From Escherichia phage K1-5: a stretch of 44,385 bases of DNA. Numbering within the stretch: the first letter of the stretch is position 1; each line of letters opens with the position of its first letter. The stretch lies in the sequence record NC_008152.1; one strand, 5' to 3'. Below the pieces are notes generated by a model. It searched no databases and was not told the origin of the DNA. It worked only from the letters and a program-made list of their open reading frames with translations. A program made the position numbers and the translations under genes. Shown piece after piece: positions 1 to 44,385 of the stretch.

Positions 1-234
1 TCGCCCTCGCCCTCGCCGGGTTGTCCCCATAGGGTGGCCTGAGGGAATCCGTCTTCGACGGGCAGGGCTGATGTACTCCTTGTCTAGTACAAGGGAGGCG
101 GAGGGAACGCCTAGGGAGGCCTAGGAATGGCTTAGTGGTGGACAAGGTGATTACCTTAGTGAAGCCTCTTAGTGCATTCCTGAGGCCATTCAGGGCGTTT
201 ATGAGGGATTGACAGGGTGTGAGGGCGTGGGCTA
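1..234. repeat. Left direct terminal repeat (234 bp), identical to 44152..44385
   Basis: First 234 nt (tcgccctcgccctcgccggg...gagggcgtgggcta) recur exactly at the right end in the same orientation; typical terminal redundancy of T7-like genomes. Confidence 0.95.
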
Positions 235-237
235 TCT
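209..237 (+). promoter_or_regulatory. Candidate host sigma70 early promoter (TTGACA -35, weak -10)
   Basis: TTGACA at 209..214, 17-bp spacer, ctatct/tatctg -10-like; weak -10. Confidence 0.25.
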
Positions 238-608
238 GTTCCTTTGCTCCTCACTTCGTTCGTCGCTGCGGTAGCCTGATGTGTACCTTAGGTTATTCCT
301 TGATGGATAGCTTAGGTTAGCCTTAGTGGATTACCTTAGTTAAAGCCTTAGTGCTTCACTTAGTATCAGCTTAGTAGTGTACCTTAGTAAGTCTTAGTGT
401 CTTCTCTTAGTGATTGCACATGCAAGCATGTAAGATGCTAATAGGTCGCGGTCGGCAGACCGCTAAAGAAAGAGAATGGTAATAAGATGCAGTAGGAGGA
501 ACACCAGAAGCCTAGCCAACCTAAGCTATCCTAGCTCTATATCTATTGCTTTTCCTTAGTCTAACACGTTAGACAACCTATCTTATTCTTAGTGATGGTA
601 ACTTAGTG

Positions 609-637
609 TTGACAAGATAATCTTAGTGTAATACTAT
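609..637 (+). promoter_or_regulatory. Candidate host sigma70 early promoter
   Basis: TTGACA 609..614, 17-bp spacer, TACTAT 632..637; upstream of first early ORFs. Confidence 0.4.
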
Positions 638-780
638 GCATCACGTAGGCGGTGCTGAGGCACCTAGTAGCCAGCTAGTAAGGCATACGAAGAGACTAGC
701 GCTTACATTGCTCTTTAACAATTTGCTTAGTGTAACCTATGTATGCCGTGGTTAACTACTTATTGAATGAGGTATTAACT

Positions 781-960
781 ATGACATTAAATAACCGTGA
801 ACTGTCCGTTCTCTTCACTCTGTTGTGCTACATGATTCGTAACAACGAATTACTTACAGATGATGAGTTAGCCTTGTATCACCGCTTTCTTAACGAAGGT
901 TGGACCGATACAGTTAATCAATACCGTAACATGATAGATGAGTTGAGGGAGGGTAAATAA
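781..960 (+). CDS. Hypothetical early protein (59 aa; track ORF begins 739)
   Basis: ORF track 739..960; GAGG RBS 9 nt before ATG 781; stop overlaps next start (TAATG). Confidence 0.4.
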   Translation: MTLNNRELSVLFTLLCYMIRNNELLTDDELALYHRFLNEGWTDTVNQYRNMIDELREGK

Positions 961-1184
961 TGTATCAACATGAGGTATTCTTTGAATCAGCTAGCGAAGC
1001 TATTCGCTTCCGTGATGATATGATGCAAGCTGGTGTAGGCGTTGATGTGTATCACTATTTGATAGATTACGACACTGAATATCACCGAGTTACCTTAGTA
1101 TCTGAGTATGACAACCAAGTCATTACTGAGTATCTAGGCAGTGAAGATTACGATTACGATGAAGTAATCACGACAAATCTCTAA
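960..1184 (+). CDS. Hypothetical acidic early protein (74 aa)
   Basis: ORF with GAGGGAGGG RBS upstream of ATG 960; Asp/Glu/Tyr-rich. Confidence 0.5.
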   Translation: MYQHEVFFESASEAIRFRDDMMQAGVGVDVYHYLIDYDTEYHRVTLVSEYDNQVITEYLGSEDYDYDEVITTNL

Positions 1185-1192
1185 ATTAACTG

Positions 1193-1221
1193 TTGACAGC
1201 CACGGCATACAAGGTTACATT
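1193..1221 (+). promoter_or_regulatory. Candidate host sigma70 early promoter
   Basis: TTGACA 1193..1198, 17-bp spacer, TACATT 1216..1221. Confidence 0.4.
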
Positions 1222-1574
1222 AAGCATCAAGACGGCGACGTCTTTAAACATCCCGCTCTTTAACAATACGGTTTGTGTCTTGATAGGCTAACTAACTAAC
1301 TAAGGTAATTATCATGAAAGGGTTAATTTGTGTAGAACGTATGGTCAATGGTAAACTTGAAATATTACCACTGGAAAACCAATCTAGCTTCAAAGAGTGG
1401 TATGGCTGTTTCTCACTGATTTAAGGTAAAGGCTGGCACTAGTCAGCCTATCAAGGCGCAAACCAAGCTCTTTAACAATTTGGATGGTAGCTTCTTAGTC
1501 TGGATAGGTTAAACCTAGGAGATTCTCTTGAGTCTCCTATAATGTAACCTAACTAACTAAATGAGGATTAAATC

Positions 1575-1907
1575 ATGGAACGCAATGCTAACGCTTACTA
1601 CAACCTTCTGGCTGCAACTGTTGAAGCATTCAACGAGCGTATTCAGTTTGATGAGATTCGCGAAGGTGATGATTACTCTGATGCACTACATGAGGTTGTA
1701 GACAGCAATGTTCCAGTTTATTACAGCGAAATCTTTACAGTGATGGCTGCTGATGGTATTGATGTTGATTTTGAGGATGCTGGTTTGATTCCTGACACGA
1801 AGGATGTAACCAAGATTCTACAAGCTCGCATCTATGAAGCTCTTTATAATGATGTACCAAATGACAGCGATGTAGTTTGGTGTGAAGGCGAAGAAGAGGA
1901 AGAATAA
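1575..1907 (+). CDS. Ocr-like DNA-mimic anti-restriction protein (T7 gp0.3 homologue)
   Basis: 110 aa, very acidic, ends EGEEEEE; segment VPVYYSEIFTVMAADGIDVDFEDAGLIPDTKDVTKILQARIYEAL closely parallels T7 Ocr as I recall it; GAGGA RBS. Confidence 0.75.
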   Translation: MERNANAYYNLLAATVEAFNERIQFDEIREGDDYSDALHEVVDSNVPVYYSEIFTVMAADGIDVDFEDAGLIPDTKDVTKILQARIYEALYNDVPNDSDVVWCEGEEEEE

Positions 1908-2013
1908 GGATGGAAAAGCAATATAACTTTATCTTTTCAGACGGTGTAACCCTGAAGTGTTCCCTACGATTCGCACAAATTCGTGAGGAAGTACTAGGCA
2001 CTACATACAAACT

Positions 2014-2034
2014 ATTTAGCTGACACTATAAGAG
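2014..2034 (+). promoter_or_regulatory. Degenerate phage-RNAP promoter-like site
   Basis: atttagctgacactataagag; deviates around +1. Confidence 0.25.
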
Positions 2035-2099
2035 AAGGCTTAACAAGGCGTTACTAAGGTAGCGCCTGATTAAACTTTCACTTACTAGGAGTTGAGATT

Positions 2100-2288
2100 A
2101 TGAAAACCTTGATTGGATGCTTCTTGTTGGCTTCTCTTGCTCTGGCATTTACCGCTAAAGCTGGTTATGACGCTTATAAAGTAGAACAAGCCCAGCAAGA
2201 CTGGGCCAAAAAAAAGTTCAACTTGTGCAGCAAGAGCAACACCTACGAGTACTGCAACAAAACACTAAGACACTTATGGAAAGAGTAA
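2100..2288 (+). CDS. Small secreted protein (62 aa) with N-terminal signal peptide
   Basis: AGGAG RBS; MKTLIGCFLLASLALAFTAKA looks like a Sec signal peptide (AKA cleavage site); mature part has 2 Cys. Confidence 0.5.
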   Translation: MKTLIGCFLLASLALAFTAKAGYDAYKVEQAQQDWAKKKFNLCSKSNTYEYCNKTLRHLWKE

Positions 2289-2352
2289 CTAGCCTATAGC
2301 CCACCTGAGTGGGCTATGTGATATTTACTTAACACTATATAAGGTGATTACT

Positions 2353-3237
2353 ATGACTACTGAAAACACCCTCGTGTCTGTCCGTGAAGCTGCAACCGCT
2401 GAAATCAAGCAACATTTAGACAATATCGGCACTTCTTACATCAAAGTAGGGGCTTGTCTGAATGAGTTACGCGGAGACTTTGAAGGTCAAAAAGAGTTTT
2501 TAGCCTATGTTGAAGCAGAGTTTGCCATTAAGAAGGCACAATGTTACAAGCTGATGAGTGTAGCCCGTGTCTTTGAAGGCGATGATCGCTTTAAAGGCGT
2601 GGCGATGCGTGTAATGCTGGCGCTTGTTCCTTTCGCTGATGAAAATATAATCATGGAGAAGGCCGCAGAACTCGCCGCAAATGGCAAGCTGGACACTAAT
2701 GCCGTAAACGCCCTGATTGAACCTAAGAAAGAGTCAAAGGCCGAAACGGTACAATCTAAGGCTGAGACAGTAAAACCGCAGGAGAACGCGACTGAGTCCG
2801 CAGAATCACATGAAATGCAAGCGCCGCAGGTAGTGCCACCCGCGAGCGAGCAGGAGTCCGACGAATCAGCACCTTGGGAAGAGGAAAGCAAACCGGAAGC
2901 GCCAAAGGCAGCTCCGATGGATAACACGGCTAATACTGAGAATGCCGCTATTGCTGGTCTGCTGGCACAAATTAAAGCACTGACTGAGCAATTACAGGCA
3001 GCCAATGACCGCATCGCCTCCTTAAGTAGCGCACGCGAAAGCAAGAAGGCATCCGCACCTATGCTGCCGCAGTTCAAATCTTCCTGCTTCTACGCTCGCT
3101 TAGGCTTGAGCGCGGAGGAGGCAACGAAGAAAACAGCAGTTAACAAGGCACGCCGCGAACTGGTTAAGCTGGGATACGGTGAAGGCCATGAGGCATGGCC
3201 CTTAATCTCTGAGGCAGTAGAAGAGTTGACTAAGTAA
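2353..3237 (+). CDS. Hypothetical early protein (294 aa) with acidic low-complexity linker and C-terminal coiled coil
   Basis: Track ORF 2344 (GTG); ATG 2353 has AAGGTG RBS; SKAETV-type repeats in the middle. Confidence 0.6.
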   Translation: MTTENTLVSVREAATAEIKQHLDNIGTSYIKVGACLNELRGDFEGQKEFLAYVEAEFAIKKAQCYKLMSVARVFEGDDRFKGVAMRVMLALVPFADENIIMEKAAELAANGKLDTNAVNALIEPKKESKAETVQSKAETVKPQENATESAESHEMQAPQVVPPASEQESDESAPWEEESKPEAPKAAPMDNTANTENAAIAGLLAQIKALTEQLQAANDRIASLSSARESKKASAPMLPQFKSSCFYARLGLSAEEATKKTAVNKARRELVKLGYGEGHEAWPLISEAVEELTK

Positions 3238-3300
3238 CCTTATCGGTGGCATCTTCTTAGGTGTCACCTATTAAGGTTTCTTTCACTAGGAGTAAACAAG

Positions 3301-5928
3301 ATGCAAGGCCTACACGCTATTCAACTTCAACTTGAAGAAGAAATGTTTAACGGCGGTATCCGTCGCTTTGAAGCGGACCAACAACGCCAGATTGCATCCG
3401 GTAATGAATCAGACACGGCATGGAATCGCCGCTTATTGTCCGAGTTAATCGCGCCAATGGCTGAAGGTATTCAGGCATACAAGGAAGAGTATGAAGGTAA
3501 AAGAGGCCGTGCACCGCGTGCATTAGCTTTCATTAACTGCGTAGAAAACGAAGTGGCAGCATATATCACGATGAAAATCGTTATGGATATGCTGAACACG
3601 GATGTAACCTTGCAGGCTATAGCCATGAATGTAGCTGACCGCATTGAGGACCAAGTACGTTTTAGCAAGCTGGAAGGTCACGCCGCCAAATACTTTGAAA
3701 AAGTTAAGAAGTCACTTAAGGCAAGTAAGACTAAATCATATCGCCATGCGCACAACGTAGCGGTAGTGGCTGAGAAGTCAGTAGCTGACCGTGACGCTGA
3801 TTTCTCCCGCTGGGAGGCATGGCCTAAAGACACCTTGCTGCAAATTGGGATGACCTTGCTTGAAATCTTAGAGAATAGCGTATTCTTCAACGGGCAACCT
3901 GTCTTCCTCCGCACCTTGCGCACTAATGGCGGCAAACATGGTGTTTACTACCTACAGACTAGTGAACACGTAGGTGAGTGGATAACTGCATTCAAAGAGC
4001 ACGTAGCGCAACTGAGTCCTGCCTATGCTCCTTGCGTCATCCCTCCGCGTCCGTGGGTATCACCTTTTAACGGCGGTTTCCACACTGAGAAAGTAGCAAG
4101 CCGTATTCGTCTGGTAAAAGGAAACCGCGAACACGTCCGCAAGCTGACCAAAAAGCAAATGCCAGAGGTTTACAAGGCTGTTAACGCGTTGCAGGCGACT
4201 AAATGGCAGGTTAACAAGGAAGTTTTACAGGTTGTGGAAGACGTCATCCGTCTAGACCTAGGTTATGGTGTACCTTCCTTTAAACCACTCATTGACCGCG
4301 AGAACAAGCCAGCTAATCCAGTGCCGCTAGAATTTCAGCACCTACGGGGCCGTGAACTGAAAGAAATGCTTACGCCGGAACAATGGCAAGCCTTTATCAA
4401 CTGGAAAGGTGAATGTACTAAGCTGTACACCGCTGAAACTAAGCGCGGAAGCAAATCGGCGGCAACCGTTCGCATGGTTGGTCAGGCCCGTAAATATAGC
4501 CAGTTCGACGCAATCTACTTCGTGTATGCACTGGACAGCCGCAGCCGCGTCTACGCGCAATCTAGCACACTCTCACCGCAATCAAATGACTTGGGCAAGG
4601 CCTTGCTCCGTTTTACCGAAGGGCAGCGTCTTGATAGCGCTGAGGCGCTTAAGTGGTTTTTGGTGAACGGGGCTAATAACTGGGGTTGGGATAAGAAAAC
4701 TTTTGACGTGCGCACCGCTAACGTGCTGGATAGTGAATTTCAAGACATGTGCCGCGACATTGCAGCGGATCCGCTGACCTTCACTCAATGGGTAAATGCC
4801 GACTCCCCTTACGGCTTCCTTGCATGGTGCTTTGAATATGCGCGTTATCTGGATGCACTGGATGAAGGCACGCAAGACCAATTCATGACGCACCTCCCAG
4901 TCCATCAAGATGGTAGTTGTTCTGGTATCCAGCACTACAGTGCTATGCTACGCGATGCAGTAGGTGCGAAAGCAGTAAACCTTAAGCCCTCTGACTCTCC
5001 TCAAGATATTTATGGTGCCGTTGCGCAGGTAGTAATTCAGAAGAATTATGCATACATGAATGCAGAGGATGCGGAAACCTTCACTTCTGGCAGCGTGACT
5101 TTAACAGGTGCGGAGCTGCGTAGTATGGCTAGTGCGTGGGATATGATAGGAATCACTCGCGGCCTGACCAAAAAGCCCGTAATGACACTACCTTATGGCA
5201 GCACACGTCTAACCTGCCGTGAGTCAGTGATTGATTATATCGTTGATTTAGAAGAAAAAGAGGCCCAACGGGCTATTGCGGAAGGGCGTACCGCCAATCC
5301 TGTACACCCTTTTGATAATGACCGTAAAGACAGCCTGACACCTAGCGCAGCTTATAACTATATGACAGCTTTAATCTGGCCTTCTATTTCGGAAGTGGTT
5401 AAAGCCCCTATAGTGGCAATGAAAATGATTCGTCAGCTTGCCCGTTTCGCAGCTAAAAGGAATGAAGGCTTAGAGTATACCCTGCCTACTGGCTTCATCT
5501 TGCAACAAAAGATTATGGCTACTGATATGCTCCGCGTATCTACTTGCTTGATGGGAGAAATCAAGATGAGTCTACAGATTGAAACAGACGTAGTGGATGA
5601 AACGGCAATGATGGGCGCTGCTGCTCCTAACTTTGTGCATGGTCATGATGCCAGCCACCTTATCTTAACAGTCTGCGACCTTGTTGATAAAGGGATTACA
5701 TCTATCGCAGTTATTCATGACTCTTTTGGCACTCATGCAGGCCGTACAGCCGACCTTCGTGATAGCTTAAGGGCAGAAATGGTGAAGATGTATCAAGGCC
5801 GTAATGCACTGCAAAGCCTGCTAGATGAGCACGAAGAACGCTGGTTAGTTGATACCGGAATACAAGTACCAGAGCAAGGGGAGTTTGACCTTAACGAAAT
5901 CTTAGTTTCAGACTATTGCTTCGCATAA
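3301..5928 (+). CDS. T7-like single-subunit DNA-directed RNA polymerase
   Basis: 875 aa; [16 protein letters not shown] (motif A), IHDSFGTHA (motif C), C-terminal ...DYCFA; AGGAG RBS. Confidence 0.97.
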
Positions 5929-5936
5929 TATTAATA

Positions 5937-5966
5937 GGCCATTCCTTCGGGAGTGGCCTTTCTTTT
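5937..5966 (+). terminator. Hairpin with UUCG-type loop plus T-run just after the RNAP gene
   Basis: ggccattcc-ttcg-ggagtggcc followed by tttctttt. Confidence 0.55.
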
Positions 5967-6001
5967 ACCTACTACCTGTAACATTTCATTAACATAAAAG
6001 T

Positions 6002-6017
6002 GTCTCACATGTGAGAC
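6002..6017. promoter_or_regulatory. 16-bp perfect palindrome GTCTCACATGTGAGAC (copy 1)
   Basis: Read directly; immediately upstream of promoter 6020. Confidence 0.6.
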
Positions 6018-6019
6018 TT

Positions 6020-6040
6020 ATTTACCGGACACTATAGGAT
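6020..6040 (+). promoter_or_regulatory. Phage RNAP promoter (early-type variant)
   Basis: atttaccggacactataggat; 2 nt downstream of a 16-bp palindrome. Confidence 0.6.
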
Positions 6041-6081
6041 AGCCGTCGGAGACGGGAAAGAAAGGGAAGATAAAGGATATA

Positions 6082-6140
6082 AAGGAAGTAATAGGTATTA
6101 AAGGTTATATAGGTTATCTAGGAATACCTATTACCTTCTT
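6082..6140. other. AT-rich dyad element (candidate primary replication origin)
   Basis: 12-bp inverted arms gtaataggtatt (6088..6099) and aatacctattac (6123..6134) flanking aaaggttatataggttatctagg; lies between two phage promoters after the RNAP gene. Confidence 0.4.
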
Positions 6141-6182
6141 CCTTCCTCTTATTACCACTCAGAGGAAGGGCAGACCTAGGTT

Positions 6183-6198
6183 GTCTCACATGTGAGAC
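6183..6198. promoter_or_regulatory. 16-bp palindrome GTCTCACATGTGAGAC (copy 2)
   Basis: Read directly; upstream of promoter-like 6204. Confidence 0.6.
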
Positions 6199-6203
6199 TT
6201 CGT

Positions 6204-6224
6204 ATTTACCGGACAGTATAGATA
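6204..6224 (+). promoter_or_regulatory. Phage RNAP promoter-like variant
   Basis: atttaccggacagtatagata; preceded by a second copy of the 16-bp palindrome. Confidence 0.4.
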
Positions 6225-6251
6225 AGATTAACTCACTTTGGAGATTTAACC

Positions 6252-6380
6252 ATGCGCAACTTTGAGAAGATGGCCCGTAAAGCTAACCGTTTTGACATGG
6301 AAGAGGGGCAGAAGAAAGGCAAGAAGCTGAATAAGCCTGTCCGTGACCGTGCATCTAAACGCGCTGCGTGGGAGTTCTAA
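6252..6380 (+). CDS. Small basic protein (42 aa), below ORF-track cutoff
   Basis: GGAGA RBS about 7 nt before ATG; MRNFEKMARKANRF...; ends just before the primase start. Confidence 0.35.
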   Translation: MRNFEKMARKANRFDMEEGQKKGKKLNKPVRDRASKRAAWEF

Positions 6381-6383
6381 GTT

Positions 6384-8372
6384 ATGGCTATTATTCAGAA
6401 TGTACCGTGTCCTGCCTGTCAAAAGAATGGACATGATATTACTGGCAACCATCTCATGATATTTGATGATGGTGCCGGCTACTGTAATCGTGGACACTTT
6501 CATGATAATGGTAGACCTTACTATCACAAGCCGGAAGGTGGCATCGAGATAACCGAGTTATCTATTACTGGCAATATCAAATATACACCTTCTCAATTCA
6601 AAGAAATGGAGAAGGAAGGGAAGATAAGCGACCCTAAATTACGTGCCATCGCACTTGGTGGTATGCGTATGAAAGACCGTTGGGAGGTCATGAATGAACA
6701 AGAAAGGGCAGAGCAAGAAGCAGAGTGGAAACTTGATGTTGAATGGTTCCTCACGCTTAAGCGTAAGAACCTTGTTTCCAGGCACATTCGCGGCGACATT
6801 TGCGCATTGTATGATGTACGTGTTGGGCACGATGAAGAGGGTAGAGTCTCACGGCATTACTATCCGCGCTTCGAAAAAGGTGAGCTAGTAGGCGCTAAGT
6901 GTCGCACATTACCTAAAGATTTTAAGTTTGGTCATTTAGGTAAACTCTTTGGTATGCAAGATCTTTTCGGTATGAATACTTTGTCTCACGTGTTAGACAA
7001 GGGAAGACGAAAGGATTGCTTGCTCATTGTCGGCGGCGAACTGGATGCACTAGCAGCGCAGCAGATGCTCCTTGATTCTGCCAAGGGTACTAAGTGGGAA
7101 GGCCAGCCATACCATGTATGGTCTGTCAACAAAGGCGAGTCTTGCCTTGAAGAGATAGTGCAGAACCGTGAGCATATCGCCCAATTCAAGAAGATTATAT
7201 GGGGTTTTGATGGAGATGAGGTAGGGCAGAAGCAGAATCAGCAAGCGGCTCGCCTGTTTCCTGGTAAATCCTATATCCTTGAATACCCCTCTGGTTGCAA
7301 AGATGCTAACAAGGCATTGATGGCTGGCAAGGCTAAAGAATTTGTAGATGCATGGTTTAATGCCAAGTCATCTGATGAAGTCTTTGGTAGCCAGATTAAA
7401 TCTATCGCATCTCAAAGGGATAAGCTCAAGGCTGCACGTCCAGAGCAAGGACTGTCATGGCCTTGGCCTAAGCTGAACAAGGTAACGCTAGGTATTCGTA
7501 AGAACCAGCTTATCATTGTAGGTGCAGGGTCTGGTGTAGGTAAGACTGAGTTCCTTCGTGAAGTAGTTAAGCACCTCATTGAAGAACACGGTGAATCTGT
7601 AGGCATCATTTCTACAGAAGACCCGATGGTCAAGGTGTCCCGTGCTTTTATCGGCAAGTGGATTGATAAGCGTATTGAGTTACCTCCAACCAACGACCCG
7701 AAAGAAGACGGATACCGTGAGGTGTTCGACTATACCGAGGAAGAAGCTAACGCCGCCATTGATTATGTAGCTGATACAGGTAAGCTGTTTGTAGCTGACC
7801 TAGAGGGTGACTATTCGATGGAAAAGGTAGAGCAAACTTGCCTAGAGTTTGAGGCTATGGGTATTTCTAATATCATCATTGATAACTTAACGGGGATTAA
7901 ATTAGATGAGCGTGCTTTTGGTGGGAAGGTTGGTGCACTTGATGAATGCGTCAAGCGGATTGGTACTATCAAAGACCGACACCCGGTTACTATATTCCTT
8001 GTATCACACCTTACACGTCCTCCGGCAAACCGTACCCAACACGAAGAAGGTGGCGAAGTTATCCTTTCTGACTTCCGAGGCTCAGGCGCTATCGGATTCT
8101 GGGCATCTTACGCCTTGGGGATTGAGCGTAATACAAGAGCTGAAACGCTTGACGAAAGGACTACCACGTACATCTCATGTGTCAAAGACCGCGACCAAGG
8201 TATCTACACTGGAACCAAGGTCATGCTTAAGGGTGACATTCAAACCGGACGTTTAATGGAACCACAAGCCCGTACTAAGTCATTTGATACAGGTGAAGCA
8301 AGGCAACAAGAAGTACCAGATTTACCGGATACTATAGAAGAGACTACCTTCGATGAAGAAAGTGAGTTCTGA
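6384..8372 (+). CDS. DNA primase/helicase (T7 gp4-like)
   Basis: 662 aa; N-terminal Cys4 zinc ribbon (CPACQ...YCNRGH), Walker A GAGSGVGKTEF, acidic C-terminus ...DEESEF. Confidence 0.95.
   Translation: MAIIQNVPCPACQKNGHDITGNHLMIFDDGAGYCNRGHFHDNGRPYYHKPEGGIEITELSITGNIKYTPSQFKEMEKEGKISDPKLRAIALGGMRMKDRWEVMNEQERAEQEAEWKLDVEWFLTLKRKNLVSRHIRGDICALYDVRVGHDEEGRVSRHYYPRFEKGELVGAKCRTLPKDFKFGHLGKLFGMQDLFGMNTLSHVLDKGRRKDCLLIVGGELDALAAQQMLLDSAKGTKWEGQPYHVWSVNKGESCLEEIVQNREHIAQFKKIIWGFDGDEVGQKQNQQAARLFPGKSYILEYPSGCKDANKALMAGKAKEFVDAWFNAKSSDEVFGSQIKSIASQRDKLKAARPEQGLSWPWPKLNKVTLGIRKNQLIIVGAGSGVGKTEFLREVVKHLIEEHGESVGIISTEDPMVKVSRAFIGKWIDKRIELPPTNDPKEDGYREVFDYTEEEANAAIDYVADTGKLFVADLEGDYSMEKVEQTCLEFEAMGISNIIIDNLTGIKLDERAFGGKVGALDECVKRIGTIKDRHPVTIFLVSHLTRPPANRTQHEEGGEVILSDFRGSGAIGFWASYALGIERNTRAETLDERTTTYISCVKDRDQGIYTGTKVMLKGDIQTGRLMEPQARTKSFDTGEARQQEVPDLPDTIEETTFDEESEF
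8320..8340 (+). promoter_or_regulatory. Near-consensus phage promoter inside the 3' end of the primase/helicase gene
   Basis: atttaccggatactatagaag. Confidence 0.45.
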
Positions 8373-8387
8373 TTAGTGTATTTATCA

Positions 8388-8413
8388 GGCTTGTCTCACA
8401 TGTGAGACAGGCT
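8388..8413. promoter_or_regulatory. Extended hairpin around palindrome copy 3
   Basis: caggcttGTCTCACATGTGAGACaggctc; follows the primase/helicase stop. Confidence 0.6.
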
Positions 8414-8447
8414 CTTATTAAGTACATTAAATAACTGGAGATTGATT

Positions 8448-9131
8448 ATGTATAACTTAGTGTTGAATGTAGGTGACTTTGTACGCAACATCAAGAAAGA
8501 TTCAAGTCGCTATCTTTGCCGTGGTGTTGTAACCTTTGTAGGTGAGAACCTGTATTATGTAGAATATCGCAGTGGTGTTAAGCAATATTACCACAAGAAG
8601 ACAGCACATAAATATCTTGAAAAGATTGTAGAGATAAACAATCAATGTAAGTGCATACATGATGAGGTTTGCGATAAATGTGCTCGCCAGATGCTTAAGA
8701 ATTTCCTAGCTCCTCTTTATTATGGTGCTGGTCCTCAAACACTAGCAGAGTGCATGGCAGAAAAGAAAACCACACTCAAGAAAGAGCGTCGCAATGTAAT
8801 CACTGGTAAGACTCAAAGTGAGATGATTAAGCAATGTGGCACTGCATTAGGTGTTACACAGTTTAATACTCGTGCATTGGGTAAATCCACAGGACAAGCT
8901 ATGGTAAAGATTGGAGAAGCCATGATGCATCCAAATGTACCTGTGCGAATCATGGATGTTGACCATGCAATCACAGAACAAGGTACGCAACGACGTGTAA
9001 TTAATAAGCATTTTGCCGACACTATAGAAGGCATTATTCGTAAGCAAGGGTTGAAAGGTCTTCACATCTTAAATGGTGAAGAATTACTGTACCTACCTAT
9101 CGTTACTGAAGAAACATACGTGAATATCTAA
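8448..9131 (+). CDS. Hypothetical protein (227 aa)
   Basis: Track ORF 8442 (TTG); ATG 8448 with GGAG RBS; Cys-rich segment CKCIHDEVCDKC. Confidence 0.6.
   Translation: MYNLVLNVGDFVRNIKKDSSRYLCRGVVTFVGENLYYVEYRSGVKQYYHKKTAHKYLEKIVEINNQCKCIHDEVCDKCARQMLKNFLAPLYYGAGPQTLAECMAEKKTTLKKERRNVITGKTQSEMIKQCGTALGVTQFNTRALGKSTGQAMVKIGEAMMHPNVPVRIMDVDHAITEQGTQRRVINKHFADTIEGIIRKQGLKGLHILNGEELLYLPIVTEETYVNI
9010..9030 (+). promoter_or_regulatory. Promoter-like core inside coding sequence
   Basis: attttgccgacactatagaag; core conserved, upstream part divergent. Confidence 0.25.
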
Positions 9132-9141
9132 GGAGTTAATC

Positions 9142-9360
9142 ATGACTAAGGTATTAATTTATATGCGTGGACCTCATAAATGCTATGCAGTTGTAGCACC
9201 AAATGGTGTTAAGCCTTATCGTACTTCAAAAAGATTGGCATTAATAGGTGCTAGTAGTAGTGCAAGTTTCCAAATGGAACTTTTTGGTCATTGGACTGAA
9301 AGGCAATTCCGTGAGGATTTTAAAGTCATTGGCAGCTTCATGGTGAAATATGCAGAATAA
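9142..9360 (+). CDS. Hypothetical protein (72 aa)
   Basis: TAAGGAG RBS; ORF track. Confidence 0.5.
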   Translation: MTKVLIYMRGPHKCYAVVAPNGVKPYRTSKRLALIGASSSASFQMELFGHWTERQFREDFKVIGSFMVKYAE

Positions 9361-9559
9361 ACATAGTCTTAGAATGTTCGATGGTCATGAAAACCTGCAA
9401 GCCAAGATTACTAACCAAGCCTTCCTGTTCGCACAGTTAACTATGGCTGAGGCTAAGAAGAATAGTCTCACTCGTGAACAGGTTATCAAGGAGGCCACTT
9501 GGGAACCACACCAAGGTAAATATATGGGCCACAAATTAACTGTAACACGCAGTCGATAA
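9350..9559 (+). CDS. Hypothetical protein (69 aa)
   Basis: ORF track; start overlaps end of previous gene. Confidence 0.45.
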   Translation: MQNKHSLRMFDGHENLQAKITNQAFLFAQLTMAEAKKNSLTREQVIKEATWEPHQGKYMGHKLTVTRSR

Positions 9560-9617
9560 GTCAAGGGTTGTCCAACGTGTTGGACAGCCTTTCATCATAT
9601 TGATTGGGAGGTATTAA

Positions 9618-9770
9618 ATGACTAAGTTTACTATGCAAGACCTCATTAAATTACGTGATGAAATAGAATCACCGGAAGTTAATACAGAGTTTCACTACAT
9701 TGATCCACGAGATAAACGAGAGATTCCTGATTATCAGATTGAGACGGAGTTAATGTATGAAGATTATTGA
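9618..9770 (+). CDS. Small acidic protein (50 aa), below ORF-track cutoff
   Basis: GGGAGG RBS then ATG 9618; stop overlaps the DNA polymerase start. Confidence 0.4.
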   Translation: MTKFTMQDLIKLRDEIESPEVNTEFHYIDPRDKREIPDYQIETELMYEDY

Positions 9771-12297
9771 TTGGAAGAAGGAAGCAGAAGGCCGTATCCT
9801 AGTGATGGATGCGGAGGCTAAAGGCCTGCTGGGTGCTATCCGCTACGGTCATCGTGAAGATGTACACATTATTTGCTGCATGGACTTGCTCACCACTGAG
9901 GAGTTCCTCTTCTTCGACCCATATGAGATGCGTGACCCTGAAGCAAGGGAACACTTGAAAGAGTGGGAAGGCCATCAAGATGGGACCTTGGTTGATGGTG
10001 TTAACTTCCTAAAGCACTGTGAAGCCATCGTCTCACAGAACTTCCTAGGCTATGACGGGCTTCTCTTTGAGAAAGCCTTCCCTGACATCTGGAAGGGATT
10101 TAACTACACCGAGAGGCGCGGCAAGGGCAGACTACGTGCTGACTTGTGTCCGGTACGCGTCATGGATACGCTGGTCATGAGTCGCCTGTTAAACCCAGAT
10201 AGACGCCTTCCTCCGCAAGCATATGCCAAAGGTATGGGTAACGTTGCCCCTCACTCAATTGAGGCGCACGGCATTCGTATAGGCCGTTATAAGCCGGAGA
10301 ACGAGGATTGGTCTAAACTAACTGACCACATGGTACATCGTGTACGCGAGGACGTGGCGATAGGCCGTGACCTATTCCTCTGGCTATTTAACGGAGAATG
10401 GACGGAGCACAAACGCCGTGGCGTGAATAAACGCACTGGCCTAGGTATTGAGACAGCCTTCCACATGGAGTCCATTGTGACGCTGGAGATGAGCCGTCAG
10501 GCCGAGCGTGGATTCCGTCTGGATATAGATAAAGCATTAGCACGATGCGAGGAATTGGACGCTAAGATTGATGAGACAGTCGCAGCGTTCCGTCCGCACA
10601 TGCCTATGCGTATCAAGTCTAAACCTTTTAAACCGGAAGAAAAGAATGAAGTATGCCAACGCGCAAATGAGTATGGAGCTAGCAACAATATACCTACTGT
10701 CCTTGACCCCTCTCACTTTCTTCACGCAGAGAGACGAGGAGATCGCAAGACAGTATGGAGTGTCACTACTAAGTCTGGTGATTGGTCGGCTAGCGTCAAG
10801 AAAGACTTTCCTCACCTTAGAGGAAACCGTAATGACACGCCAAGTGTCAAGTGGATTGGCGCTTACTCGCCTGTTACTTTCGAAGAGATTCCCTTGGGTA
10901 ACAGGGATACAGTTAAGCAAGTGCTCTATGATTATGGATGGAAAGGTGTTGAATTTAACGATACCGAGCAAGCGCATCTCGATGAGCATGGCGTATTACC
11001 CAAGCCTTGGAGTGGGAAGATAAATGAAAAGTCCCTTACTTTATGGCAAGAGAGAGCCGCACGTGAAGGTAAAACAGTCCCTGATTGGTGCTTGGGTATC
11101 GCTGCATGGTACATACTCGTATCCCGTCGTGGTCAGATCCTCAACCGTGGTGACGTTGAAGCCTTCGACCAGAAGGGGGTGTGGCCTTCGCAAGCTGGTA
11201 TACGAAAGTGTCGCGGCCTTGTACCTGTAGCATTTAACAAGGAGTTAGGAATCAATGCGCAGCAATACTACGAAAGGTACGGATGCTGGCCTACGTCAGA
11301 CAAGGATGACGGAGAATGGCGTGTGCCAGCTATTGCTATTAGTATTGGAACTTCTACGTTCCGTATGCGTCATCGTAACGTGGTTAATATTCCTGCCCGT
11401 GGCTTGTATCCTTTACGTGATTTATTCATAGCAGGGAAAGGCAAGCTAATCCTTGGTTGTGACGGTGCAGGTCTTGAACTGCGTGTCCTGTCTCACTTCA
11501 TGAATGACCCTGAGTACCAAGAGATTGTACTGCACGGTGATATTCATACGCATAACCAGATGAAGGCTGGTCTTCCTAAGCGTGATATGGCGAAGACATT
11601 TATATATGCCTTCCTATATGGGTCTGGTATAGCTAACCTTGCAGCAGTATGTGGTGTTACTGAGGAAGAAATGGAGGAAGTTGTGGCAAGATTTGAGGTT
11701 GAACTACCATCTCTTGCACGTCTTCGTGAGAATGTTATCGCACAAGGTAACAAGTTTGGCTACCTACAAGCACCTGATGGTCATTGGGGTCGCATCCGTA
11801 TGTCTGGTGGTGAACTTAAAGAACACACTATGCTTAACGTACTACTCCAGATGACTGGTTCTCTGTGTATGAAATACGCATTGGTCAGAGCGTTTGCAGT
11901 GATGCGCAAGGAAGGTGTGGCCTTAGATAGCATGGGAAACCCTTGCGGTATAGCTAACGTGCACGATGAAATCCAGATGGAAGTCCCTGAAGATGAGGTC
12001 TTGTATCTCAACTACGACTTGCCTTTCACCTTAGAAGGGTTCGAAACAGAGAAGGCTGCTGTGAAAGCAGTGTTCGATGCAGAGGAGAAACGTGTTCATG
12101 TGGATTCTGAAGGACGTATGTGGTCTGCTGCAAATCTCGTTAGTGTTGATGCTGGTGTACTTCATTGCCAGCGTCGTTATCACCGTGCAGGGCATATCAT
12201 TGCCGACGCAATGACCTGGGCGGGTCAGTACCTGAAGATGCGTTGTCCGATGGCAGGTGAGTATAAGATTGGTGCAAGTTGGAAGGAAACACACTGA
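9757..12297 (+). CDS. Family A DNA polymerase with 3'-5' exonuclease domain (T7 gp5-like)
   Basis: 846 aa; exo motif VMDAEAKG, pol motif A CDGAGLELRVLSHF, motif B RDMAKTFIYAFLYGSG, motif C VHDEIQ. Confidence 0.97.
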   Translation: MKIIDWKKEAEGRILVMDAEAKGLLGAIRYGHREDVHIICCMDLLTTEEFLFFDPYEMRDPEAREHLKEWEGHQDGTLVDGVNFLKHCEAIVSQNFLGYDGLLFEKAFPDIWKGFNYTERRGKGRLRADLCPVRVMDTLVMSRLLNPDRRLPPQAYAKGMGNVAPHSIEAHGIRIGRYKPENEDWSKLTDHMVHRVREDVAIGRDLFLWLFNGEWTEHKRRGVNKRTGLGIETAFHMESIVTLEMSRQAERGFRLDIDKALARCEELDAKIDETVAAFRPHMPMRIKSKPFKPEEKNEVCQRANEYGASNNIPTVLDPSHFLHAERRGDRKTVWSVTTKSGDWSASVKKDFPHLRGNRNDTPSVKWIGAYSPVTFEEIPLGNRDTVKQVLYDYGWKGVEFNDTEQAHLDEHGVLPKPWSGKINEKSLTLWQERAAREGKTVPDWCLGIAAWYILVSRRGQILNRGDVEAFDQKGVWPSQAGIRKCRGLVPVAFNKELGINAQQYYERYGCWPTSDKDDGEWRVPAIAISIGTSTFRMRHRNVVNIPARGLYPLRDLFIAGKGKLILGCDGAGLELRVLSHFMNDPEYQEIVLHGDIHTHNQMKAGLPKRDMAKTFIYAFLYGSGIANLAAVCGVTEEEMEEVVARFEVELPSLARLRENVIAQGNKFGYLQAPDGHWGRIRMSGGELKEHTMLNVLLQMTGSLCMKYALVRAFAVMRKEGVALDSMGNPCGIANVHDEIQMEVPEDEVLYLNYDLPFTLEGFETEKAAVKAVFDAEEKRVHVDSEGRMWSAANLVSVDAGVLHCQRRYHRAGHIIADAMTWAGQYLKMRCPMAGEYKIGASWKETH

Positions 12298-12413
12298 TGG
12301 ACAGGTTTGATATTGTTTGCCTATTCTCTACCTTCTTTCTTATATTCCTTATGCTTGCTTGCTATGGAAGTATGCGATTAGATATACCTGATGAAGAGGA
12401 GGGTTACGATTGA
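12297..12413 (+). CDS. Tiny hydrophobic peptide (38 aa)
   Basis: ATG overlaps DNAP stop (TGATG); MDRFDIVCLFSTFFLIFLMLACYG... is a single predicted TM helix. Confidence 0.3.
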   Translation: MDRFDIVCLFSTFFLIFLMLACYGSMRLDIPDEEEGYD

Positions 12414-12511
12414 TGCAGGCATCTTTTATTATTCTTGGAGTCATATTATTTATGGTAGTATTCTGGGCTTTCTCTGGCATTGACCCAGATTGTGATGGTA
12501 ACTACGACTGA
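12413..12511 (+). CDS. Tiny hydrophobic peptide (32 aa)
   Basis: GAGGAGGG RBS 9 nt upstream; MQASFIILGVILFMVVFWAF... TM-like. Confidence 0.3.
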   Translation: MQASFIILGVILFMVVFWAFSGIDPDCDGNYD

Positions 12512-12579
12512 GTTATACTCAAGGTCACTTACGAGTGGCCTTTATGAATAACTTATTCCTACTTATTTTGTCTAACATG

Positions 12580-12600
12580 ATTTACTGGACACTATAGAAG
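12580..12600 (+). promoter_or_regulatory. Phage RNAP promoter (perfect consensus)
   Basis: atttactggacactatagaag. Confidence 0.8.
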
Positions 12601-12666
12601 GAAAGCATAGGTAATCTAGGTTTATAAGGTAGTATAGGTAATTAAGTAAATATAGGAGATATAAAT

Positions 12667-13044
12667 ATGTCTATGGTAACTACTCTGGTATTCGTGGCTC
12701 AATACTTTCGTGGTCTTGCTAATAAGTTCAAGTCCAAGGCTATCAAAGCTATTGAGGCTCGCATCGAAGCAGTACAGGCAGAGCAAGTTAAAGTTGAAGA
12801 ACATCGTAGTTCTCAAATGATTGACTGTCATAACCGCTACTATGCATCTCGTGATGAACTAAATGCACGTCAAGTCAAAGAGGTAGAAGATATGCTGGCA
12901 CGTCACCAGCAAGAGCGTGACAGCCTGAAAGCTGAATTTGAAGAGAACAAGGCATCAATTGCTCTTGTACATCAAGCTGCATCTGACAGTCTGAAGAAAG
13001 AGATTGTTATGCTGGAAATCGAACTGGATAACCTGACCAAATAA
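12667..13044 (+). CDS. Hypothetical coiled-coil protein (125 aa)
   Basis: AGGAGA RBS; downstream of a consensus phage promoter. Confidence 0.6.
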   Translation: MSMVTTLVFVAQYFRGLANKFKSKAIKAIEARIEAVQAEQVKVEEHRSSQMIDCHNRYYASRDELNARQVKEVEDMLARHQQERDSLKAEFEENKASIALVHQAASDSLKKEIVMLEIELDNLTK

Positions 13045-13053
13045 GGGGGGGTT

Positions 13054-13353
13054 ATGATGGAAGAAGTAATTCAAGCTAAACATGTAGGTATTATCTTTCG
13101 CGATCTAGAGCAGCGTAAAGTTGCAGGTCATACTCGTCTGGCTAAAGAGGAAGACACCGCAATCACTACTGTAGAACAAGCAGATGCCTATCGTGGACCA
13201 GAGTTCACTCAAGGTGAAACTTGTCACCAATTGAGCCTATCAATTTGTGACACTATGGCTATTGTAAATGTGCAAGAAGTCGAAGAGGGTGAGTGTGTCA
13301 GTTACATCTACCCTTTAGATACTATTGCACGCATTAAGGTAATCCATAAGTAA
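13054..13353 (+). CDS. Hypothetical protein (99 aa)
   Basis: GGGGGG RBS-like tract before ATG; ORF track. Confidence 0.5.
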   Translation: MMEEVIQAKHVGIIFRDLEQRKVAGHTRLAKEEDTAITTVEQADAYRGPEFTQGETCHQLSLSICDTMAIVNVQEVEEGECVSYIYPLDTIARIKVIHK

Positions 13354-13373
13354 TTACTAGACACTATAGAACA
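13353..13373 (+). promoter_or_regulatory. Phage RNAP promoter variant
   Basis: attactagacactatagaaca. Confidence 0.45.
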
Positions 13374-13522
13374 ATAGGTCGGCTTAGTTCGGCCTATGAT
13401 TGTAAAGTGTTGTTGATGTTGAACCATTGTGCATCTTGCACAACCCGATACCGTATAGGGCTTTCTAGTGAGTACATGCTTGTGCTCAGTACAAAGCTAA
13501 CTGACAATAGGAGACTAAATAA

Positions 13523-14329
13523 ATGGCACGTGGTGATTTTGATTTTGGTGCTCAGGTTACTAAATCTGAAGGTAAAGTCTTTAAGAATCCAGAAGTAGGT
13601 GATCATGAAGCAGTAATCTCTGGCATCATTCATGTTGGTTCCTTCCAAGACATCTTTAAGAAAGGTAATACCACTGAAGTTAAGAAGCCAGCAAACTTTG
13701 TTCTGGTTAAGATTGTCCTGATGGGTGACGATGACAAGAACGAAGATGGTTCTCGCATGGAACAATGGATGGCTGTGCCTCTGAAGTCTGGTGATAAGGC
13801 AACACTGACTAAGTTCCTGAATGCAGTTGACCCTAAAGAGTTGCTGGGTGGCTTCGATGATTTCATTGGTGAATGCCTGACTGCAACGATGGTCGGTTCT
13901 GGTGATAAGAATGACGATGGCTCATTCAAGTATGTTAACTGGAAGGGATTTGGTGGTATGCCGGACAAGCTGAAGAAACTGGTCATTGCTCAGGTTGAAG
14001 AGGAAGGTCTGTCTATGACAGGTCACATTACCTTCGACAAGCTGACCAAAGAAATCCTTGATGACATCCCAGCCAACTTGGTGCGTCAATACTTCCTGAA
14101 CGAGACGCCTCGTGGTAAGAACCTGTCTGTTGCTGGTTCTCACGTAGAAGCAATCATTAAAGCTGCTCGTGAAGAAGACCCAGAATGGAAGAAGGCTAAG
14201 AAGAAAGACGAGGAAGATGCTACCCCAGCTAATCGTAAATCTCTGGATACTGGTGAGTCTGTTCCACAGGAAGTACCTGAAGCAGAAGATACTCCTGCAC
14301 CGGAGATGGATGAGGACGCGGAATATTAA
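13523..14329 (+). CDS. Acidic-tailed protein (268 aa), candidate ssDNA-binding protein
   Basis: AGGAGA RBS; lies between DNAP and exonuclease; C-terminus ...PEMDEDAEY is an acidic tail ending in an aromatic residue, as in T7 gp2.5. Function is inferred only. Confidence 0.45.
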   Translation: MARGDFDFGAQVTKSEGKVFKNPEVGDHEAVISGIIHVGSFQDIFKKGNTTEVKKPANFVLVKIVLMGDDDKNEDGSRMEQWMAVPLKSGDKATLTKFLNAVDPKELLGGFDDFIGECLTATMVGSGDKNDDGSFKYVNWKGFGGMPDKLKKLVIAQVEEEGLSMTGHITFDKLTKEILDDIPANLVRQYFLNETPRGKNLSVAGSHVEAIIKAAREEDPEWKKAKKKDEEDATPANRKSLDTGESVPQEVPEAEDTPAPEMDEDAEY

Positions 14330-14338
14330 GGAGAAAGG

Positions 14339-14557
14339 ATGAAAGTACAAATCGTAACCCTGCACTGCAAGAAAGGAATTACAACTCTTGGCGGCAACAC
14401 TTTTCACTCCTTCTCTGAAGGGGACACATATGCCGACCTGCACTACATCTGGCGCGACGGACAGCACGTGGTGAACTACAGCGACCCAGCTACGGGGAAA
14501 CGCCACGGCGTATCGCTTCCGGCGCATGACATTGCTCAGGTGAACACAGTTTTATAA
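14339..14557 (+). CDS. Hypothetical protein (72 aa)
   Basis: AAGGAGAAAGG RBS. Confidence 0.5.
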   Translation: MKVQIVTLHCKKGITTLGGNTFHSFSEGDTYADLHYIWRDGQHVVNYSDPATGKRHGVSLPAHDIAQVNTVL

Positions 14558-14558
14558 A

Positions 14559-14574
14559 GTCTCACGTGTGAGAC
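14559..14574. promoter_or_regulatory. Palindrome variant GTCTCACGTGTGAGAC (copy 4)
   Basis: Loop differs (CGTG vs CATG), stem conserved; upstream of promoter 14590. Confidence 0.55.
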
Positions 14575-14589
14575 AAATCGGTGTCCGGT

Positions 14590-14610
14590 ATTTACTGGAC
14601 ACTATAGAAG
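14590..14610 (+). promoter_or_regulatory. Phage RNAP promoter (perfect consensus)
   Basis: atttactggacactatagaag; 15 nt downstream of a palindrome variant. Confidence 0.8.
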
Positions 14611-14662
14611 AGAAGAATTTTAATCGGCGATAATGCCATAACCAACAAAAGGAGAATTTAAT

Positions 14663-15034
14663 ATGTTCAAGATTGAAACTATCGTAAACCGTGTTGTTAA
14701 AGGTGCTGCTCTGGTATCCGTTGAGTCTTTCATTATCGTCGATGAAACTGATCAACTGGTAGCTGGTACTAAGGCTTACGATACCCGTGAAGAAGCTCAG
14801 GCTAAGATTGACAGCATGGGTAACTTCGCTGCTGGTCTGGAGTTCGCTCGTGCTTGCTTCCCTGAGCAGGCTGACAAAGCTCAGATTGGTAAGGCTAATA
14901 TCGTAGCTGAATATCTGGATTGGGTTGCTGCTGGTAAACCAGTGAAAGAAGTTAAGGCTGCTGAAGAAGCTGAAGCTCCAGCAGAAGAAGTAGCTGCACC
15001 GGAAACTCCGGTAAGTGAAGAGGAAGAATTTTGA
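14663..15034 (+). CDS. Small acidic-tailed protein (123 aa)
   Basis: Consensus phage promoter upstream, AGGAGA RBS, strong hairpin terminator downstream; C-terminus ...VSEEEEF. Confidence 0.6.
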   Translation: MFKIETIVNRVVKGAALVSVESFIIVDETDQLVAGTKAYDTREEAQAKIDSMGNFAAGLEFARACFPEQADKAQIGKANIVAEYLDWVAAGKPVKEVKAAEEAEAPAEEVAAPETPVSEEEEF

Positions 15035-15093
15035 TAATAGCAGGTGTTGCCTCTGTTAGTCCTAGCTGACTATCACGCTCACCTCATCTAATG

Positions 15094-15126
15094 CCCTGTC
15101 TGCCTTAGTGTAGGCAGGGTCTTTTG
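15094..15126 (+). terminator. Hairpin plus T-run terminator
   Basis: ccctgtctgc-cttagt-gtaggcaggg followed by tcttttg; same architecture as the post-capsid terminator. Confidence 0.55.
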
Positions 15127-15151
15127 CGTAATAGTTATTGGAGAATGAATT

Positions 15152-15424
15152 ATGCCGACTATTGAATCTCGAATTGAACTGGACATTAGCTACAATGCAA
15201 TCACCAGACAGTATATTGGGGTTGCCTATGATTACAAAACTGGTGAGAAGCTAGTGGAGGTGAGACAATGGGATGACTATTGGTTAAGACAGAACCTCCA
15301 TGATGCGGTGTCCTCCTTCCTGAAGGAGTGGCCTACATGCGACCAAACTTCGACTTCGGAGCTACAGTATCGGAAGACAATAACCTGTTGCTGTGGCCAA
15401 CTGAAGGTAATCGAATCGCTTTAA
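15152..15424 (+). CDS. Hypothetical protein (90 aa); 3' end overlaps exonuclease start
   Basis: GGAGAATG RBS-like; overlaps the 15337 start by about 88 nt in another frame. Confidence 0.4.
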   Translation: MPTIESRIELDISYNAITRQYIGVAYDYKTGEKLVEVRQWDDYWLRQNLHDAVSSFLKEWPTCDQTSTSELQYRKTITCCCGQLKVIESL

Positions 15425-16365
15425 TAGATGCTGATATGTTACCTTACATCATAGGGTATACAATCAGTGATATGACTTATGTACGAGCCACAACTCGTGT
15501 TAAGTCAGGGCAAGTCCCCTCAATCAAAGATACACCTGAGTGTAAGCAAGCGTGTGACCGTGTGAACTCCTTGCTTAACTCTTGGGTGTATGCAGCAGAA
15601 TGTGATGCAGCTAAGTTGTTCATGACGAAATCAGAAGCTAACTTCCGTGTCCGCCTAGCATTCACCAAGCCTTATAAAGGTCAACGTAAGACCGAGAAGC
15701 CTCCATTCTTCTATGAATTGCGAGAGCATCTCTTAGAGGTTCACGGTGCAATCTTGGCAGATGGAGAGGAAGCAGATGACCTCATGAGTATCGCACAATG
15801 GGACAGCCACCGCCGCTTCCAGCAAGATACAGGTAACGAGTTCCCTATCGGTAGTCCAGAGCATAAAGCATTCTCTGATACTTGCATCGTTTCCTTGGAT
15901 AAGGATTTGATGATTGTTCCCGGTTGGCATCTACAGCCGGGTCAAGAGAAGAAATGGGTAGAGCCTATGGGTTGGCTTGAGCTACGCCGTAAGGCTAATG
16001 GGCAAGTCAAAGATCTAAAAGGTGCTGGCCTCATGTTCCACTATGCACAGATGATTATCGGTGATGATATTGATAACTATGCTGGCATACCAGGTCGTGG
16101 TGCTAAATATGCCTATGATCTTCTCAAAGATTGTAAGACAGAGAAAGAGTTGTACATGGCAGTGCTGGGTGCTTACAAGGCTAAGTTCGGGCATGGACAA
16201 GTTAAAATTAAGAATTACCGAGGTGGTTATCGTATCGGCAAAGCCTTTGACCTAATGCTTGAGTGTGGTCGCTTATCTCACATGGCAAGATTCAAGGGTG
16301 ATATATGGCGAGCCGATAAGAACCCAATCTTGTGGGGAGATGATGCGGAATGGTTAGCAAATTAA
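15337..16365 (+). CDS. 5'-3' exonuclease (FEN-like, T7 gp6-like)
   Basis: Track ORF 15328 (GTG); ATG 15337 with GGAG RBS; motifs LIDADMLPY, SLDKDL, GDDIDNYAGIPGRG. Confidence 0.85.
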   Translation: MRPNFDFGATVSEDNNLLLWPTEGNRIALIDADMLPYIIGYTISDMTYVRATTRVKSGQVPSIKDTPECKQACDRVNSLLNSWVYAAECDAAKLFMTKSEANFRVRLAFTKPYKGQRKTEKPPFFYELREHLLEVHGAILADGEEADDLMSIAQWDSHRRFQQDTGNEFPIGSPEHKAFSDTCIVSLDKDLMIVPGWHLQPGQEKKWVEPMGWLELRRKANGQVKDLKGAGLMFHYAQMIIGDDIDNYAGIPGRGAKYAYDLLKDCKTEKELYMAVLGAYKAKFGHGQVKIKNYRGGYRIGKAFDLMLECGRLSHMARFKGDIWRADKNPILWGDDAEWLAN

Positions 16366-16760
16366 AATCATCGGAGGTGGCAGCTTATAAGAAGGAATTG
16401 CTAGATAAGCAAGGATGGAAATGCCCTCTGTGTGGCGGCAGTCTCAAAGCTGTCACACCTGTAAACCGTGTACTTGACCATGACCATGAGACAGGATTCT
16501 GCCGCGCTGTTGTATGCCGAGGCTGCAATGGTGCGGAAGGGAAGATTAAGGGTGTTATCTCTGGTTATGGTAAGGCTGGTAACAACCGTTACTTCCAGCT
16601 TCAATGGTTAGAGCGACTATATGAATACTGGAAGTTACATAGTACGCCTCAGACAGATAAGTTATATCACAAACATCAAACGGAGGCAGAGAAGCGCGAG
16701 GCTAAGAACCGTAAGGCACGCCTTGCTTATGCAAGAAAGAAGGAGGTTAAAGTTGGGTAA
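16350..16760 (+). CDS. Endonuclease VII-like junction-resolving nuclease
   Basis: 136 aa; CPLCGG...LDHDHETGFCR...CRGCNG matches the T4 endonuclease VII zinc/His-metal signature. Confidence 0.8.
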   Translation: MVSKLKSSEVAAYKKELLDKQGWKCPLCGGSLKAVTPVNRVLDHDHETGFCRAVVCRGCNGAEGKIKGVISGYGKAGNNRYFQLQWLERLYEYWKLHSTPQTDKLYHKHQTEAEKREAKNRKARLAYARKKEVKVG

Positions 16761-17760
16761 GCTGCGCAGCTTGTACAAAGACTCCGAGGTACTTGATGCA
16801 ATCGAGCAAGCTACCGACGAGAAAGGTAATGTTAACTACAATGAGATGGCACGTGTATTATCGTGTCATACTGTGGGTAAGAAGATTACCCGCCAGTTGG
16901 CTCGATACTGGCATGGTCAATTCAAGAAGACCAAGAAGAATGGTGATTACTACCAGACCCTTCTGCAAGAAGATAAGCGTATCAAAGAAGAGCGTAAGCT
17001 CAGGACTCCTGACCGCTACGAGGATTTGGCTATTGTGCCATTGCCTGACTCGCCTCATCGAAGTGTACTGGTGATCCCTGATACTCATGCACCTTATGAG
17101 CACCCAGATACCCTAGAGTTCCTTGCAGCCGTGGCAGCACGTTACCGTCCAGACACAGTGGTACACCTAGGAGATGAGGCAGACAAACATGCCCTGTCAT
17201 TCCACGATTCGGACCCAAATCTGGATAGTGCTGGCATGGAGTTAGAGAAGGCTCGTATCTTCATGCACAAATTGCACAAGATGTTCCCTGTGATGCGCCT
17301 GTGTCACTCTAACCACGGCTCTATGCACTTCCGTAAGGCAAGCGCCAAAGGCATCCCTGTGCAATACCTGCGCACCTATCGTGAAGTCTTCTTCCCGCAG
17401 GGAGGTGGCGACCAGTGGGATTGGCAACATACGCACGTCCTTGAGTTGCCGAATGGTGAACAAGTGGCATTCAAGCATCAACCTGCTGGCTCTGTCCTAG
17501 CAGATGCAGCGCATGAGCGTATGAACCTTGTGTGTGGTCACTTGCACGGTAAGATGTCTGTGGAGTACGCACGTAATACACATGAACAGTATTGGGCTGT
17601 GCAAGGTGGCTGCTTAATTGATGAGTCATCCCGTGCATTTGCCTATGGTCGTGAGTCTAAATACAAGCCAGCATTAGGTTGTGTGGTCATTCTGGAGGGT
17701 GTGCCTCACATTGTCCCGATGCAAACCAATAGCGACAACCGTTGGATTGGCAAGATTTAG
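16753..17760 (+). CDS. Calcineurin-like metallophosphoesterase
   Basis: Track ORF 16621; likely TTG 16753 start 6 nt after AGGAGG; motifs VIPDTHAPYEHPD, HLGDEAD, CHSNHGSMH, CGHLHG. Confidence 0.7.
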   Translation: MGKLRSLYKDSEVLDAIEQATDEKGNVNYNEMARVLSCHTVGKKITRQLARYWHGQFKKTKKNGDYYQTLLQEDKRIKEERKLRTPDRYEDLAIVPLPDSPHRSVLVIPDTHAPYEHPDTLEFLAAVAARYRPDTVVHLGDEADKHALSFHDSDPNLDSAGMELEKARIFMHKLHKMFPVMRLCHSNHGSMHFRKASAKGIPVQYLRTYREVFFPQGGGDQWDWQHTHVLELPNGEQVAFKHQPAGSVLADAAHERMNLVCGHLHGKMSVEYARNTHEQYWAVQGGCLIDESSRAFAYGRESKYKPALGCVVILEGVPHIVPMQTNSDNRWIGKI

Positions 17761-17775
17761 TTGACACTATAGAAC
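17755..17775 (+). promoter_or_regulatory. Phage RNAP promoter variant
   Basis: atttagttgacactatagaac; overlaps the phosphoesterase stop codon. Confidence 0.45.
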
Positions 17776-17860
17776 AAAGGGCTAGGTAAGACTTTATCGG
17801 CTGGCGTATCCAAATGATATTGCACTAGCCCTTGATTGTATAGTGAATGGAGGATTCAAT

Positions 17861-18364
17861 ATGTCACACTATGAATGTAAGAAGTGTCATAAGCGTTATG
17901 ATTACTGTACTTGTGGTCAAGAGAAAACATCTTTTAAAGTTGGAGACAAGGTATTTCGTAATGAAAAAGATTCGATTCCTTGGAATCAATACTGCAAAGA
18001 AGCTGGTATTGACCCTGATAGCCCTGTAACCATAGATGATATTGATGGCATTAACTTGTGCTTTCGTGAGGTGAGGGGTACAGGTTGGGATTCCAAAAAA
18101 TTCAAACTTGCATCTGATAAGTTAGACAACAATATGGTAATTAAGCCTAAGCACTACGAGTTCTTTGATGGCGTAGAGGCAATCACTATCATTGCCCGCA
18201 GTATGACCGAGAAGCAATTCGCTGGCTATTGCATGGGTAATGCTTTGAAGTACCGTCTACGTGCAGGTAAGAAGTTCAACACTGAAGAAGACCTGAAGAA
18301 AGCAGATTACTACAAAGAGTTATTCCAGAAGCATCGTCACGAATGTATTGATGAGGATATTTGA
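17861..18364 (+). CDS. Hypothetical protein (167 aa) with Cys-rich N-terminus
   Basis: Track ORF 17843; ATG 17861 after GGAGGA RBS; CKKCHKRYDYCTC. Confidence 0.55.
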   Translation: MSHYECKKCHKRYDYCTCGQEKTSFKVGDKVFRNEKDSIPWNQYCKEAGIDPDSPVTIDDIDGINLCFREVRGTGWDSKKFKLASDKLDNNMVIKPKHYEFFDGVEAITIIARSMTEKQFAGYCMGNALKYRLRAGKKFNTEEDLKKADYYKELFQKHRHECIDEDI

Positions 18365-18365
18365 T

Positions 18366-19313
18366 ATGAATATCTTTGAGTTCCTAGGTCTTCCAGAAGA
18401 CCACCGCAATCACCCATTCATGCTGGTGAAGCATCGCGGTGAAGTTCCTGAGAAGAAATTAACTTTTCCATGTTATGCACAGGTGAAACGAGATGGTATC
18501 TTTTCTGCTGTTGTTGTTCGCACTGATGGTGTCGTTGGCATTTTTGGTCGCACTGGTAAGAAATTGGCAAACACTGAAGGACTCGAACAAGCCTTTGCTA
18601 CCTTTCCGGTTGGCATTTATCTTGGTGAGCTTCAGTCTATGGCCATTGATATCTACCTTGAGGCAATCTCTGGGGTTGTGAACCCCAATCGCACTGAGCC
18701 ACTTGATTTCATAGGCCAGCAGATTAAAGACAACCTGTATATCGACTTCTTCGATATGTTAACTATTAAGGCATTCCATGATGGATTCACTGATGTTTCT
18801 TATCTCAAACGTTACGATGCTTTACATCGTCGTATCGGCGCTCATCTTAGCGGGTGCAACGCTATCCTTCCTATCACTCCTTGCCATAATGAGCGAGAAG
18901 TTGAAGCGTTTGCGCAAGAGCAAATAGATGCAGGACGTGAGGGTGCTGTATTCAAACTGGACTGCGATTATGAAGCAGGACACAAAGGTTATCGTCAGAC
19001 TAAAGAAGTCCGTAAGGTAACCTATGACCTTACTTGTATTGGCTTTGAAGAAGGTAAAGGCAAATACAAAGGTAAGGTAGCTAACCTCATTTTCAAATGG
19101 AAAGGAGGCAAGACAATCAAAGCTATGTTAGGTAAGGGGTGGACTCATGCAGATGCAGAGCAGATGTTCCACGACATTAAACATGGTGGACGATTGAATG
19201 TCATTGGTAAAATCTTTGAAGTCAAAGGTCTTCAGGATTCAAGCAAGGGCAACATTCGTCTGCCCAAAGCGGGAGAATTAAGACATGACAAAGATGAACC
19301 AGATTTCTTTTGA
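18366..19313 (+). CDS. ATP-dependent DNA ligase
   Basis: Track ORF 18348 (TTG); ATG 18366 after GAGGA; adenylation motif KRDG (KxDG), EGAVFK, Lys-rich C-terminal motif. Confidence 0.8.
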   Translation: MNIFEFLGLPEDHRNHPFMLVKHRGEVPEKKLTFPCYAQVKRDGIFSAVVVRTDGVVGIFGRTGKKLANTEGLEQAFATFPVGIYLGELQSMAIDIYLEAISGVVNPNRTEPLDFIGQQIKDNLYIDFFDMLTIKAFHDGFTDVSYLKRYDALHRRIGAHLSGCNAILPITPCHNEREVEAFAQEQIDAGREGAVFKLDCDYEAGHKGYRQTKEVRKVTYDLTCIGFEEGKGKYKGKVANLIFKWKGGKTIKAMLGKGWTHADAEQMFHDIKHGGRLNVIGKIFEVKGLQDSSKGNIRLPKAGELRHDKDEPDFF

Positions 19314-19500
19314 TAGCATGAAGGCAACTCGTGCAGTTGAGGTAGCAGAAGCTATCTTCGAAACTTTATCCTGTGGCATGGAAGTGCCATATACTTTACT
19401 TGCTGATGCAGAAGAACTTGGTCTTTCTGTAGAAGCTATCCAAGAGAAGGTTGACGAATTATATGGTACAGACGAAGAAGAAACCGACGATTTCATTTGA
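19285..19500 (+). CDS. Small acidic protein (71 aa)
   Basis: GGGAG RBS; ends ...EEETDDFI; overlaps ligase 3' end. Confidence 0.45.
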   Translation: MTKMNQISFDSMKATRAVEVAEAIFETLSCGMEVPYTLLADAEELGLSVEAIQEKVDELYGTDEEETDDFI

Positions 19501-19510
19501 AGGAATGGAG

Positions 19511-19633
19511 ATGCTTGAGATGATTCTCAAGCCTTCTTCTCCTAAGGTGACTAAGACTCATGAAGAGTTAATCGTTGATGAAGTTAAGCGTTACATCATG
19601 GATTGTGTCAGAGCACAACTGGTGGTCCAATGA
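19511..19633 (+). CDS. Small protein (40 aa; track ORF from 19451)
   Basis: GAAGGA RBS 6 nt upstream of ATG 19511. Confidence 0.3.
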   Translation: MLEMILKPSSPKVTKTHEELIVDEVKRYIMDCVRAQLVVQ

Positions 19634-20157
19634 TACGTCCAGCCTCCTTCCTAGATATTCCTGAGATTATAAACCTTGGGAATAAATATGTGGAAGAGGA
19701 AGTCAAGGTTGTAGCCCACCACTCAGCCTCATGGAATGCAGAACAAAGTGCCATAACCTTTGTGCATCTCTTAATAGAGACCCACCACTCAGCCTCATGG
19801 AATGCAGAACAAAGTGCACATAACCTTTGTGCATCTCTTAGTAGAGAAGATTTATCCCTATGGGTTGCTGTAGATGAAGGGCAGATTGTAGGGTTCCTGT
19901 GGGCTGGCTATCACGAGTTGGCCCCTTGGACACCTGTAAGAGTTGCCTCTGACATTCTCTTTTATATTATACCAGAGAGGCGAGGAACACTACTTGGTAT
20001 GCGTCTCATCAAAGCCCTAAAGCAATGGGCTAGTGATAATGAATGCTCTGAGGTTCGCCTGTCTATCGCCTCTGGTATTAATGAAGAACGTGTCGGACGT
20101 ATGTATAAGCGACTTGGCTTTGAACCGTTTGGCACTGTGTATAACCTGAAGTTCTAA
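19630..20157 (+). CDS. GNAT-family N-acetyltransferase-like protein with an internal 22-aa tandem duplication
   Basis: Track ORF 19603; C-terminal IIPERRGTLLGMRLIKAL...SGINEERVGRMYKRLGFEP fits the GNAT motif A/B pattern; duplicated HHSASWNAEQSA block. Confidence 0.55.
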   Translation: MIRPASFLDIPEIINLGNKYVEEEVKVVAHHSASWNAEQSAITFVHLLIETHHSASWNAEQSAHNLCASLSREDLSLWVAVDEGQIVGFLWAGYHELAPWTPVRVASDILFYIIPERRGTLLGMRLIKALKQWASDNECSEVRLSIASGINEERVGRMYKRLGFEPFGTVYNLKF

Positions 20158-20166
20158 GGAGATAAC

Positions 20167-20373
20167 ATGGGTGTTGTAAAGAAAGCATTTAAGGCTATCG
20201 GTCTTGCTCAAGATGCACCACGTATTGAAGCCAAAGTCCCAGCACAGCAGCTTGAGCGTAAGCCTGAGACTGAAGCTGAAGATATTCAAATTGGTGCAGG
20301 GGATGATGCTACTGCATCTGCAAAAGGTAAGCGTGGCCTTGTCCGTCCGGTAGCTTCTAGCTTGAAGGTGTAA
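20167..20373 (+). CDS. Small protein (68 aa) upstream of portal
   Basis: TAAGGAGA RBS; sits where T7 has the small virion proteins gp6.7/7.3. Confidence 0.45.
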   Translation: MGVVKKAFKAIGLAQDAPRIEAKVPAQQLERKPETEAEDIQIGAGDDATASAKGKRGLVRPVASSLKV

Positions 20374-20374
20374 T

Positions 20375-21925
20375 ATGAAACAGAGCATAGATTTGGAGTA
20401 TGGAGGTAAGCGGTCTAAGATACCTAAGCTATGGGAGAAGTTCTCCAATAAACGTAGCTCTTTCCTTGATAGGGCGAAGCATTACTCCAAATTAACCTTG
20501 CCCTATCTGATGAATGACAAAGGTGATAACGAGACTTCGCAGAATGGATGGCAAGGTGTAGGTGCTCAGGCAACCAACCATCTAGCCAACAAGCTAGCGC
20601 AAGTACTATTCCCTGCACAGCGTTCCTTCTTCCGTGTAGACTTAACTGCACAAGGTGAGAAGGTTCTTAATCAGCGTGGCCTGAAGAAGACAGAGCTAGC
20701 TACCATCTTCGCTCAAGTGGAAACACGGGCAATGAAAGAGTTAGAGCAACGTCAATTCCGGCCTGCTGTAGTAGAAGCATTTAAGCATCTTATTGTTGCT
20801 GGCAGCTGTATGCTATACAAGCCGAGCAAAGGTGCAATCAGTGCTATCCCAATGCATCACTACGTAGTTAACCGTGATACCAATGGCGACCTGTTAGACA
20901 TTATCTTGCTACAAGAGAAAGCCTTACGTACCTTTGACCCAGCTACACGTGCGGTAGTAGAGGTTGGCCTGAAAGGTAAGAAGTGCAAGGAAGATGACAG
21001 CGTTAAGCTGTACACACATGCTAAGTATCTTGGTGATGGATTTTGGGAACTCAAGCAATCTGCTGATGATATCCCTGTGGGTAAGGTGAGTAAAATCAAA
21101 TCAGAAAAGCTACCTTTCATCCCATTAACTTGGAAGCGAAGCTATGGTGAGGATTGGGGTCGACCTCTTGCAGAGGATTACTCCGGTGATTTATTCGTTA
21201 TCCAATTCTTATCTGAAGCGGTTGCCCGTGGTGCTGCGCTGATGGCAGATATCAAGTACCTGATTCGTCCTGGTGCTCAAACTGATGTTGACCACTTTGT
21301 TAACTCTGGCACTGGTGAGGTTGTCACTGGTGTAGAAGAAGACATCCATATTGTACAGTTAGGTAAGTACGCAGACCTCACACCTATTAGCGCGGTTCTA
21401 GAGGTATACACTCGCCGTATCGGTGTTGTCTTCATGATGGAGACAATGACACGCCGTGACGCCGAACGTGTTACTGCTGTAGAAATCCAGCGAGATGCGT
21501 TAGAGATTGAGCAGAACATGGGTGGTGTATACTCCCTCTTTGCTACTACTATGCAATCGCCAGTAGCGATGTGGGGTCTGCTGGAGGCAGGGGAGTCCTT
21601 CACTAGTGACTTAGTGGACCCTGTGATTATCACAGGTATTGAAGCTTTAGGACGCATGGCTGAGTTGGATAAACTGGCTAACTTTGCTCAGTATATGTCA
21701 CTGCCATTACAATGGCCTGAGCCTGTCCTAGCTGCTGTGAAATGGCCTGACTATATGGATTGGGTGCGTGGTCAAATCTCTGCTGAACTGCCGTTCCTTA
21801 AATCGGCTGAAGAGATGGCACAAGAACAGGAAGCACAGATGCAAGCACAGCAAGCACAGATGCTTGAAGAAGGTGTGGCTAAGGCCGTGCCGGGTGTAAT
21901 TCAACAAGAACTTAAGGAGGCGTAA
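20375..21925 (+). CDS. Portal (head-tail connector) protein, T7 gp8-like
   Basis: 516 aa; directly upstream of scaffold and capsid genes; size and synteny only. Confidence 0.8.
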   Translation: MKQSIDLEYGGKRSKIPKLWEKFSNKRSSFLDRAKHYSKLTLPYLMNDKGDNETSQNGWQGVGAQATNHLANKLAQVLFPAQRSFFRVDLTAQGEKVLNQRGLKKTELATIFAQVETRAMKELEQRQFRPAVVEAFKHLIVAGSCMLYKPSKGAISAIPMHHYVVNRDTNGDLLDIILLQEKALRTFDPATRAVVEVGLKGKKCKEDDSVKLYTHAKYLGDGFWELKQSADDIPVGKVSKIKSEKLPFIPLTWKRSYGEDWGRPLAEDYSGDLFVIQFLSEAVARGAALMADIKYLIRPGAQTDVDHFVNSGTGEVVTGVEEDIHIVQLGKYADLTPISAVLEVYTRRIGVVFMMETMTRRDAERVTAVEIQRDALEIEQNMGGVYSLFATTMQSPVAMWGLLEAGESFTSDLVDPVIITGIEALGRMAELDKLANFAQYMSLPLQWPEPVLAAVKWPDYMDWVRGQISAELPFLKSAEEMAQEQEAQMQAQQAQMLEEGVAKAVPGVIQQELKEA

Positions 21926-22845
21926 TGTCTTTCTCATTTACTGAACCGTCAACCACTCACCCTACTGCTGAAGAGGGTCCGGTAGAAACCAAGGAGGTAA
22001 CAACTGATGCTGCTACTACTGATGCTCCTGCTGACGCTGGCACTTCTGTACAAGATGACAATGCTGGTGCACAACCTACTGAAGACACCGGAGGAGAAGC
22101 TTCTGGACAGCCTTCAGAAAAAGGAGACAATGGCGGAGAGAATGGTGAACCTAAGCCAGATGATACCGCGACCGACACTGAGGAAGTGCAATACTTCTTC
22201 GGAGAACATGAAGTAACAGTAGACATCCCACAGGATGTAACTGACAGCCTTAAAGAGAAAGGCATTGATGCCAAGCAGGTTGCCAAGGAACTCTATTCCA
22301 AAGGTGGCAAGTTTGAACTGTCAGATGCAACCAAGCAGAAATTGTATGATGCTTTTGGCAAGTTTGCGGTAGATGCTTACCTATCAGGTCTAAAGGCTCA
22401 AAATGAAGCCTTCTTCCTGAAAGAAGCCAACGCAGCTAAAGAGTTGGAAGCAGCTAACACCCAACGCTTCTCTGATGTTTCTAAGGAAATTGGTGGCGAA
22501 GAAGGTTGGTCCCGTCTTGAGGAGTGGGCACTTGAAGCGCTGTCTGATGACGAACTAATGGCATTCAATGCGGTGATGGAATCTGGCAACCAGTACCTGC
22601 AACAATATGCTGTTCGTGAACTGGAGGGTCGTCGTAAGCAGGCACAGGGGGATGATAAGCCATCCCTGATTGAGCCATCAGCACCTGCTAAGGCTAATGA
22701 AGAGAATGGCCCACTGACGCGAGATCAGTACGTTCAAGCAATCGCAACTCTTAGCCAGAAGTACGGCAATGACCGTAAAGCTATGGCAGAAGCTCAGGCT
22801 AAACTGGACGCCCGTCGCCGTGCTGGCATGGCTCGCGGTATCTAA
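21925..22845 (+). CDS. Capsid assembly scaffolding protein, T7 gp9-like
   Basis: 306 aa, acidic, coiled-coil-rich; between portal and capsid; ATG overlaps portal stop. Confidence 0.75.
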   Translation: MSFSFTEPSTTHPTAEEGPVETKEVTTDAATTDAPADAGTSVQDDNAGAQPTEDTGGEASGQPSEKGDNGGENGEPKPDDTATDTEEVQYFFGEHEVTVDIPQDVTDSLKEKGIDAKQVAKELYSKGGKFELSDATKQKLYDAFGKFAVDAYLSGLKAQNEAFFLKEANAAKELEAANTQRFSDVSKEIGGEEGWSRLEEWALEALSDDELMAFNAVMESGNQYLQQYAVRELEGRRKQAQGDDKPSLIEPSAPAKANEENGPLTRDQYVQAIATLSQKYGNDRKAMAEAQAKLDARRRAGMARGI

Positions 22846-22851
22846 TTCAGT

Positions 22852-22872
22852 ATTTACTGGACACTATAGAAG
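22852..22872 (+). promoter_or_regulatory. Phage RNAP promoter (perfect consensus) upstream of major capsid gene
   Basis: atttactggacactatagaag followed by gggag. Confidence 0.85.
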
Positions 22873-22924
22873 GGAGAAAAGTTCTCCCTAGTTATCAATT
22901 TGATTTATAAGGAGATTATAATAC

Positions 22925-24133
22925 ATGTCTACACCGAATACTCTGACTAACGTTGCTGTATCTGCGTCCGGTGAGGTTGACAGCCTTCTCATTGAGAAGT
23001 TTAATGGTAAGGTCAATGAGCAGTACCTGAAAGGTGAGAACATTCTGTCCTACTTTGATGTACAAACTGTTACTGGCACTAACACAGTGAGCAACAAATA
23101 TTTGGGCGAAACTGAGTTGCAGGTGCTAGCACCGGGTCAGTCCCCTAATGCCACCCCTACTCAGGCGGATAAAAACCAGTTGGTAATTGATACCACTGTC
23201 ATTGCTCGTAACACTGTGGCTCACATCCACGATGTACAAGGTGACATCGATAGCCTGAAACCAAAACTGGCTATGAACCAAGCCAAGCAACTGAAACGTC
23301 TGGAAGACCAGATGGCAATTCAGCAGATGCTGTTAGGCGGTATTGCTAACACCAAGGCCGAACGTAACAAGCCGCGTGTTAAAGGGCATGGCTTCTCTAT
23401 CAACGTTAACGTAACTGAGAGTGAAGCACTGGCTAACCCTCAGTATGTTATGGCTGCGGTAGAGTATGCTCTGGAGCAACAGCTTGAGCAGGAAGTGGAC
23501 ATCTCTGATGTAGCTATCATGATGCCGTGGAAGTTCTTCAATGCTTTGCGTGATGCAGACCGAATTGTAGATAAGACTTACACTATCAGCCAGTCTGGTG
23601 CAACCATTAATGGCTTCGTTCTCTCTTCTTATAACTGCCCTGTGATCCCGTCTAACCGATTCCCTACCTTCGCTCAGGATCAGGCTCACCACCTGTTGTC
23701 TAATGAAGATAACGGCTATCGTTATGACCCTATCGCAGAGATGAATGGTGCAGTTGCTGTTCTGTTCACTTCCGACGCACTGCTGGTGGGTCGTACCATT
23801 GAAGTGACTGGTGACATCTTCTATGAGAAGAAAGAGAAGACTTATTACATTGACACCTTCATGGCTGAGGGTGCAATCCCTGACCGTTGGGAAGCAGTGT
23901 CTGTAGTTACCACTAAACGTGATGCAACTACTGGTGATGCTGGAGGTCCTGGTGATGATCACGCAACCGTACTGGCTCGTGCACAGCGTAAGGCTGTATA
24001 TGTCAAAACCGAAGGTGCTGCGGCTGCATTCTCTGCTGCCCCAGCAGGTATCCAAGCGGAAGACCTTGTAGCGGCGGTACGTGCTGTAATGGCAAATGAC
24101 ATTAAGCCGACTGCAATGAAACCTACTGAGTAA
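22925..24133 (+). CDS. Major capsid protein
   Basis: 402 aa; perfect consensus phage promoter and strong RBS (AAGGAGA) upstream, strong terminator downstream. Confidence 0.9.
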   Translation: MSTPNTLTNVAVSASGEVDSLLIEKFNGKVNEQYLKGENILSYFDVQTVTGTNTVSNKYLGETELQVLAPGQSPNATPTQADKNQLVIDTTVIARNTVAHIHDVQGDIDSLKPKLAMNQAKQLKRLEDQMAIQQMLLGGIANTKAERNKPRVKGHGFSINVNVTESEALANPQYVMAAVEYALEQQLEQEVDISDVAIMMPWKFFNALRDADRIVDKTYTISQSGATINGFVLSSYNCPVIPSNRFPTFAQDQAHHLLSNEDNGYRYDPIAEMNGAVAVLFTSDALLVGRTIEVTGDIFYEKKEKTYYIDTFMAEGAIPDRWEAVSVVTTKRDATTGDAGGPGDDHATVLARAQRKAVYVKTEGAAAAFSAAPAGIQAEDLVAAVRAVMANDIKPTAMKPTE

Positions 24134-24141
24134 CACCTATG

Positions 24142-24176
24142 CCCTATCTACCTTGCGTAGGTAGGGTTCTTTTTGT
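24142..24176 (+). terminator. Hairpin plus T-run terminator after capsid gene
   Basis: ccctatctac-cttgc-gtaggtaggg then ttctttttgtt. Confidence 0.7.
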
Positions 24177-24187
24177 TAGGAGGATTC

Positions 24188-24925
24188 ATGCCTGTAATTA
24201 GACAAACCAGTAAATTAGGACATATGATGGAAGATGTGGCCTTCCAGATTATTGATAGTAAGCTGGAAGCGGTAAACTTGTGTATGCGAGCTATTGGTCG
24301 TGAGGGTGTGGATTCCCTCGACTCAGGGGACTTGGACGCAGAAGATGCAAGCAAAATGATCGACATCGTATCCCAGCGGTTCCAGTACAACAAAGGAGGT
24401 GGCTGGTGGTTCAATCGTGAACCAAACTGGCAACTTGCACCAGACACTAACGGTGAAGTTAATTTACCTAACAACTGCCTAGCAGTATTGCAGTGTTATG
24501 CTTTAGGTGAAAAGAAAGTACCTATGACTATGCGAGCAGGTAAGCTCTACTCTACTTGGAGTCACACCTTTGATATGCGTAAGCATGTTAATGCTAATGG
24601 TATGATTCGTCTTACCTTACTCACCTTACTACCCTACGAGCATCTACCTACAAGTGTAATGCAGGCTATTGCCTATCAAGCTGCTGTAGAGTTTATTGTG
24701 TCTAAGGATGCAGATCAGACTAAGCTAGCCACTGCGCAGCAGATAGCCACTCAGCTTCTTATGGATGTACAATCTGAGCAAATGTCACAGAAGCGATTAA
24801 ACATGCTGGTACATAACCCTACTCAGCGTCAGTTTGGTATCATGGCTGGTGGCTCTCAGAATGTACCTGCTTACTCTCATTCACCTTATGAGAGTTGGGC
24901 GCTCCGTCCGTGGGAGGATCGTTAA
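24188..24925 (+). CDS. Tail tubular protein A (gp11-like)
   Basis: Track ORF 24173; ATG 24188 after AGGAGG; synteny after capsid. Confidence 0.75.
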   Translation: MPVIRQTSKLGHMMEDVAFQIIDSKLEAVNLCMRAIGREGVDSLDSGDLDAEDASKMIDIVSQRFQYNKGGGWWFNREPNWQLAPDTNGEVNLPNNCLAVLQCYALGEKKVPMTMRAGKLYSTWSHTFDMRKHVNANGMIRLTLLTLLPYEHLPTSVMQAIAYQAAVEFIVSKDADQTKLATAQQIATQLLMDVQSEQMSQKRLNMLVHNPTQRQFGIMAGGSQNVPAYSHSPYESWALRPWEDR

Positions 24926-27327
24926 TGGAAGTACAAGGTTCATTAGGTAGACAAATCCAAGGGATTAGCCAGCAGCCGCCAGCGGTACGCTTGGATGGTC
25001 AGTGCACAGCTATGGTTAATATGATACCTGATGTAGTGAATGGTACTCAATCACGCATGGGTACAACTCATATTGCAAAGATACTTGATGCGGGGACTGA
25101 TGACATGGCTACTCATCATTATCGCAGAGGTGATGGTGATGAAGAGTATTTCTTCACGTTGAAGAAAGGACAAGTTCCTGAGATATTTGATAAGTATGGG
25201 CGCAAATGTAATGTGACTTCACAAGATGCACCTATGACCTACCTCTCTGAGGTTGTTAATCCAAGGGAAGATGTGCAATTCATGACGATAGCTGATGTTA
25301 CTTTCATGCTTAATCGTAGGAAAGTAGTTAAAGCTAGTAGCAGGAAGTCACCTAAAGTTGGAAACAAAGCCATTGTGTTTTGTGCGTATGGTCAATATGG
25401 TACATCTTATTCCATTGTAATTAATGGGGCCAACGCTGCTAGTTTTAAAACACCGGATGGTGGAAGTGCAGACCATGTTGAACAAATTCGAACTGAACGT
25501 ATCACTTCTGAATTGTACTCTAAGTTGCAGCAATGGAGCGGTGTGAGTGACTATGAAATACAAAGAGACGGTACTAGTATATTTATCGAGAGACGGGATG
25601 GTGCTAGCTTTACAATAACAACCACCGATGGTGCAAAAGGTAAGGACTTAGTGGCTATCAAGAATAAAGTTAGCTCTACTGACCTACTCCCTTCTCGTGC
25701 GCCTGCTGGTTATAAAGTACAAGTGTGGCCTACTGGCAGCAAACCTGAGTCTCGTTACTGGCTGCAAGCTGAGCCTAAAGAGGGAAACCTTGTGTCTTGG
25801 AAAGAAACAATAGCTGCTGATGTATTACTTGGGTTTGATAAAGGCACAATGCCTTACATTATTGAACGTACAGATATCATCAACGGCATAGCTCAATTCA
25901 AGATAAGACAAGGTGATTGGGAAGATCGTAAAGTAGGGGATGACTTGACTAACCCTATGCCCTCTTTTATTGATGAGGAAGTACCCCAGACAATAGGTGG
26001 AATGTTCATGGTGCAGAACCGCCTATGCTTTACAGCAGGTGAAGCGGTTATTGCTTCTCGTACATCATACTTCTTCGATTTCTTTCGTTATACGGTTATC
26101 TCTGCATTGGCAACTGACCCCTTTGATATTTTCTCAGATGCTAGTGAAGTCTACCAGCTAAAACATGCAGTGACCTTAGATGGCGCTACCGTGTTGTTCT
26201 CTGATAAGTCACAATTCATACTGCCAGGCGATAAGCCTTTAGAGAAGTCAAATGCACTGCTTAAGCCTGTTACAACATTTGAAGTGAACAATAAAGTGAA
26301 GCCAGTAGTAACTGGTGAATCGGTAATGTTTGCCACTAATGATGGTTCTTACTCTGGTGTACGAGAGTTCTATACAGACTCTTATAGTGACACTAAGAAG
26401 GCACAAGCAATCACAAGTCATGTGAATAAACTCATCGAAGGTAACATTACCAACATGGCAGCAAGCACCAATGTCAACAGGTTACTTGTCACTACCGATA
26501 AGTATCGTAACATAATCTACTGCTACGATTGGTTATGGCAAGGAACAGACCGTGTACAATCAGCATGGCATGTATGGAAGTGGCCTATAGGTACAAAGGT
26601 GCGAGGTATGTTTTATTCTGGTGAATTACTTTACCTGCTCCTTGAGCGAGGAGATGGCGTGTATCTGGAGAAGATGGACATGGGTGATGCACTAACCTAC
26701 GGTTTGAATGACCGCATCAGAATGGATAGGCAAGCAGAGTTAGTCTTCAAGCATTTCAAAGCAGAAGATGAATGGGTATCTGAGCCGCTCCCTTGGGTTC
26801 CTACTAACCCAGAACTTTTAGATTGCATCTTAATCGAGGGTTGGGATTCATATATTGGCGGCTCTTTCTTATTCAAGTACAACCCTAGTGACAATACTTT
26901 GTCTACAACCTTTGATATGTATGATGACAGCCATGTAAAAGCGAAGGTTATTGTTGGTCAGATTTACCCTCAAGAGTTTGAACCTACGCCTGTGGTTATC
27001 AGAGACAATCAAGACCGTGTATCCTACATTGATGTACCAGTTGTAGGATTGGTTCACCTTAATCTTGACATGTACCCCGATTTCTCCGTAGAAGTTAAGA
27101 ATGTGAAGAGTGGTAAAGTACGTAGAGTATTAGCGTCAAACCGTATAGGTGGTGCTCTCAATAATACAGTAGGCTATGTTGAACCGAGAGAAGGTGTCTT
27201 CAGATTTCCACTGAGAGCTAAGAGCACGGATGTTGTTTATCGTATTATTGTAGAGTCACCTCACACATTCCAGCTTCGTGATATTGAGTGGGAAGGGAGC
27301 TACAATCCAACCAAAAGGAGGGTCTAA
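24925..27327 (+). CDS. Tail tubular protein B (gp12-like)
   Basis: Track ORF 24895; ATG 24925 overlaps previous stop (TAATG) after GGGAGGA; 800 aa (T7 gp12 is about 794 aa). Confidence 0.8.
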   Translation: MEVQGSLGRQIQGISQQPPAVRLDGQCTAMVNMIPDVVNGTQSRMGTTHIAKILDAGTDDMATHHYRRGDGDEEYFFTLKKGQVPEIFDKYGRKCNVTSQDAPMTYLSEVVNPREDVQFMTIADVTFMLNRRKVVKASSRKSPKVGNKAIVFCAYGQYGTSYSIVINGANAASFKTPDGGSADHVEQIRTERITSELYSKLQQWSGVSDYEIQRDGTSIFIERRDGASFTITTTDGAKGKDLVAIKNKVSSTDLLPSRAPAGYKVQVWPTGSKPESRYWLQAEPKEGNLVSWKETIAADVLLGFDKGTMPYIIERTDIINGIAQFKIRQGDWEDRKVGDDLTNPMPSFIDEEVPQTIGGMFMVQNRLCFTAGEAVIASRTSYFFDFFRYTVISALATDPFDIFSDASEVYQLKHAVTLDGATVLFSDKSQFILPGDKPLEKSNALLKPVTTFEVNNKVKPVVTGESVMFATNDGSYSGVREFYTDSYSDTKKAQAITSHVNKLIEGNITNMAASTNVNRLLVTTDKYRNIIYCYDWLWQGTDRVQSAWHVWKWPIGTKVRGMFYSGELLYLLLERGDGVYLEKMDMGDALTYGLNDRIRMDRQAELVFKHFKAEDEWVSEPLPWVPTNPELLDCILIEGWDSYIGGSFLFKYNPSDNTLSTTFDMYDDSHVKAKVIVGQIYPQEFEPTPVVIRDNQDRVSYIDVPVVGLVHLNLDMYPDFSVEVKNVKSGKVRRVLASNRIGGALNNTVGYVEPREGVFRFPLRAKSTDVVYRIIVESPHTFQLRDIEWEGSYNPTKRRV

Positions 27328-28049
27328 TGGCTATAGGTTCAGCCGTTATGGCTGGTATGTCTTCTATTGGTAGCATGTTTGCAGGCAGTGGTGCAGCAGC
27401 CGCTGCTGGAGGTGCTGCCGCAGGTGGCGGAGGTTTGCTAGGTTCACTAGGTGGATTCCTAAGTGGCTCTACTGCTGGTTTCTCTAATGCTGGCCTTCTT
27501 GGTGCTGGCCTTCAAGGGTTAGGCTTGATTGGTGATCTATTTGGTGGAAGTGATGAAGCCAAGGCGATGAAGAAAGCACAAGAAGAGCAATGGCGGCAGC
27601 AGCTTATTGCTACACAAGAGGCGTACAAGACAGTGGCAGACGCAGAACGTTCTGCTGCTAAACAATATCATGCAGATGCAATCAGTAATCAGGCTTCACT
27701 GCTACAGCAGCGAGCACAGGTTGCATTACTTGCTGGGGCTACTGGTACTGGTGGTAATTCTGTGTCCTCTATGCTTAATGACTTAGCAGCAGATGGCGGC
27801 AGGAACCAGAGTACTATCATTGATAACTATGAGAATCAGAAGATTAATTTCACCAACCAGCTTAAGTCTATCCAACGTGGTGGTCAGATGCAGATGCGTG
27901 AGTTTAAGAAGCCTTCTGCTATGAATACCTTGGTTAAAGGTATTCCAAGTCTGGCATCTGCCTATGTAACTGGTAGTAAGTCTGGCAAGGCATTGGGTAA
28001 AGCCTTAACTGATTCTCGCACATATTCATCTGGAACAAGAGGTATTTAA
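27327..28049 (+). CDS. Internal virion protein (gp14-like), Gly-rich N-terminus
   Basis: Track ORF 27288; ATG 27327 after AAGGAGGG; synteny. Confidence 0.55.
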   Translation: MAIGSAVMAGMSSIGSMFAGSGAAAAAGGAAAGGGGLLGSLGGFLSGSTAGFSNAGLLGAGLQGLGLIGDLFGGSDEAKAMKKAQEEQWRQQLIATQEAYKTVADAERSAAKQYHADAISNQASLLQQRAQVALLAGATGTGGNSVSSMLNDLAADGGRNQSTIIDNYENQKINFTNQLKSIQRGGQMQMREFKKPSAMNTLVKGIPSLASAYVTGSKSGKALGKALTDSRTYSSGTRGI

Positions 28050-30997
28050 TGGCAATTGAGCGACAAGCAGTACAAGGTCTGCCACAAGTGCAGGCCACTT
28101 CTCCTAATGTCATGACCTTTGCACCTCAACAAGTGGGAGGTGTGGAGGCTGGCGTGGCTTCTACCTCCGGTAGTAGGTTTATCGAAGACCTTATTCGTGC
28201 AGCAAGCAGCGTGGCTGATGTTACCACTGGTATCCTTAATCAGAAGATTGAGGAAGATAAGGTTGTTCAAATGGAACGGGCATATAACGGATTAATGCCT
28301 TCTGAGGATGCAACTCGTGGTGGCGCTCGTGCTAACATGCTTGTCAAAGCTCAACTGCTAGCTAATGATGAAGCAGCACGAATGAAAGACATGGCTACTC
28401 GTTTCCAAGGAACGGATGACGAATGGACACAACTTATGGTTGACTCTCGTAATGAGATGCAGAATAAGCTGTTCCAGCAATACCCTGAGTTGCAAGGTGA
28501 CAAAGATACTATGCGTATGGTCACTAATGTCTTCCAAGAACAGCAGCCTCAGATTTGGGCTACACGAACCCAGCATAAACTTGACCGTGAACAAGCAGAC
28601 CGTGAGGATACCTTTGACGGGCGAGTGGCTTCTACTTGGGATTCTAATATTGACCCTGAAGCCTCTGGCTATGCTTTACAGGAACGAATCCGCGAAGGTC
28701 TTACTCAAGGATTACTACCTGAACAGATGTACAAGAAGTTAGTCCAGCGAGCAATTTCACTTGCACAAGGCGGTGATGTTAGCATGGCTGAAGCCCTGAA
28801 GTATGTGAAGGACGATAAGGGTGTTTCTGTTTATGCTAAGAATCCACAGCTTATCACAGCCATCACTAGTGGTAATGCAGTTTGGGCTAGGAATAATGTA
28901 GCTGATGTAACTCGTATGTCTTTCGAAGTTAAAGAATCCTACCTTGCAGGTGATTTAACTGATGAAGAATTGTTGGAACGAGCACAGCACATTAATAATC
29001 TGACAGGTAACTCTGTCTTCTCTAATCCAGAACTAGAGGCACTGATGCGCCAACGGGCTAAGCAGAATGCAGAGCTAGGTGCAATGCAGGATATGCGACG
29101 TGAGCTTTACTCCGACCGCCTGACTGGCTTCCAAGGTAAGACTGATAAAGAGAAGAAGGCTTACATTGATGTTATCAAACAGGATAGCCAACTTTATGCA
29201 GACCAGCAAATCAAACAACGTGGCTTGGACCCTTACAGTCAAGAGGCTGAAGCTATTCGTGGTGCAGTGGAAGTGCAGCGCCTGCAATTCATGAACTCCA
29301 AAGGCTTAGTGGATGATACCTTTGAGTCTCGTATCAAAGCCATGGAATCTATGCTATCGCCTGAGCACTTTGCCAAGGGCGAACCACAGGAGTTGATGAC
29401 TATTCGCCAGTTGTGGGAACAGTTACCAGAAGAGAGCCGAGGTGTCTTTGGTGACACGGTGAATGGCTACATGGATAACTACAACACTGCACTACAAATG
29501 GGAGAGACACCTTTGCAGGCTGCAAGGTTTGCGCGTAAAGCACAGCAGAAATTCTCTCGTACTGAGAAGGAAACCAAGAAGTTCAACTCAGCTATTGGAG
29601 ATGCACTGGATGAGGTATCTGGTGCTGGCTGGTTTGATGGTAAAACCGAAGTGTCAGACTTAGGTAAAGCTATTGCGGAAGAAGAGTTACGAGCTAAGGC
29701 CAATATGTTGTGGTCTAGTGGTATGCGTAACATGGATTCCATCAAGAAGGCTTTAATTACTTGGGGCAATAAACGCTACACTCAATCAGAGGATGCAAAG
29801 ACTTCCGGTGGCTATTTCATTAAAGGTGATTACACTTCTGCATCTGATATGCTTATGTCAGTTGGGAAAGGCGTAAACCCTACCGATGTACCTCTGGCGC
29901 TTGGTAGGTATGTAGAAACACAGATGCCAGAATTGAAGAAGGAGCTTCAAGAGGGGGAAACTAAAGATGATATATACATTGATTACAATGAACAGAAAGG
30001 TACTTTCGTGATTCGTGCTGGTGCAGCAGGTCGCCCTCTTTCTGGAGTAATCCCTGTAACCTCTTTAGATACCACTTCACTACTAGATTCTGCCTATCAG
30101 AAGAAAGTAGAGGAACGAGATAAAGGCGAGTATGTTCACCCGTATCGTACAGATATTGGTGCACAAGAGCCTATGCCAGCTAAACCAACTGCCAAAGATA
30201 TTGGTAAATTTGGACTAGCTAACTTCCTCATGTCTTCTGCTTTTGCTTCTGGTGAGAATCTGCCTTCTAACTTCGAGATTAACTATCGAGGTAATATGCA
30301 ACAATTCTATGACAAGCTAGCTATGGATGAGAATAAAGATAAAGTTGGCTTTAATAAGGCAACTGGAACCTTTACTCCATATAAAGACGCTCACGGTGAG
30401 TCTATCGGTTACGGTCATTTCTTAACGGAAGAAGAGAAGCGAAACGGGTATATTAAGATTGGCGATGAACTAGTTCCCTATCGAGGGTCTATGTCTCAGC
30501 TTACAGAGAGCAAGGCTCGCGCTCTTATGGAGCAAGATGCTAAGAAGCATGTGCCTCCTACTCGTGACTGGAAGATTCCGTTTGACCAGATGCACCCTGC
30601 ACAGCAACGTGGCTTGATGGATTTAAGCTACAATTTAGGTAAAGGTGGAATCCAGAACTCACCGCGTGCTCTTGCTGCATTCAAAGCTGGTAAGCTTACG
30701 GAGGGCTTTATCGAAATGCTGGGCACTGCATCAAGTGAAGGTAAGCGTATTCCTGGCCTACTGAAGCGACGCGCTGAGGCATACAATATGGCATCTGCTG
30801 GTGGTGTGCCTAAGATTACCGAAGTGGAGACTCGTGAAGATGGCTCCATGTGGGTTAGGTTTGGTGGACCTATGCCAGCAGGTTCTGTCTCGGCATGGAC
30901 TCATAAACGTATTGGCGCGGATGGTTGGTATCAGGTTTATGAGGCTGCACCTACCAAGTTAGCTAAAGATTCTAAGGTAGGTAAAGTTAAGTTGTAG
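28049..30997 (+). CDS. Internal virion (core) protein, gp15-like, with C-terminal T4-lysozyme-like (GH24) domain
   Basis: 982 aa; C-terminal YKDAHGESIGYGH...LMDLSYNLGKGG...LLKRRAEAYNMA parallels T4 lysozyme YKDTEGYYTIGIGH...ALINMVFQMG. Confidence 0.75.
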   Translation: MAIERQAVQGLPQVQATSPNVMTFAPQQVGGVEAGVASTSGSRFIEDLIRAASSVADVTTGILNQKIEEDKVVQMERAYNGLMPSEDATRGGARANMLVKAQLLANDEAARMKDMATRFQGTDDEWTQLMVDSRNEMQNKLFQQYPELQGDKDTMRMVTNVFQEQQPQIWATRTQHKLDREQADREDTFDGRVASTWDSNIDPEASGYALQERIREGLTQGLLPEQMYKKLVQRAISLAQGGDVSMAEALKYVKDDKGVSVYAKNPQLITAITSGNAVWARNNVADVTRMSFEVKESYLAGDLTDEELLERAQHINNLTGNSVFSNPELEALMRQRAKQNAELGAMQDMRRELYSDRLTGFQGKTDKEKKAYIDVIKQDSQLYADQQIKQRGLDPYSQEAEAIRGAVEVQRLQFMNSKGLVDDTFESRIKAMESMLSPEHFAKGEPQELMTIRQLWEQLPEESRGVFGDTVNGYMDNYNTALQMGETPLQAARFARKAQQKFSRTEKETKKFNSAIGDALDEVSGAGWFDGKTEVSDLGKAIAEEELRAKANMLWSSGMRNMDSIKKALITWGNKRYTQSEDAKTSGGYFIKGDYTSASDMLMSVGKGVNPTDVPLALGRYVETQMPELKKELQEGETKDDIYIDYNEQKGTFVIRAGAAGRPLSGVIPVTSLDTTSLLDSAYQKKVEERDKGEYVHPYRTDIGAQEPMPAKPTAKDIGKFGLANFLMSSAFASGENLPSNFEINYRGNMQQFYDKLAMDENKDKVGFNKATGTFTPYKDAHGESIGYGHFLTEEEKRNGYIKIGDELVPYRGSMSQLTESKARALMEQDAKKHVPPTRDWKIPFDQMHPAQQRGLMDLSYNLGKGGIQNSPRALAAFKAGKLTEGFIEMLGTASSEGKRIPGLLKRRAEAYNMASAGGVPKITEVETREDGSMWVRFGGPMPAGSVSAWTHKRIGADGWYQVYEAAPTKLAKDSKVGKVKL

Positions 30998-31007
30998 TAC
31001 CTAACTC

Positions 31008-31037
31008 AAGGCTTGTCTCACATGTGAGACAGGTCTT
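31008..31037. promoter_or_regulatory. Extended hairpin around palindrome copy 5
   Basis: aaggcttGTCTCACATGTGAGACaggtcttt; between gp15-like and gp16-like genes. Confidence 0.6.
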
Positions 31038-31061
31038 TATGATAGGCACTATGGAGGAATT

Positions 31062-34000
31062 ATGGAACAAGACATTAAGACTAATTGGGCTGGATATGTC
31101 CAGTCTACTCCTGAGCCGTTTTCTATTGAGGCGGCTCCGGTATCGGCTCCTACGATACGCCAGCGTAATGAGTTACAAGAGCAAGTTCTTGAAGCTAAAG
31201 CTGACGCTGATATCTTAGGTGCTGTAGGTGCTGCCTTCCAGAATGAGTGGTTGGCATTCGGAGGCAAGCGGTGGTATGACCGTGCCACTGCTGATTTCAC
31301 ACCTCAACCAGACTTTGAGATACAACCTGAGCAACGTGAAGCACTACGTTTCAAATATGGTACGGATATGATGCAGACAATCACTGAGGGTGTTCGTTCT
31401 GAGGATGAATTGAACTTCCGTATTCAGAATGCGGATGAAGACCTTGAGCGCAATAAGCGCATTGCTCAGGCTGGCTGGGTTGGCTCTGTGGCGACGATTG
31501 GCGCTGCTGTGCTTGACCCTGTGGGATGGGTTGCCTCTATTCCAACCGGTGGTGCCGCTAAAGTTGGACTCGTAGGCCGTGCTGTGCGTGGCGCTATCGC
31601 CGCTGGCGTGAGTAATGCCGCTATTGAATCCGTATTGGTCCAAGGTGACATGACTCGTGATTTAGATGACATTATGGTAGCACTGGGTTCCGGTATGGCT
31701 ATGGGTGGCGTTATTGGCGCTGTAGCGCGTGGTAGGGCCACTAAGCTCAGTGAGCAAGGTGATGACAGGGCTGCTAGCATTGTGCGCAGTGCAGACGCAG
31801 GGGACCGCTATGTTCGTGCTGTTGCCGATGACAGTATCGGTGCGATGCGTGTTAAGGGCGCAGAGGTTCTCACTGAGGGTGTATTCGATATCTCCAGTAA
31901 GAGTGAAGACCTACTGAAAACCTTGCAACGAGAAGGTAATGCGATTGATATGACACCTCGCCGTTGGGCTGGAACTATGTCTGCCCTCGGTACTGTCGTG
32001 CACTCATCTAAAGATGCAAGTATCCGAGGCCTTGGTGCTCGTCTGTTTGAATCCCCACAAGGTCTAGGTATGCAGAAGGCATCTGCTAGTCTTATGCAGA
32101 ATACTAACTTAAATCGCCTGAAATCTGCTGATATGAACCGCTTCAATGATGGGTTTGATTTGTGGCTTAAAGAGAATAATATCAATCCAGTAGCAGGGCA
32201 TACCAACTCTCATTATGTACAGCAATACAATGAAAAGGTGTGGGAGGCAGTGCGTATTGGCATGGATGAGTCTACACCTAAATCTATCCGCATGGCTGCT
32301 GAGGGACAACAGGCTATGTACAGAGAGGCGCTGGCTTTACGTCAACGTTCTGGTGAAGCGGGATTTGAAAAGGTAAAAGCCGACAACAAATATATGCCTG
32401 ATATCTTTGATAGTATGAAAGCCAGACGTCAATTCGATATGCACGATAAAGAAGACATCATCGAACTTTTCTCTCGTGCCTACCAGAATGGCGCTCGTAA
32501 GATTCCAAAGGAAGCAGCAGATGAGATTGCACGAGCACAGGTAAATCGCGTTGCTGATGCTACCTTAACTGGAAAGCTTAGTTTTGAAAAGGCAATGTCA
32601 GGTCAGACTAAGGCAGAGTATGAAGCTATCATGCGTAAGGCAGGCTTCAGTGATGAAGAAATTGAAAAGATGATAGAAGCTCTGGATAACAAAGAAACCA
32701 GAGATAACATCTCTAACCGAGCTAAAATGAGTTTAGGATTAGATGTTACTCAAGAATACAATGGCATTCGTATGCGTGACTTCATGAATACCAACGTGGA
32801 AGAGCTAACAGATAACTATATGAAGGAAGCAGCAGGTGGCGCTGCATTGGCTCGCCAAGGCTTCTCTACCTATCAGGCTGCACTTAATGCAATTGACCTT
32901 GTAGAGCGAAATGCACGAAACGCGGCTAAGGATAGCAAGGCTAGTTTGGCATTAGATGAAGAGATTCGTCAGATGCGAGAAGGTCTTCGCCTGATTATGG
33001 GCAAGTCGATTGATGCAGACCCACAGGCTATATCTACTAAGATGATGCGTCGTGGTCGTGATATCACAGGTGTGCTTCGCTTAGGTCAAATGGGCTTCGC
33101 ACAGCTAGGTGAACTTGCCAACTTTATGGGTGAATTTGGTATTGCTGCAACTACTATGGCTTTAGGTAAGCAATTCCGCTTCACCTCTAAGGCGTTGCGT
33201 AATGGCGATGGCTTCTTCCGAGATAAGAACTTAGCTGAGGTTGAGAGAATGGTGGGGTACATTGGTGAGGATAACTGGCTAACAACTAAGGGTGCACGTC
33301 CTGATGAATTTGGTGATGTAACCACAGTAAGAGGGATGATGGCTCACTTTGACCAATCCATGAACTCAATACGTCGTGCTCAAACCAACCTATCACTCTT
33401 CCGCATGGCACAGGGTTCTCTGGAGCGAATGACTAATAGGCAAATAGCTTTGTCTTTCATTGACCACCTTGAAGGCAAGAAGATTATTCCTCAGAAGAAA
33501 CTGGAGGAACTTGGTCTTACTCAGGAGTTCATGACTAACCTACAGAAGCACTATGATGCTAACTCTAAAGGTTCTGGCTTGCTTGGCTTTGATACAATGC
33601 CTTATGCCATGGGTGAAACTTTAGCTAATGCTATTCGTCGTAAGTCAGGTCTAATCATCCAACGTAACTTCATTGGTGATGAAGGTATCTGGATGAACAA
33701 AGCACTAGGTAAGACATTTGCACAGCTTAAGTCATTCTCTCTTGTATCTGGTGAGAAGCAATTTGGTCGAGGGATTCGCCACGATAAAATTGGTCTTGCT
33801 AAGAAGACAGCTTACGGGTTTGCTTTGGGTTCAATAGTGTATGCGGCAAAAGCCTATGTGAACTCTATTGGGCGAGAAGACCAAGATGAATATTTGGAAG
33901 AGAAGTTATCGCCTAAAGGGTTGGCCTTTGGTGCAATGGGTATGATGAGTACAACTGCTGTATTTAGTCTAGGTGGAGATTTCTTAGGTGGCCTAGGTGT

Positions 34001-34247
34001 TCTACCTTCCGAACTCATTCAATCACGCTATGAAGCAGGTTTCCAAAGTAAGGGTCTGATTGACCAAATACCTCTGGTTGGCGTTGGTGCAGATGCAGTA
34101 AATCTGGCTAACTCAATCAAGAAGTATGCAGAAGGTGACACAGAAGGTGTAGATATCGCTAAGCGAGCACTCCGTCTTGTGCCACTTACCAATATAATAG
34201 GTGTCCAAAACGCATTGCGTTATGGCTTAGATGAACTGGAGGATTGA
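31062..34247 (+). CDS. Internal virion (core) protein, gp16-like
   Basis: 1061 aa; Gly/Ala-rich hydrophobic segment GWVGSVATIGAAVLDPVGWVAS; synteny. No obvious transglycosylase motif at the N-terminus. Confidence 0.7.
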   Translation: MEQDIKTNWAGYVQSTPEPFSIEAAPVSAPTIRQRNELQEQVLEAKADADILGAVGAAFQNEWLAFGGKRWYDRATADFTPQPDFEIQPEQREALRFKYGTDMMQTITEGVRSEDELNFRIQNADEDLERNKRIAQAGWVGSVATIGAAVLDPVGWVASIPTGGAAKVGLVGRAVRGAIAAGVSNAAIESVLVQGDMTRDLDDIMVALGSGMAMGGVIGAVARGRATKLSEQGDDRAASIVRSADAGDRYVRAVADDSIGAMRVKGAEVLTEGVFDISSKSEDLLKTLQREGNAIDMTPRRWAGTMSALGTVVHSSKDASIRGLGARLFESPQGLGMQKASASLMQNTNLNRLKSADMNRFNDGFDLWLKENNINPVAGHTNSHYVQQYNEKVWEAVRIGMDESTPKSIRMAAEGQQAMYREALALRQRSGEAGFEKVKADNKYMPDIFDSMKARRQFDMHDKEDIIELFSRAYQNGARKIPKEAADEIARAQVNRVADATLTGKLSFEKAMSGQTKAEYEAIMRKAGFSDEEIEKMIEALDNKETRDNISNRAKMSLGLDVTQEYNGIRMRDFMNTNVEELTDNYMKEAAGGAALARQGFSTYQAALNAIDLVERNARNAAKDSKASLALDEEIRQMREGLRLIMGKSIDADPQAISTKMMRRGRDITGVLRLGQMGFAQLGELANFMGEFGIAATTMALGKQFRFTSKALRNGDGFFRDKNLAEVERMVGYIGEDNWLTTKGARPDEFGDVTTVRGMMAHFDQSMNSIRRAQTNLSLFRMAQGSLERMTNRQIALSFIDHLEGKKIIPQKKLEELGLTQEFMTNLQKHYDANSKGSGLLGFDTMPYAMGETLANAIRRKSGLIIQRNFIGDEGIWMNKALGKTFAQLKSFSLVSGEKQFGRGIRHDKIGLAKKTAYGFALGSIVYAAKAYVNSIGREDQDEYLEEKLSPKGLAFGAMGMMSTTAVFSLGGDFLGGLGVLPSELIQSRYEAGFQSKGLIDQIPLVGVGADAVNLANSIKKYAEGDTEGVDIAKRALRLVPLTNIIGVQNALRYGLDELED

Positions 34248-35209
34248 TGAGTTATACTTTCACAGAACATACAGCCAATGGTACGCAAGTCACCTATCCT
34301 TTTAGCTTTGCTGGTAGGGATAAAGGTTATCTTCGTGCCTCAGATGTGATAGTGGAGTCTCTTCAAGGTAACACTTGGATTGAAGTTACATCTGGCTGGC
34401 AACTAACTGGCACGCACCAGATTACTTTTGATGTAGCACCAGTTGCAGGTTTGAAGTTCCGTATTCGAAGGGAAGTACAAAAAGAATATCCATACGCTGA
34501 GTTTGACCGTGGTGTTACCTTGGATATGAAGTCTTTAAATGGTTCTTTCATTCATATACTGGAGATTACACAGGAGTTACTTGACGGGTTTTATCCAGAA
34601 GGATACTTCATTAAACAGAATGTAAGCTGGGGCGGCAATAAGATTACTGATTTGGCTGATGGCACAAATCCGGGAGATGCAGTAAATAAAGGGCAGCTTG
34701 ATGCCATCGACAAGAAGCATACAGATTGGAACGCCAAACAGGACATTGAGATTGCTGGCCTTAAGGCTGGTATGACTTCTGGTATTGCGCACAGAACTGT
34801 TCCTTGGTACACGATAGCCCAAGGTGGTGAGATTTCCGTAAAACCACCTTATGAATTTCAAGATGCACTAGTTTTCCTTAATGGGGTATTGCAGCACCAA
34901 ATTGTAGGCGCATACTCTATAAGCAACAACACTATCACTTTCGCAGAGCCGCTTGTGGCTGGTACAGAGGTGTATGTGCTGATTGGTAGTCGTGTGGCTA
35001 CATCTGAACCTAATATTCAGTTGGAGTTGAACTTTGACTTAGTAGAAGGCCAACAAGTAGTACAGATTGGCTCTGCATTTAAGTACATTGAGGTCTACCT
35101 TGATGGATTATTACAACCTAAACTTGCTTATCAGGTAGACGGTGACATTGTTACTTTCTCAGAAAGAGTACCAGAATGCCGGATGACTGCTAAGATTATC
35201 ACAGCATAA
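34247..35209 (+). CDS. Tail-fibre adaptor protein (homologue of the T7 gp17 N-terminal tail-attachment domain)
   Basis: 320 aa; GNKITDLADGTNPGDAVNKGQLDAI resembles T7 gp17 RRIVNLANAVDDRDAVPFGQL; ATG overlaps upstream stop. Confidence 0.75.
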   Translation: MSYTFTEHTANGTQVTYPFSFAGRDKGYLRASDVIVESLQGNTWIEVTSGWQLTGTHQITFDVAPVAGLKFRIRREVQKEYPYAEFDRGVTLDMKSLNGSFIHILEITQELLDGFYPEGYFIKQNVSWGGNKITDLADGTNPGDAVNKGQLDAIDKKHTDWNAKQDIEIAGLKAGMTSGIAHRTVPWYTIAQGGEISVKPPYEFQDALVFLNGVLQHQIVGAYSISNNTITFAEPLVAGTEVYVLIGSRVATSEPNIQLELNFDLVEGQQVVQIGSAFKYIEVYLDGLLQPKLAYQVDGDIVTFSERVPECRMTAKIITA

Positions 35210-35218
35210 GGAGGTGGG

Positions 35219-35413
35219 ATGATTAACTCCGAACTGGTAGATAGTGGTGTGAAGCTTGCGCCACCTGCACTCATATCAGGTGGGTACTTCCTCGGTATCA
35301 GTTGGGATAATTGGGTGTTAATAGCAACATTCATTTATACCGTGTTGCAAATTGGGGACTGGTTTTATAATAAGTTCAAGATTTGGAGGGAGAAGCGTGA
35401 GCGTACACAATAA
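35219..35413 (+). CDS. Class II holin (T7 gp17.5-like)
   Basis: 64 aa; AAGGAGG RBS; IYTVLQIG with charged C-terminus resembles T7 holin AYTVVQIG...; directly before the small terminase gene as in T7. Confidence 0.75.
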   Translation: MINSELVDSGVKLAPPALISGGYFLGISWDNWVLIATFIYTVLQIGDWFYNKFKIWREKRERTQ

Positions 35414-35696
35414 ACATGCAGCTACAGAGGACGAGGTTGGCATTCTGCATGGTGCTATTACCAAAATCTTCAATAAGAAAGCACAGGCAATACTGGACAC
35501 TATAGAAGAAGACCCTGATGCAGCATTACATTTAGTGTCTGGTAAGGATATTGGTGCGATGTGTAAGTGGGTTCTTGATAACGGCATTACCGCCACACCT
35601 GCTGCACAGCAGGAAGAGTCCAAGTTATCTAAGCGCCTCAAGGCTATCCGAGAGGCATCCAGTGGTAAGATAATTCAATTCACTAAGGAGGATTGA
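35397..35696 (+). CDS. Terminase small subunit (gp18-like)
   Basis: Track ORF 35352; likely GTG 35397 start after GGAGGGAG; directly upstream of the large subunit; assignment by synteny. Confidence 0.55.
   Translation: MSVHNKHAATEDEVGILHGAITKIFNKKAQAILDTIEEDPDAALHLVSGKDIGAMCKWVLDNGITATPAAQQEESKLSKRLKAIREASSGKIIQFTKED
35488..35508 (+). promoter_or_regulatory. Near-consensus phage promoter embedded in the small terminase gene
   Basis: caatactggacactatagaag; 18 of 21 positions match, all mismatches at the 5' edge. Confidence 0.45.
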
Positions 35697-37594
35697 TGGC
35701 TAAGGCAAGAGAATCACAAGCGGAGGCTCTTGCCAGATGGGAGATGCTACAGGAGTTACAGCAGACCTTTCCTTACACCGCGGAAGGTTTGCTTCTCTTT
35801 GCAGATACAGTTATTCATAACTTAATTGCAGGCAACCCTCATCTGATTCGTATGCAGGCGGATATCTTGAAGTTCCTATTTTACGGACACAAGTACCGCC
35901 TCATCGAAGCGCCTCGTGGTATCGCTAAGACAACACTATCAGCAATCTATACGGTATTCCGTATTATTCATGAACCGCATAAGCGTATCATGGTTGTGTC
36001 CCAAAACGCCAAGCGAGCAGAGGAAATCGCAGGTTGGGTAGTTAAAATCTTCCGTGGCTTAGACTTTCTTGAGTTTATGCTGCCGGATATCTACGCTGGG
36101 GACCGTGCATCCGTTAAGGCGTTTGAGATTCATTACACCCTACGTGGTAGTGATAAGTCTCCTTCTGTATCCTGTTACTCAATCGAAGCAGGTATGCAGG
36201 GTGCTCGTGCTGATATTATTCTAGCGGATGACGTAGAGTCGATGCAGAATGCTCGTACGGCAGCGGGCCGTGCCTTGCTTGAGGAGCTGACTAAGGAGTT
36301 TGAATCTATCAACCAGTTTGGGGATATCATTTACCTTGGTACACCTCAGAACGTAAACTCTATCTACAACAACCTACCTGCTCGTGGTTACTCTGTTCGT
36401 ATCTGGACTGCGCGTTACCCTTCAGTAGAGCAAGAGCAATGTTATGGCGACTTCCTTGCACCTATGATTGTTCAAGATATGAAGGACAACCCAGCACTTC
36501 GCTCAGGGTACGGGTTGGATGGTAATAGTGGTGCACCTTGTGCCCCTGAAATGTATGATGATGAAGTCCTGATTGAGAAGGAAATCTCTCAGGGTGCTGC
36601 TAAGTTCCAGCTTCAGTTCATGCTTAACACTCGCATGATGGATGCTGACAGATACCCATTACGCCTGAACAATCTAATCTTCACCTCGTTTGGTACAGAG
36701 GAAGTCCCTGTGATGCCTACGTGGAGTAATGATTCCATAAACATCATTGGTGATGCACCTAAGTATGGTAACAAGCCTACGGATTTCATGTACAGACCTG
36801 TAGCTCGCCCATATGAATGGGGTGCTGTCTCCCGCAAGATTATGTATATTGACCCTGCGGGTGGTGGTAAGAACGGAGATGAGACGGGTGTAGCCATCGT
36901 ATTCCTGCACGGCACATTCATTTATGTGTATCAGTGCTTTGGTGTACCTGGCGGATACCGAGAGTCGTCCCTGAATCGCATTGTGCAGGCCGCAAAGCAG
37001 GCGGGTGTTAAAGAGGTATTCATTGAGAAGAACTTTGGTCATGGCGCGTTTGAGGCGGTAATTAAGCCGTACTTTGAACGAGAGTGGCCTGTAACTCTGG
37101 AAGAGGATTACGCCACCGGACAGAAAGAGTTGCGTATCATTGAGACGCTGGAGCCGCTCATGGCAGCCCATAGGCTTATCTTCAATGCAGAGATGGTGAA
37201 GTCAGACTTTGAGTCGGTACAGCACTATCCGCTTGAACTACGCATGTCCTACAGTCTTTTCAATCAAATGTCGAACATAACGATTGAGAAGAACAGCCTC
37301 CGGCACGATGACCGCCTAGACGCCCTGTATGGCGCTATACGGCAATTAACTTCTCAGATAGACTATGACGAGGTTACACGGATTAATCGCCTCAGAGCGC
37401 AGGAGATGCGCGATTACATCCATGCTATGAACACACCTCATCTACGCAGGGCAATGCTATATGGAGATTACGGTACTGAGCGAAGAGTGACCAACACTTC
37501 CGTAGCGATGCAGCAGCGAGTTTACGGGCAGAACTACCGAAATAAATCGGCAAGCAGAAATACACTTTCTGCAAGGATTTCAAGGACTTATTAA
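35696..37594 (+). CDS. Terminase large subunit (gp19-like)
   Basis: 632 aa; AAGGAGG RBS; deviant Walker A RGIAKTT, Walker B IILADDVE, RNaseH-like nuclease segment IDPAGGGKNGDETGVAI. Confidence 0.9.
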   Translation: MAKARESQAEALARWEMLQELQQTFPYTAEGLLLFADTVIHNLIAGNPHLIRMQADILKFLFYGHKYRLIEAPRGIAKTTLSAIYTVFRIIHEPHKRIMVVSQNAKRAEEIAGWVVKIFRGLDFLEFMLPDIYAGDRASVKAFEIHYTLRGSDKSPSVSCYSIEAGMQGARADIILADDVESMQNARTAAGRALLEELTKEFESINQFGDIIYLGTPQNVNSIYNNLPARGYSVRIWTARYPSVEQEQCYGDFLAPMIVQDMKDNPALRSGYGLDGNSGAPCAPEMYDDEVLIEKEISQGAAKFQLQFMLNTRMMDADRYPLRLNNLIFTSFGTEEVPVMPTWSNDSINIIGDAPKYGNKPTDFMYRPVARPYEWGAVSRKIMYIDPAGGGKNGDETGVAIVFLHGTFIYVYQCFGVPGGYRESSLNRIVQAAKQAGVKEVFIEKNFGHGAFEAVIKPYFEREWPVTLEEDYATGQKELRIIETLEPLMAAHRLIFNAEMVKSDFESVQHYPLELRMSYSLFNQMSNITIEKNSLRHDDRLDALYGAIRQLTSQIDYDEVTRINRLRAQEMRDYIHAMNTPHLRRAMLYGDYGTERRVTNTSVAMQQRVYGQNYRNKSASRNTLSARISRTY

Positions 37595-37613
37595 TTACTG
37601 GACACTATAGAAG
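37593..37613 (+). promoter_or_regulatory. Phage RNAP promoter just after the terminase large subunit
   Basis: aattactggacactatagaag; overlaps terminase stop; followed by an ATAGGT-rich block. Confidence 0.7.
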
Positions 37614-37755
37614 GAAGGCCCAGATAATAAGAGAAAATAATAGGTAATATATATATAGGTTAACCTAGGTTATATAGGTATGCCTTAGTATGGGTGTACT
37701 CCTGTACACCCTATTCCTTACTACCTTACTATATTTACATAATAGGAGAGAGACA

Positions 37756-38034
37756 ATGGCTAATGATTATAGTAGTCAACCATTAACAGGTAAGTCTAAG
37801 AGAAAGCAGGTACAACCTGTAAGTGAAGAACTAATGCTTCCGGTGCTCAAAAAAGAGGAAGTTAGTAAGAAAAGCAATGTTATTAATGATGCCACCAAAT
37901 CAGGTAAACAGAAAGGGGCCATGGTGTGCCTTGAAGTGAAAGGTGGTGTATTGAAGATTGCTATCGCGGTTGATGGCAAAGAAGATTCAGAGTGGAAGTT
38001 AGTAACAGTGGAACCAACTGTTAACCCAGTTTAA
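37756..38034 (+). CDS. Hypothetical protein (92 aa), paralogue A
   Basis: Track ORF 37690; ATG 37756 after AGGAGAG; shares KKEE..SK...SGKQKGAMV.LE...IAVA motif with the next ORF. Confidence 0.55.
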   Translation: MANDYSSQPLTGKSKRKQVQPVSEELMLPVLKKEEVSKKSNVINDATKSGKQKGAMVCLEVKGGVLKIAIAVDGKEDSEWKLVTVEPTVNPV

Positions 38035-38052
38035 GATAAGGAGGAAGATTAC

Positions 38053-38343
38053 ATGGCTAAATATGGTACTACAGGTTCTGTTACTGGTCAGGCTTTTCGA
38101 GTAAAAGCAGTACAAACTATTGCAACGGCAATCCCGATGCCTGTTGTTAAAGAAGAAGACCTTAAGAGTAAAGACCACCCTATCAACATCAAACATTTAT
38201 CAGGTAAACAGAAAGGTGCAATGGTTGCTCTTGAGAAAGGTGACACAACCTTACATATTGCTGTTGCACGTGGTAGTGAACCCACAGACCCTTGGGATGT
38301 AACTGGTATGGAAAAGGACGCTGTTACTCCAGCAGGGGTATAA
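38053..38343 (+). CDS. Hypothetical protein (96 aa), paralogue B
   Basis: TAAGGAGG RBS; SGKQKGAMVALEKGDTTLHIAVA. Confidence 0.6.
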   Translation: MAKYGTTGSVTGQAFRVKAVQTIATAIPMPVVKEEDLKSKDHPINIKHLSGKQKGAMVALEKGDTTLHIAVARGSEPTDPWDVTGMEKDAVTPAGV

Positions 38344-38345
38344 TA

Positions 38346-38690
38346 ATGCTTAATAAATACTTCAAGCGTAAAGAGTTTGCTTGCCGTTGTGGGTGCGGTA
38401 CATCCACTGTTGATGCTGAATTACTACAGGTAGTCACAGATGTGCGTGAGCACTTTGGTTCTCCTGTAGTTATCACTTCGGGTCATCGCTGTGCTAAGCA
38501 CAATGCCAATGTAGGTGGCGCTAAGAACTCCATGCATCTTACTGGTAAGGCTGCTGACATTAAAGTGTCTGGCATATTACCTTCTGAAGTGCATAAGTAT
38601 CTTACTAGCAAATACCAAGGCAAGTATGGTATAGGTAAGTATAACTCCTTCACTCACATCGATGTACGGGATGGTTGTGCGCGATGGTAA
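38346..38690 (+). CDS. Endolysin, peptidase M15-type zinc peptidase
   Basis: Track ORF 38292; ATG 38346; SGHRCAKHNANVGGAKNSMHLTGKAADI matches the M15 H..D...H zinc-binding signature. Confidence 0.8.
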   Translation: MLNKYFKRKEFACRCGCGTSTVDAELLQVVTDVREHFGSPVVITSGHRCAKHNANVGGAKNSMHLTGKAADIKVSGILPSEVHKYLTSKYQGKYGIGKYNSFTHIDVRDGCARW

Positions 38691-38798
38691 GATGTGTTGA
38701 ATGGTGTGAGCGTATGGTTGCCCAAGCTGCCGAGGATGGCAACTATGATGACTGGAAGAACTACTCTGACTTGTTAGCTCAATGGAAAGGGAGATGCA

Positions 38799-38948
38799 AT
38801 GAAAAAGCTGTTTAAGTCTAAGAAGGTTGTAGGTGCACTGGTTGCACTTGTTATTGCTCTTGTTTCTGTAGGTCTTGGTGTAGACCTTGGCTCTGGCACG
38901 GAATCCTCTGTGACAGATGTGGTCTGCCAAGTGATCACCTGTGAATAA
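38799..38948 (+). CDS. Small membrane protein (49 aa) in lysis cassette
   Basis: AGGGAG RBS; MKKLFKSKKVVGALVALVIALVSVGLGV has one TM helix; between endolysin and spanin candidates. Confidence 0.35.
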   Translation: MKKLFKSKKVVGALVALVIALVSVGLGVDLGSGTESSVTDVVCQVITCE

Positions 38949-39162
38949 GTTTCTAGAAGTTCTGGCAGGTCTTATTGGCCTGCTTGTCTCTGCTAAGAAG
39001 AAACAAGAAGAGAAGGAGGCACAAAGTGAAGCGAATCATGTTAGTGACAACCCTTCTGATTGGTTCGCTGACCACTTCCGGGTGTCAGCAGGCGTTACCA
39101 GAGAAAGCAATGGTGAAACCTCTGAGGCCGACGCTGACGGCAGTTTACGAGGTAGACGATAA
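38941..39162 (+). CDS. Candidate i-spanin (Rz-like), 73 aa
   Basis: GTG start in track; N-terminal TM FLEVLAGLIGLLVSA then charged region; an o-spanin-like ORF starts inside it. Short for an i-spanin. Confidence 0.35.
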   Translation: MNKFLEVLAGLIGLLVSAKKKQEEKEAQSEANHVSDNPSDWFADHFRVSAGVTRESNGETSEADADGSLRGRR

Positions 39163-39235
39163 GGTCTGCTTTAGTAAGCCTGACGCTACAAAACTTGGTT
39201 TGTACATTCTCTCGCTAGAACGCGGATACAATTAA
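39026..39235 (+). CDS. Candidate o-spanin (Rz1-like) lipoprotein
   Basis: Track ORF 38975; GTG 39026 6 nt after AAGGAGG (or ATG 39038); signal MKRIMLVTTLLIGSLTTSGC with lipobox-like TSGC. Confidence 0.5.
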   Translation: MKRIMLVTTLLIGSLTTSGCQQALPEKAMVKPLRPTLTAVYEVDDKVCFSKPDATKLGLYILSLERGYN

Positions 39236-39264
39236 TACATAGCTTTATGTATCAGTGTCTTACG

Positions 39265-39285
39265 ATTTACTGGACACTATAGAAG
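39265..39285 (+). promoter_or_regulatory. Phage RNAP promoter (perfect consensus) upstream of tailspike cassette
   Basis: atttactggacactatagaag. Confidence 0.8.
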
Positions 39286-39366
39286 AGGTAAGATAGCGCC
39301 GTTCTTTTGAGCGGCCTATTACTAGCCAATCTTCATAGGGAGGGTTGGAAAGTAATAGGAGATAGC

Positions 39367-41265
39367 ATGGCTAAATTAACCAAACCTAATACTGAAGGAA
39401 TCTTGCATAAAGGACAATCTTTGTATGAGTACCTTGATGCGAGAGTTTTAACATCAAAGCCGTTTGGTGCTGCAGGTGACGCCACTACTGATGATACGGA
39501 GGTTATAGCTGCTTCATTAAACTCTCAGAAAGCTGTCACAGTCTCAGATGGTGTATTCTCTAGCTCTGGTATTAACAGTAATTACTGTAACTTAGACGGC
39601 AGGGGTAGTGGCGTGCTAAGTCACCGTTCAAGTACAGGTAACTACTTAGTATTTAACAATCTACGTGCAGGTCGCTTAAGTAATATTACGGTAGAAAGTA
39701 ATAAGGCGACTGATACAACTCAGGGACAGCAGGTATCCCTTGCTGGTGGAAGTGATGTTACTGTAAGTGACGTTAACTTCTCAAACGTTAAAGGTACTGG
39801 TTTCAGTTTAATCGCATACCCTAATGATGCGCCACCTGATGGACTTATGATTAAAGGCATTCGAGGTAGCTATTCCGGCTATGCTACTAATAAGGCAGCC
39901 GGATGCGTACTTGCTGATTCCTCAGTTAACTCCCTCATAGATAACGTCATTGCTAAGAACTACCCTCAGTTCGGAGCAGTAGAGTTGAAAGGTACAGCCA
40001 GTTACAACATAGTCAGTAATGTTATAGGGACAGATTGCCAGCATGTAACTTACAACGGCACTGAAGGGCCAATAGCTCCTTCTAATAACCTTATCAAGGG
40101 GGTGATGGCTAATAACCCTAAGTATGCAGCGGTTGTTGCAGGCAAAGGAAGTACGAACTTAATCTCAGACGTGCTCGTAGATTACTCAACTTCTGATGCT
40201 AGGCAGGCTCATGGTGTTACAGTAGAGGGTTCTGATAACGTCATAAATAATGTGCTTATGTCAGGATGTGATGGTACTAACTCTTTAGGACAAGGGCAGA
40301 CTGCTACAATTGCACGCTTTATAGGTACAGCTAATAACAACTATGCGTCTGTATTTCCTAGCTACAGTGCTACAGGTGTTATTACTTTCGAATCCGGCTC
40401 TACCCGTAACTTCGTAGAGGTAAAGCACCCTGGCAGGAGAAACGACCTTCTCAGTTCTGCTAGTACTATTGACGGTGCAGCTACTATTGACGGCACTAGT
40501 AATAGTAACGTAGTGCACGCACCTGCCTTAGGGCAGTACATAGGTAGTATGTCAGGTAGGTTCGAATGGCGGATTAAGTCCATGTCACTCCCTTCAGGCG
40601 TTCTTACTTCTGCTGATAAGTACAGAATGCTTGGAGATGGTGCTGTGTCATTAGCTGTAGGTGGGGGCACTTCTTCTCAAGTTCGCCTATTTACTTCTGA
40701 TGGTACTTCTCGGACAGTGTCCCTCACCAACGGTAACGTGCGTCTTTCTACCAGTAGCACAGGCTTTTTGCAGTTAGGTGCTGATGCAATGACCCCAGAC
40801 AGTACTGGTACATACGCATTAGGTTCCGCCAGCCGAGCATGGTCTGGCGGTTTTACTCAAGCAGCATTCACTGTTACCTCAGATGCTCGGTGTAAAACAG
40901 AACCTCTTACTATCTCAGATGCCTTACTGGATGCTTGGTCTGAAGTTGACTTTGTGCAGTTTCAGTATTTGGATCGTGTTGAGGAGAAGGGTGCAGACTC
41001 AGCTAGATGGCACTTCGGTATCATCGCTCAGCGAGCTAAGGAGGCTTTCGAACGTCACGGTATAGATGCACATCGCTATGGCTTCTTGTGCTTCGACAGT
41101 TGGGATGATGTATACGAGGAAGATGCCAATGGCTCTCGTAAACTGATTACACCAGCAGGTTCCCGCTACGGTATTCGTTACGAGGAAGTACTGATATTAG
41201 AGGCTGCGTTGATGCGGCGGACTATTAAGCGTATGCAGGAAGCACTAGCTTCCCTGCCTAAGTAA
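39367..41265 (+). CDS. Tailspike 1: beta-helix polysaccharide depolymerase (K5-lyase-like) with C-terminal self-cleaving chaperone domain
   Basis: Track ORF 39307; ATG 39367 gives 632 aa; repetitive beta-helix-like rungs (NVIAKN, NIVSNVIG, NVINNVLMS); C-terminal SDARCK ... HFGIIAQRAKEAF resembles the peptidase S74 intramolecular chaperone. Confidence 0.7.
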   Translation: MAKLTKPNTEGILHKGQSLYEYLDARVLTSKPFGAAGDATTDDTEVIAASLNSQKAVTVSDGVFSSSGINSNYCNLDGRGSGVLSHRSSTGNYLVFNNLRAGRLSNITVESNKATDTTQGQQVSLAGGSDVTVSDVNFSNVKGTGFSLIAYPNDAPPDGLMIKGIRGSYSGYATNKAAGCVLADSSVNSLIDNVIAKNYPQFGAVELKGTASYNIVSNVIGTDCQHVTYNGTEGPIAPSNNLIKGVMANNPKYAAVVAGKGSTNLISDVLVDYSTSDARQAHGVTVEGSDNVINNVLMSGCDGTNSLGQGQTATIARFIGTANNNYASVFPSYSATGVITFESGSTRNFVEVKHPGRRNDLLSSASTIDGAATIDGTSNSNVVHAPALGQYIGSMSGRFEWRIKSMSLPSGVLTSADKYRMLGDGAVSLAVGGGTSSQVRLFTSDGTSRTVSLTNGNVRLSTSSTGFLQLGADAMTPDSTGTYALGSASRAWSGGFTQAAFTVTSDARCKTEPLTISDALLDAWSEVDFVQFQYLDRVEEKGADSARWHFGIIAQRAKEAFERHGIDAHRYGFLCFDSWDDVYEEDANGSRKLITPAGSRYGIRYEEVLILEAALMRRTIKRMQEALASLPK

Positions 41266-41272
41266 GCAACAG

Positions 41273-41294
41273 GCAGTGCGTAAGCACTGCTTTT
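41273..41294 (+). terminator. Intrinsic-type terminator in the 85-nt spacer between tailspike genes
   Basis: gcagtgc-gtaa-gcactgc then tttt. Confidence 0.6.
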
Positions 41295-41350
41295 AGCGCA
41301 ACTTTTCTTAAAGGTTATCACGGTGGTAGCCTTTCAGAAAAGGAGGTTAC

Positions 41351-43786
41351 ATGATTCAAAGACTAGGTTCTTCATTAGTTAAATTCAAGAGTAAAATAGC
41401 AGGTGCAATCTGGCGTAACTTGGATGACAAGCTCACCGAGGTTGTATCGCTTAAAGATTTTGGAGCCAAAGGTGATGGTAAGACAAACGACCAAGATGCA
41501 GTAAATGCAGCGATGGCTTCAGGTAAGAGAATTGACGGTGCTGGTGCTACTTACAAAGTATCATCTTTACCTGATATGGAGCGATTCTATAACACCCGCT
41601 TCGTATGGGAACGTTTAGCAGGTCAACCTCTTTACTATGTGAGTAAAGGTTTTATCAATGGTGAACTATATAAAATCACGGATAACCCTTATTACAATGC
41701 TTGGCCTCAAGACAAAGCGTTTGTATATGAGAACGTGATATATGCACCTTACATGGGTAGTGACCGTCATGGTGTTAGTCGTCTGCATGTATCATGGGTT
41801 AAGTCTGGTGACGATGGTCAAACATGGTCTACTCCAGAGTGGTTAACTGATCTGCATCCAGATTACCCTACAGTGAACTATCATTGTATGAGTATGGGTG
41901 TATGTCGCAACCGTCTGTTTGCCATGATTGAAACACGTACTTTAGCCAAGAACAAACTAACCAATTGTGCATTGTGGGATCGCCCTATGTCTCGTAGTCT
42001 GCATCTTACTGGTGGTATCACTAAGGCTGCAAATCAGCAATATGCAACAATACATGTACCAGATCACGGACTATTCGTGGGCGATTTTGTTAACTTCTCT
42101 AATTCTGCGGTAACAGGTGTATCAGGTGATATGACTGTTGCAACGGTAATAGATAAGGACAACTTCACGGTTCTTACACCTAACCAGCAGACTTCAGATT
42201 TGAATAACGCTGGAAAGAGTTGGCACATGGGTACTTCTTTCCATAAGTCTCCATGGCGTAAGACAGATCTTGGTCTAATCCCTAGTGTCACAGAGGTGCA
42301 TAGCTTTGCTACTATTGATAACAATGGCTTTGTTATGGGCTATCATCAAGGTGATGTAGCTCCACGAGAAGTTGGTCTTTTCTACTTCCCTGATGCTTTC
42401 AATAGCCCATCTAATTATGTTCGTCGTCAGATACCATCTGAGTATGAACCAGATGCGTCAGAGCCATGCATCAAGTACTATGACGGTGTATTATACCTTA
42501 TCACTCGTGGCACTCTTGGTGACAGACTTGGAAGCTCTTTGCATCGTAGTAGAGATATAGGTCAGACTTGGGAGTCACTGAGATTTCCACATAATGTTCA
42601 TCATACTACCCTACCTTTTGCTAAAGTAGGAGATGACCTTATTATGTTTGGTTCAGAACGTGCAGAAAATGAATGGGAAGCAGGTGCACCAGATGATCGT
42701 TACAAGGCATCTTATCCTCGTACCTTCTATGCACGATTGAATGTAAACAATTGGAATGCAGATGATATTGAATGGGTTAACATCACAGACCAAATCTATC
42801 AAGGTGACATTGTGAACTCTAGTGTAGGTGTAGGTTCGGTAGTAGTTAAAGACAGCTACATTTACTATATCTTTGGTGGCGAAAACCATTTCAACCCAAT
42901 GACTTATGGTGACAACAAAGGTAAAGACCCATTTAAAGGTCATGGACACCCTACTGATATATACTGCTATAAGATGCAGATTGCAAATGACAATCGTGTA
43001 TCTCGTAAGTTTACATATGGTGCAACTCCGGGTCAAGCTATACCTACTTTCATGGGTACTGATGGAATACGAAATATCCCTGCACCTTTGTATTTCTCAG
43101 ATAACATTGTTACAGAGGATACTAAAGTTGGACACTTAACACTTAAAGCAAGCACAAGTTCCAATATACGATCTGAAGTGCAGATGGAAGGTGAATATGG
43201 CTTTATTGGCAAGTCTGTTCCAAAGGACAACCCAACTGGTCAACGTTTGATTATTTGTGGTGGAGAAGAGACTTCGTCCTCTTCAGGTGCACAGATAACT
43301 TTGCACGGCTCTAATTCAAGTAAGGCTAATCGTATCACTTATAACGGAAATGAGCACCTATTCCAAGGTGCACCAATCATGCCTGCTGTAGATAACCAGT
43401 TTGCTGCTGGTGGACCTAGTAACCGATTCACTACCATCTACCTAGGTAGTGACCCTGTTACAACTTCAGATGCTGACCACAAGTACAGTATCTCTAGTAT
43501 TAATACCAAGGTGTTAAAGGCTTGGAGCAGGGTTGGTTTTAAACAGTATGGTTTGAATAGTGAAGCAGAGAGGGACCTTGATAGCATACACTTCGGTGTC
43601 TTGGCTCAGGATATTGTAGCTGCTTTTGAAGCTGAAGGGTTGGATGCCATTAAGTATGGAATTGTGTCCTTCGAAGAAGGTAGGTACGGTGTGAGGTATA
43701 GTGAAGTTCTAATACTAGAGGCTGCTTATACTCGTTATCGTTTAGACAAGTTAGAGGAGATGTATGCCACTAATAAAATCAGTTAA
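41351..43786 (+). CDS. Tailspike 2: endosialidase (endo-N-acetylneuraminidase) with C-terminal self-cleaving chaperone domain
   Basis: 811 aa; AGGAGG RBS; two Asp-boxes SGDDGQTW and SRDIGQTW; C-terminal SDADHK ... HFGVLAQDIVAAFEAEG parallels the C-terminus of tailspike 1. Confidence 0.85.
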   Translation: MIQRLGSSLVKFKSKIAGAIWRNLDDKLTEVVSLKDFGAKGDGKTNDQDAVNAAMASGKRIDGAGATYKVSSLPDMERFYNTRFVWERLAGQPLYYVSKGFINGELYKITDNPYYNAWPQDKAFVYENVIYAPYMGSDRHGVSRLHVSWVKSGDDGQTWSTPEWLTDLHPDYPTVNYHCMSMGVCRNRLFAMIETRTLAKNKLTNCALWDRPMSRSLHLTGGITKAANQQYATIHVPDHGLFVGDFVNFSNSAVTGVSGDMTVATVIDKDNFTVLTPNQQTSDLNNAGKSWHMGTSFHKSPWRKTDLGLIPSVTEVHSFATIDNNGFVMGYHQGDVAPREVGLFYFPDAFNSPSNYVRRQIPSEYEPDASEPCIKYYDGVLYLITRGTLGDRLGSSLHRSRDIGQTWESLRFPHNVHHTTLPFAKVGDDLIMFGSERAENEWEAGAPDDRYKASYPRTFYARLNVNNWNADDIEWVNITDQIYQGDIVNSSVGVGSVVVKDSYIYYIFGGENHFNPMTYGDNKGKDPFKGHGHPTDIYCYKMQIANDNRVSRKFTYGATPGQAIPTFMGTDGIRNIPAPLYFSDNIVTEDTKVGHLTLKASTSSNIRSEVQMEGEYGFIGKSVPKDNPTGQRLIICGGEETSSSSGAQITLHGSNSSKANRITYNGNEHLFQGAPIMPAVDNQFAAGGPSNRFTTIYLGSDPVTTSDADHKYSISSINTKVLKAWSRVGFKQYGLNSEAERDLDSIHFGVLAQDIVAAFEAEGLDAIKYGIVSFEEGRYGVRYSEVLILEAAYTRYRLDKLEEMYATNKIS

Positions 43787-43914
43787 GCAAGCTGCTGTAC
43801 TCCAGAACACAGAAGAGCTTATTCAATCAGGACGTGACCCTAAGCAGGCTTATGCCATTGCCAAGGATGTTCAACGTCGTGCCATGAAGAAACCTTCTGC
43901 ATCTTCTGCGTAAG

Positions 43915-43975
43915 CAGGTTAATATCTTAGTATAAACAAGGGCAGACTTAGGTTTGTCCTTAGTGTATTCCAAAG
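43915..43975. repeat. Three CTTAG(T/G) repeats immediately left of the right terminal repeat
   Basis: tcttagtat, acttaggtt, ccttagtgt at about 43925, 43946, 43958. Confidence 0.5.
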
Positions 43976-43983
43976 GAGGTAAC

Positions 43984-44112
43984 ATGCTGAAAGATGGTTG
44001 GGTTTCATATGACCCTACAGACCCTAAGAATTGGCTACAGGTTATCGCTATAGCTTGTGCAGGTAGCCTATTGGCTGCCCTGATGTATTCATTATGGATG
44101 TACACAAAGTAA
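43984..44112 (+). CDS. Small membrane protein (42 aa) at right genome end
   Basis: AAAGGAGG RBS 5 nt before ATG; VIAIACAGSLLAALMYSLWM is a TM helix; ends about 40 bp before the terminal repeat. Confidence 0.4.
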   Translation: MLKDGWVSYDPTDPKNWLQVIAIACAGSLLAALMYSLWMYTK

Positions 44113-44151
44113 CCAAAGTCAAAATTTTGATGTAGGCGTGTGTCAGCTCTC

Positions 44152-44385
44152 TCGCCCTCGCCCTCGCCGGGTTGTCCCCATAGGGTGGCCTGAGGGAATC
44201 CGTCTTCGACGGGCAGGGCTGATGTACTCCTTGTCTAGTACAAGGGAGGCGGAGGGAACGCCTAGGGAGGCCTAGGAATGGCTTAGTGGTGGACAAGGTG
44301 ATTACCTTAGTGAAGCCTCTTAGTGCATTCCTGAGGCCATTCAGGGCGTTTATGAGGGATTGACAGGGTGTGAGGGCGTGGGCTA
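44152..44385. repeat. Right direct terminal repeat (234 bp)
   Basis: Exact copy of 1..234 read by eye; window ends exactly at the repeat end. Confidence 0.95.

Follow-up and report, generated by a model that had tools for sequence, protein, structure and literature searches.

A probable virion-associated lysozyme domain on the gp15-position ejection protein of Escherichia phage K1-5

The DNA analyzed here (the window) is the 44,385-nucleotide stretch of sequence record NC_008152.1 from Escherichia phage K1-5. It is a whole genome of the K1-5/K1E type (Vectrevirus, SP6 supergroup), bounded by terminal repeats of 234 bp. The gene under study occupies 28049..30997 on the plus strand, where 982 codons are read without interruption to give a protein with a computed mass of 109.3 kDa. 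The protein was covered over its full length by PHROG 4290 ('lysozyme domain-containing protein') and was identical at 971 of 982 residues to the product of K1E gene 35, which, like homologues in GenBank, is annotated with the same words. Genes in this region were ordered gp12-like nozzle, gp14-like, 982-aa gene, gp16-like and tail-fibre adaptor. The gp14-like internal virion protein gene (27288..28049, plus strand) was identified by PF24072 (T7_gp14, E 2.9e-32); its stop codon and the starting ATG of the 982-aa gene overlap. Its mechanically called start is a GTG, and the start annotated in relatives lies ~15–40 codons downstream. On the other side, the gp16-like internal virion protein (1061 aa; 31062..34247, plus strand) was identified by PHROG 342 and by BLASTP to T7 gp16. 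Between these IVP-B and IVP-D homologues, the 982-aa gene holds the gp15 (IVP-C) position of an ejection or internal virion protein.

Most of the protein (residues ~45–691; 28181..30121, plus strand) was assigned to a gp15-like body, which is predicted to form an internal-core or periplasmic-tunnel part. Residues 45–691 were all-helical in AF2 secondary structure, and the best PDB matches of the body model in Foldseek were T7 gp15 chains (9jyy_G, 7eyb_A and 6ysz_A) and a gp15 homologue (9vvp_I), at E values from 1.3e-6 (9jyy_G) to 0.12 and a probability of 1.00. TM scores were 0.16–0.26 to full-length 9jyy_G, 7eyb_A and 9vvp_I and 0.54 to 6ysz_A, the low values arising because the body model is elongated (pTM 0.34). 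Structural matches of the 982-aa protein in BFVD included many 'internal virion protein C' entries. By sequence, T7 gp15 showed no significant similarity to the protein in BLASTP (best E 1.1) and was not retrieved when the protein was run against PDB with phmmer, and no Pfam family matched the N-terminal 711 aa. Because IVP-C proteins diverge rapidly (PMC4819975), the missing match to T7 gp15 weakens common descent but does not exclude it. Since the body lacks sequence similarity to T7 gp15, its assignment rests on synteny and fold match; the term 'gp15-like' in the original prediction is upheld by gene position, by the all-helical body and by the Foldseek and BFVD matches, although the sequence comparison was not significant. 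Two further traits by which gp15/IVP-C proteins are recognized, a place in the virion core at ~8–12 copies and ejection at infection, are taken from the literature (PMC5380687, PMC8954989).

A GH24 (T4-lysozyme-like) muralytic domain was placed at residues ~746–915 (30284..30793, plus strand). PF00959 (Phage_lysozyme) matched residues 776–910 over profile positions 9–124 of 125 (E 4.3e-10, 40.4 bits; curated gathering cut-off 22.3 bits). Against PDB, T4 lysozyme (T4L) was the only match for residues 776/777–890, with the single sequence in phmmer (E 1e-3) as with the family profile (E 4e-7). The domain was modeled (pLDDT 88.4, pTM 0.82) and the model was searched with Foldseek, where the top PDB matches were all GH24 enzymes (T4L, R21, DLP12 RrrD, AbLys1, a fungal GH24 muramidase and PHAb10) at a probability of 1.00 and TM scores of 0.55–0.70 (normalised to target), with the whole target covered. 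The lysozyme fold starts at about residue 746 (window position ~30284), opens with a helix at 746–762 and ends at about residue 915. A GH24-like block at the C-terminus of the gp15-like protein had been expected, and it is borne out by PF00959, the PDB profile match and Foldseek; absence of the fold had been named in advance as the finding that would count against it, and Pfam and Foldseek found the fold. The block had been drawn at 30370..30997 (residues ~775–982). The lysozyme does lie in that region, but the boundaries do not hold, since the fold runs from ~746 to ~915 and a beta domain follows it.

Conservation was assessed in an alignment of 30 sequences, composed of the window protein and 29 homologues. 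These 29 cluster representatives (38–97% identity, 976–989 aa) come from independent ~44-kb contigs and have the same domain architecture. Because this length and domain order are shared by 29 independent homologues, an artefactual two-gene fusion was ruled out and the fusion is real rather than a product of assembly. With the C-terminal 271 aa as query, a word-indexed homology search found three fragments only, and an exhaustive representative search (1.84 billion proteins) returned 288 relatives at E<=1e-3. Among the best 150 of these 288, about two dozen were proteins of 890–1030 aa in which the match lay at the C-terminus; the architecture is widespread.

The canonical catalytic set of GH24 enzymes is E11, D20 and T26 in T4L, spaced as Glu-x8-Asp-x5-Thr. 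Candidate catalytic residues in the window protein were Glu761 (30329-30331), Asp780 (30386-30388) and Ser785 (30401-30403), of which the latter two align with T4L Asp20 and Thr26. Glu761 was invariant (30/30 sequences), Asp780 was kept in 28/30, and position 785 was S, T or N; also invariant were Asn762, directly after Glu761, as well as G767, G773, Y778 and G787-x-G789-H790 (the GYGH motif). All three residue types are present, and their spacing is non-canonical, with Glu-x18-Asp (Glu761 to Asp780) in place of Glu-x8-Asp. The canonical Glu position, nine residues before Asp780, is occupied by Ala771, and Glu761 lies 10 residues farther upstream. Glu761 would be the candidate general acid, judging from its invariance and its location where the first helix ends.

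This displaced spacing, with Ala771 at the Glu position and a 10-aa insertion, speaks for a domain that is catalytically dead and kept only as a peptidoglycan-binding or structural tunnel module, and the weak T4L match from a single sequence (E ~1e-3) points the same way. Set against that reading, the E761-N762 pair and the other invariant positions, together with near-invariant D780, are held across 38–97% identity, and the 'EN' motif is also kept in a large set of relatives that includes free-standing, endolysin-sized proteins of ~170 aa. Zymogram activity of virions is, moreover, cited in reviews for the SP6 and K1-5 proteins (PMC5380687). A dead domain is accordingly considered extremely improbable. 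An active domain could instead have its main role when infection ends, as a further endolysin set free from protein that was never assembled, and not as an entry enzyme. For T7, the LT domain of virion gp16 affects lysis slightly and is able to evolve so as to offset loss of the endolysin (PMC2680503); the homologue in ULINTec7 is annotated 'putative endolysin', and the M15 peptidase of SP6, K1E and K1-5 was named endolysin without biochemical evidence (PMC4837284). That peptidase is nonetheless part of a dedicated lysis cassette in the window, in which a T7-type holin (35219..35413; PF10746), a Peptidase_M15_3 protein (38346..38690, plus strand; PF08291, E 6.7e-34) and an Rz-like gene were found; the AAPEc6 homologue of the M15 protein is annotated 'endolysin'. 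Because a separate Peptidase_M15_3 endolysin exists, the GH24 domain is not the dedicated lysis enzyme, and its candidacy as the lysis endolysin was set aside as unlikely. The GH24 domain is also covalently joined to the rest of a 109-kDa structural protein in 30/30 aligned sequences, and in reviews the SP6 and K1-5 proteins are counted among virion-associated lysins (PMC5380687). A principal role at the end of infection is therefore judged improbable, if somewhat less so than a dead domain.

The lysozyme fold is followed by a beta-rich domain of ~60 aa (residues 923–981; 30815..30994, plus strand), delimited by AF2 strands (923–928, 934–938, 960–964 and 978–981) and by conservation. It had a pLDDT >90 in the domain model and was conserved in SP6-like relatives and in more distant relatives of ~950 aa. 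A profile of this domain against PDB gave a best E of 0.4 (spurious porin and nanobody matches), and Pfam searches on 19 members gave nothing below E 0.026. It is conceivable, though on balance doubtful, that these features define a distinct 'EN-type' GH24 subfamily in which a duplicated 10-residue beta-hairpin displaces the Glu and a new C-terminal beta module is added. The hairpin pair GFNKATGTFT / PYKDAHGESI may then be what puts the catalytic Glu 18 residues before the Asp. The beta module may anchor the enzyme to peptidoglycan or dock onto the gp16-like subunit, and by docking it may replace the role of the N-terminal 'wings/molecular tape' of T7 gp16. Neither the displaced Glu nor the C-terminal beta domain was found in the searchable literature.

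In T7, gp16 decorates the gp15 tube, and its N-terminal SLT (GH23) domain cuts peptidoglycan; this LT domain spans residues 1–156, with E37 as catalytic Glu, and a T7 gp16 LT mutant is impaired at 20 °C and on stationary-phase cells. The N-terminal placement on gp16, on which the original prediction relied, was confirmed in the Pfam test, in which T7 gp16 served as the positive control (SLT PF01464, E 1.7e-31, aa 15–127). In the same test, no SLT domain and no Pfam family at all was matched in the 1061-aa gp16-like protein of the window. PHROG 342 matched it at profile positions 162–1227 only, and in BLASTP its residues 89–363 aligned to T7 gp16 residues 275–572, with a second covered stretch at T7 residues 1100–1279. 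Because window residue 89 is paired with T7 residue 275, the first ~186 residues of T7 gp16 are without counterpart. The expectation that the gp16-like protein would lack the transglycosylase thus agrees with the empty Pfam result, with an alignment that begins at T7 residue 275 and with the positive T7 control.

In several GenBank relatives, the SLT-less gp16 homologue is named 'peptidoglycan lytic exotransglycosylase' and the lysozyme carrier is left as 'hypothetical protein' or 'baseplate hub'. These labels are misleading for both proteins.

T7 and the window share the 14-15-16 ejection-protein operon and the presumed task of local peptidoglycan cleavage for a periplasmic tunnel. The gp16 proteins are homologous beyond T7 residue 275, and the gp15 bodies are alike in fold, with no sequence similarity detected between them. 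The two systems differ in enzyme family (SLT/GH23 in T7, a GH24 lysozyme fold in the window) and in carrier (the gp16 N-terminus in T7, the gp15-like C-terminus in the window), on either side of the same gene-15/gene-16 junction. With T4 lysozyme (gpe) and the T4 gp5 tail lysozyme, the window domain has the GH24 fold in common (T4L: Foldseek probability 1.00, TM 0.55–0.62 normalised to T4L) at about 18–20% identity. It differs from them by the 10 residues inserted between the helix that bears the catalytic Glu and the hairpin that bears the Asp, and by its fusion to an ejection protein, whereas T4 gpe is free-standing and T4 gp5 belongs to the baseplate hub.

Further counterparts are phiKMV gp36 and LKA1 gp36, proteins of ~850–900 aa that likewise occupy the gp15 position between gp14-like and gp16-like genes and carry a C-terminal lysozyme domain. 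The phiKMV gp36 lysozyme, gp36C, was reportedly described by Lavigne in 2004 and by Briers in 2006. An LKA1 'Lysozyme' entry was a BFVD structural match to the window protein (E 3.6e-10), and an SLT match was likewise absent from the phiKMV gp16-like protein. Sequence similarity between phiKMV gp36 and the window protein was confined to the YKDAxGxSxGxGH hairpin; phiKMV gp36 has the canonical Glu-x8-Asp (FEAYRGEAYKD) where the window protein has Glu-x18-Asp, and it ends with the lysozyme, the ~60-aa beta domain being present only in the window protein. K1E gp35 (982 aa), K1-5 Gp38 and SP6 Gp36 (Molineuxvirinae) are orthologues of the 982-aa protein with no difference of substance. Genes and domains follow the same order as in the window, the C-terminal region of SP6 Gp36 is 63% identical, and the mass listed for K1-5 Gp38 equals that of the window protein (PMC5380687).

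Taken with a probability of roughly 0.9, the 982-aa protein is a gp15-position (IVP-C) ejection protein with a C-terminal virion-associated GH24 lysozyme. Inside the capsid it would share the internal core with the gp14-like and gp16-like proteins. On infection, ejection through the portal-tail channel would be followed by refolding in the periplasm within a trans-envelope DNA tunnel, and local cutting of MurNAc-GlcNAc bonds by the lysozyme domain would let this tunnel through the peptidoglycan layer. We infer this pathway and site of action, and the role of Glu761 as general acid, by analogy with T7; muramidase activity and virion association are drawn from the literature on the SP6 and K1-5 proteins, as cited in reviews. 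In Table 2 of PMC5380687, SP6 Gp36 (107 kDa) and K1-5 Gp38 (YP_654136.1, 109 kDa) appear as virion-associated lysozymes with reference to Moak & Molineux 2004; the zymogram that the original prediction had proposed as a check is thereby cited as already carried out for SP6 and K1-5. PMC4837284 cites Dobbins 2004 and Scholl 2004 for lysozyme similarity at the C-terminus of SP6 Gp36. Tail-lysozyme domains are sometimes found on IVP-C homologues (PMC4819975, Hardies 2016). For K1E/K1-5, the gp15-like homologue gp35 is stated to bear the lysozyme activity that in T7 resides on gp16 (PMC8954989, Swanson 2022), a published statement that supports the prediction of a relocated muralytic function.

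The swap of the lysozyme from gp16 to gp15 is thus already known, being both published and annotated in databases for SP6/K1-5/K1E-type phages. Because the underlying principle has been published (Moak & Molineux 2004; Scholl 2004; PMC4819975; PMC8954989), no new biology is added by its recovery here. The GH24 domain could be used as a stand-alone virion-associated lysin in enzybiotic work, like phiKMV gp36C. For podoviruses, the principle is a conserved gp14/15/16 tunnel with an exchangeable module for cutting peptidoglycan, which is located at the gene-15/16 junction and may be fused to the protein on one side or the other.

The gene at 28049..30997 (+), which begins with an ATG overlapping the upstream gene's stop codon, encodes a 982-aa protein in which the original prediction had placed a T4-lysozyme-like (GH24) block at 30370-30997 (residues ~775-982), at the C-terminus of a gp15-like internal virion protein. 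Residues 776-910 matched Pfam Phage_lysozyme (PF00959; E 4.3e-10, 40.4 bits, curated cut-off 22.3), and the protein was matched end to end by PHROG 4290, ‘lysozyme domain-containing protein’. T4 lysozymes (T4L) were the only credible matches in all-PDB sequence searches with the protein alone (E ~1e-3) and with a profile of 18 homologues (E 4e-7). Residues 712-982 were modeled with AlphaFold2 on the alignment of 18 homologues (pLDDT 88.4, pTM 0.82) and returned 221 Foldseek PDB matches at E<=10, the top ones all GH24 enzymes or T4L fusion constructs. These included T4L, phage 21 R21, DLP12 RrrD, AbLys1, a fungal GH24 muramidase and PHAb10, each at probability 1.00, with TM 0.55-0.70 (target-normalised) for the free-standing enzymes. 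A GH24 domain at this C-terminal end was thus confirmed by PF00959, PHROG 4290, the PDB profile search and Foldseek. Its predicted location held and its predicted start did not: in the models, the fold ran from helix 746-762, ~30 residues earlier, to near residue 915.

The lysozyme was followed by a beta-rich domain of ~60 aa (30815-30994, +; aa 923-981), identified from the AlphaFold2 models and conservation, with invariant DGSM and GW motifs and no sequence match in Pfam or PDB. Its conservation extends through SP6-like and Era103-like proteins to more remote relatives of ~950 aa, but phiKMV-type gp36 proteins lack it.

The designation of the carrier as gp15-like was supported by position, composition and fold, without sequence similarity. 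The gene follows a T7_gp14-family member (27288..28049; PF24072, E 2.9e-32), itself preceded by the nozzle/gp12 gene. The 711-aa body showed no significant similarity to T7 gp15 by BLASTP and matched no Pfam family, and T7 gp15 likewise matched none. The full-length AlphaFold2 model (pLDDT 74, pTM 0.34) was helical from 45 to 691, and its best PDB fold matches were T7 gp15 (9jyy_G, E 1.3e-6; 7eyb_A; 6ysz_A; identity verified) and 9vvp_I, the gp15 homologue of phage E1004. In a viral structure library, matches included the ‘Lysozyme’ entries of Erwinia phage S2 (953 aa, E 9e-54) and LKA1, along with numerous T7-like phage entries named ‘internal virion protein C’.

The next gene downstream (31062..34247, +) encodes a 1061-aa gp16-like protein, assigned by PHROG 342 and by BLASTP to T7 gp16 (E 1e-8 and 8e-5). 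The prediction that it carries no transglycosylase was borne out. No Pfam family was matched at E<=0.01, and hence no SLT domain; T7 gp16, run through the same test as a positive control, matched SLT (PF01464, E 1.7e-31, residues 15-127). Residues 89-363 aligned with T7 gp16 residues 275-572, so the first ~186 residues of T7 gp16, including its lytic transglycosylase (LT) domain (residues 1-156; PMC8954989), have no counterpart. The PHROG 342 profile was likewise matched only from position 162. The name ‘peptidoglycan lytic exotransglycosylase’, given to this gene in some GenBank relatives, is probably an annotation error transferred from T7. The protein is 1061 aa in the window versus 1102 aa in K1E (record L004, 5881-9189), EEc2 (record L002, 11065-14373) and AAPEc6, all three longer by 41 charged, coiled-coil-like residues (AHAQFEAESAKIRQSEPDYKKAQEKIEELKKRLKLKEKDEA) that follow residue 626. 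Between the 982-aa gene and the gp16-like gene, a 13-bp perfect hairpin (GGCUUGUCUCACA/UGUGAGACAGGUC; 31008-31037) is followed by UCUUUAU (-21.1 kcal/mol; z-score -3.65 versus shuffles). A simple terminator scan did not flag this hairpin; its possible roles are phage-RNAP pausing or termination, RNase III cleavage and mRNA stabilisation.

The lysozyme finding is correct but already known. Table 2 of PMC5380687 lists SP6 Gp36 (107 kDa) and K1-5 Gp38 (YP_654136.1, 109 kDa) as virion-associated lysozymes, crediting zymograms of Moak & Molineux 2004; the computed mass here was 109.3 kDa. The relocation of muralytic function from gp16 had also been stated for K1E and K1-5, whose gp15-like homologue gp35 holds the lysozyme activity that T7 has on gp16 (PMC8954989). 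The SP6 Gp36 C-terminus was described as similar to lysozyme (Dobbins 2004 and Scholl 2004, as cited in PMC4837284), and IVP-C homologues variably host tail-lysozyme domains, e.g., in phiKMV (PMC4819975). K1E gene 35, identical at 971/982 residues, is annotated ‘lysozyme domain-containing protein’.

An exhaustive protein search gave 288 relatives at E<=1e-3; about two dozen of the best 150 were 890-1030-aa proteins matching at the C-terminus. The same architecture was present in 29 cluster representatives (38-97% identity, all 976-989 aa, mostly from ~44-kb contigs), which shows the fusion to be genuine and maintained by selection. Across 30 aligned sequences, Glu761-Asn762, Gly767, Gly773, Tyr778 and Gly787-x-Gly789-His790 were invariant, Asp780 was kept in 28, and position 785 was Ser, Thr or Asn. 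HMMER aligned Asp780 and Ser785 with T4L Asp20 and Thr26. Nine residues ahead of Asp780, where Glu would canonically stand, the protein has Ala771. In the model, the invariant Glu761, ten residues upstream of Ala771, is found where the first helix ends on its C-terminal side, the place that Glu11 takes in T4L, and we infer that it is a candidate general acid. The spacing in this region (aa 761-786; 30329-30406) is non-canonical, with Glu761 lying 18 rather than 8 residues before Asp780; in phiKMV gp36C, by contrast, the canonical interval is retained. A duplicated hairpin is suggested by the resemblance between residues 767-776 (GFNKATGTFT) and 777-786 (PYKDAHGESI). The ‘EN...G’ motif recurred in many relatives, some of them free-standing proteins of ~170 aa, and by sequence appears to define a large, subfamily-sized group.

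Perfect 234-bp direct repeats at both ends (1-234 and 44152-44385) mark the window as a complete linear genome of the T7 supergroup, with all large ORFs on the + strand. Dozens of Vectrevirus genomes (e.g., K1E, AAPEc6 and EEc2; Autographiviridae, Molineuxvirinae, SP6 supergroup) shared 92-99% DNA identity with it. Its two tailspikes, an 811-aa endosialidase (PF12217, E 1e-225) and a 632-652-aa protein with an endosialidase-chaperone domain, match the dual-specificity arrangement of K1-5. Length and the 109-kDa lysozyme protein agree with K1-5 as well, so the window represents this phage or an almost identical isolate. The terminase genes, small and large, are separated by an HNH endonuclease gene in AAPEc6 (record L003, 35476-37804) but not in the window (35693-37594), indicating a presence/absence polymorphism of a mobile element among close relatives. 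Adjacent small ORFs at 37690-38034 and 38053-38343 (114 and 96 aa) share an ‘SGKQKGAMV...’ motif and look like paralogues; neither matched Pfam, and the name ‘acetyl-CoA acetyltransferase’ given to their relatives is implausible.

A T7-type class II holin (35219..35413; PF10746) adjoins the tail-fibre adaptor gene. The lysis genes are split, with a Peptidase_M15_3 endolysin (38346..38690; E 6.7e-34) and an Rz-like spanin gene (38975..39235) ~3 kb beyond the holin, after the terminase. PMC4837284 noted that calling the M15 peptidase an endolysin had, at that time, no biochemical evidence behind it. Given these separate genes, the GH24 domain is not the dedicated lysis enzyme, and a function during entry would be consistent with this.

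The non-canonical Glu-Asp spacing and the unclassified beta domain are of mild interest and leave the verdict unaffected. Beyond a conserved GH24 lysozyme on a gp15-like protein, the mechanism draws on inference and literature. By analogy with T7 (PMC8954989, PMC2680503), the 982-aa protein would be packaged within the core of the capsid, pass out through the tail and refold to help form the periplasmic tunnel, where its lysozyme domain would open the peptidoglycan locally. The T7 muralytic module lies at the 15/16 junction, the same genomic junction as in the window, and the ‘wings’ of the T7 gp15 tube are the LT domain of gp16 (PMC8954989). Carried at the C-terminus of the gp15-like protein, a muralytic domain would plausibly be held in a place comparable to these wings.

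What the first reader, a model, noticed from the sequence alone, without database searches (positions are those of the whole stretch)
35219..39235. Split lysis system: T7-type holin before terminase, endolysin-membrane peptide-spanin cassette after it
A gp17.5-like holin lies at 35219..35413. About 3 kb downstream are an M15 peptidase endolysin, a 49-aa single-TM peptide and two overlapping ORFs that look like an i-spanin/o-spanin pair with the lipoprotein extending past the end of the TM partner. The 49-aa peptide could be a second holin, pinholin or antiholin. The i-spanin candidate is unusually short at 73 aa, so it may be mis-framed.
Basis: partly seen in the sequence, partly recalled or inferred. 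Interest (0 to 1): 0.55.

Follow-up and report, generated by a model that had tools for sequence, protein, structure and literature searches.

The report
K1-5 lysis genes, ambiguous spanin partner
This is the already catalogued cell-bursting gene set of coliphage K1-5 (holin, cell-wall enzyme, outer-membrane lipoprotein); the one open point is which of two tiny conserved genes works with the lipoprotein, because databases disagree and one of the two is unannotated in close relatives.

Summary
The window is the coliphage K1-5 genome: SpaninDB's K1-5 spanin coordinates match it exactly. These are a T7-type holin (35219-35413), an M15 endolysin (38346-38690), a 49-aa membrane peptide (B), a 73-aa ORF (C) and an overlapping lipoprotein (D, 39026-39235). 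A 43-aa ORF (A) lies between the endolysin and B.

The holin-before-terminase and endolysin-after-terminase layout is the standard, published arrangement of SP6-like phages. It is not new.

C is not mis-framed. It is intact in all 25 relatives compared and shows purifying selection only in its own frame. C and D co-occur in about 155 phage genomes and in unrelated metagenomic lysis cassettes, with D nearly always overlapping C's 3' end in the +1 frame.

Databases conflict. SpaninDB calls B the i-spanin in K1-5 but calls the C equivalent the i-spanin in UAB_Phi78. RefSeq calls B a holin. One SP6 record labels C an o-spanin.

My best reading is that C and D form the outer-membrane-disruption pair and that B is a truncated holin-family accessory. 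C's N-terminal helix is only a marginal membrane anchor, and it is plainly amphipathic in many relatives, so the mechanism is unresolved. Overall this is a known system of moderate interest.

The parts
35219..35413 (+). T7 gp17.5-type holin (64 aa), immediately upstream of the terminase small-subunit gene and overlapping its start
   Evidence: Pfam PF10746 at E=3.7e-27 and PHROG 920 'holin'. Annotated as holin in LL11, KMB14 and SP6.
37598..37613 (+). Phage RNA-polymerase promoter consensus CTGGACACTATAGAAG, heading the endolysin cassette
   Evidence: One of 6 exact copies in the window (12 matches at up to 3 mismatches, against 0.5 expected by chance).
38346..38690 (+). Soluble M15 zinc-peptidase endolysin (114 aa)
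   Evidence: Pfam PF08291 at E=6.9e-34 and PHROG 894 'endolysin'. H-x6-D...H motif and no signal or SAR segment, read directly from the sequence.
38684..38815 (+). ORF A, a 43-aa soluble CxxWC protein. Its ATG overlaps the endolysin stop (ATGGTAA). Function unknown and probably dispensable.
   Evidence: dN/dS 0.19 in frame against about 1 in shifted frames. PHROG 1312, function unknown. Broken by a nonsense codon or truncation in L004 (LL11) and L008.
38799..38948 (+). ORF B (K1-5 gp44), a 49-aa bitopic membrane peptide. It has a K-rich N-terminus, a 19-aa TMD, and a 21-aa acidic tail ending in CQxxxCE.
   Evidence: dN/dS 0.15 and KD19 2.76. PHROG 4712 'holin'. Called i-spanin in SpaninDB with the curator note 'Too small?'. 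A homologue sits in the T7 18.5 slot of Vibrio phage ICP3.
38941..39162 (+). ORF C, 73 aa, not annotated in the K1E RefSeq record. Its GTG start overlaps the B stop (GTGAATAA). It has an N-terminal hydrophobic/amphipathic helix, a KKK-charged helix, the conserved motif DNPxDWFADHF (aa 36-46), and a variable tail.
   Evidence: Codons 3-28 have dN/dS 0.26 against 1.2 and 3.4 in shifted frames. Codons 30-48 have 0.14, while the overlapping D frame has 0.93. Pairwise binomial P = 0.0002-0.03 in the C frame only. PHROG 9219. 50 clusters at 50% identity. AF2 predicts helices 3-28 and 38-45 at pLDDT 59.
39013..39019 (+). Shine-Dalgarno sequence AAGGAGG for D, lying inside C
   Evidence: Read from the sequence. 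The same SD is quoted in SpaninDB.
39026..39235 (+). ORF D (K1-5 gp45), a 69-aa prolipoprotein with lipobox TTSG|C (Cys20) and Gln at +2. The mature form is 50 aa, with a conserved C-terminus DAxKLGLYILxLERGY. It is the o-spanin candidate.
   Evidence: PHROG 8971 'Rz-like spanin' at E=1.7e-38. Called o-spanin in SpaninDB. Lipobox rule met in 19 of 20 homologues, none with Asp at +2. dN/dS 0.09-0.22 in the mature C-terminal part.
39270..39285 (+). Next phage promoter, marking the downstream boundary of the cassette before the tailspike gene
   Evidence: Exact consensus match.

Best explanation
This is the lysis gene set of coliphage K1-5, arranged as in all SP6-like phages.

Shown:
- A T7 gp17.5-type holin gene sits just before the terminase genes.
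- After the terminase, behind its own phage promoter, lie a tandem pair of unrelated paralogues, a soluble M15 endolysin, and a tightly packed block A-B-C-D.
- D is a small lipoprotein with an outer-membrane sorting signal.
- C is a genuine, purifying-selected 73-aa protein. Its start is coupled to the stop of B, and its 3' half is overprinted by D in the +1 frame.
- C and D are inherited together across very distant phages.

Inferred:
- The holin permeabilises the inner membrane and releases the endolysin, which cuts the peptidoglycan.
- D, together with its D-specific partner C, then disrupts the outer membrane in the way an overlapped two-component spanin does (P2 LysB/LysC type).
- B is a one-helix remnant of a 2-TMD holin-like family that precedes C in other cassettes. 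It acts as an accessory (a timing factor, or possibly a membrane anchor for C) rather than as the specific partner of D.

How C reaches D is not established. In K1-5 its N-terminal helix may be a weak type-II anchor.
For: - Identity of the window: SpaninDB's K1-5 coordinates (38798..38948 and 39025..39235) and sequences equal the window.
- Holin and endolysin: HMM hits.
- Layout: the split arrangement is reported as conserved in SP6-like phages (PMC4640515) and is annotated the same way in LL11, KMB14, K1E and SP6.
- C is coding.
- C-D linkage: tblastn finds C in 154 phage records and D in 156, with near-identical genus breakdowns. The overlapped pair recurs next to four or more different endolysin types in Proteus, Aeromonas, Edwardsiella, Ralstonia and Vibrio phages and in metagenomic cassettes. 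In Vibrio phage X29 an inserted opposite-strand gene separates C and D, yet both are kept.
- Frame: D is in the +1 frame of C, the spanin hallmark.
- Precedent: SpaninDB itself calls the C/D equivalents of UAB_Phi78 an overlapped i-/o-spanin pair.
- B is not D-specific: ICP3 pairs a B homologue with an unrelated lipoprotein and has no C, while X29 and L070 pair C/D with unrelated upstream TM proteins.
- The B+D pair on its own was flagged 'Too short' (71 periplasmic residues) by its own curators.
Against: - C's N-terminal segment is at best a marginal TMD. KD19 is 1.25, the same as the accepted i-spanin K1F gp18.5 at 1.23, but it is followed directly by KKK.
- Across the C family, only a periodic hydrophobic face (LLxxLxxLLxL) is conserved. 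Only 14 of 47 representatives reach KD19 of 1.6 or more, and marine members (for example MKTLEILLRLLDNLLAAIKFRK) are plainly amphipathic. An i-spanin without a TMD could not export its own periplasmic domain.
- C has no Cys, no long coiled coil, and no detectable homology to known i-spanins.
- B has the textbook type-II topology and sits in the T7 18.5 slot in ICP3.
- No experiment on B, C or D was found in the held literature.
Confidence: 0.5

Rival explanations
1. The SpaninDB reading. B (49 aa) is the i-spanin and D the o-spanin, in a 'separated' architecture. C is an unrelated small cytoplasmic protein, for example an RIII-like or LydB-like regulator of the holin or of B, that merely shares DNA with D.
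For: - B has a strong TMD, a K-rich cytoplasmic N-terminus, and a periplasmic tail with two conserved Cys.
- A B homologue followed by a lipoprotein occupies the T7 18.5/18.7 slot in ICP3, with no C present.
- The SP6 record AY288927.2 and the Premi record call B the i-spanin.
- C lacks a convincing TMD in many relatives.
Against: - B has only 21 periplasmic residues, against 50 in mature D. The curators themselves wrote 'Too small?' and 'Too short'.
- B's tail motif (GVDLxG...CxxxxC) is the same whether the lipoprotein is D or the unrelated ICP3 one, so it does not track its supposed partner.
- In distant cassettes the B slot holds 2-TMD proteins whose C-terminus would be cytoplasmic, and D occurs with non-B upstream proteins.
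- This reading does not explain the strict C-D co-inheritance.
Confidence: 0.17
2. A three-part device. B supplies the inner-membrane anchor. C is made in a fixed ratio to B through stop-start coupling, binds B or the membrane through its amphipathic N-helix, and binds D through the DPxxWFxxHF motif. B-C-D together span the periplasm.
For: - C's start overlaps the stop of the upstream small TM protein in every lineage examined (-8 to +2 nt).
- B-C-D stay contiguous from Vectrevirus to Aeromonas, Ralstonia and Vibrio phages.
- B+D alone are too short.
- C's conserved hydrophobic face suggests helix-helix packing rather than a bilayer span.
Against: - There is no export route for C in the amphipathic members.
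- In cassettes where the upstream protein has 2 TMDs, its C-terminus is predicted to be cytoplasmic.
- The one apparent B-C fusion (P0075) is a 113-nt deletion derivative of a normal two-gene arrangement, so it is not evidence.
- ICP3 has B but no C.
Confidence: 0.18
3. C and D are not a spanin. D disrupts or modifies the outer membrane on its own or has another role. C is a cytoplasmic factor unrelated to lysis. The overlap is only genome compaction.
For: No experimental evidence exists for any of B, C or D. C has no homology to known spanins. The PHROG label for C is 'unknown function'.
Against: - The block always lies directly after an endolysin and a holin-like gene, whatever the phage type.
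- D has every sequence feature of an o-spanin.
- K1-5 would otherwise have no identified way to breach the outer membrane.
Confidence: 0.1

Closest known systems
P2 LysA / LysB-LysC, and other 'overlapped' two-component spanins (Summer 2007 and Kongari 2018 classification)
   Same: The order is endolysin, then a small membrane protein, then an ORF whose 3' end is overlapped in the +1 frame by a lipoprotein gene that runs past its stop. The lipoprotein is small and lacks Asp at +2. As Kongari et al. describe for overlapped pairs, the upstream ORF diverges most where the overlap lies.
   Different: C is only 61-73 aa and has no long coiled coil and no Cys. Its N-terminal helix is marginal or amphipathic rather than a clear TMD. 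No sequence homology was detectable.
T7 gp17.5 holin with gp18.5/18.7 embedded spanins
   Same: The holin is a true family member (PF10746) in the same position before the small terminase gene. T7-group phages also keep the endolysin far from the holin.
   Different: T7 places its spanins between genes 18 and 19 and uses an amidase (gp3.5). K1-5 places an M15 peptidase plus A-B-C-D after gene 19. hhalign of C against K1F gp18.5 gives a probability below 1%.
SpaninDB 'K1-5' family (K1-5, K1E, SP6; UAB_Phi78) and 'VP4' family (ICP3, N4, VP3, VP4)
   Same: The genes are the same: B is the listed i-spanin and D the listed o-spanin. B is homologous to the 47-aa ICP3/VP4 'i-spanin'.
   Different: The database is internally inconsistent. 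For UAB_Phi78 the C equivalent, not B, is called the i-spanin. C is missing from the K1-5, K1E and SP6 entries.
Lambda Rz/Rz1
   Same: The proposed role is the same: the last lysis step, linking an outer-membrane lipoprotein to an inner-membrane-side partner.
   Different: Rz has 153 aa with two coiled-coil helices and disulfide-forming Cys, and Rz1 is fully embedded within it. Here the pair totals about 105 non-anchor residues and is only partly overlapped.
Non-spanin outer-membrane disruptors and cytoplasmic lysis regulators (phiKT gp28 'disruptin', T4 RIII, P1 LydB). Recalled from my own knowledge, not tested here.
   Same: These are small helical or amphipathic proteins encoded in lysis cassettes, and some are made in the cytoplasm.
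   Different: No sequence similarity was examined or found. None of them is overprinted by a lipoprotein gene.

Membership tests
T7-type holin (Pfam PF10746, Phage_holin_2_2) | Profile match above the curated cut-off | tested here: met
   94.3 bits against a cut-off of 25.4, E=3.7e-27.
T7-type holin (Pfam PF10746, Phage_holin_2_2) | Holin activity: lethal membrane hole formation that releases the endolysin | not testable with these tools
   The only evidence is indirect. The homologue in KBNP1315 gave moderate growth inhibition and enhanced endolysin lysis (PMC4640515).
Peptidase_M15_3 endolysin | Profile match and H-x6-D...H zinc ligands | tested here: met
   116.7 bits, E=6.9e-34. HLTGKAAD and FTHID motifs read in the translation.
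o-spanin (for D) | N-terminal lipoprotein signal with a lipobox Cys | tested here: met
   A PS51257-like rule is met, with TTSG|C at Cys20. It is also met in 19 of 20 homologues. SpaninDB reports a LipoP hit.
o-spanin (for D) | Outer-membrane sorting (no Asp at +2) and a small mature protein | tested here: met
   Gln at +2. Mature length is 50 aa (43-52 aa in homologues), with 4 Pro and 1 extra Cys.
o-spanin (for D) | Gene overlapped or embedded in the +1 frame of the i-spanin gene, or adjacent to it, within a lysis cassette | tested here: met
   D starts 85 nt into C, in the +1 frame. The cassette follows the endolysin.
i-spanin (candidate C, 73 aa) | N-terminal TMD with N-in/C-out topology | tested here: inconclusive
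   KD19 is 1.25, equal to the accepted i-spanin K1F gp18.5 at 1.23. The longest run free of charged, polar or Pro residues is 12 residues, followed by KKK. 14 of 47 family representatives reach 1.6 or more, and many are clearly amphipathic.
i-spanin (candidate C, 73 aa) | Charged alpha-helical (coiled-coil) periplasmic domain | tested here: inconclusive
   AF2 predicts one helix at 3-28 and a short helix at 38-45, with the rest disordered. Mean pLDDT is 59.
i-spanin (candidate C, 73 aa) | Co-inheritance with a specific o-spanin | tested here: met
   154 phage records against 156, with near-identical genus breakdowns. The pair is retained even when split in X29.
i-spanin (candidate B, 49 aa) | N-terminal TMD with N-in/C-out topology | tested here: met
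   Five Lys precede a 19-aa hydrophobic core (KD19 2.76), followed by an acidic tail.
i-spanin (candidate B, 49 aa) | Periplasmic domain long enough, with D, to span the envelope | tested here: not met
   21 + 50 = 71 residues. The SpaninDB curators marked it 'Too small?' and 'Too short'.
i-spanin (candidate B, 49 aa) | Co-inheritance with a specific o-spanin | tested here: not met
   The same B tail motif occurs with an unrelated lipoprotein in ICP3. D occurs with non-B upstream proteins in X29 and L070.
Two-component spanin (any pairing) | Physical complex and requirement for outer-membrane disruption (Mg2+-stabilised spherical cells in mutants) | not testable with these tools
   No experimental report was found in the held library.
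Holin (for B, PHROG 4712 label) | Profile membership, plus at least one TMD with a charged cytoplasmic C-terminus | tested here: inconclusive
   PHROG 4712 at E=2.8e-27, but the label is not experimentally based. Distant 2-TMD relatives hit holin PHROGs 34682 and 297, and one hits 4712. B's own C-terminus is acidic and predicted to be periplasmic.

The most novel reading that the evidence does not exclude
C is a TMD-less protein made in the cytoplasm. It meets the outer-membrane lipoprotein D only after the holin opens the inner membrane, either alone or docked on the small membrane peptide B. That would be a holin-gated, three-gene outer-membrane-disruption device, distinct from both two-component and unimolecular spanins, and widespread in phage lysis cassettes. 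It would also explain why the 'B+D' pair looked too short to its curators.
Probability: 0.15. Interest if true: 0.75.

Novelty: already known. Interest (0 to 1): 0.35.

Why it matters
As a lysis cassette this locus is ordinary and already catalogued. What the analysis adds is curation. A conserved, selected gene (C) is missing from the K1E RefSeq annotation and from the K1-5/K1E/SP6 SpaninDB entries. It is mislabelled 'o-spanin' in one SP6 record. It is the only component that tracks the D-type lipoprotein across phage diversity. If C, not B, is D's partner, then the SpaninDB 'K1-5' i-spanin family is mis-assigned. If C really lacks a membrane anchor, the two-component spanin model would need an exception. 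K1-5, K1E and SP6 relatives are used in phage therapy and engineering, so knowing which small genes are needed for lysis has practical value.

Tried and rejected
1. Frameshift or sequencing error in 38799..39235: rejected. Offsets are identical and indel-free in many independent genomes, and the ORF is intact in all 25 relatives.
2. C as a remote homologue of T7-group or other i-spanins: hhalign probabilities were below 1%. Profile searches of PDB sequences gave only noise. Pfam gave nothing.
3. C as a protein with a cleaved signal peptide: the small-x-small motif before the KKK cluster (VSA|K, LAA|K) is not conserved (SP6 has LAY, Premi has KSY), and basic residues at +1 to +3 argue against export. 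Rejected.
4. P0075 as a natural B-C fusion proving that C is periplasmic: rejected. The near-identical contig L076 has separate 64-aa and 69-aa genes, so P0075 is a 113-nt deletion derivative.
5. Positive-inside rule and crude hydrophobicity as a way to fix C's topology: not decisive, because accepted i-spanins (K1F gp18.5, K1G, K139) score similarly.
6. AF2 of C: low confidence (pLDDT 59), giving secondary structure only. Complex prediction was not possible with the tools.
7. Locus search with a D-family alignment failed because no stretch was conserved enough.
8. Dobbins et al. 2004 (PMC374404) is not held.
9. Literature searches found no experiments on these genes.

Full report
**Identity of the window.** The supplementary tables of the spanin census by Kongari et al. 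2018 (PMC6139136) list, for phage K1-5 (NC_008152), a 'separated' i-spanin at 38798..38948 and an o-spanin at 39025..39235. They give the exact protein sequences and Shine-Dalgarno contexts seen in the window (sequence). The window is therefore the K1-5 genome. By megablast it is 92-98% identical to dozens of Vectrevirus genomes across 35100-39400.

**Check of the observation.** All the ORFs exist as described.
- The 64-aa ORF at 35219..35413 is a clear member of the T7 holin family (PF10746, E=3.7e-27; PHROG 920).
- It is followed by the small and large terminase genes (PF11123, PF22530).
- The endolysin (ATG 38346 to 38690) is a Peptidase_M15_3 protein (E=6.9e-34). It has the H-x6-D...H zinc motif and no N-terminal hydrophobic segment, so it is a soluble, holin-dependent enzyme.

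Downstream lie four packed small ORFs, which I call A, B, C and D.
- A (38684..38815, 43 aa) has its ATG inside the endolysin stop.
- B (38799..38948) is the 49-aa membrane peptide.
- C (38941..39162, 73 aa) has a GTG start that overlaps B's stop as GTGAATAA.
- D is the lipoprotein. This gives a 69-aa precursor with lipobox TTSG|C, Gln at +2, and a 50-aa mature protein.

Exact copies of the phage promoter CTGGACACTATAGAAG lie at 35493, 37598 and 39270. The endolysin/A-B-C-D block therefore has its own promoter and is bounded by the tailspike promoter.

**Are the small ORFs genes?** I retrieved 53 loci from IMG/VR through the endolysin. From 25 distinct close-to-moderate relatives (24 of those loci plus the window) I built codon alignments of A, B, C and D. 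Pooled Nei-Gojobori dN/dS values are as follows.
- A: 0.19, against 1.0 and 1.2 in shifted frames.
- B: 0.15, against 2.0 and 1.9.
- C codons 3-28, the stretch SpaninDB treats as a 77-nt intergenic gap: 0.26, against 1.2 and 3.4.
- D's non-overlapped C-terminus: 0.09.

In the overlap the constraint is neatly partitioned.
- Where C's conserved motif overlies D's signal peptide, the C frame has dN/dS 0.14 and the D frame 0.93.
- Where D's conserved mature domain begins, D is constrained (0.22) and C's tail is free (0.85), with length varying from 61 to 73 aa.

Six individual lineage pairs show a significant excess of synonymous change in the C frame only (P = 0.0002-0.03). C is intact and in the same register in all 25 relatives. 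The suggested mis-framing or sequencing error is therefore refuted. A is broken in LL11 and in one metagenomic relative, so it is probably dispensable.

**The split layout is known.** The layout is holin, TerS and TerL, then endolysin and spanin candidates. It is annotated in LL11, KMB14, K1E and SP6. The KBNP1315 study describes the 'separated position' of the lysis genes as conserved among SP6-like phages. That study also showed modest lytic synergy for the gp17.5-type holin homologue (PMC4640515). T7 itself also keeps gene 17.5 before gene 18.

**The unresolved part is who partners D.** Annotations conflict.
- SpaninDB calls B the i-spanin and D the o-spanin for K1-5, K1E and SP6. [quoted passage not shown]
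- For the SP6-like phage UAB_Phi78, the same database lists an overlapped pair, a 69-aa i-spanin and a 61-aa o-spanin. These are the C and D equivalents.
- RefSeq and PHROGs call B a 'holin' (PHROG 4712), C 'unknown' (PHROG 9219) and D 'Rz-like spanin' (PHROG 8971).
- The SP6 record AY288927.2 labels B 'i-spanin'. It attaches 'o-spanin' to gene 48, which on translation is the C ORF, N-terminally truncated (VAGLLG...). The true lipoprotein ORF is left unannotated.

**Comparative evidence.** The A-B-C-D block extends to Proteus (Premi), Aeromonas (Aer_P220), Edwardsiella, Klebsiella, Ralstonia (Reminis), Vibrio (JSF38) and ECBP5-like phages. In several of these the endolysin is a transglycosylase rather than an M15 peptidase.

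An exhaustive profile search found 50 C-family clusters at 50% identity. Members are 49-132 aa long, nearly all about 60-80 aa. The consensus is LLxxLxxLLxL...KxEQxxAQxExD...PxxWFxxHFxGV.

I examined the contexts of distant members in metagenomic contigs, IMG/VR loci and Vibrio phage X29. All of them show the same order.
1. An endolysin of some type: M15, GH24 lysozyme, DUF5675 or amidase.
2. A small membrane protein. It is usually 62-76 aa with two hydrophobic helices and hits holin PHROGs.
3. C, with its start overlapping the upstream stop.
4. A D-type lipoprotein overlapping C's 3' end.

In X29 an opposite-strand gene has been inserted between C (58 aa) and D, and both are retained. In the phage collection, tblastn finds C in 154 records and D in 156, with near-identical genus breakdowns. 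D homologues keep a lipobox, never have Asp at +2, and have a mature length of 43-52 aa.

B, by contrast, is not D-specific. Vibrio phage ICP3 is T7-like. It has a clear B homologue with the same GVDLxG...CxxxxC tail, translationally coupled to an unrelated lipoprotein. The pair lies between genes 18 and 19, the slot of T7 18.5/18.7, and there is no C-like ORF.

**Interpretation.** C is the component that tracks D, and the C/D arrangement is the hallmark of overlapped spanin genes: the lipoprotein gene begins inside the upstream ORF in the +1 frame and runs past its stop. My best reading (confidence about 0.5) is that C and D act together in outer-membrane disruption. On this reading B is a one-helix derivative of the holin-like proteins that precede C elsewhere, and it plays an accessory role.

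The weak point is C's anchor. In K1-5 the N-terminal segment (FLEVLAGLIGLLVSA) scores like the TMD of the accepted i-spanin K1F gp18.5 (KD19 1.25 against 1.23). It is followed at once by KKK. Family-wide, only one helical face is conserved as hydrophobic, and only 14 of 47 representatives reach the classical 1.6 threshold. Marine members such as MKTLEILLRLLDNLLAAIKFRK cannot span a bilayer. AF2 gives only a long helix at 3-28 and a short helix over the WF motif, at low confidence. No homology to known i-spanins or solved structures was detected.

Three rivals remain open.
- B+D is a mini-spanin and C is a cytoplasmic regulator.
- B, C and D form a three-part device.
- The block is not a spanin at all.

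An apparent B-C fusion protein (P0075) turned out to be a 113-nt deletion derivative of a normal two-gene arrangement, and I discarded it as evidence.

**Novelty and interest.** The finding as stated is the known lysis system of a well-studied phage and is already in a curated spanin database. It is ordinary in kind. The residual interest has two parts. First, there is a conserved gene that reference annotations omit or mislabel, and the database is inconsistent about it. Second, there is a modest chance (about 0.15) that the C family represents an anchor-less partner of an outer-membrane lipoprotein that acts only after the holin fires, which would be a new route for the last step of lysis. 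Standard lambda Rz/Rz1 complementation, phage nonsense mutants and topology reporters would settle this quickly.

Noticed in passing
window 38684-38815: ORF A is a 43-aa soluble protein with a CxxWC motif. Its ATG overlaps the endolysin stop and its end overlaps B's start. It is under purifying selection (dN/dS 0.19) and belongs to PHROG 1312, of unknown function. A nonsense codon knocks it out in LL11 (L004) and it is truncated in L008. It is absent from the K1E RefSeq annotation.
   Followed up: partly
window 37756-38034 and 38053-38343: Two tandem paralogous genes (92 and 96 aa, sharing the motif SGKQKGAMV..E) lie between the promoter and the endolysin. They hit PHROG 2725, whose label 'acetyl-CoA acetyltransferase' is implausible for 90-aa proteins and has propagated into many RefSeq records.
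   Followed up: no
window 35493-35508 (also 12585, 14595, 22857, 37598, 39270): There are six exact copies of the phage promoter core CTGGACACTATAGAAG and six degenerate ones. One exact copy lies inside the small-terminase gene, just downstream of the holin.
   Followed up: partly
window 37620-37711: An AT-rich stretch with short palindromes (GGTTAACC, CCTAGG) and a GC-rich hairpin followed by T's (37692-37711) lies between the 37598 promoter and the first paralogue. It could be an RNA processing or termination element.
   Followed up: no
L075 (SP6 AY288927.2) 4108-4305 and 4121-4381: The SP6 GenBank record labels gene 48 'o-spanin', but this CDS is the C ORF, N-terminally truncated and without a lipobox. 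The real lipoprotein ORF in the +1 frame is not annotated.
   Followed up: yes
L060 (Vibrio phage ICP3) 2265-2605: A B homologue (47 aa) and an unrelated 65-aa acidic lipoprotein, coupled by a TAATG overlap, occupy the T7 18.5/18.7 slot between genes 18 and 19. The annotated orf51 there is in the wrong frame.
   Followed up: partly
L073 (Vibrio phage X29) 1009-1944: C (58 aa) and D (68 aa) are separated by a 158-aa gene on the opposite strand. This is a natural 'separated' version of the pair.
   Followed up: partly
L062/L063 (JSF38, ECBP5) 978-1292: A 104-aa gene is inserted between A and B in ECBP5-like phages. Their endolysin is a transglycosylase with a hydrophobic N-terminus; the homologue in the SP6-like phage KBNP1315 is reported as a SAR endolysin.
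   Followed up: no
L064 329-616 compared with L076 1043-1443: A TARA contig carries a 113-nt deletion that fuses the first helix of the upstream membrane protein to the core of C, giving the 95-aa protein P0075. It could be a real variant or an assembly artefact.
   Followed up: partly
relatives (AAPEc6, VEc3, KMB47, EC120): Several close relatives carry an HNH homing-endonuclease gene inserted in this region, so the megablast match breaks into two or more pieces. It is absent from the window.
   Followed up: no
L067 2051-2323; L077 152-406; L083 2254-2526: Distant cassettes containing C/D also encode an 84-90-aa protein with one TMD plus a coiled coil, upstream of the endolysin or of the small membrane protein. 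It could be the holin or a conventional i-spanin there, which would change the reading of C.
   Followed up: no

Follow-up and report, generated by a model that had tools for sequence, protein, structure and literature searches.

A predicted late promoter and a probable conserved leader with an AGGTA array behind the terminase gene of Escherichia phage K1-5

Results and Discussion

The region behind the terminase gene of Escherichia phage K1-5 is probably a strong late promoter followed by a conserved leader for genes 41–45. We analyzed it within the window, which is the whole 44,385-nt stretch of record NC_008152.1. A comparison of related sequences establishes both the order of the modules and their conservation across genera: at least five named Molineuxvirinae genera carry the promoter–array–hairpin–tract module behind the terminase gene, and the order promoter, array, hairpin, CT tract, and RBS is found in K1E, SP6, UAB78, CrRp3, IME184, F5M1D, phD2B, POP72, Pm5460, and metagenomic relatives, with leader lengths of 134–170 nt. 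In the records examined, the leader modules are unannotated, apart from a putative-terminator label on the hairpin. The features of the region are as follows.

35693–37594, + strand: terminase large subunit gene (open reading frame list; Pfam PF22530 Terminase-T7_RNaseH-like, E = 1.6e-35)
37593–37615, + strand: predicted phage single-subunit-RNAP promoter (−17 to +6), AATTACTGGACACTATAGAAGGA; predicted +1 is G 37610
37616–37639, + strand: purine-rich spacer, GGCCC and then AGATAATAAGAGAAAATA; mean identity 0.70
37640–37691, + strand: array of ~10-nt AGGTA(nn)CCT units, with AGG starting at 37642, 37657, 37667, and 37676
37692–37711, + strand: hairpin GGGTGTAC-TCCT-GTACACCC, with an 8-bp GC stem, −13.1 kcal/mol
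37712–37743, + strand: pyrimidine-rich tract TATTCCTTACTACCTTACTATATTTACA..., 73% pyrimidine over 30 nt
37744–37758, + strand: RBS AGGAG (37744–37748) and gp41 ATG (37756–37758); anti-SD pairing of −7.3 kcal/mol at 37741–37749
37756–38034, + strand: gp41, which opens the transcription unit; its start agrees with annotated homologues
38053–38343: gp42, a paralogue of gp41, followed by the M15 endolysin and spanin genes

We propose that the promoter, read by the phage's own single-subunit RNAP, launches the mRNA of genes 41–45, which encode two small paralogues, an M15 endolysin, and a spanin. Transcription would start at 37610, and the AT-rich block would form the first two-thirds of a 146-nt 5′ leader built of four modules: the purine-rich array, a hairpin of approximately −12 to −13 kcal/mol, a pyrimidine tract of ~30 nt, and the SD sequence with the gp41 ATG. 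The array would act as a sequence-specific cis element rather than as AT-rich filler, and it may keep the promoter-proximal DNA easily opened and the RNA unstructured. The hairpin likely forms in the transcript, where it could serve as a stabilizer or partial attenuator and not as a full terminator. Any replication priming would be a by-product, or a second use, of this promoter–leader architecture. Counting against a leader role, the capsid gene, whose expression is the highest among the late genes, has no array at its promoter (22860), and the ~10-nt period, together with the related terminal CTTAG(G/T) arrays, hints at a role at the DNA level.

Predicted promoter and transcription unit

Counterparts of the upstream gene are labeled terminase large subunit in the annotations of many relatives. 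Its stop codon (TAA, 37592–37594) and the promoter, which begins at 37593, therefore overlap by 2 nt. The site is a predicted, near-consensus promoter of the SP6/K1-5-type single-subunit RNAP, identical at 22 of 23 positions to the window's own 23-bp promoter consensus, ATTTACTGGACACTATAGAAGRR. Over the whole genome, the core GACACTATAGAAG with at most two mismatches gives 13 matches, all on the + strand, compared with 1.4 expected, and none of 100 shuffles attained this number. A leave-one-out weight matrix assigned the site 32.8 bits (rank 5 of 14), while the top non-promoter position reached only 11.5 bits. These values bear out the initial annotation, which had recognized a near-consensus promoter over the terminase stop. 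The promoter has a mean pairwise identity of 0.89 among 11 phages. A post-terminase promoter was found in every Molineuxvirinae relative examined, in the orientation of the downstream genes, and in Proteus phage Pm5460 the homologous site carries a promoter annotation (38781–38803). A sigma-70-like element, TGGACA-18-GATAAT (37599–37628), was also considered and rejected: four such elements were found where 5.6 are expected, and the hexamers are altered in K1E and SP6.

Genes 41–45 are genuine and co-oriented with the promoter; gp41 and the genes downstream match phrog_2725, phrog_894, phrog_8971, and Pfam Peptidase_M15_3. The next gene had initially been placed from 37690. The true start is the ATG at 37756, behind AGGAG; SP6 and Pm5460 are among the relatives that lack the ATG at 37690. 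With gp41 starting at 37756, the intergenic region is thus 161 nt long. The AT-rich block does not extend up to the next gene, as had been supposed; the hairpin, the pyrimidine tract, and the RBS intervene. We also rejected a hidden small ORF: the ATG at 37690, although in frame with gp41, is not conserved, nor is the mini-ORF ATGCCTTAG.

The AGGTA array

The segment 37614–37690 has a GC content of 30%, compared with 45% for the genome, and only 0.4% of 77-nt windows are equally low. A stability scan places the least stable 60-bp duplex of the 44.4-kb genome at 37621–37680 (z = 4.1), and the block ranks first among all 40- and 60-bp windows (z = 4.1–4.2). Of the 20 ATAGGT copies on the + strand of the 44-kb genome, three are packed into a 40-nt part of this block. 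Tandem Repeats Finder (TRF) reports a period-10 repeat at 37622–37649. The block consists of tandem ~10-nt AGGTA(nn)CCT units and is not generic AT-rich DNA. The earlier description of ~75 bp of ATAGGT-rich, TATATA-containing DNA was thus right in that the block is exceptionally AT-rich and of the lowest stability, but its defining feature is the tandem array. The palindrome TAGGTTAACCTA lies inside the array (37656–37667), and a degenerate final unit, CCTTAGTA, closes it. There are four AGGTA units here and 4–8 in relatives. The non-template strand of the array is 64% purine.

Conservation is uneven along the block. The least conserved part is the TATATA run (approximately 37647–37656), a (TA)n microsatellite of variable length with a mean pairwise identity of 0.29. 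The 3′ part of the array shows an identity of 0.79–0.87, compared with 0.64 and 0.45 at synonymous positions of the flanking genes. By this comparison, the array is under purifying selection. Extreme AT-richness is confined to Vectrevirus-type leaders (GC 0.29–0.35). The homologous block has a GC content of 0.45 in SP6, 0.40 in Pm5460, and 0.44 in POP72 and phD2B, with F5M1D, phD2B, and POP72 spanning 0.42–0.44; it is close to the genome average where the whole genome was compared (SP6 0.47, Pm5460 0.40). Despite their higher GC content, SP6, Pm5460, POP72, and phD2B keep the periodic AGGTA motif, the hairpin, and the promoter.

What the array does was considered at the level of both RNA and DNA. 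Units acting as Shine-Dalgarno decoys were rejected: their anti-SD pairing of −3.1 to −3.7 kcal/mol is at background level, equaled by 20% of random 9-mers, whereas the true RBS reaches −7.3 kcal/mol. Because this pairing is weak, a simple role in ribosome loading is unsupported. The SP6 primase recognizes the triplet 5′-GCA-3′; by inspection, it is not kept in the array, which is uninformative either way.

Alternatively, a phage or host protein belonging to the same system as the terminal CTTAG(G/T) arrays could bind the array as a row of sites, either in RNA or along one face of the double helix. Concatemer processing or packaging, genome entry, and nucleoid organization would be candidate roles for such a protein. 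We consider this unlikely. Unit spacing is 9–11 or 19–20 nt in 35 of 40 intervals, so that 10 phages keep the ~10-nt phasing despite diverging inter-unit bases, and the units are partly dyad-symmetric (AGG...CCT), including TAGGTTAACCTA and TAGGTATACCTA. The conservation of the AGGTA motif beyond the synonymous-site level also argues for a binding site, as do the CTTAG(G/T) arrays at 131–726 and 43926–44319, which adjoin the terminal repeats. In addition, the Colwellvirinae phage Ulitu01 carries an array of the same period but with another motif (AGTAGC) in the same place, as expected if motif and reader co-evolve. However, the proposal lacks a candidate reader protein, and even close relatives differ in the spacing of units 1 and 2 (9, 11, or 15 nt), depending on how long their (TA)n run is. 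A constant period is, moreover, what tandem duplication alone yields.

Leader RNA

The hairpin at 37692–37711 appears in relatives with at least five distinct stem sequences of −11 to −13.5 kcal/mol and with compensatory changes. Its identity across relatives is 0.81; one variant has a G–U pair on the + strand, and the relatives' stem reaches 10 bp with an internal loop. These substitutions establish, at the level of sequence covariation, that the hairpin structure is conserved. The pyrimidine tract that follows contains a period-8 CCTTACTA repeat, and its pyrimidine content is 60–87% in 10 relatives. Beyond the hairpin, little structure was detected. The folding of the whole leader RNA is no more stable than that of shuffled sequence (z = 0.19), and RNAalifold on 11 diverse leaders supported the hairpin only, with no extended pairing conserved. 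Rfam 15 gave no matches in the window at the gathering threshold, and the best permissive hit was at chance level (E above 1). An RNase III site was rejected: the duplex measures only 8 bp (10 in relatives), while an irregular duplex of ~20 bp is needed, and no extension is conserved.

A terminator scan picks out the hairpin, and the KAW1A4500 and R4596 records label it a putative terminator. The hairpin and the pyrimidine tract could accordingly act as a terminator or attenuator that stops read-through from the terminase operon, and most promoter-proximal transcripts at ~100 nt, limiting expression of the lysis genes. The hairpin is kept, and a U/C-rich tail is found in all relatives, in agreement with such a function. 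Nevertheless, we regard it as quite improbable. The tail behind the −13.1 kcal/mol hairpin, UAUUCCUU, has no U run, whereas UCUUUUUG follows the 11-bp stem of the evident terminator 3′ of the capsid gene. An efficient terminator right behind the promoter would make the promoter pointless, and this genome often has hairpins shortly 3′ of its promoters (2022, 6028, 22860, and 39273).

Related arrays and a possible replication origin

The same kind of array lies 3′ of the promoters that follow the RNA polymerase gene (6.0 kb) and the DNA polymerase gene (12.6 kb). The 6.0-kb module contains a 16-bp stem. The 12.6-kb array leads directly into the RBS of the next gene, and its leader RNA tends, if at all, toward less structure than expected by chance (z = +1.31). 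The two strongest AGGWA clusters of SP6, and likewise of Pm5460, lie behind the promoters that succeed the RNAP and terminase genes. We tentatively suggest that, in SP6-group phages, the AGGTA arrays here and after the RNAP gene might serve as a conserved, motif-specific cis element, either marking origins or read by a factor common to the terminal CTTAG arrays, although we think this rather less than likely.

The initial annotation had viewed the region as a mirror of the T7 right-end secondary origin. The position behind the terminase gene and the least stable duplex agree with that view, but the right end is 6.8 kb away and the AT-richness of the site is not conserved. A distance of 6.5 kb separates the predicted +1 (37610) from the right terminal repeat (44152–44385), and lysis and tailspike genes stand between the site and the right end. 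All T7 origins need a T7 promoter, with phi1.1A/B being primary and phiOR and phi6.5 examples of secondary origins (PMC8373140). By analogy, transcripts from 37610 may remain base-paired within the purine-rich, easily melted array and be extended by the phage DNA polymerase, and the 6.0-kb (post-RNAP) and 12.6-kb (post-DNAP) arrays would then be primary or other origins. We find a T7-type secondary origin plausible, if on balance somewhat unlikely. Such an origin would be compatible with the promoter-and-leader role.

The promoter that a T7-type origin requires (PMC8373140) is predicted at 37593–37615, and the purine bias of the non-template strand is in line with this reading. The stability scan also points in this direction. 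In T7, the four 60-bp windows of lowest stability start 8–19 nt after the phiOL, phi1.1B, phi6.5, and phiOR starts; in K1-5 the scan ranks 37621–37680 first, 12607 second, and 6066 third, each 11–30 nt past a phage promoter start. This calibration is correlative, because every T7 origin promoter doubles as a gene leader. The post-RNAP and post-terminase AGGWA clusters of SP6 and Pm5460 correspond in position to the T7 primary origin and phiOR, and the strongest internal cluster of the terminal-array motif family is at the primary origin in T7 and at this block in K1-5. Conversely, besides the distance to the right end, the loss of AT-richness in homologues weighs against an origin, and in SP6 and Pm5460 the array itself falls outside the top unstable windows. 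GC skew is uniformly positive, with no inflection anywhere in the genome, and is uninformative on the origin. In the accessible literature, we found no description of AGGTA arrays, no replication data for SP6-type phages, and no mapped origin of an SP6/K1-5/K1E-type phage; the statement that the SP6 gp14 DNA polymerase is "the origin of bidirectional replication" is second-hand and garbled (PMC4837284).

Implications

Phages of the SP6/K1-5/K1E type are used for RNA polymerase tools and in capsule-targeting therapy. Current annotations miss the conserved leader architecture or call it a terminator, which is relevant to engineering the terminase/lysis junction. The candidates for an origin are narrowed to three promoter-plus-array modules, and since a simple stability scan ranks the origin-associated promoter leaders of T7 first, the origin question is directly testable. 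If the suggestion of a motif-specific cis element is true, the AGGTA arrays would be the SP6-group equivalent of the unexplained repeats at T7 origins and genome ends.

Comparison with known systems

Among the closest parallels are the homologous promoters of the SP6 group. In Pm5460, the position at the terminase stop, the promoter family, the array, the hairpin, and the CT tract are all the same, and only the promoter is annotated.

The T7 RNase III sites are likewise structured elements shortly 3′ of a phage promoter, as T7 late promoters precede RNase III processing sites. Here the duplex, at 8–10 bp, is too short.

The T7 primary origin (phi1.1A/phi1.1B) also comprises a promoter followed by AT-rich DNA of short repeated motifs. 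Its CTTAAG/CTTTAAG motifs resemble the terminal CCTAAAG arrays of T7, just as AGGTA/CCTAGG in K1-5 resemble the terminal CTTAG(G/T) arrays of that genome. However, its syntenic counterpart in K1-5 is the 6.0-kb module, and the 37.6-kb site has a single promoter.

The likeness to T7 phiOR is one of layout. In each genome, the first promoter beyond the large terminase gene (phiOR in T7, the 37610 site in K1-5) precedes a small ORF. phiOR (39229) lies 99 nt past the stop of gene 19 (terminase), and its 160-nt AT-rich leader is followed by a small gene; in each phage, a phage-RNAP promoter just past the large terminase gene is thus succeeded by an AT-rich leader of ~150–160 nt with a hairpin and then by a small gene. 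Each leader also ranks with the least stable DNA of its own genome. In contrast, phiOR has no sequence homology with the K1-5 site, it lies 700 bp and not 6.8 kb from the right end, and TRF finds no tandem array in its leader. Roles in origin function and packaging are documented for T7 only.

Promoter and Leader Anatomy

The sequence points securely to one function of the site behind the terminase gene: a strong late promoter from which genes 41-45 are transcribed. The genome is of the K1-5/K1E type (Vectrevirus, Molineuxvirinae, SP6 group), complete at 44,385 bp, with all genes on the + strand and direct terminal repeats of 234 bp each (1-234 = 44152-44385).

Features of the post-terminase region
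37592-37594, + strand, TAA ending the terminase ORF (Pfam PF22530)
37593-37615, + strand, phage promoter AATTACTGGACACTATAGAAGGA, one mismatch to the consensus
37610-37755, leader of 146 nt, in four modules
Module 1, GAAGGAAGGCCC and an A-rich spacer, then an array of AGGTA(nn)CCT units
Module 2, 37692-37711, hairpin GGGTGTAC-TCCT-GTACACCC, -13.1 kcal/mol
Module 3, tract of ~30 nt, 73% pyrimidine
Module 4, ribosome-binding site and ATG of gp41
37756-38034, gp41, phrog_2725
38053-38343, gp42, phrog_2725

The initial annotation placed a near-consensus promoter on the terminase stop, and this is borne out: the promoter overlaps the stop codon because the TAA occupies 37592-37594, and it differs from the genome's own consensus, ATTTACTGGACACTATAGAAGRR, only at position -16. 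In a leave-one-out weight matrix it scores 32.8 bits (fifth of 14 sites) versus 11.5 bits for the top non-promoter position on both strands. The 13-nt promoter core occurs 13 times with at most two mismatches, on the + strand only, where 1.4 occurrences are expected. Taking the SP6 promoter as a guide, the predicted transcription start is G 37610. There is nothing unusual about the promoter itself, and its homologue is already annotated in the record of a relative, Pm5460. Just upstream, inside the terminase 3' end, lies a 7-bp hairpin, GCAGAAATACACTTTCTGC (37554-37572), which by eye is partially retained in relatives (AGAAAT..ATTTCT).

The block downstream is indeed exceptionally AT-rich and unstable. 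Positions 37614-37690 have 30% GC, within the lowest 0.4% of windows, and the genome's lowest duplex stability, over 40 as well as 60 bp, falls at 37621-37680 (z = 4.1-4.2). The block does not, however, extend up to the next gene, which had been taken to begin at ~37690. The ATG there happens to be in frame and is missing in SP6, Pm5460 and others; the true start is ATG 37756, behind an AGGAG ribosome-binding site. Within the array, AGG starts lie at 37642, 37657, 37667 and 37676, the last unit is a degenerate CCTTAGTA, and TAGGTTAACCTA forms a perfect palindrome. The TATATA reported for the block is present, but it belongs to a (TA)n run (37647-37656), a length-polymorphic microsatellite and the least conserved stretch (identity 0.29). 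Its length differs among near-identical phages, so that array units 1 and 2 are spaced by 9, 11 or 15 nt.

The first two genes served by this leader, gp41 and gp42, share 37% identity as paralogues, are conserved across the subfamily and have no match in Pfam or PDB. The label 'acetyl-CoA acetyltransferase', carried by phrog_2725 and given to the two genes in many records, is evidently spurious. They are followed by the M15 endolysin and spanin genes, and then by tailspike genes with their own promoter at 39273.

The hairpin shows clear signs of compensatory evolution in the compared sequences, since at least five distinct stems (GGGTGTAC, GGGAGGTA, GGGTACTC, GG..GGGTAC and GG..GGGAC) have folding energies of -11 to -13.5 kcal/mol. 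One variant (L072) contains a G-U pair, workable only in the + strand RNA. The KAW1A4500 record annotates the hairpin as a putative terminator. Its tail, UAUUCCUU, lacks a U run, whereas in the capsid terminator an 11-bp stem leads into UCUUUUUG. We therefore favor a candidate stabilizer or weak attenuator over a terminator.

Conservation and Possible Role of the Array

The 801 bp around the site are 96-99% identical to ~29 Vectrevirus records and show recognizable kinship with Salmonella, Klebsiella, Proteus, Citrobacter, Pectobacterium and Lelliottia phages. Behind the terminase gene, the listed relatives keep the promoter, array, hairpin, CT tract and ribosome-binding site in this order; the equivalent hairpin in phD2B is weak and different.

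Phages carrying the module
Vectrevirus: K1E, CrRp3, EEc4, NTNC80A
Zindervirus: SP6, UAB78
Other genera: Pm5460 (Acadevirus), phD2B (Tuodvirus), POP72 (Axomammavirus)
Klebsiella phages and others: IME184, F5M1D, several metagenomic contigs

The large terminase gene is intact here, whereas a homing-endonuclease gene splits it in K1E (L003 638-1171) and in Lelliottia phage phD2B (L010 914-1462).

The leaders of the relatives are 134-170 nt long and hold 4-8 units. Among 10 phages, the AGG(T/A)-to-AGG(T/A) spacing is 9-11 nt in 31 of 40 intervals and 19-20 nt in four more, each with one degenerate unit. Across 11 phages, the promoter has a mean pairwise identity of 0.89, the array's 3' part 0.79-0.87 and the hairpin 0.81, compared with 0.64 and 0.45 at third codon positions of terminase and gp41. 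Because array identity exceeds third-position identity, the array is under purifying selection. The conserved properties are the promoter, the phased AGGTA motif, the hairpin and the CT tract, not the extreme AT-richness.

The ~10-nt phasing, the partial dyad symmetry and the kinship with the terminal arrays suggest an element read by a protein. This reading is also based on Pseudomonas phage Ulitu01 (Colwellvirinae), where a period-9/10 AGTAGC array and a CT-rich tract lie between terminase and the next gene (L057 2541-2582); the architecture is alike, but the array motif is different. Strict phasing is disfavored, as the (TA)n-dependent spacing varies among close relatives. Folding of the leader RNAs did not place the array in any conserved fold, and no Rfam family matched it. 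Two RNA-level roles were rejected. As a Shine-Dalgarno decoy the units reach -3.1 to -3.7 kcal/mol, a level matched by 20% of random 9-mers, versus -7.3 at the genuine ribosome-binding site; an RNase III site was likewise discarded.

Related Repeats Elsewhere in the Genome

Three arrays of this type, each right behind a phage promoter, make up the genome's three windows of lowest GC and lowest stability. One lies at 37.6 kb behind terminase, one at 12.6 kb following the DNA polymerase region and one at 6.1 kb past the RNA polymerase gene.

Sister modules
5925-6240, post-RNAP module: intrinsic-terminator hairpin, palindrome, promoter (6020-6042), hairpin CCGTCGGAGACGG, AGGWA array (6057-6125), CT tract, predicted 16-bp long-range stem, second promoter (6204-6226, weak, 21.4 bits)
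12580-12666, 12.6-kb module: promoter, then AGGTA array running straight into the ribosome-binding site of the phrog_7450 gene

SP6 and Pm5460 both keep the post-RNAP module, which is syntenic with the T7 primary origin. Genome-wide, the AGGWA clusters of both phages are strongest in two places, the post-RNAP and post-terminase leaders, whose architectures are conserved. The 12.6-kb module, where GC over 77 nt falls to the genome's minimum, has a counterpart in SP6 but none in Pm5460. The palindrome (T)GTCTCACATGTGAGAC(A) occurs four times (6002-6017, 6183-6198, 8392-8409 and 31014-31031). Two copies bracket the post-RNAP promoter module. Counterparts of the palindrome occupy the same places in SP6 (TGTCCAACGTGTTGGACA), Pm5460 (TGTCCAACACTGTTGGACA) and Ulitu01 (GTCTCACAGTGTGAGAC). 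A motif akin to the AGGTA/CCTAGG arrays, CTTAG(G/T), forms long arrays beside the terminal repeats, at 131-726 and 43926-44319. Its dense arrays, with intervals of ~10-13 nt, lie both within the repeats and alongside them (131-726 and 43926-43965) and are the analogue of the CCTAAAG arrays of T7.

Comparison with T7

The initial annotation likened the site to the right-end secondary origin of T7. In T7, phi1.1A/B are the primary origins, phiOR and phi6.5 are among the secondary ones, and a T7 promoter is required at every origin (PMC8373140). We ran a nearest-neighbor stability scan over the whole T7 genome (L094). Its four least stable 60-bp windows (417-476, 5931-5990, 18561-18620 and 39248-39307) start right after phiOL, phi1.1B, phi6.5 and phiOR. 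Since the scan picks origin-associated promoters in T7 and ranks 37621-37680 first here, the analogy is sound, and by this criterion the block is the top origin-like site of the genome. Such a simple scan may be useful for predicting origins in T7-like phages.

Secondary-origin activity at the block, which would be compatible with a promoter-leader function, nevertheless seems to us plausible but less likely than not. The homologous blocks do not share the extreme AT-richness: the GC content is 0.45 in SP6, against 0.47 for its genome, and 0.40 in Pm5460, the same as its genome, while F5M1D, phD2B and POP72 lie at 0.42-0.44. Neither SP6 nor Pm5460 has the array itself among its top unstable windows. 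The placement behind terminase and the instability agree with the T7 right-end origin; the distance of 6.8 kb to the right end does not. As the T7 leaders in question also serve as mRNA leaders, the calibration on T7 is correlative. GC skew gives no origin signal in the window, and the accessible literature yielded no replication data on SP6-group phages. The non-conserved AT-richness, the distance, the correlative calibration and the missing skew signal keep the origin reading from first rank and leave as the secure function the transcription of genes 41-45, driven by a strong late promoter through a conserved, selected leader. The initial observation is confirmed, with the gene boundary and block description corrected, and its interpretation is partly supported.

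The periodic leader and the post-RNAP module, at the phiOR and primary-origin positions of T7, offer a modestly interesting, testable lead. In T7, phiOR (39229) lies 99 nt past the gene 19 stop, and an AT-rich leader of 160 nt separates it from gene 19.5; the phiOR origin and the concatemer junction together act as a plasmid packaging sequence. T7 also has terminal CCTAAAG arrays, with its strongest internal cluster of related motifs at the primary origin. The K1-5 genome mirrors this arrangement, with terminal CTTAG(G/T) arrays and motif-related internal AGGTA/CCTAGG arrays.

Follow-up and report, generated by a model that had tools for sequence, protein, structure and literature searches.

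The locus raises the question of whether two consecutive large genes behind one phage promoter encode two different capsule depolymerases, and of how both enzymes would be carried by a single tail. The preliminary description read it as a dual depolymerase cassette, a lyase followed by an endosialidase, possibly that of phage K1-5. This identification was confirmed by exact-sequence look-ups, in which the three proteins concerned, gp46, gp47 and gp37, were residue-for-residue identical to the K5 lyase (AAG59821.1), the K1 endosialidase (AAG59822.1) and gp37 (AAR90079.1) of K1-5, respectively. The window, i.e. the whole stretch of 44,385 bp analysed here, carries exact 234-bp terminal repeats at its ends (complete K1-5 genome). 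The main features are the following.

34247..35209, + strand: gp37, adaptor of 320 aa joining the two spikes to the tail (exact match to AAR90079.1)
39265..39287, + strand: SP6/K1-5-type phage RNA polymerase promoter of the two-spike cassette (exact 23-mer, 7 copies in the window)
39367..41265, + strand: gp46, K5 lyase tailspike, 632 aa, 66.7 kDa precursor (exact match to AAG59821.1/YP_654147.1)
41351..43786, + strand: gp47, K1 endosialidase tailspike, 811 aa, 90.4 kDa precursor (exact match to AAG59822.1/YP_654148.1)

Judging from these sequences, the locus is almost certainly the receptor-destroying apparatus of K1-5, in which two enzymes, matured by way of S74 domains and docked on gp37, would provide the K1 and K5 host range.

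The consensus phage promoter that had been described ahead of the two large genes is indeed present, as the 23-nt SP6-type sequence ATTTACTGGACACTATAGAAGAG (39265-39287, + strand). With up to three mismatches allowed, the window contains seven copies, all on the + strand, against none in 100 shuffles, and the 23-mer at 39265 recurs without a mismatch at 14590. Both the promoter and the 5' UTR are nearly unchanged across AAPEc6, VEc3, K5 and K1E, and in the K5 record Y10025 the homologous stretch is annotated as the lyase promoter. It seems likely that this single late phage-polymerase promoter transcribes both tailspike genes. Between 38900 and 44385, sites resembling sigma-70 promoters or intrinsic terminators were no commoner than in shuffles; given the lack of a sigma-70 excess, we do not propose any host-type promoter within the cassette. 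The mechanical list of open reading frames placed the gp46 start at a TTG (39307), which we rejected in favour of the ATG at 39367, located behind AGGAG and in agreement with the deposited 632-aa protein.

The cassette has three conserved borders, namely the promoter with its 5' UTR, an 85-nt junction between the spike genes and a small gene starting at 43764, and these are found adjoining different genes. Such borders could allow either spike slot to be swapped by homologous recombination.

The two tailspikes

For gp46 a lyase-like beta-helix spike had been claimed. The Pfam scan of gp46 gave no pectate-lyase match, so the assignment of the fold rests on the near-identity to the crystallised K5 lyase KflA (PDB 2X3H), with about 7 differences over 505 aligned residues (~98.6% identity), and it is this crystal structure, not Pfam, that bears the claim out. 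At the DNA level the gene is 98.5% identical to the K5 lyase gene (Y10025) over its whole length. Residues E206, K208 and Y229 have reportedly been implicated in the active site of the K5 lyase (Thompson et al. 2010), and the same three amino acids, E, K and Y, occupy positions 206, 208 and 229 of gp46 as they do in 2X3H. By homology, gp46 would be a trimeric beta-helix lyase that cuts the K5 (heparosan) capsule by beta-elimination.

The proposal that the second gene encodes an endosialidase is upheld by several kinds of evidence. All four endosialidase Pfam domains are found in gp47, End_N_terminal (PF12218), End_beta_propel (PF12217, 748.7 bits, E = 1e-225), End_beta_barrel (PF12195) and End_tail_spike (PF12219), all of them far over their cut-offs, and the protein aligns from end to end with the endoNF structures 1V0E/3GVL. 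The two sialidase-type Asp-boxes that had been noticed were both recovered, SGDDGQTW at residue 152 (41804-41827) and SRDIGQTW at residue 400 (42548-42571), and the pattern S-x-D-x-G-x-x-[WFY] has no other match in gp47. The residues of endoNF that have been reported to be catalytic or substrate-binding, H350, R549, E581, R596 and R647 (PMC12632334), correspond to H140, R339, E371, R386 and R437 of gp47, conserved in five out of five cases. Cleavage of alpha-2,8-polysialic acid has been reported for exactly this protein (literature summarised in PMC5380687). Again by homology, gp47 would be an endosialidase that forms trimers, has a six-bladed beta-propeller and hydrolyses the alpha-2,8-polysialic acid of the K1 capsule.

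Possession of two spike genes does not by itself imply two specificities, and one of the spikes might be a decaying relic that leaves the phage with a single capsule type. The first slot of the sister phage K1E is occupied by a 111-aa protein in which only ~65 N-terminal residues can be aligned to the lyase (37% identity), so slot decay does happen in this phage group. In the window, however, both reading frames are full length; gp46 has accumulated only ~7 substitutions per 505 residues relative to crystallised KflA, and gp47 retains its five key residues and two Asp-boxes. Furthermore, reviews report the dual K1/K5 specificity of K1-5 from experiment (PMC5380687). We thus consider a relic among the two spikes extremely improbable, and favour two functional depolymerases.

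Maturation and docking

The two spikes were expected to end in related domains of roughly 100 aa containing an S-D-x-x-x-K motif, and this is what was found. The C-terminal regions measure 127 aa in gp46 and 106 aa in gp47, and are 33% identical to each other (E = 5e-23).

40879..41262, + strand: Peptidase_S74 chaperone of gp46, Ser505/Lys510 in SDARCK (PF13884, E = 1.5e-14)
43466..43783, + strand: Peptidase_S74 chaperone of gp47, Ser706/Lys711 in SDADHK (PF13884, E = 4.6e-10)

Their proposed homology to S74 chaperones also holds, since both exceed the Pfam cut-off (54.4 bits in gp46 and 40.1 bits in gp47, cut-off 22) and match solved chaperone domains. That of gp46 matches the chaperone domains of PDB 3GUD, 3GW6 and 4UW8, the C-terminus of gp47 matches 3GW6, which comprises the stalk and chaperone of endoNF (E = 6e-58), and 6EU4 is also among the solved-structure matches for the two domains. 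A Ser/Lys mechanism for S74 domains has been described for T5 pb1 and K1F (PMC4690869). By analogy, each C-terminal chaperone would nucleate trimer folding and then remove itself by means of the Ser/Lys pair, a cleavage taken from the literature.

It is also conceivable that these domains stay uncleaved after maturation and serve the spikes in receptor binding or stabilisation. Auto-chaperone domains that are not cleaved do exist, such as the C-terminal fin of the P22 tailspike (PMC4690869), but several features of gp46 and gp47 argue against such a fate. In both spikes the motif Ser (residue 505 in SDARCK, 706 in SDADHK) is position 1 of the Peptidase_S74 match, and the Lys follows five residues later, at the domain boundary. 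Crystal constructs of the mature forms stop at or just ahead of this Ser: the last residue of the 2X3H construct is exactly Ser505, and mature endoNF chains end one residue ahead of the equivalent of gp47 Ser706. Cleavage at Ser505 predicts a mature gp46 of 52.1 kDa, in agreement with the listing of the K1-5 lyase as "67/mature form 52" (PMC5380687). Retention of the domains is accordingly a very unlikely outcome, and self-cleavage the reading that we adopt.

Neither spike has an N-terminus similar to that of T7 gp17. The preliminary description had placed this homology in a separate adaptor gene (34247..35209), and rightly so: Phage_T7_tail matches residues 3-153 of gp37 (28.3 bits, cut-off 25.2), and the protein also matches the "tail adaptor protein" of PDB 7Y22 (E = 1.6e-82). 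The adaptor role of gp37 has been described, together with the docking peptides of K1-5, reported as MAKLTKP and MIQRLGSSLVK (PMC6872550). Both published peptides are present exactly as N-termini in the window, the heptapeptide in gp46 (encoded at 39367-39387) and the undecapeptide in gp47 (41351-41383). A coherent picture of the apparatus can be drawn in which gp37 is inserted into the tail by its N-terminus, the part resembling T7 gp17, and gp46 and gp47 are held by their short N-terminal peptides on separate sites of gp37, this binding being taken from the literature. Both enzymes would then be present on every virion, which could thereby infect K1 as well as K5 E. coli. This architecture, along with the K1 and K5 host range of K1-5, is described in reviews (PMC6872550, PMC5380687).

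The inter-spike junction

Between the stop of gp46 and the start of gp47 lies a short stretch with a marked potential for secondary structure.

41266..41350, + strand: inter-spike junction, 85 nt, two hairpins (folding, conservation, compensatory changes)

The first hairpin (HP1, 41271-41292) is followed by a U-run, while the second (HP2, ~41302-41342) adjoins the Shine-Dalgarno sequence of gp47. The minimum free energy of the junction is -37.3 kcal/mol (z = -6.1). It is present in 107 phage records, conserved over seven host genera, and remains nearly unchanged beside differing flanking genes. Pairing is retained in 93.6% of cells, compared with 35–50% in slid controls, and both-sided (compensatory) changes occur in 4 of the 9 pairs of HP1. 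A degraded copy of the junction was found in a phi92-like myovirus, and a degenerate HP2 pattern recovered only 10 loci over viral contigs. An Rfam scan of 38900-44385 (E <= 1) yielded no match.

One possible, though on balance doubtful, interpretation is that the junction is not a spacer but a functional two-hairpin RNA element, which might also serve as a recombination handle for spikes, including transfer into the phi92-like myovirus. HP1 with its U-run could act as a partial terminator or as a hairpin stabilising the transcript, and HP2 might gate the ribosome-binding site of gp47, setting the ratio of the two spikes. Dyad symmetries are said to have been noted here already in the original description of K1-5, and we know of no functional test of them. 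The structural conservation of this two-hairpin junction is the sole, mildly useful, addition of the present analysis to the known system.

Comparison with known systems

The dual-tailspike system of K1-5 is already known, and the cassette itself adds no new biology. The apparatus of gp37, gp46 and gp47 reportedly described for K1-5 (Scholl et al. 2001, 2004; Leiman et al. 2007) is the same object as the one in the window, with identical proteins and docking peptides and no difference detected at the protein level. K1-5 is a textbook case of a host range widened by two capsule depolymerases on one adaptor, and serves as a model for host-range engineering and for depolymerase therapeutics.

Among the relatives, phage K5A, the source of KflA (2X3H; Y10025), has the same promoter, 5' UTR and downstream junction as K1-5, and K5 differs in its second slot, in which a different gene (start MLQRLSTK...) is found instead of the endosialidase. 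The reverse situation is seen in K1E. Its gp47 and that of K1-5 cluster together at 90% (97% DNA identity), whereas its first slot holds the 111-aa protein in place of the lyase. This small gp46 is usually regarded as a decaying relic. We examined it as a truncated lyase and rejected this description, given that the first ~65 residues alone align and, in the protein sequence, little beyond the docking end has been kept.

The endosialidase of K1F, endoNF (1V0E, 3GVL, 3GW6), shares with gp47 the propeller, barrel, stalk and chaperone as well as the key residues. The difference resides in the attachment, as endoNF has its own T7 gp17-like N-terminal anchor (PMC6872550), whereas gp47 docks on gp37 by an 11-residue peptide.

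A similar contrast exists for the lyase. Phages vB_EcoP-PM139, PM129 and R1 have a T7-type fused K5 lyase tailspike (PDB 9VVR, 843 aa), whose residues 242-842 are almost identical to residues 31-631 of gp46, chaperone domain included, and the two proteins share one 90% cluster. In the fused protein ~240 extra N-terminal residues precede the lyase match, where gp46 has only a docking segment of ~30 residues. The swap point between gp46 and the 9VVR-type spike lies directly after the docking peptide region.

Organization of the spike cassette

The first and last 234 bp of the window (1-234 = 44152-44385) form an exact direct repeat, which marks it as a complete linear podovirus genome, and exact-sequence look-up of gp46, gp47 and gp37 returned Escherichia phage K1-5 proteins in all three cases. 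The preliminary description had placed two consecutive large genes behind a phage promoter. The ORF list for 33000-44385 indeed contains two large plus-strand ORFs back to back, and together with a promoter and a separate adaptor gene they make up the following layout:

34247-35209: adaptor gp37 (exact match AAR90079.1)
39265-39287, + strand: phage promoter, 23-mer ATTTACTGGACACTATAGAAGAG
39367-41265, + strand: K5 lyase gp46, 632 aa (exact match AAG59821.1/YP_654147.1)
41351-43786, + strand: K1 endosialidase gp47, 811 aa (exact match AAG59822.1/YP_654148.1)
43764-43913: 49-aa ORF sharing the last 23 nt of the gp47 gene

The 23-mer is found seven times in the window at three or fewer mismatches, always on the plus strand and never in 100 shuffles; the copy at 39265-39287 is therefore one of the SP6-type phage-polymerase promoters of this genome. 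Sigma-70-like and terminator-like sites around the cassette were not enriched when the region was scanned against shuffles. The mechanical list opens the first spike ORF at TTG 39307; the start of gp46 is ATG 39367, which has AGGAG eight bases ahead and yields the recorded 632-aa product. Immediately upstream of the cassette, two small overlapping ORFs (38941-39162 and 39038-39235) look like a candidate spanin pair, one with an N-terminal membrane helix and the other with a candidate lipoprotein signal (MLVTTLLIGSLTTSGC) that went undetected by a strict lipobox regular expression.

The two tailspikes and their adaptor

Pfam recognized only Peptidase_S74 in gp46 (residues 505-565). Comparison with solved structures showed that residues 1-505 differ at about seven positions from the K5 lyase KflA of phage K5A (2X3H), whose chain ends exactly at Ser505 of gp46, while the last 127 residues of gp46 are matched by the chaperone domains of phi29 gp12 (3GUD), the phage K1F endosialidase endoNF (3GW6) and T5 pb1 (4UW8). 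The predicted masses of the precursor (66.7 kDa) and of a product cleaved at Ser505 (52.1 kDa) agree with the size entry '67/mature form 52' for K1-5 ORF46 (PMC5380687). The 843-aa 'tail spike protein' 9VVR (phages PM139, PM129 and R1) carries the same lyase and chaperone domain, matching gp46 residues 31-631 (39457-41262), but has about 240 additional N-terminal residues ahead of them, the breakpoint lying just past the adaptor-docking peptide region.

In gp47, Pfam identified End_N_terminal, End_beta_propel (E = 1e-225), End_beta_barrel, End_tail_spike and Peptidase_S74. An end-to-end alignment with the endoNF structures 1V0E and 3GVL covers residues 38-705, and residues 588-764 match its stalk-plus-chaperone structure 3GW6. 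All five endoNF residues reported as critical, H350, R549, E581, R596 and R647 (PMC12632334), are conserved, as H140, R339, E371, R386 and R437, and the two sialidase-type Asp-boxes noticed earlier are present at residues 152 and 400.

The suspicion that both spikes end in related chaperone domains was also borne out: Peptidase_S74 is found in each, and the two C-terminal regions are 33% identical (E = 5e-23), the gp46 copy having an insertion of about 20 residues. [quoted passage not shown] Ser706 and Lys711 of gp47 are the counterparts of endoNF Ser911 and Lys916.

As the preliminary description had proposed, the gp17-like homology resides in gp37, which has a T7 tail-fibre N-terminal domain (Pfam) and matches the 'tail adaptor protein' 7Y22 (E = 1.6e-82). 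In K1-5 the binding site for the lyase peptide MAKLTKP is in the middle of the adaptor, and that for the endosialidase peptide MIQRLGSSLVK in its C-terminal part (PMC6872550); these are the exact N-termini of gp46 and gp47, respectively. Overall, the original observation was confirmed and its dual-tailspike interpretation is supported.

The inter-spike junction

RNA folding of 41262-41352, spanning the 85-nt junction between the spike genes (41266-41350), gave two hairpins (-37.3 kcal/mol, z = -6.1). The first, HP1, is GGCAGUGC-GUAA-GCACUGCU followed by UUUU, and the 3' arm of the second, HP2, extends into the gp47 Shine-Dalgarno sequence. The junction occurs in 107 phage records, from phages of Escherichia, Salmonella, Proteus, Pectobacterium, Lelliottia, Klebsiella, Citrobacter and Raoultella, and is annotated as a terminator in one; Rfam returned no match for it. 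Nine of nine representative junctions, folded separately, adopted the same two-hairpin shape. In their alignment, 93.6% of cells were paired, against 35-50% with the partners slid. HP1 shows compensatory, both-sided changes in 4 of its 9 pairs; HP2 is mostly conserved in sequence, with a different, fully complementary version in the Raoultella phage. These observations are suggestive of a structurally conserved two-hairpin element, the covariation being suggestive rather than conclusive because the alignment holds nine sequences and its structure was taken from one of them.

The phi92-like myovirus alia (MN850632, 4001-4077 of our locus L005) also has a copy of the junction, in which the ribosome-binding site and start codon have decayed. 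This copy comes immediately after a 574-aa protein whose N-terminus bears a pectate-lyase-like motif, and it appears to be the remnant of a podovirus spike cassette that moved between phage families.

Cassette borders and related phages

Three conserved stretches lie beside genes that differ: the promoter side, the junction and the region downstream of the second gene slot. Promoter, 5' UTR and first codons are near-invariant among K1-5, AAPEc6, VEc3, K5 and K1E, and yet the first slot of K1E holds a 111-aa protein. This K1E gp46 (L002, the K1E locus, 3103-3438) has only its first ~65 residues in common with the K1-5 lyase (37% identity, MAKLTKP included); a simple lyase truncation was rejected at the protein level, the docking end having been kept. 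The junction and the first codons of slot 2 are conserved as strongly as the promoter side, despite different genes in that slot: K1-5, K1E and AAPEc6 have an endosialidase there, VEc3 has a 567-aa spike, and K5 has yet another gene. Downstream, similarity returns at ATG 43764, the start of the 49-aa ORF, which had no Pfam match and whose homologous frame in K1E has an in-frame TAA.

The first 25 kb of the window are ~94-96% identical to other Vectrevirus genomes. In a collection of 50,697 phage records, 137 matched the cassette, nearly all through the endosialidase part only, and the lyase gene was found in 52; the closest over the cassette were AAPEc6 (99.0%) and ULINTec7 (93.2%). Since only these two carry both genes, the combination of K1 and K5 spikes is uncommon. 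The junction element is the sole point that may deserve a small follow-up; the cassette itself is the adsorption apparatus of K1-5, already known and well characterised.
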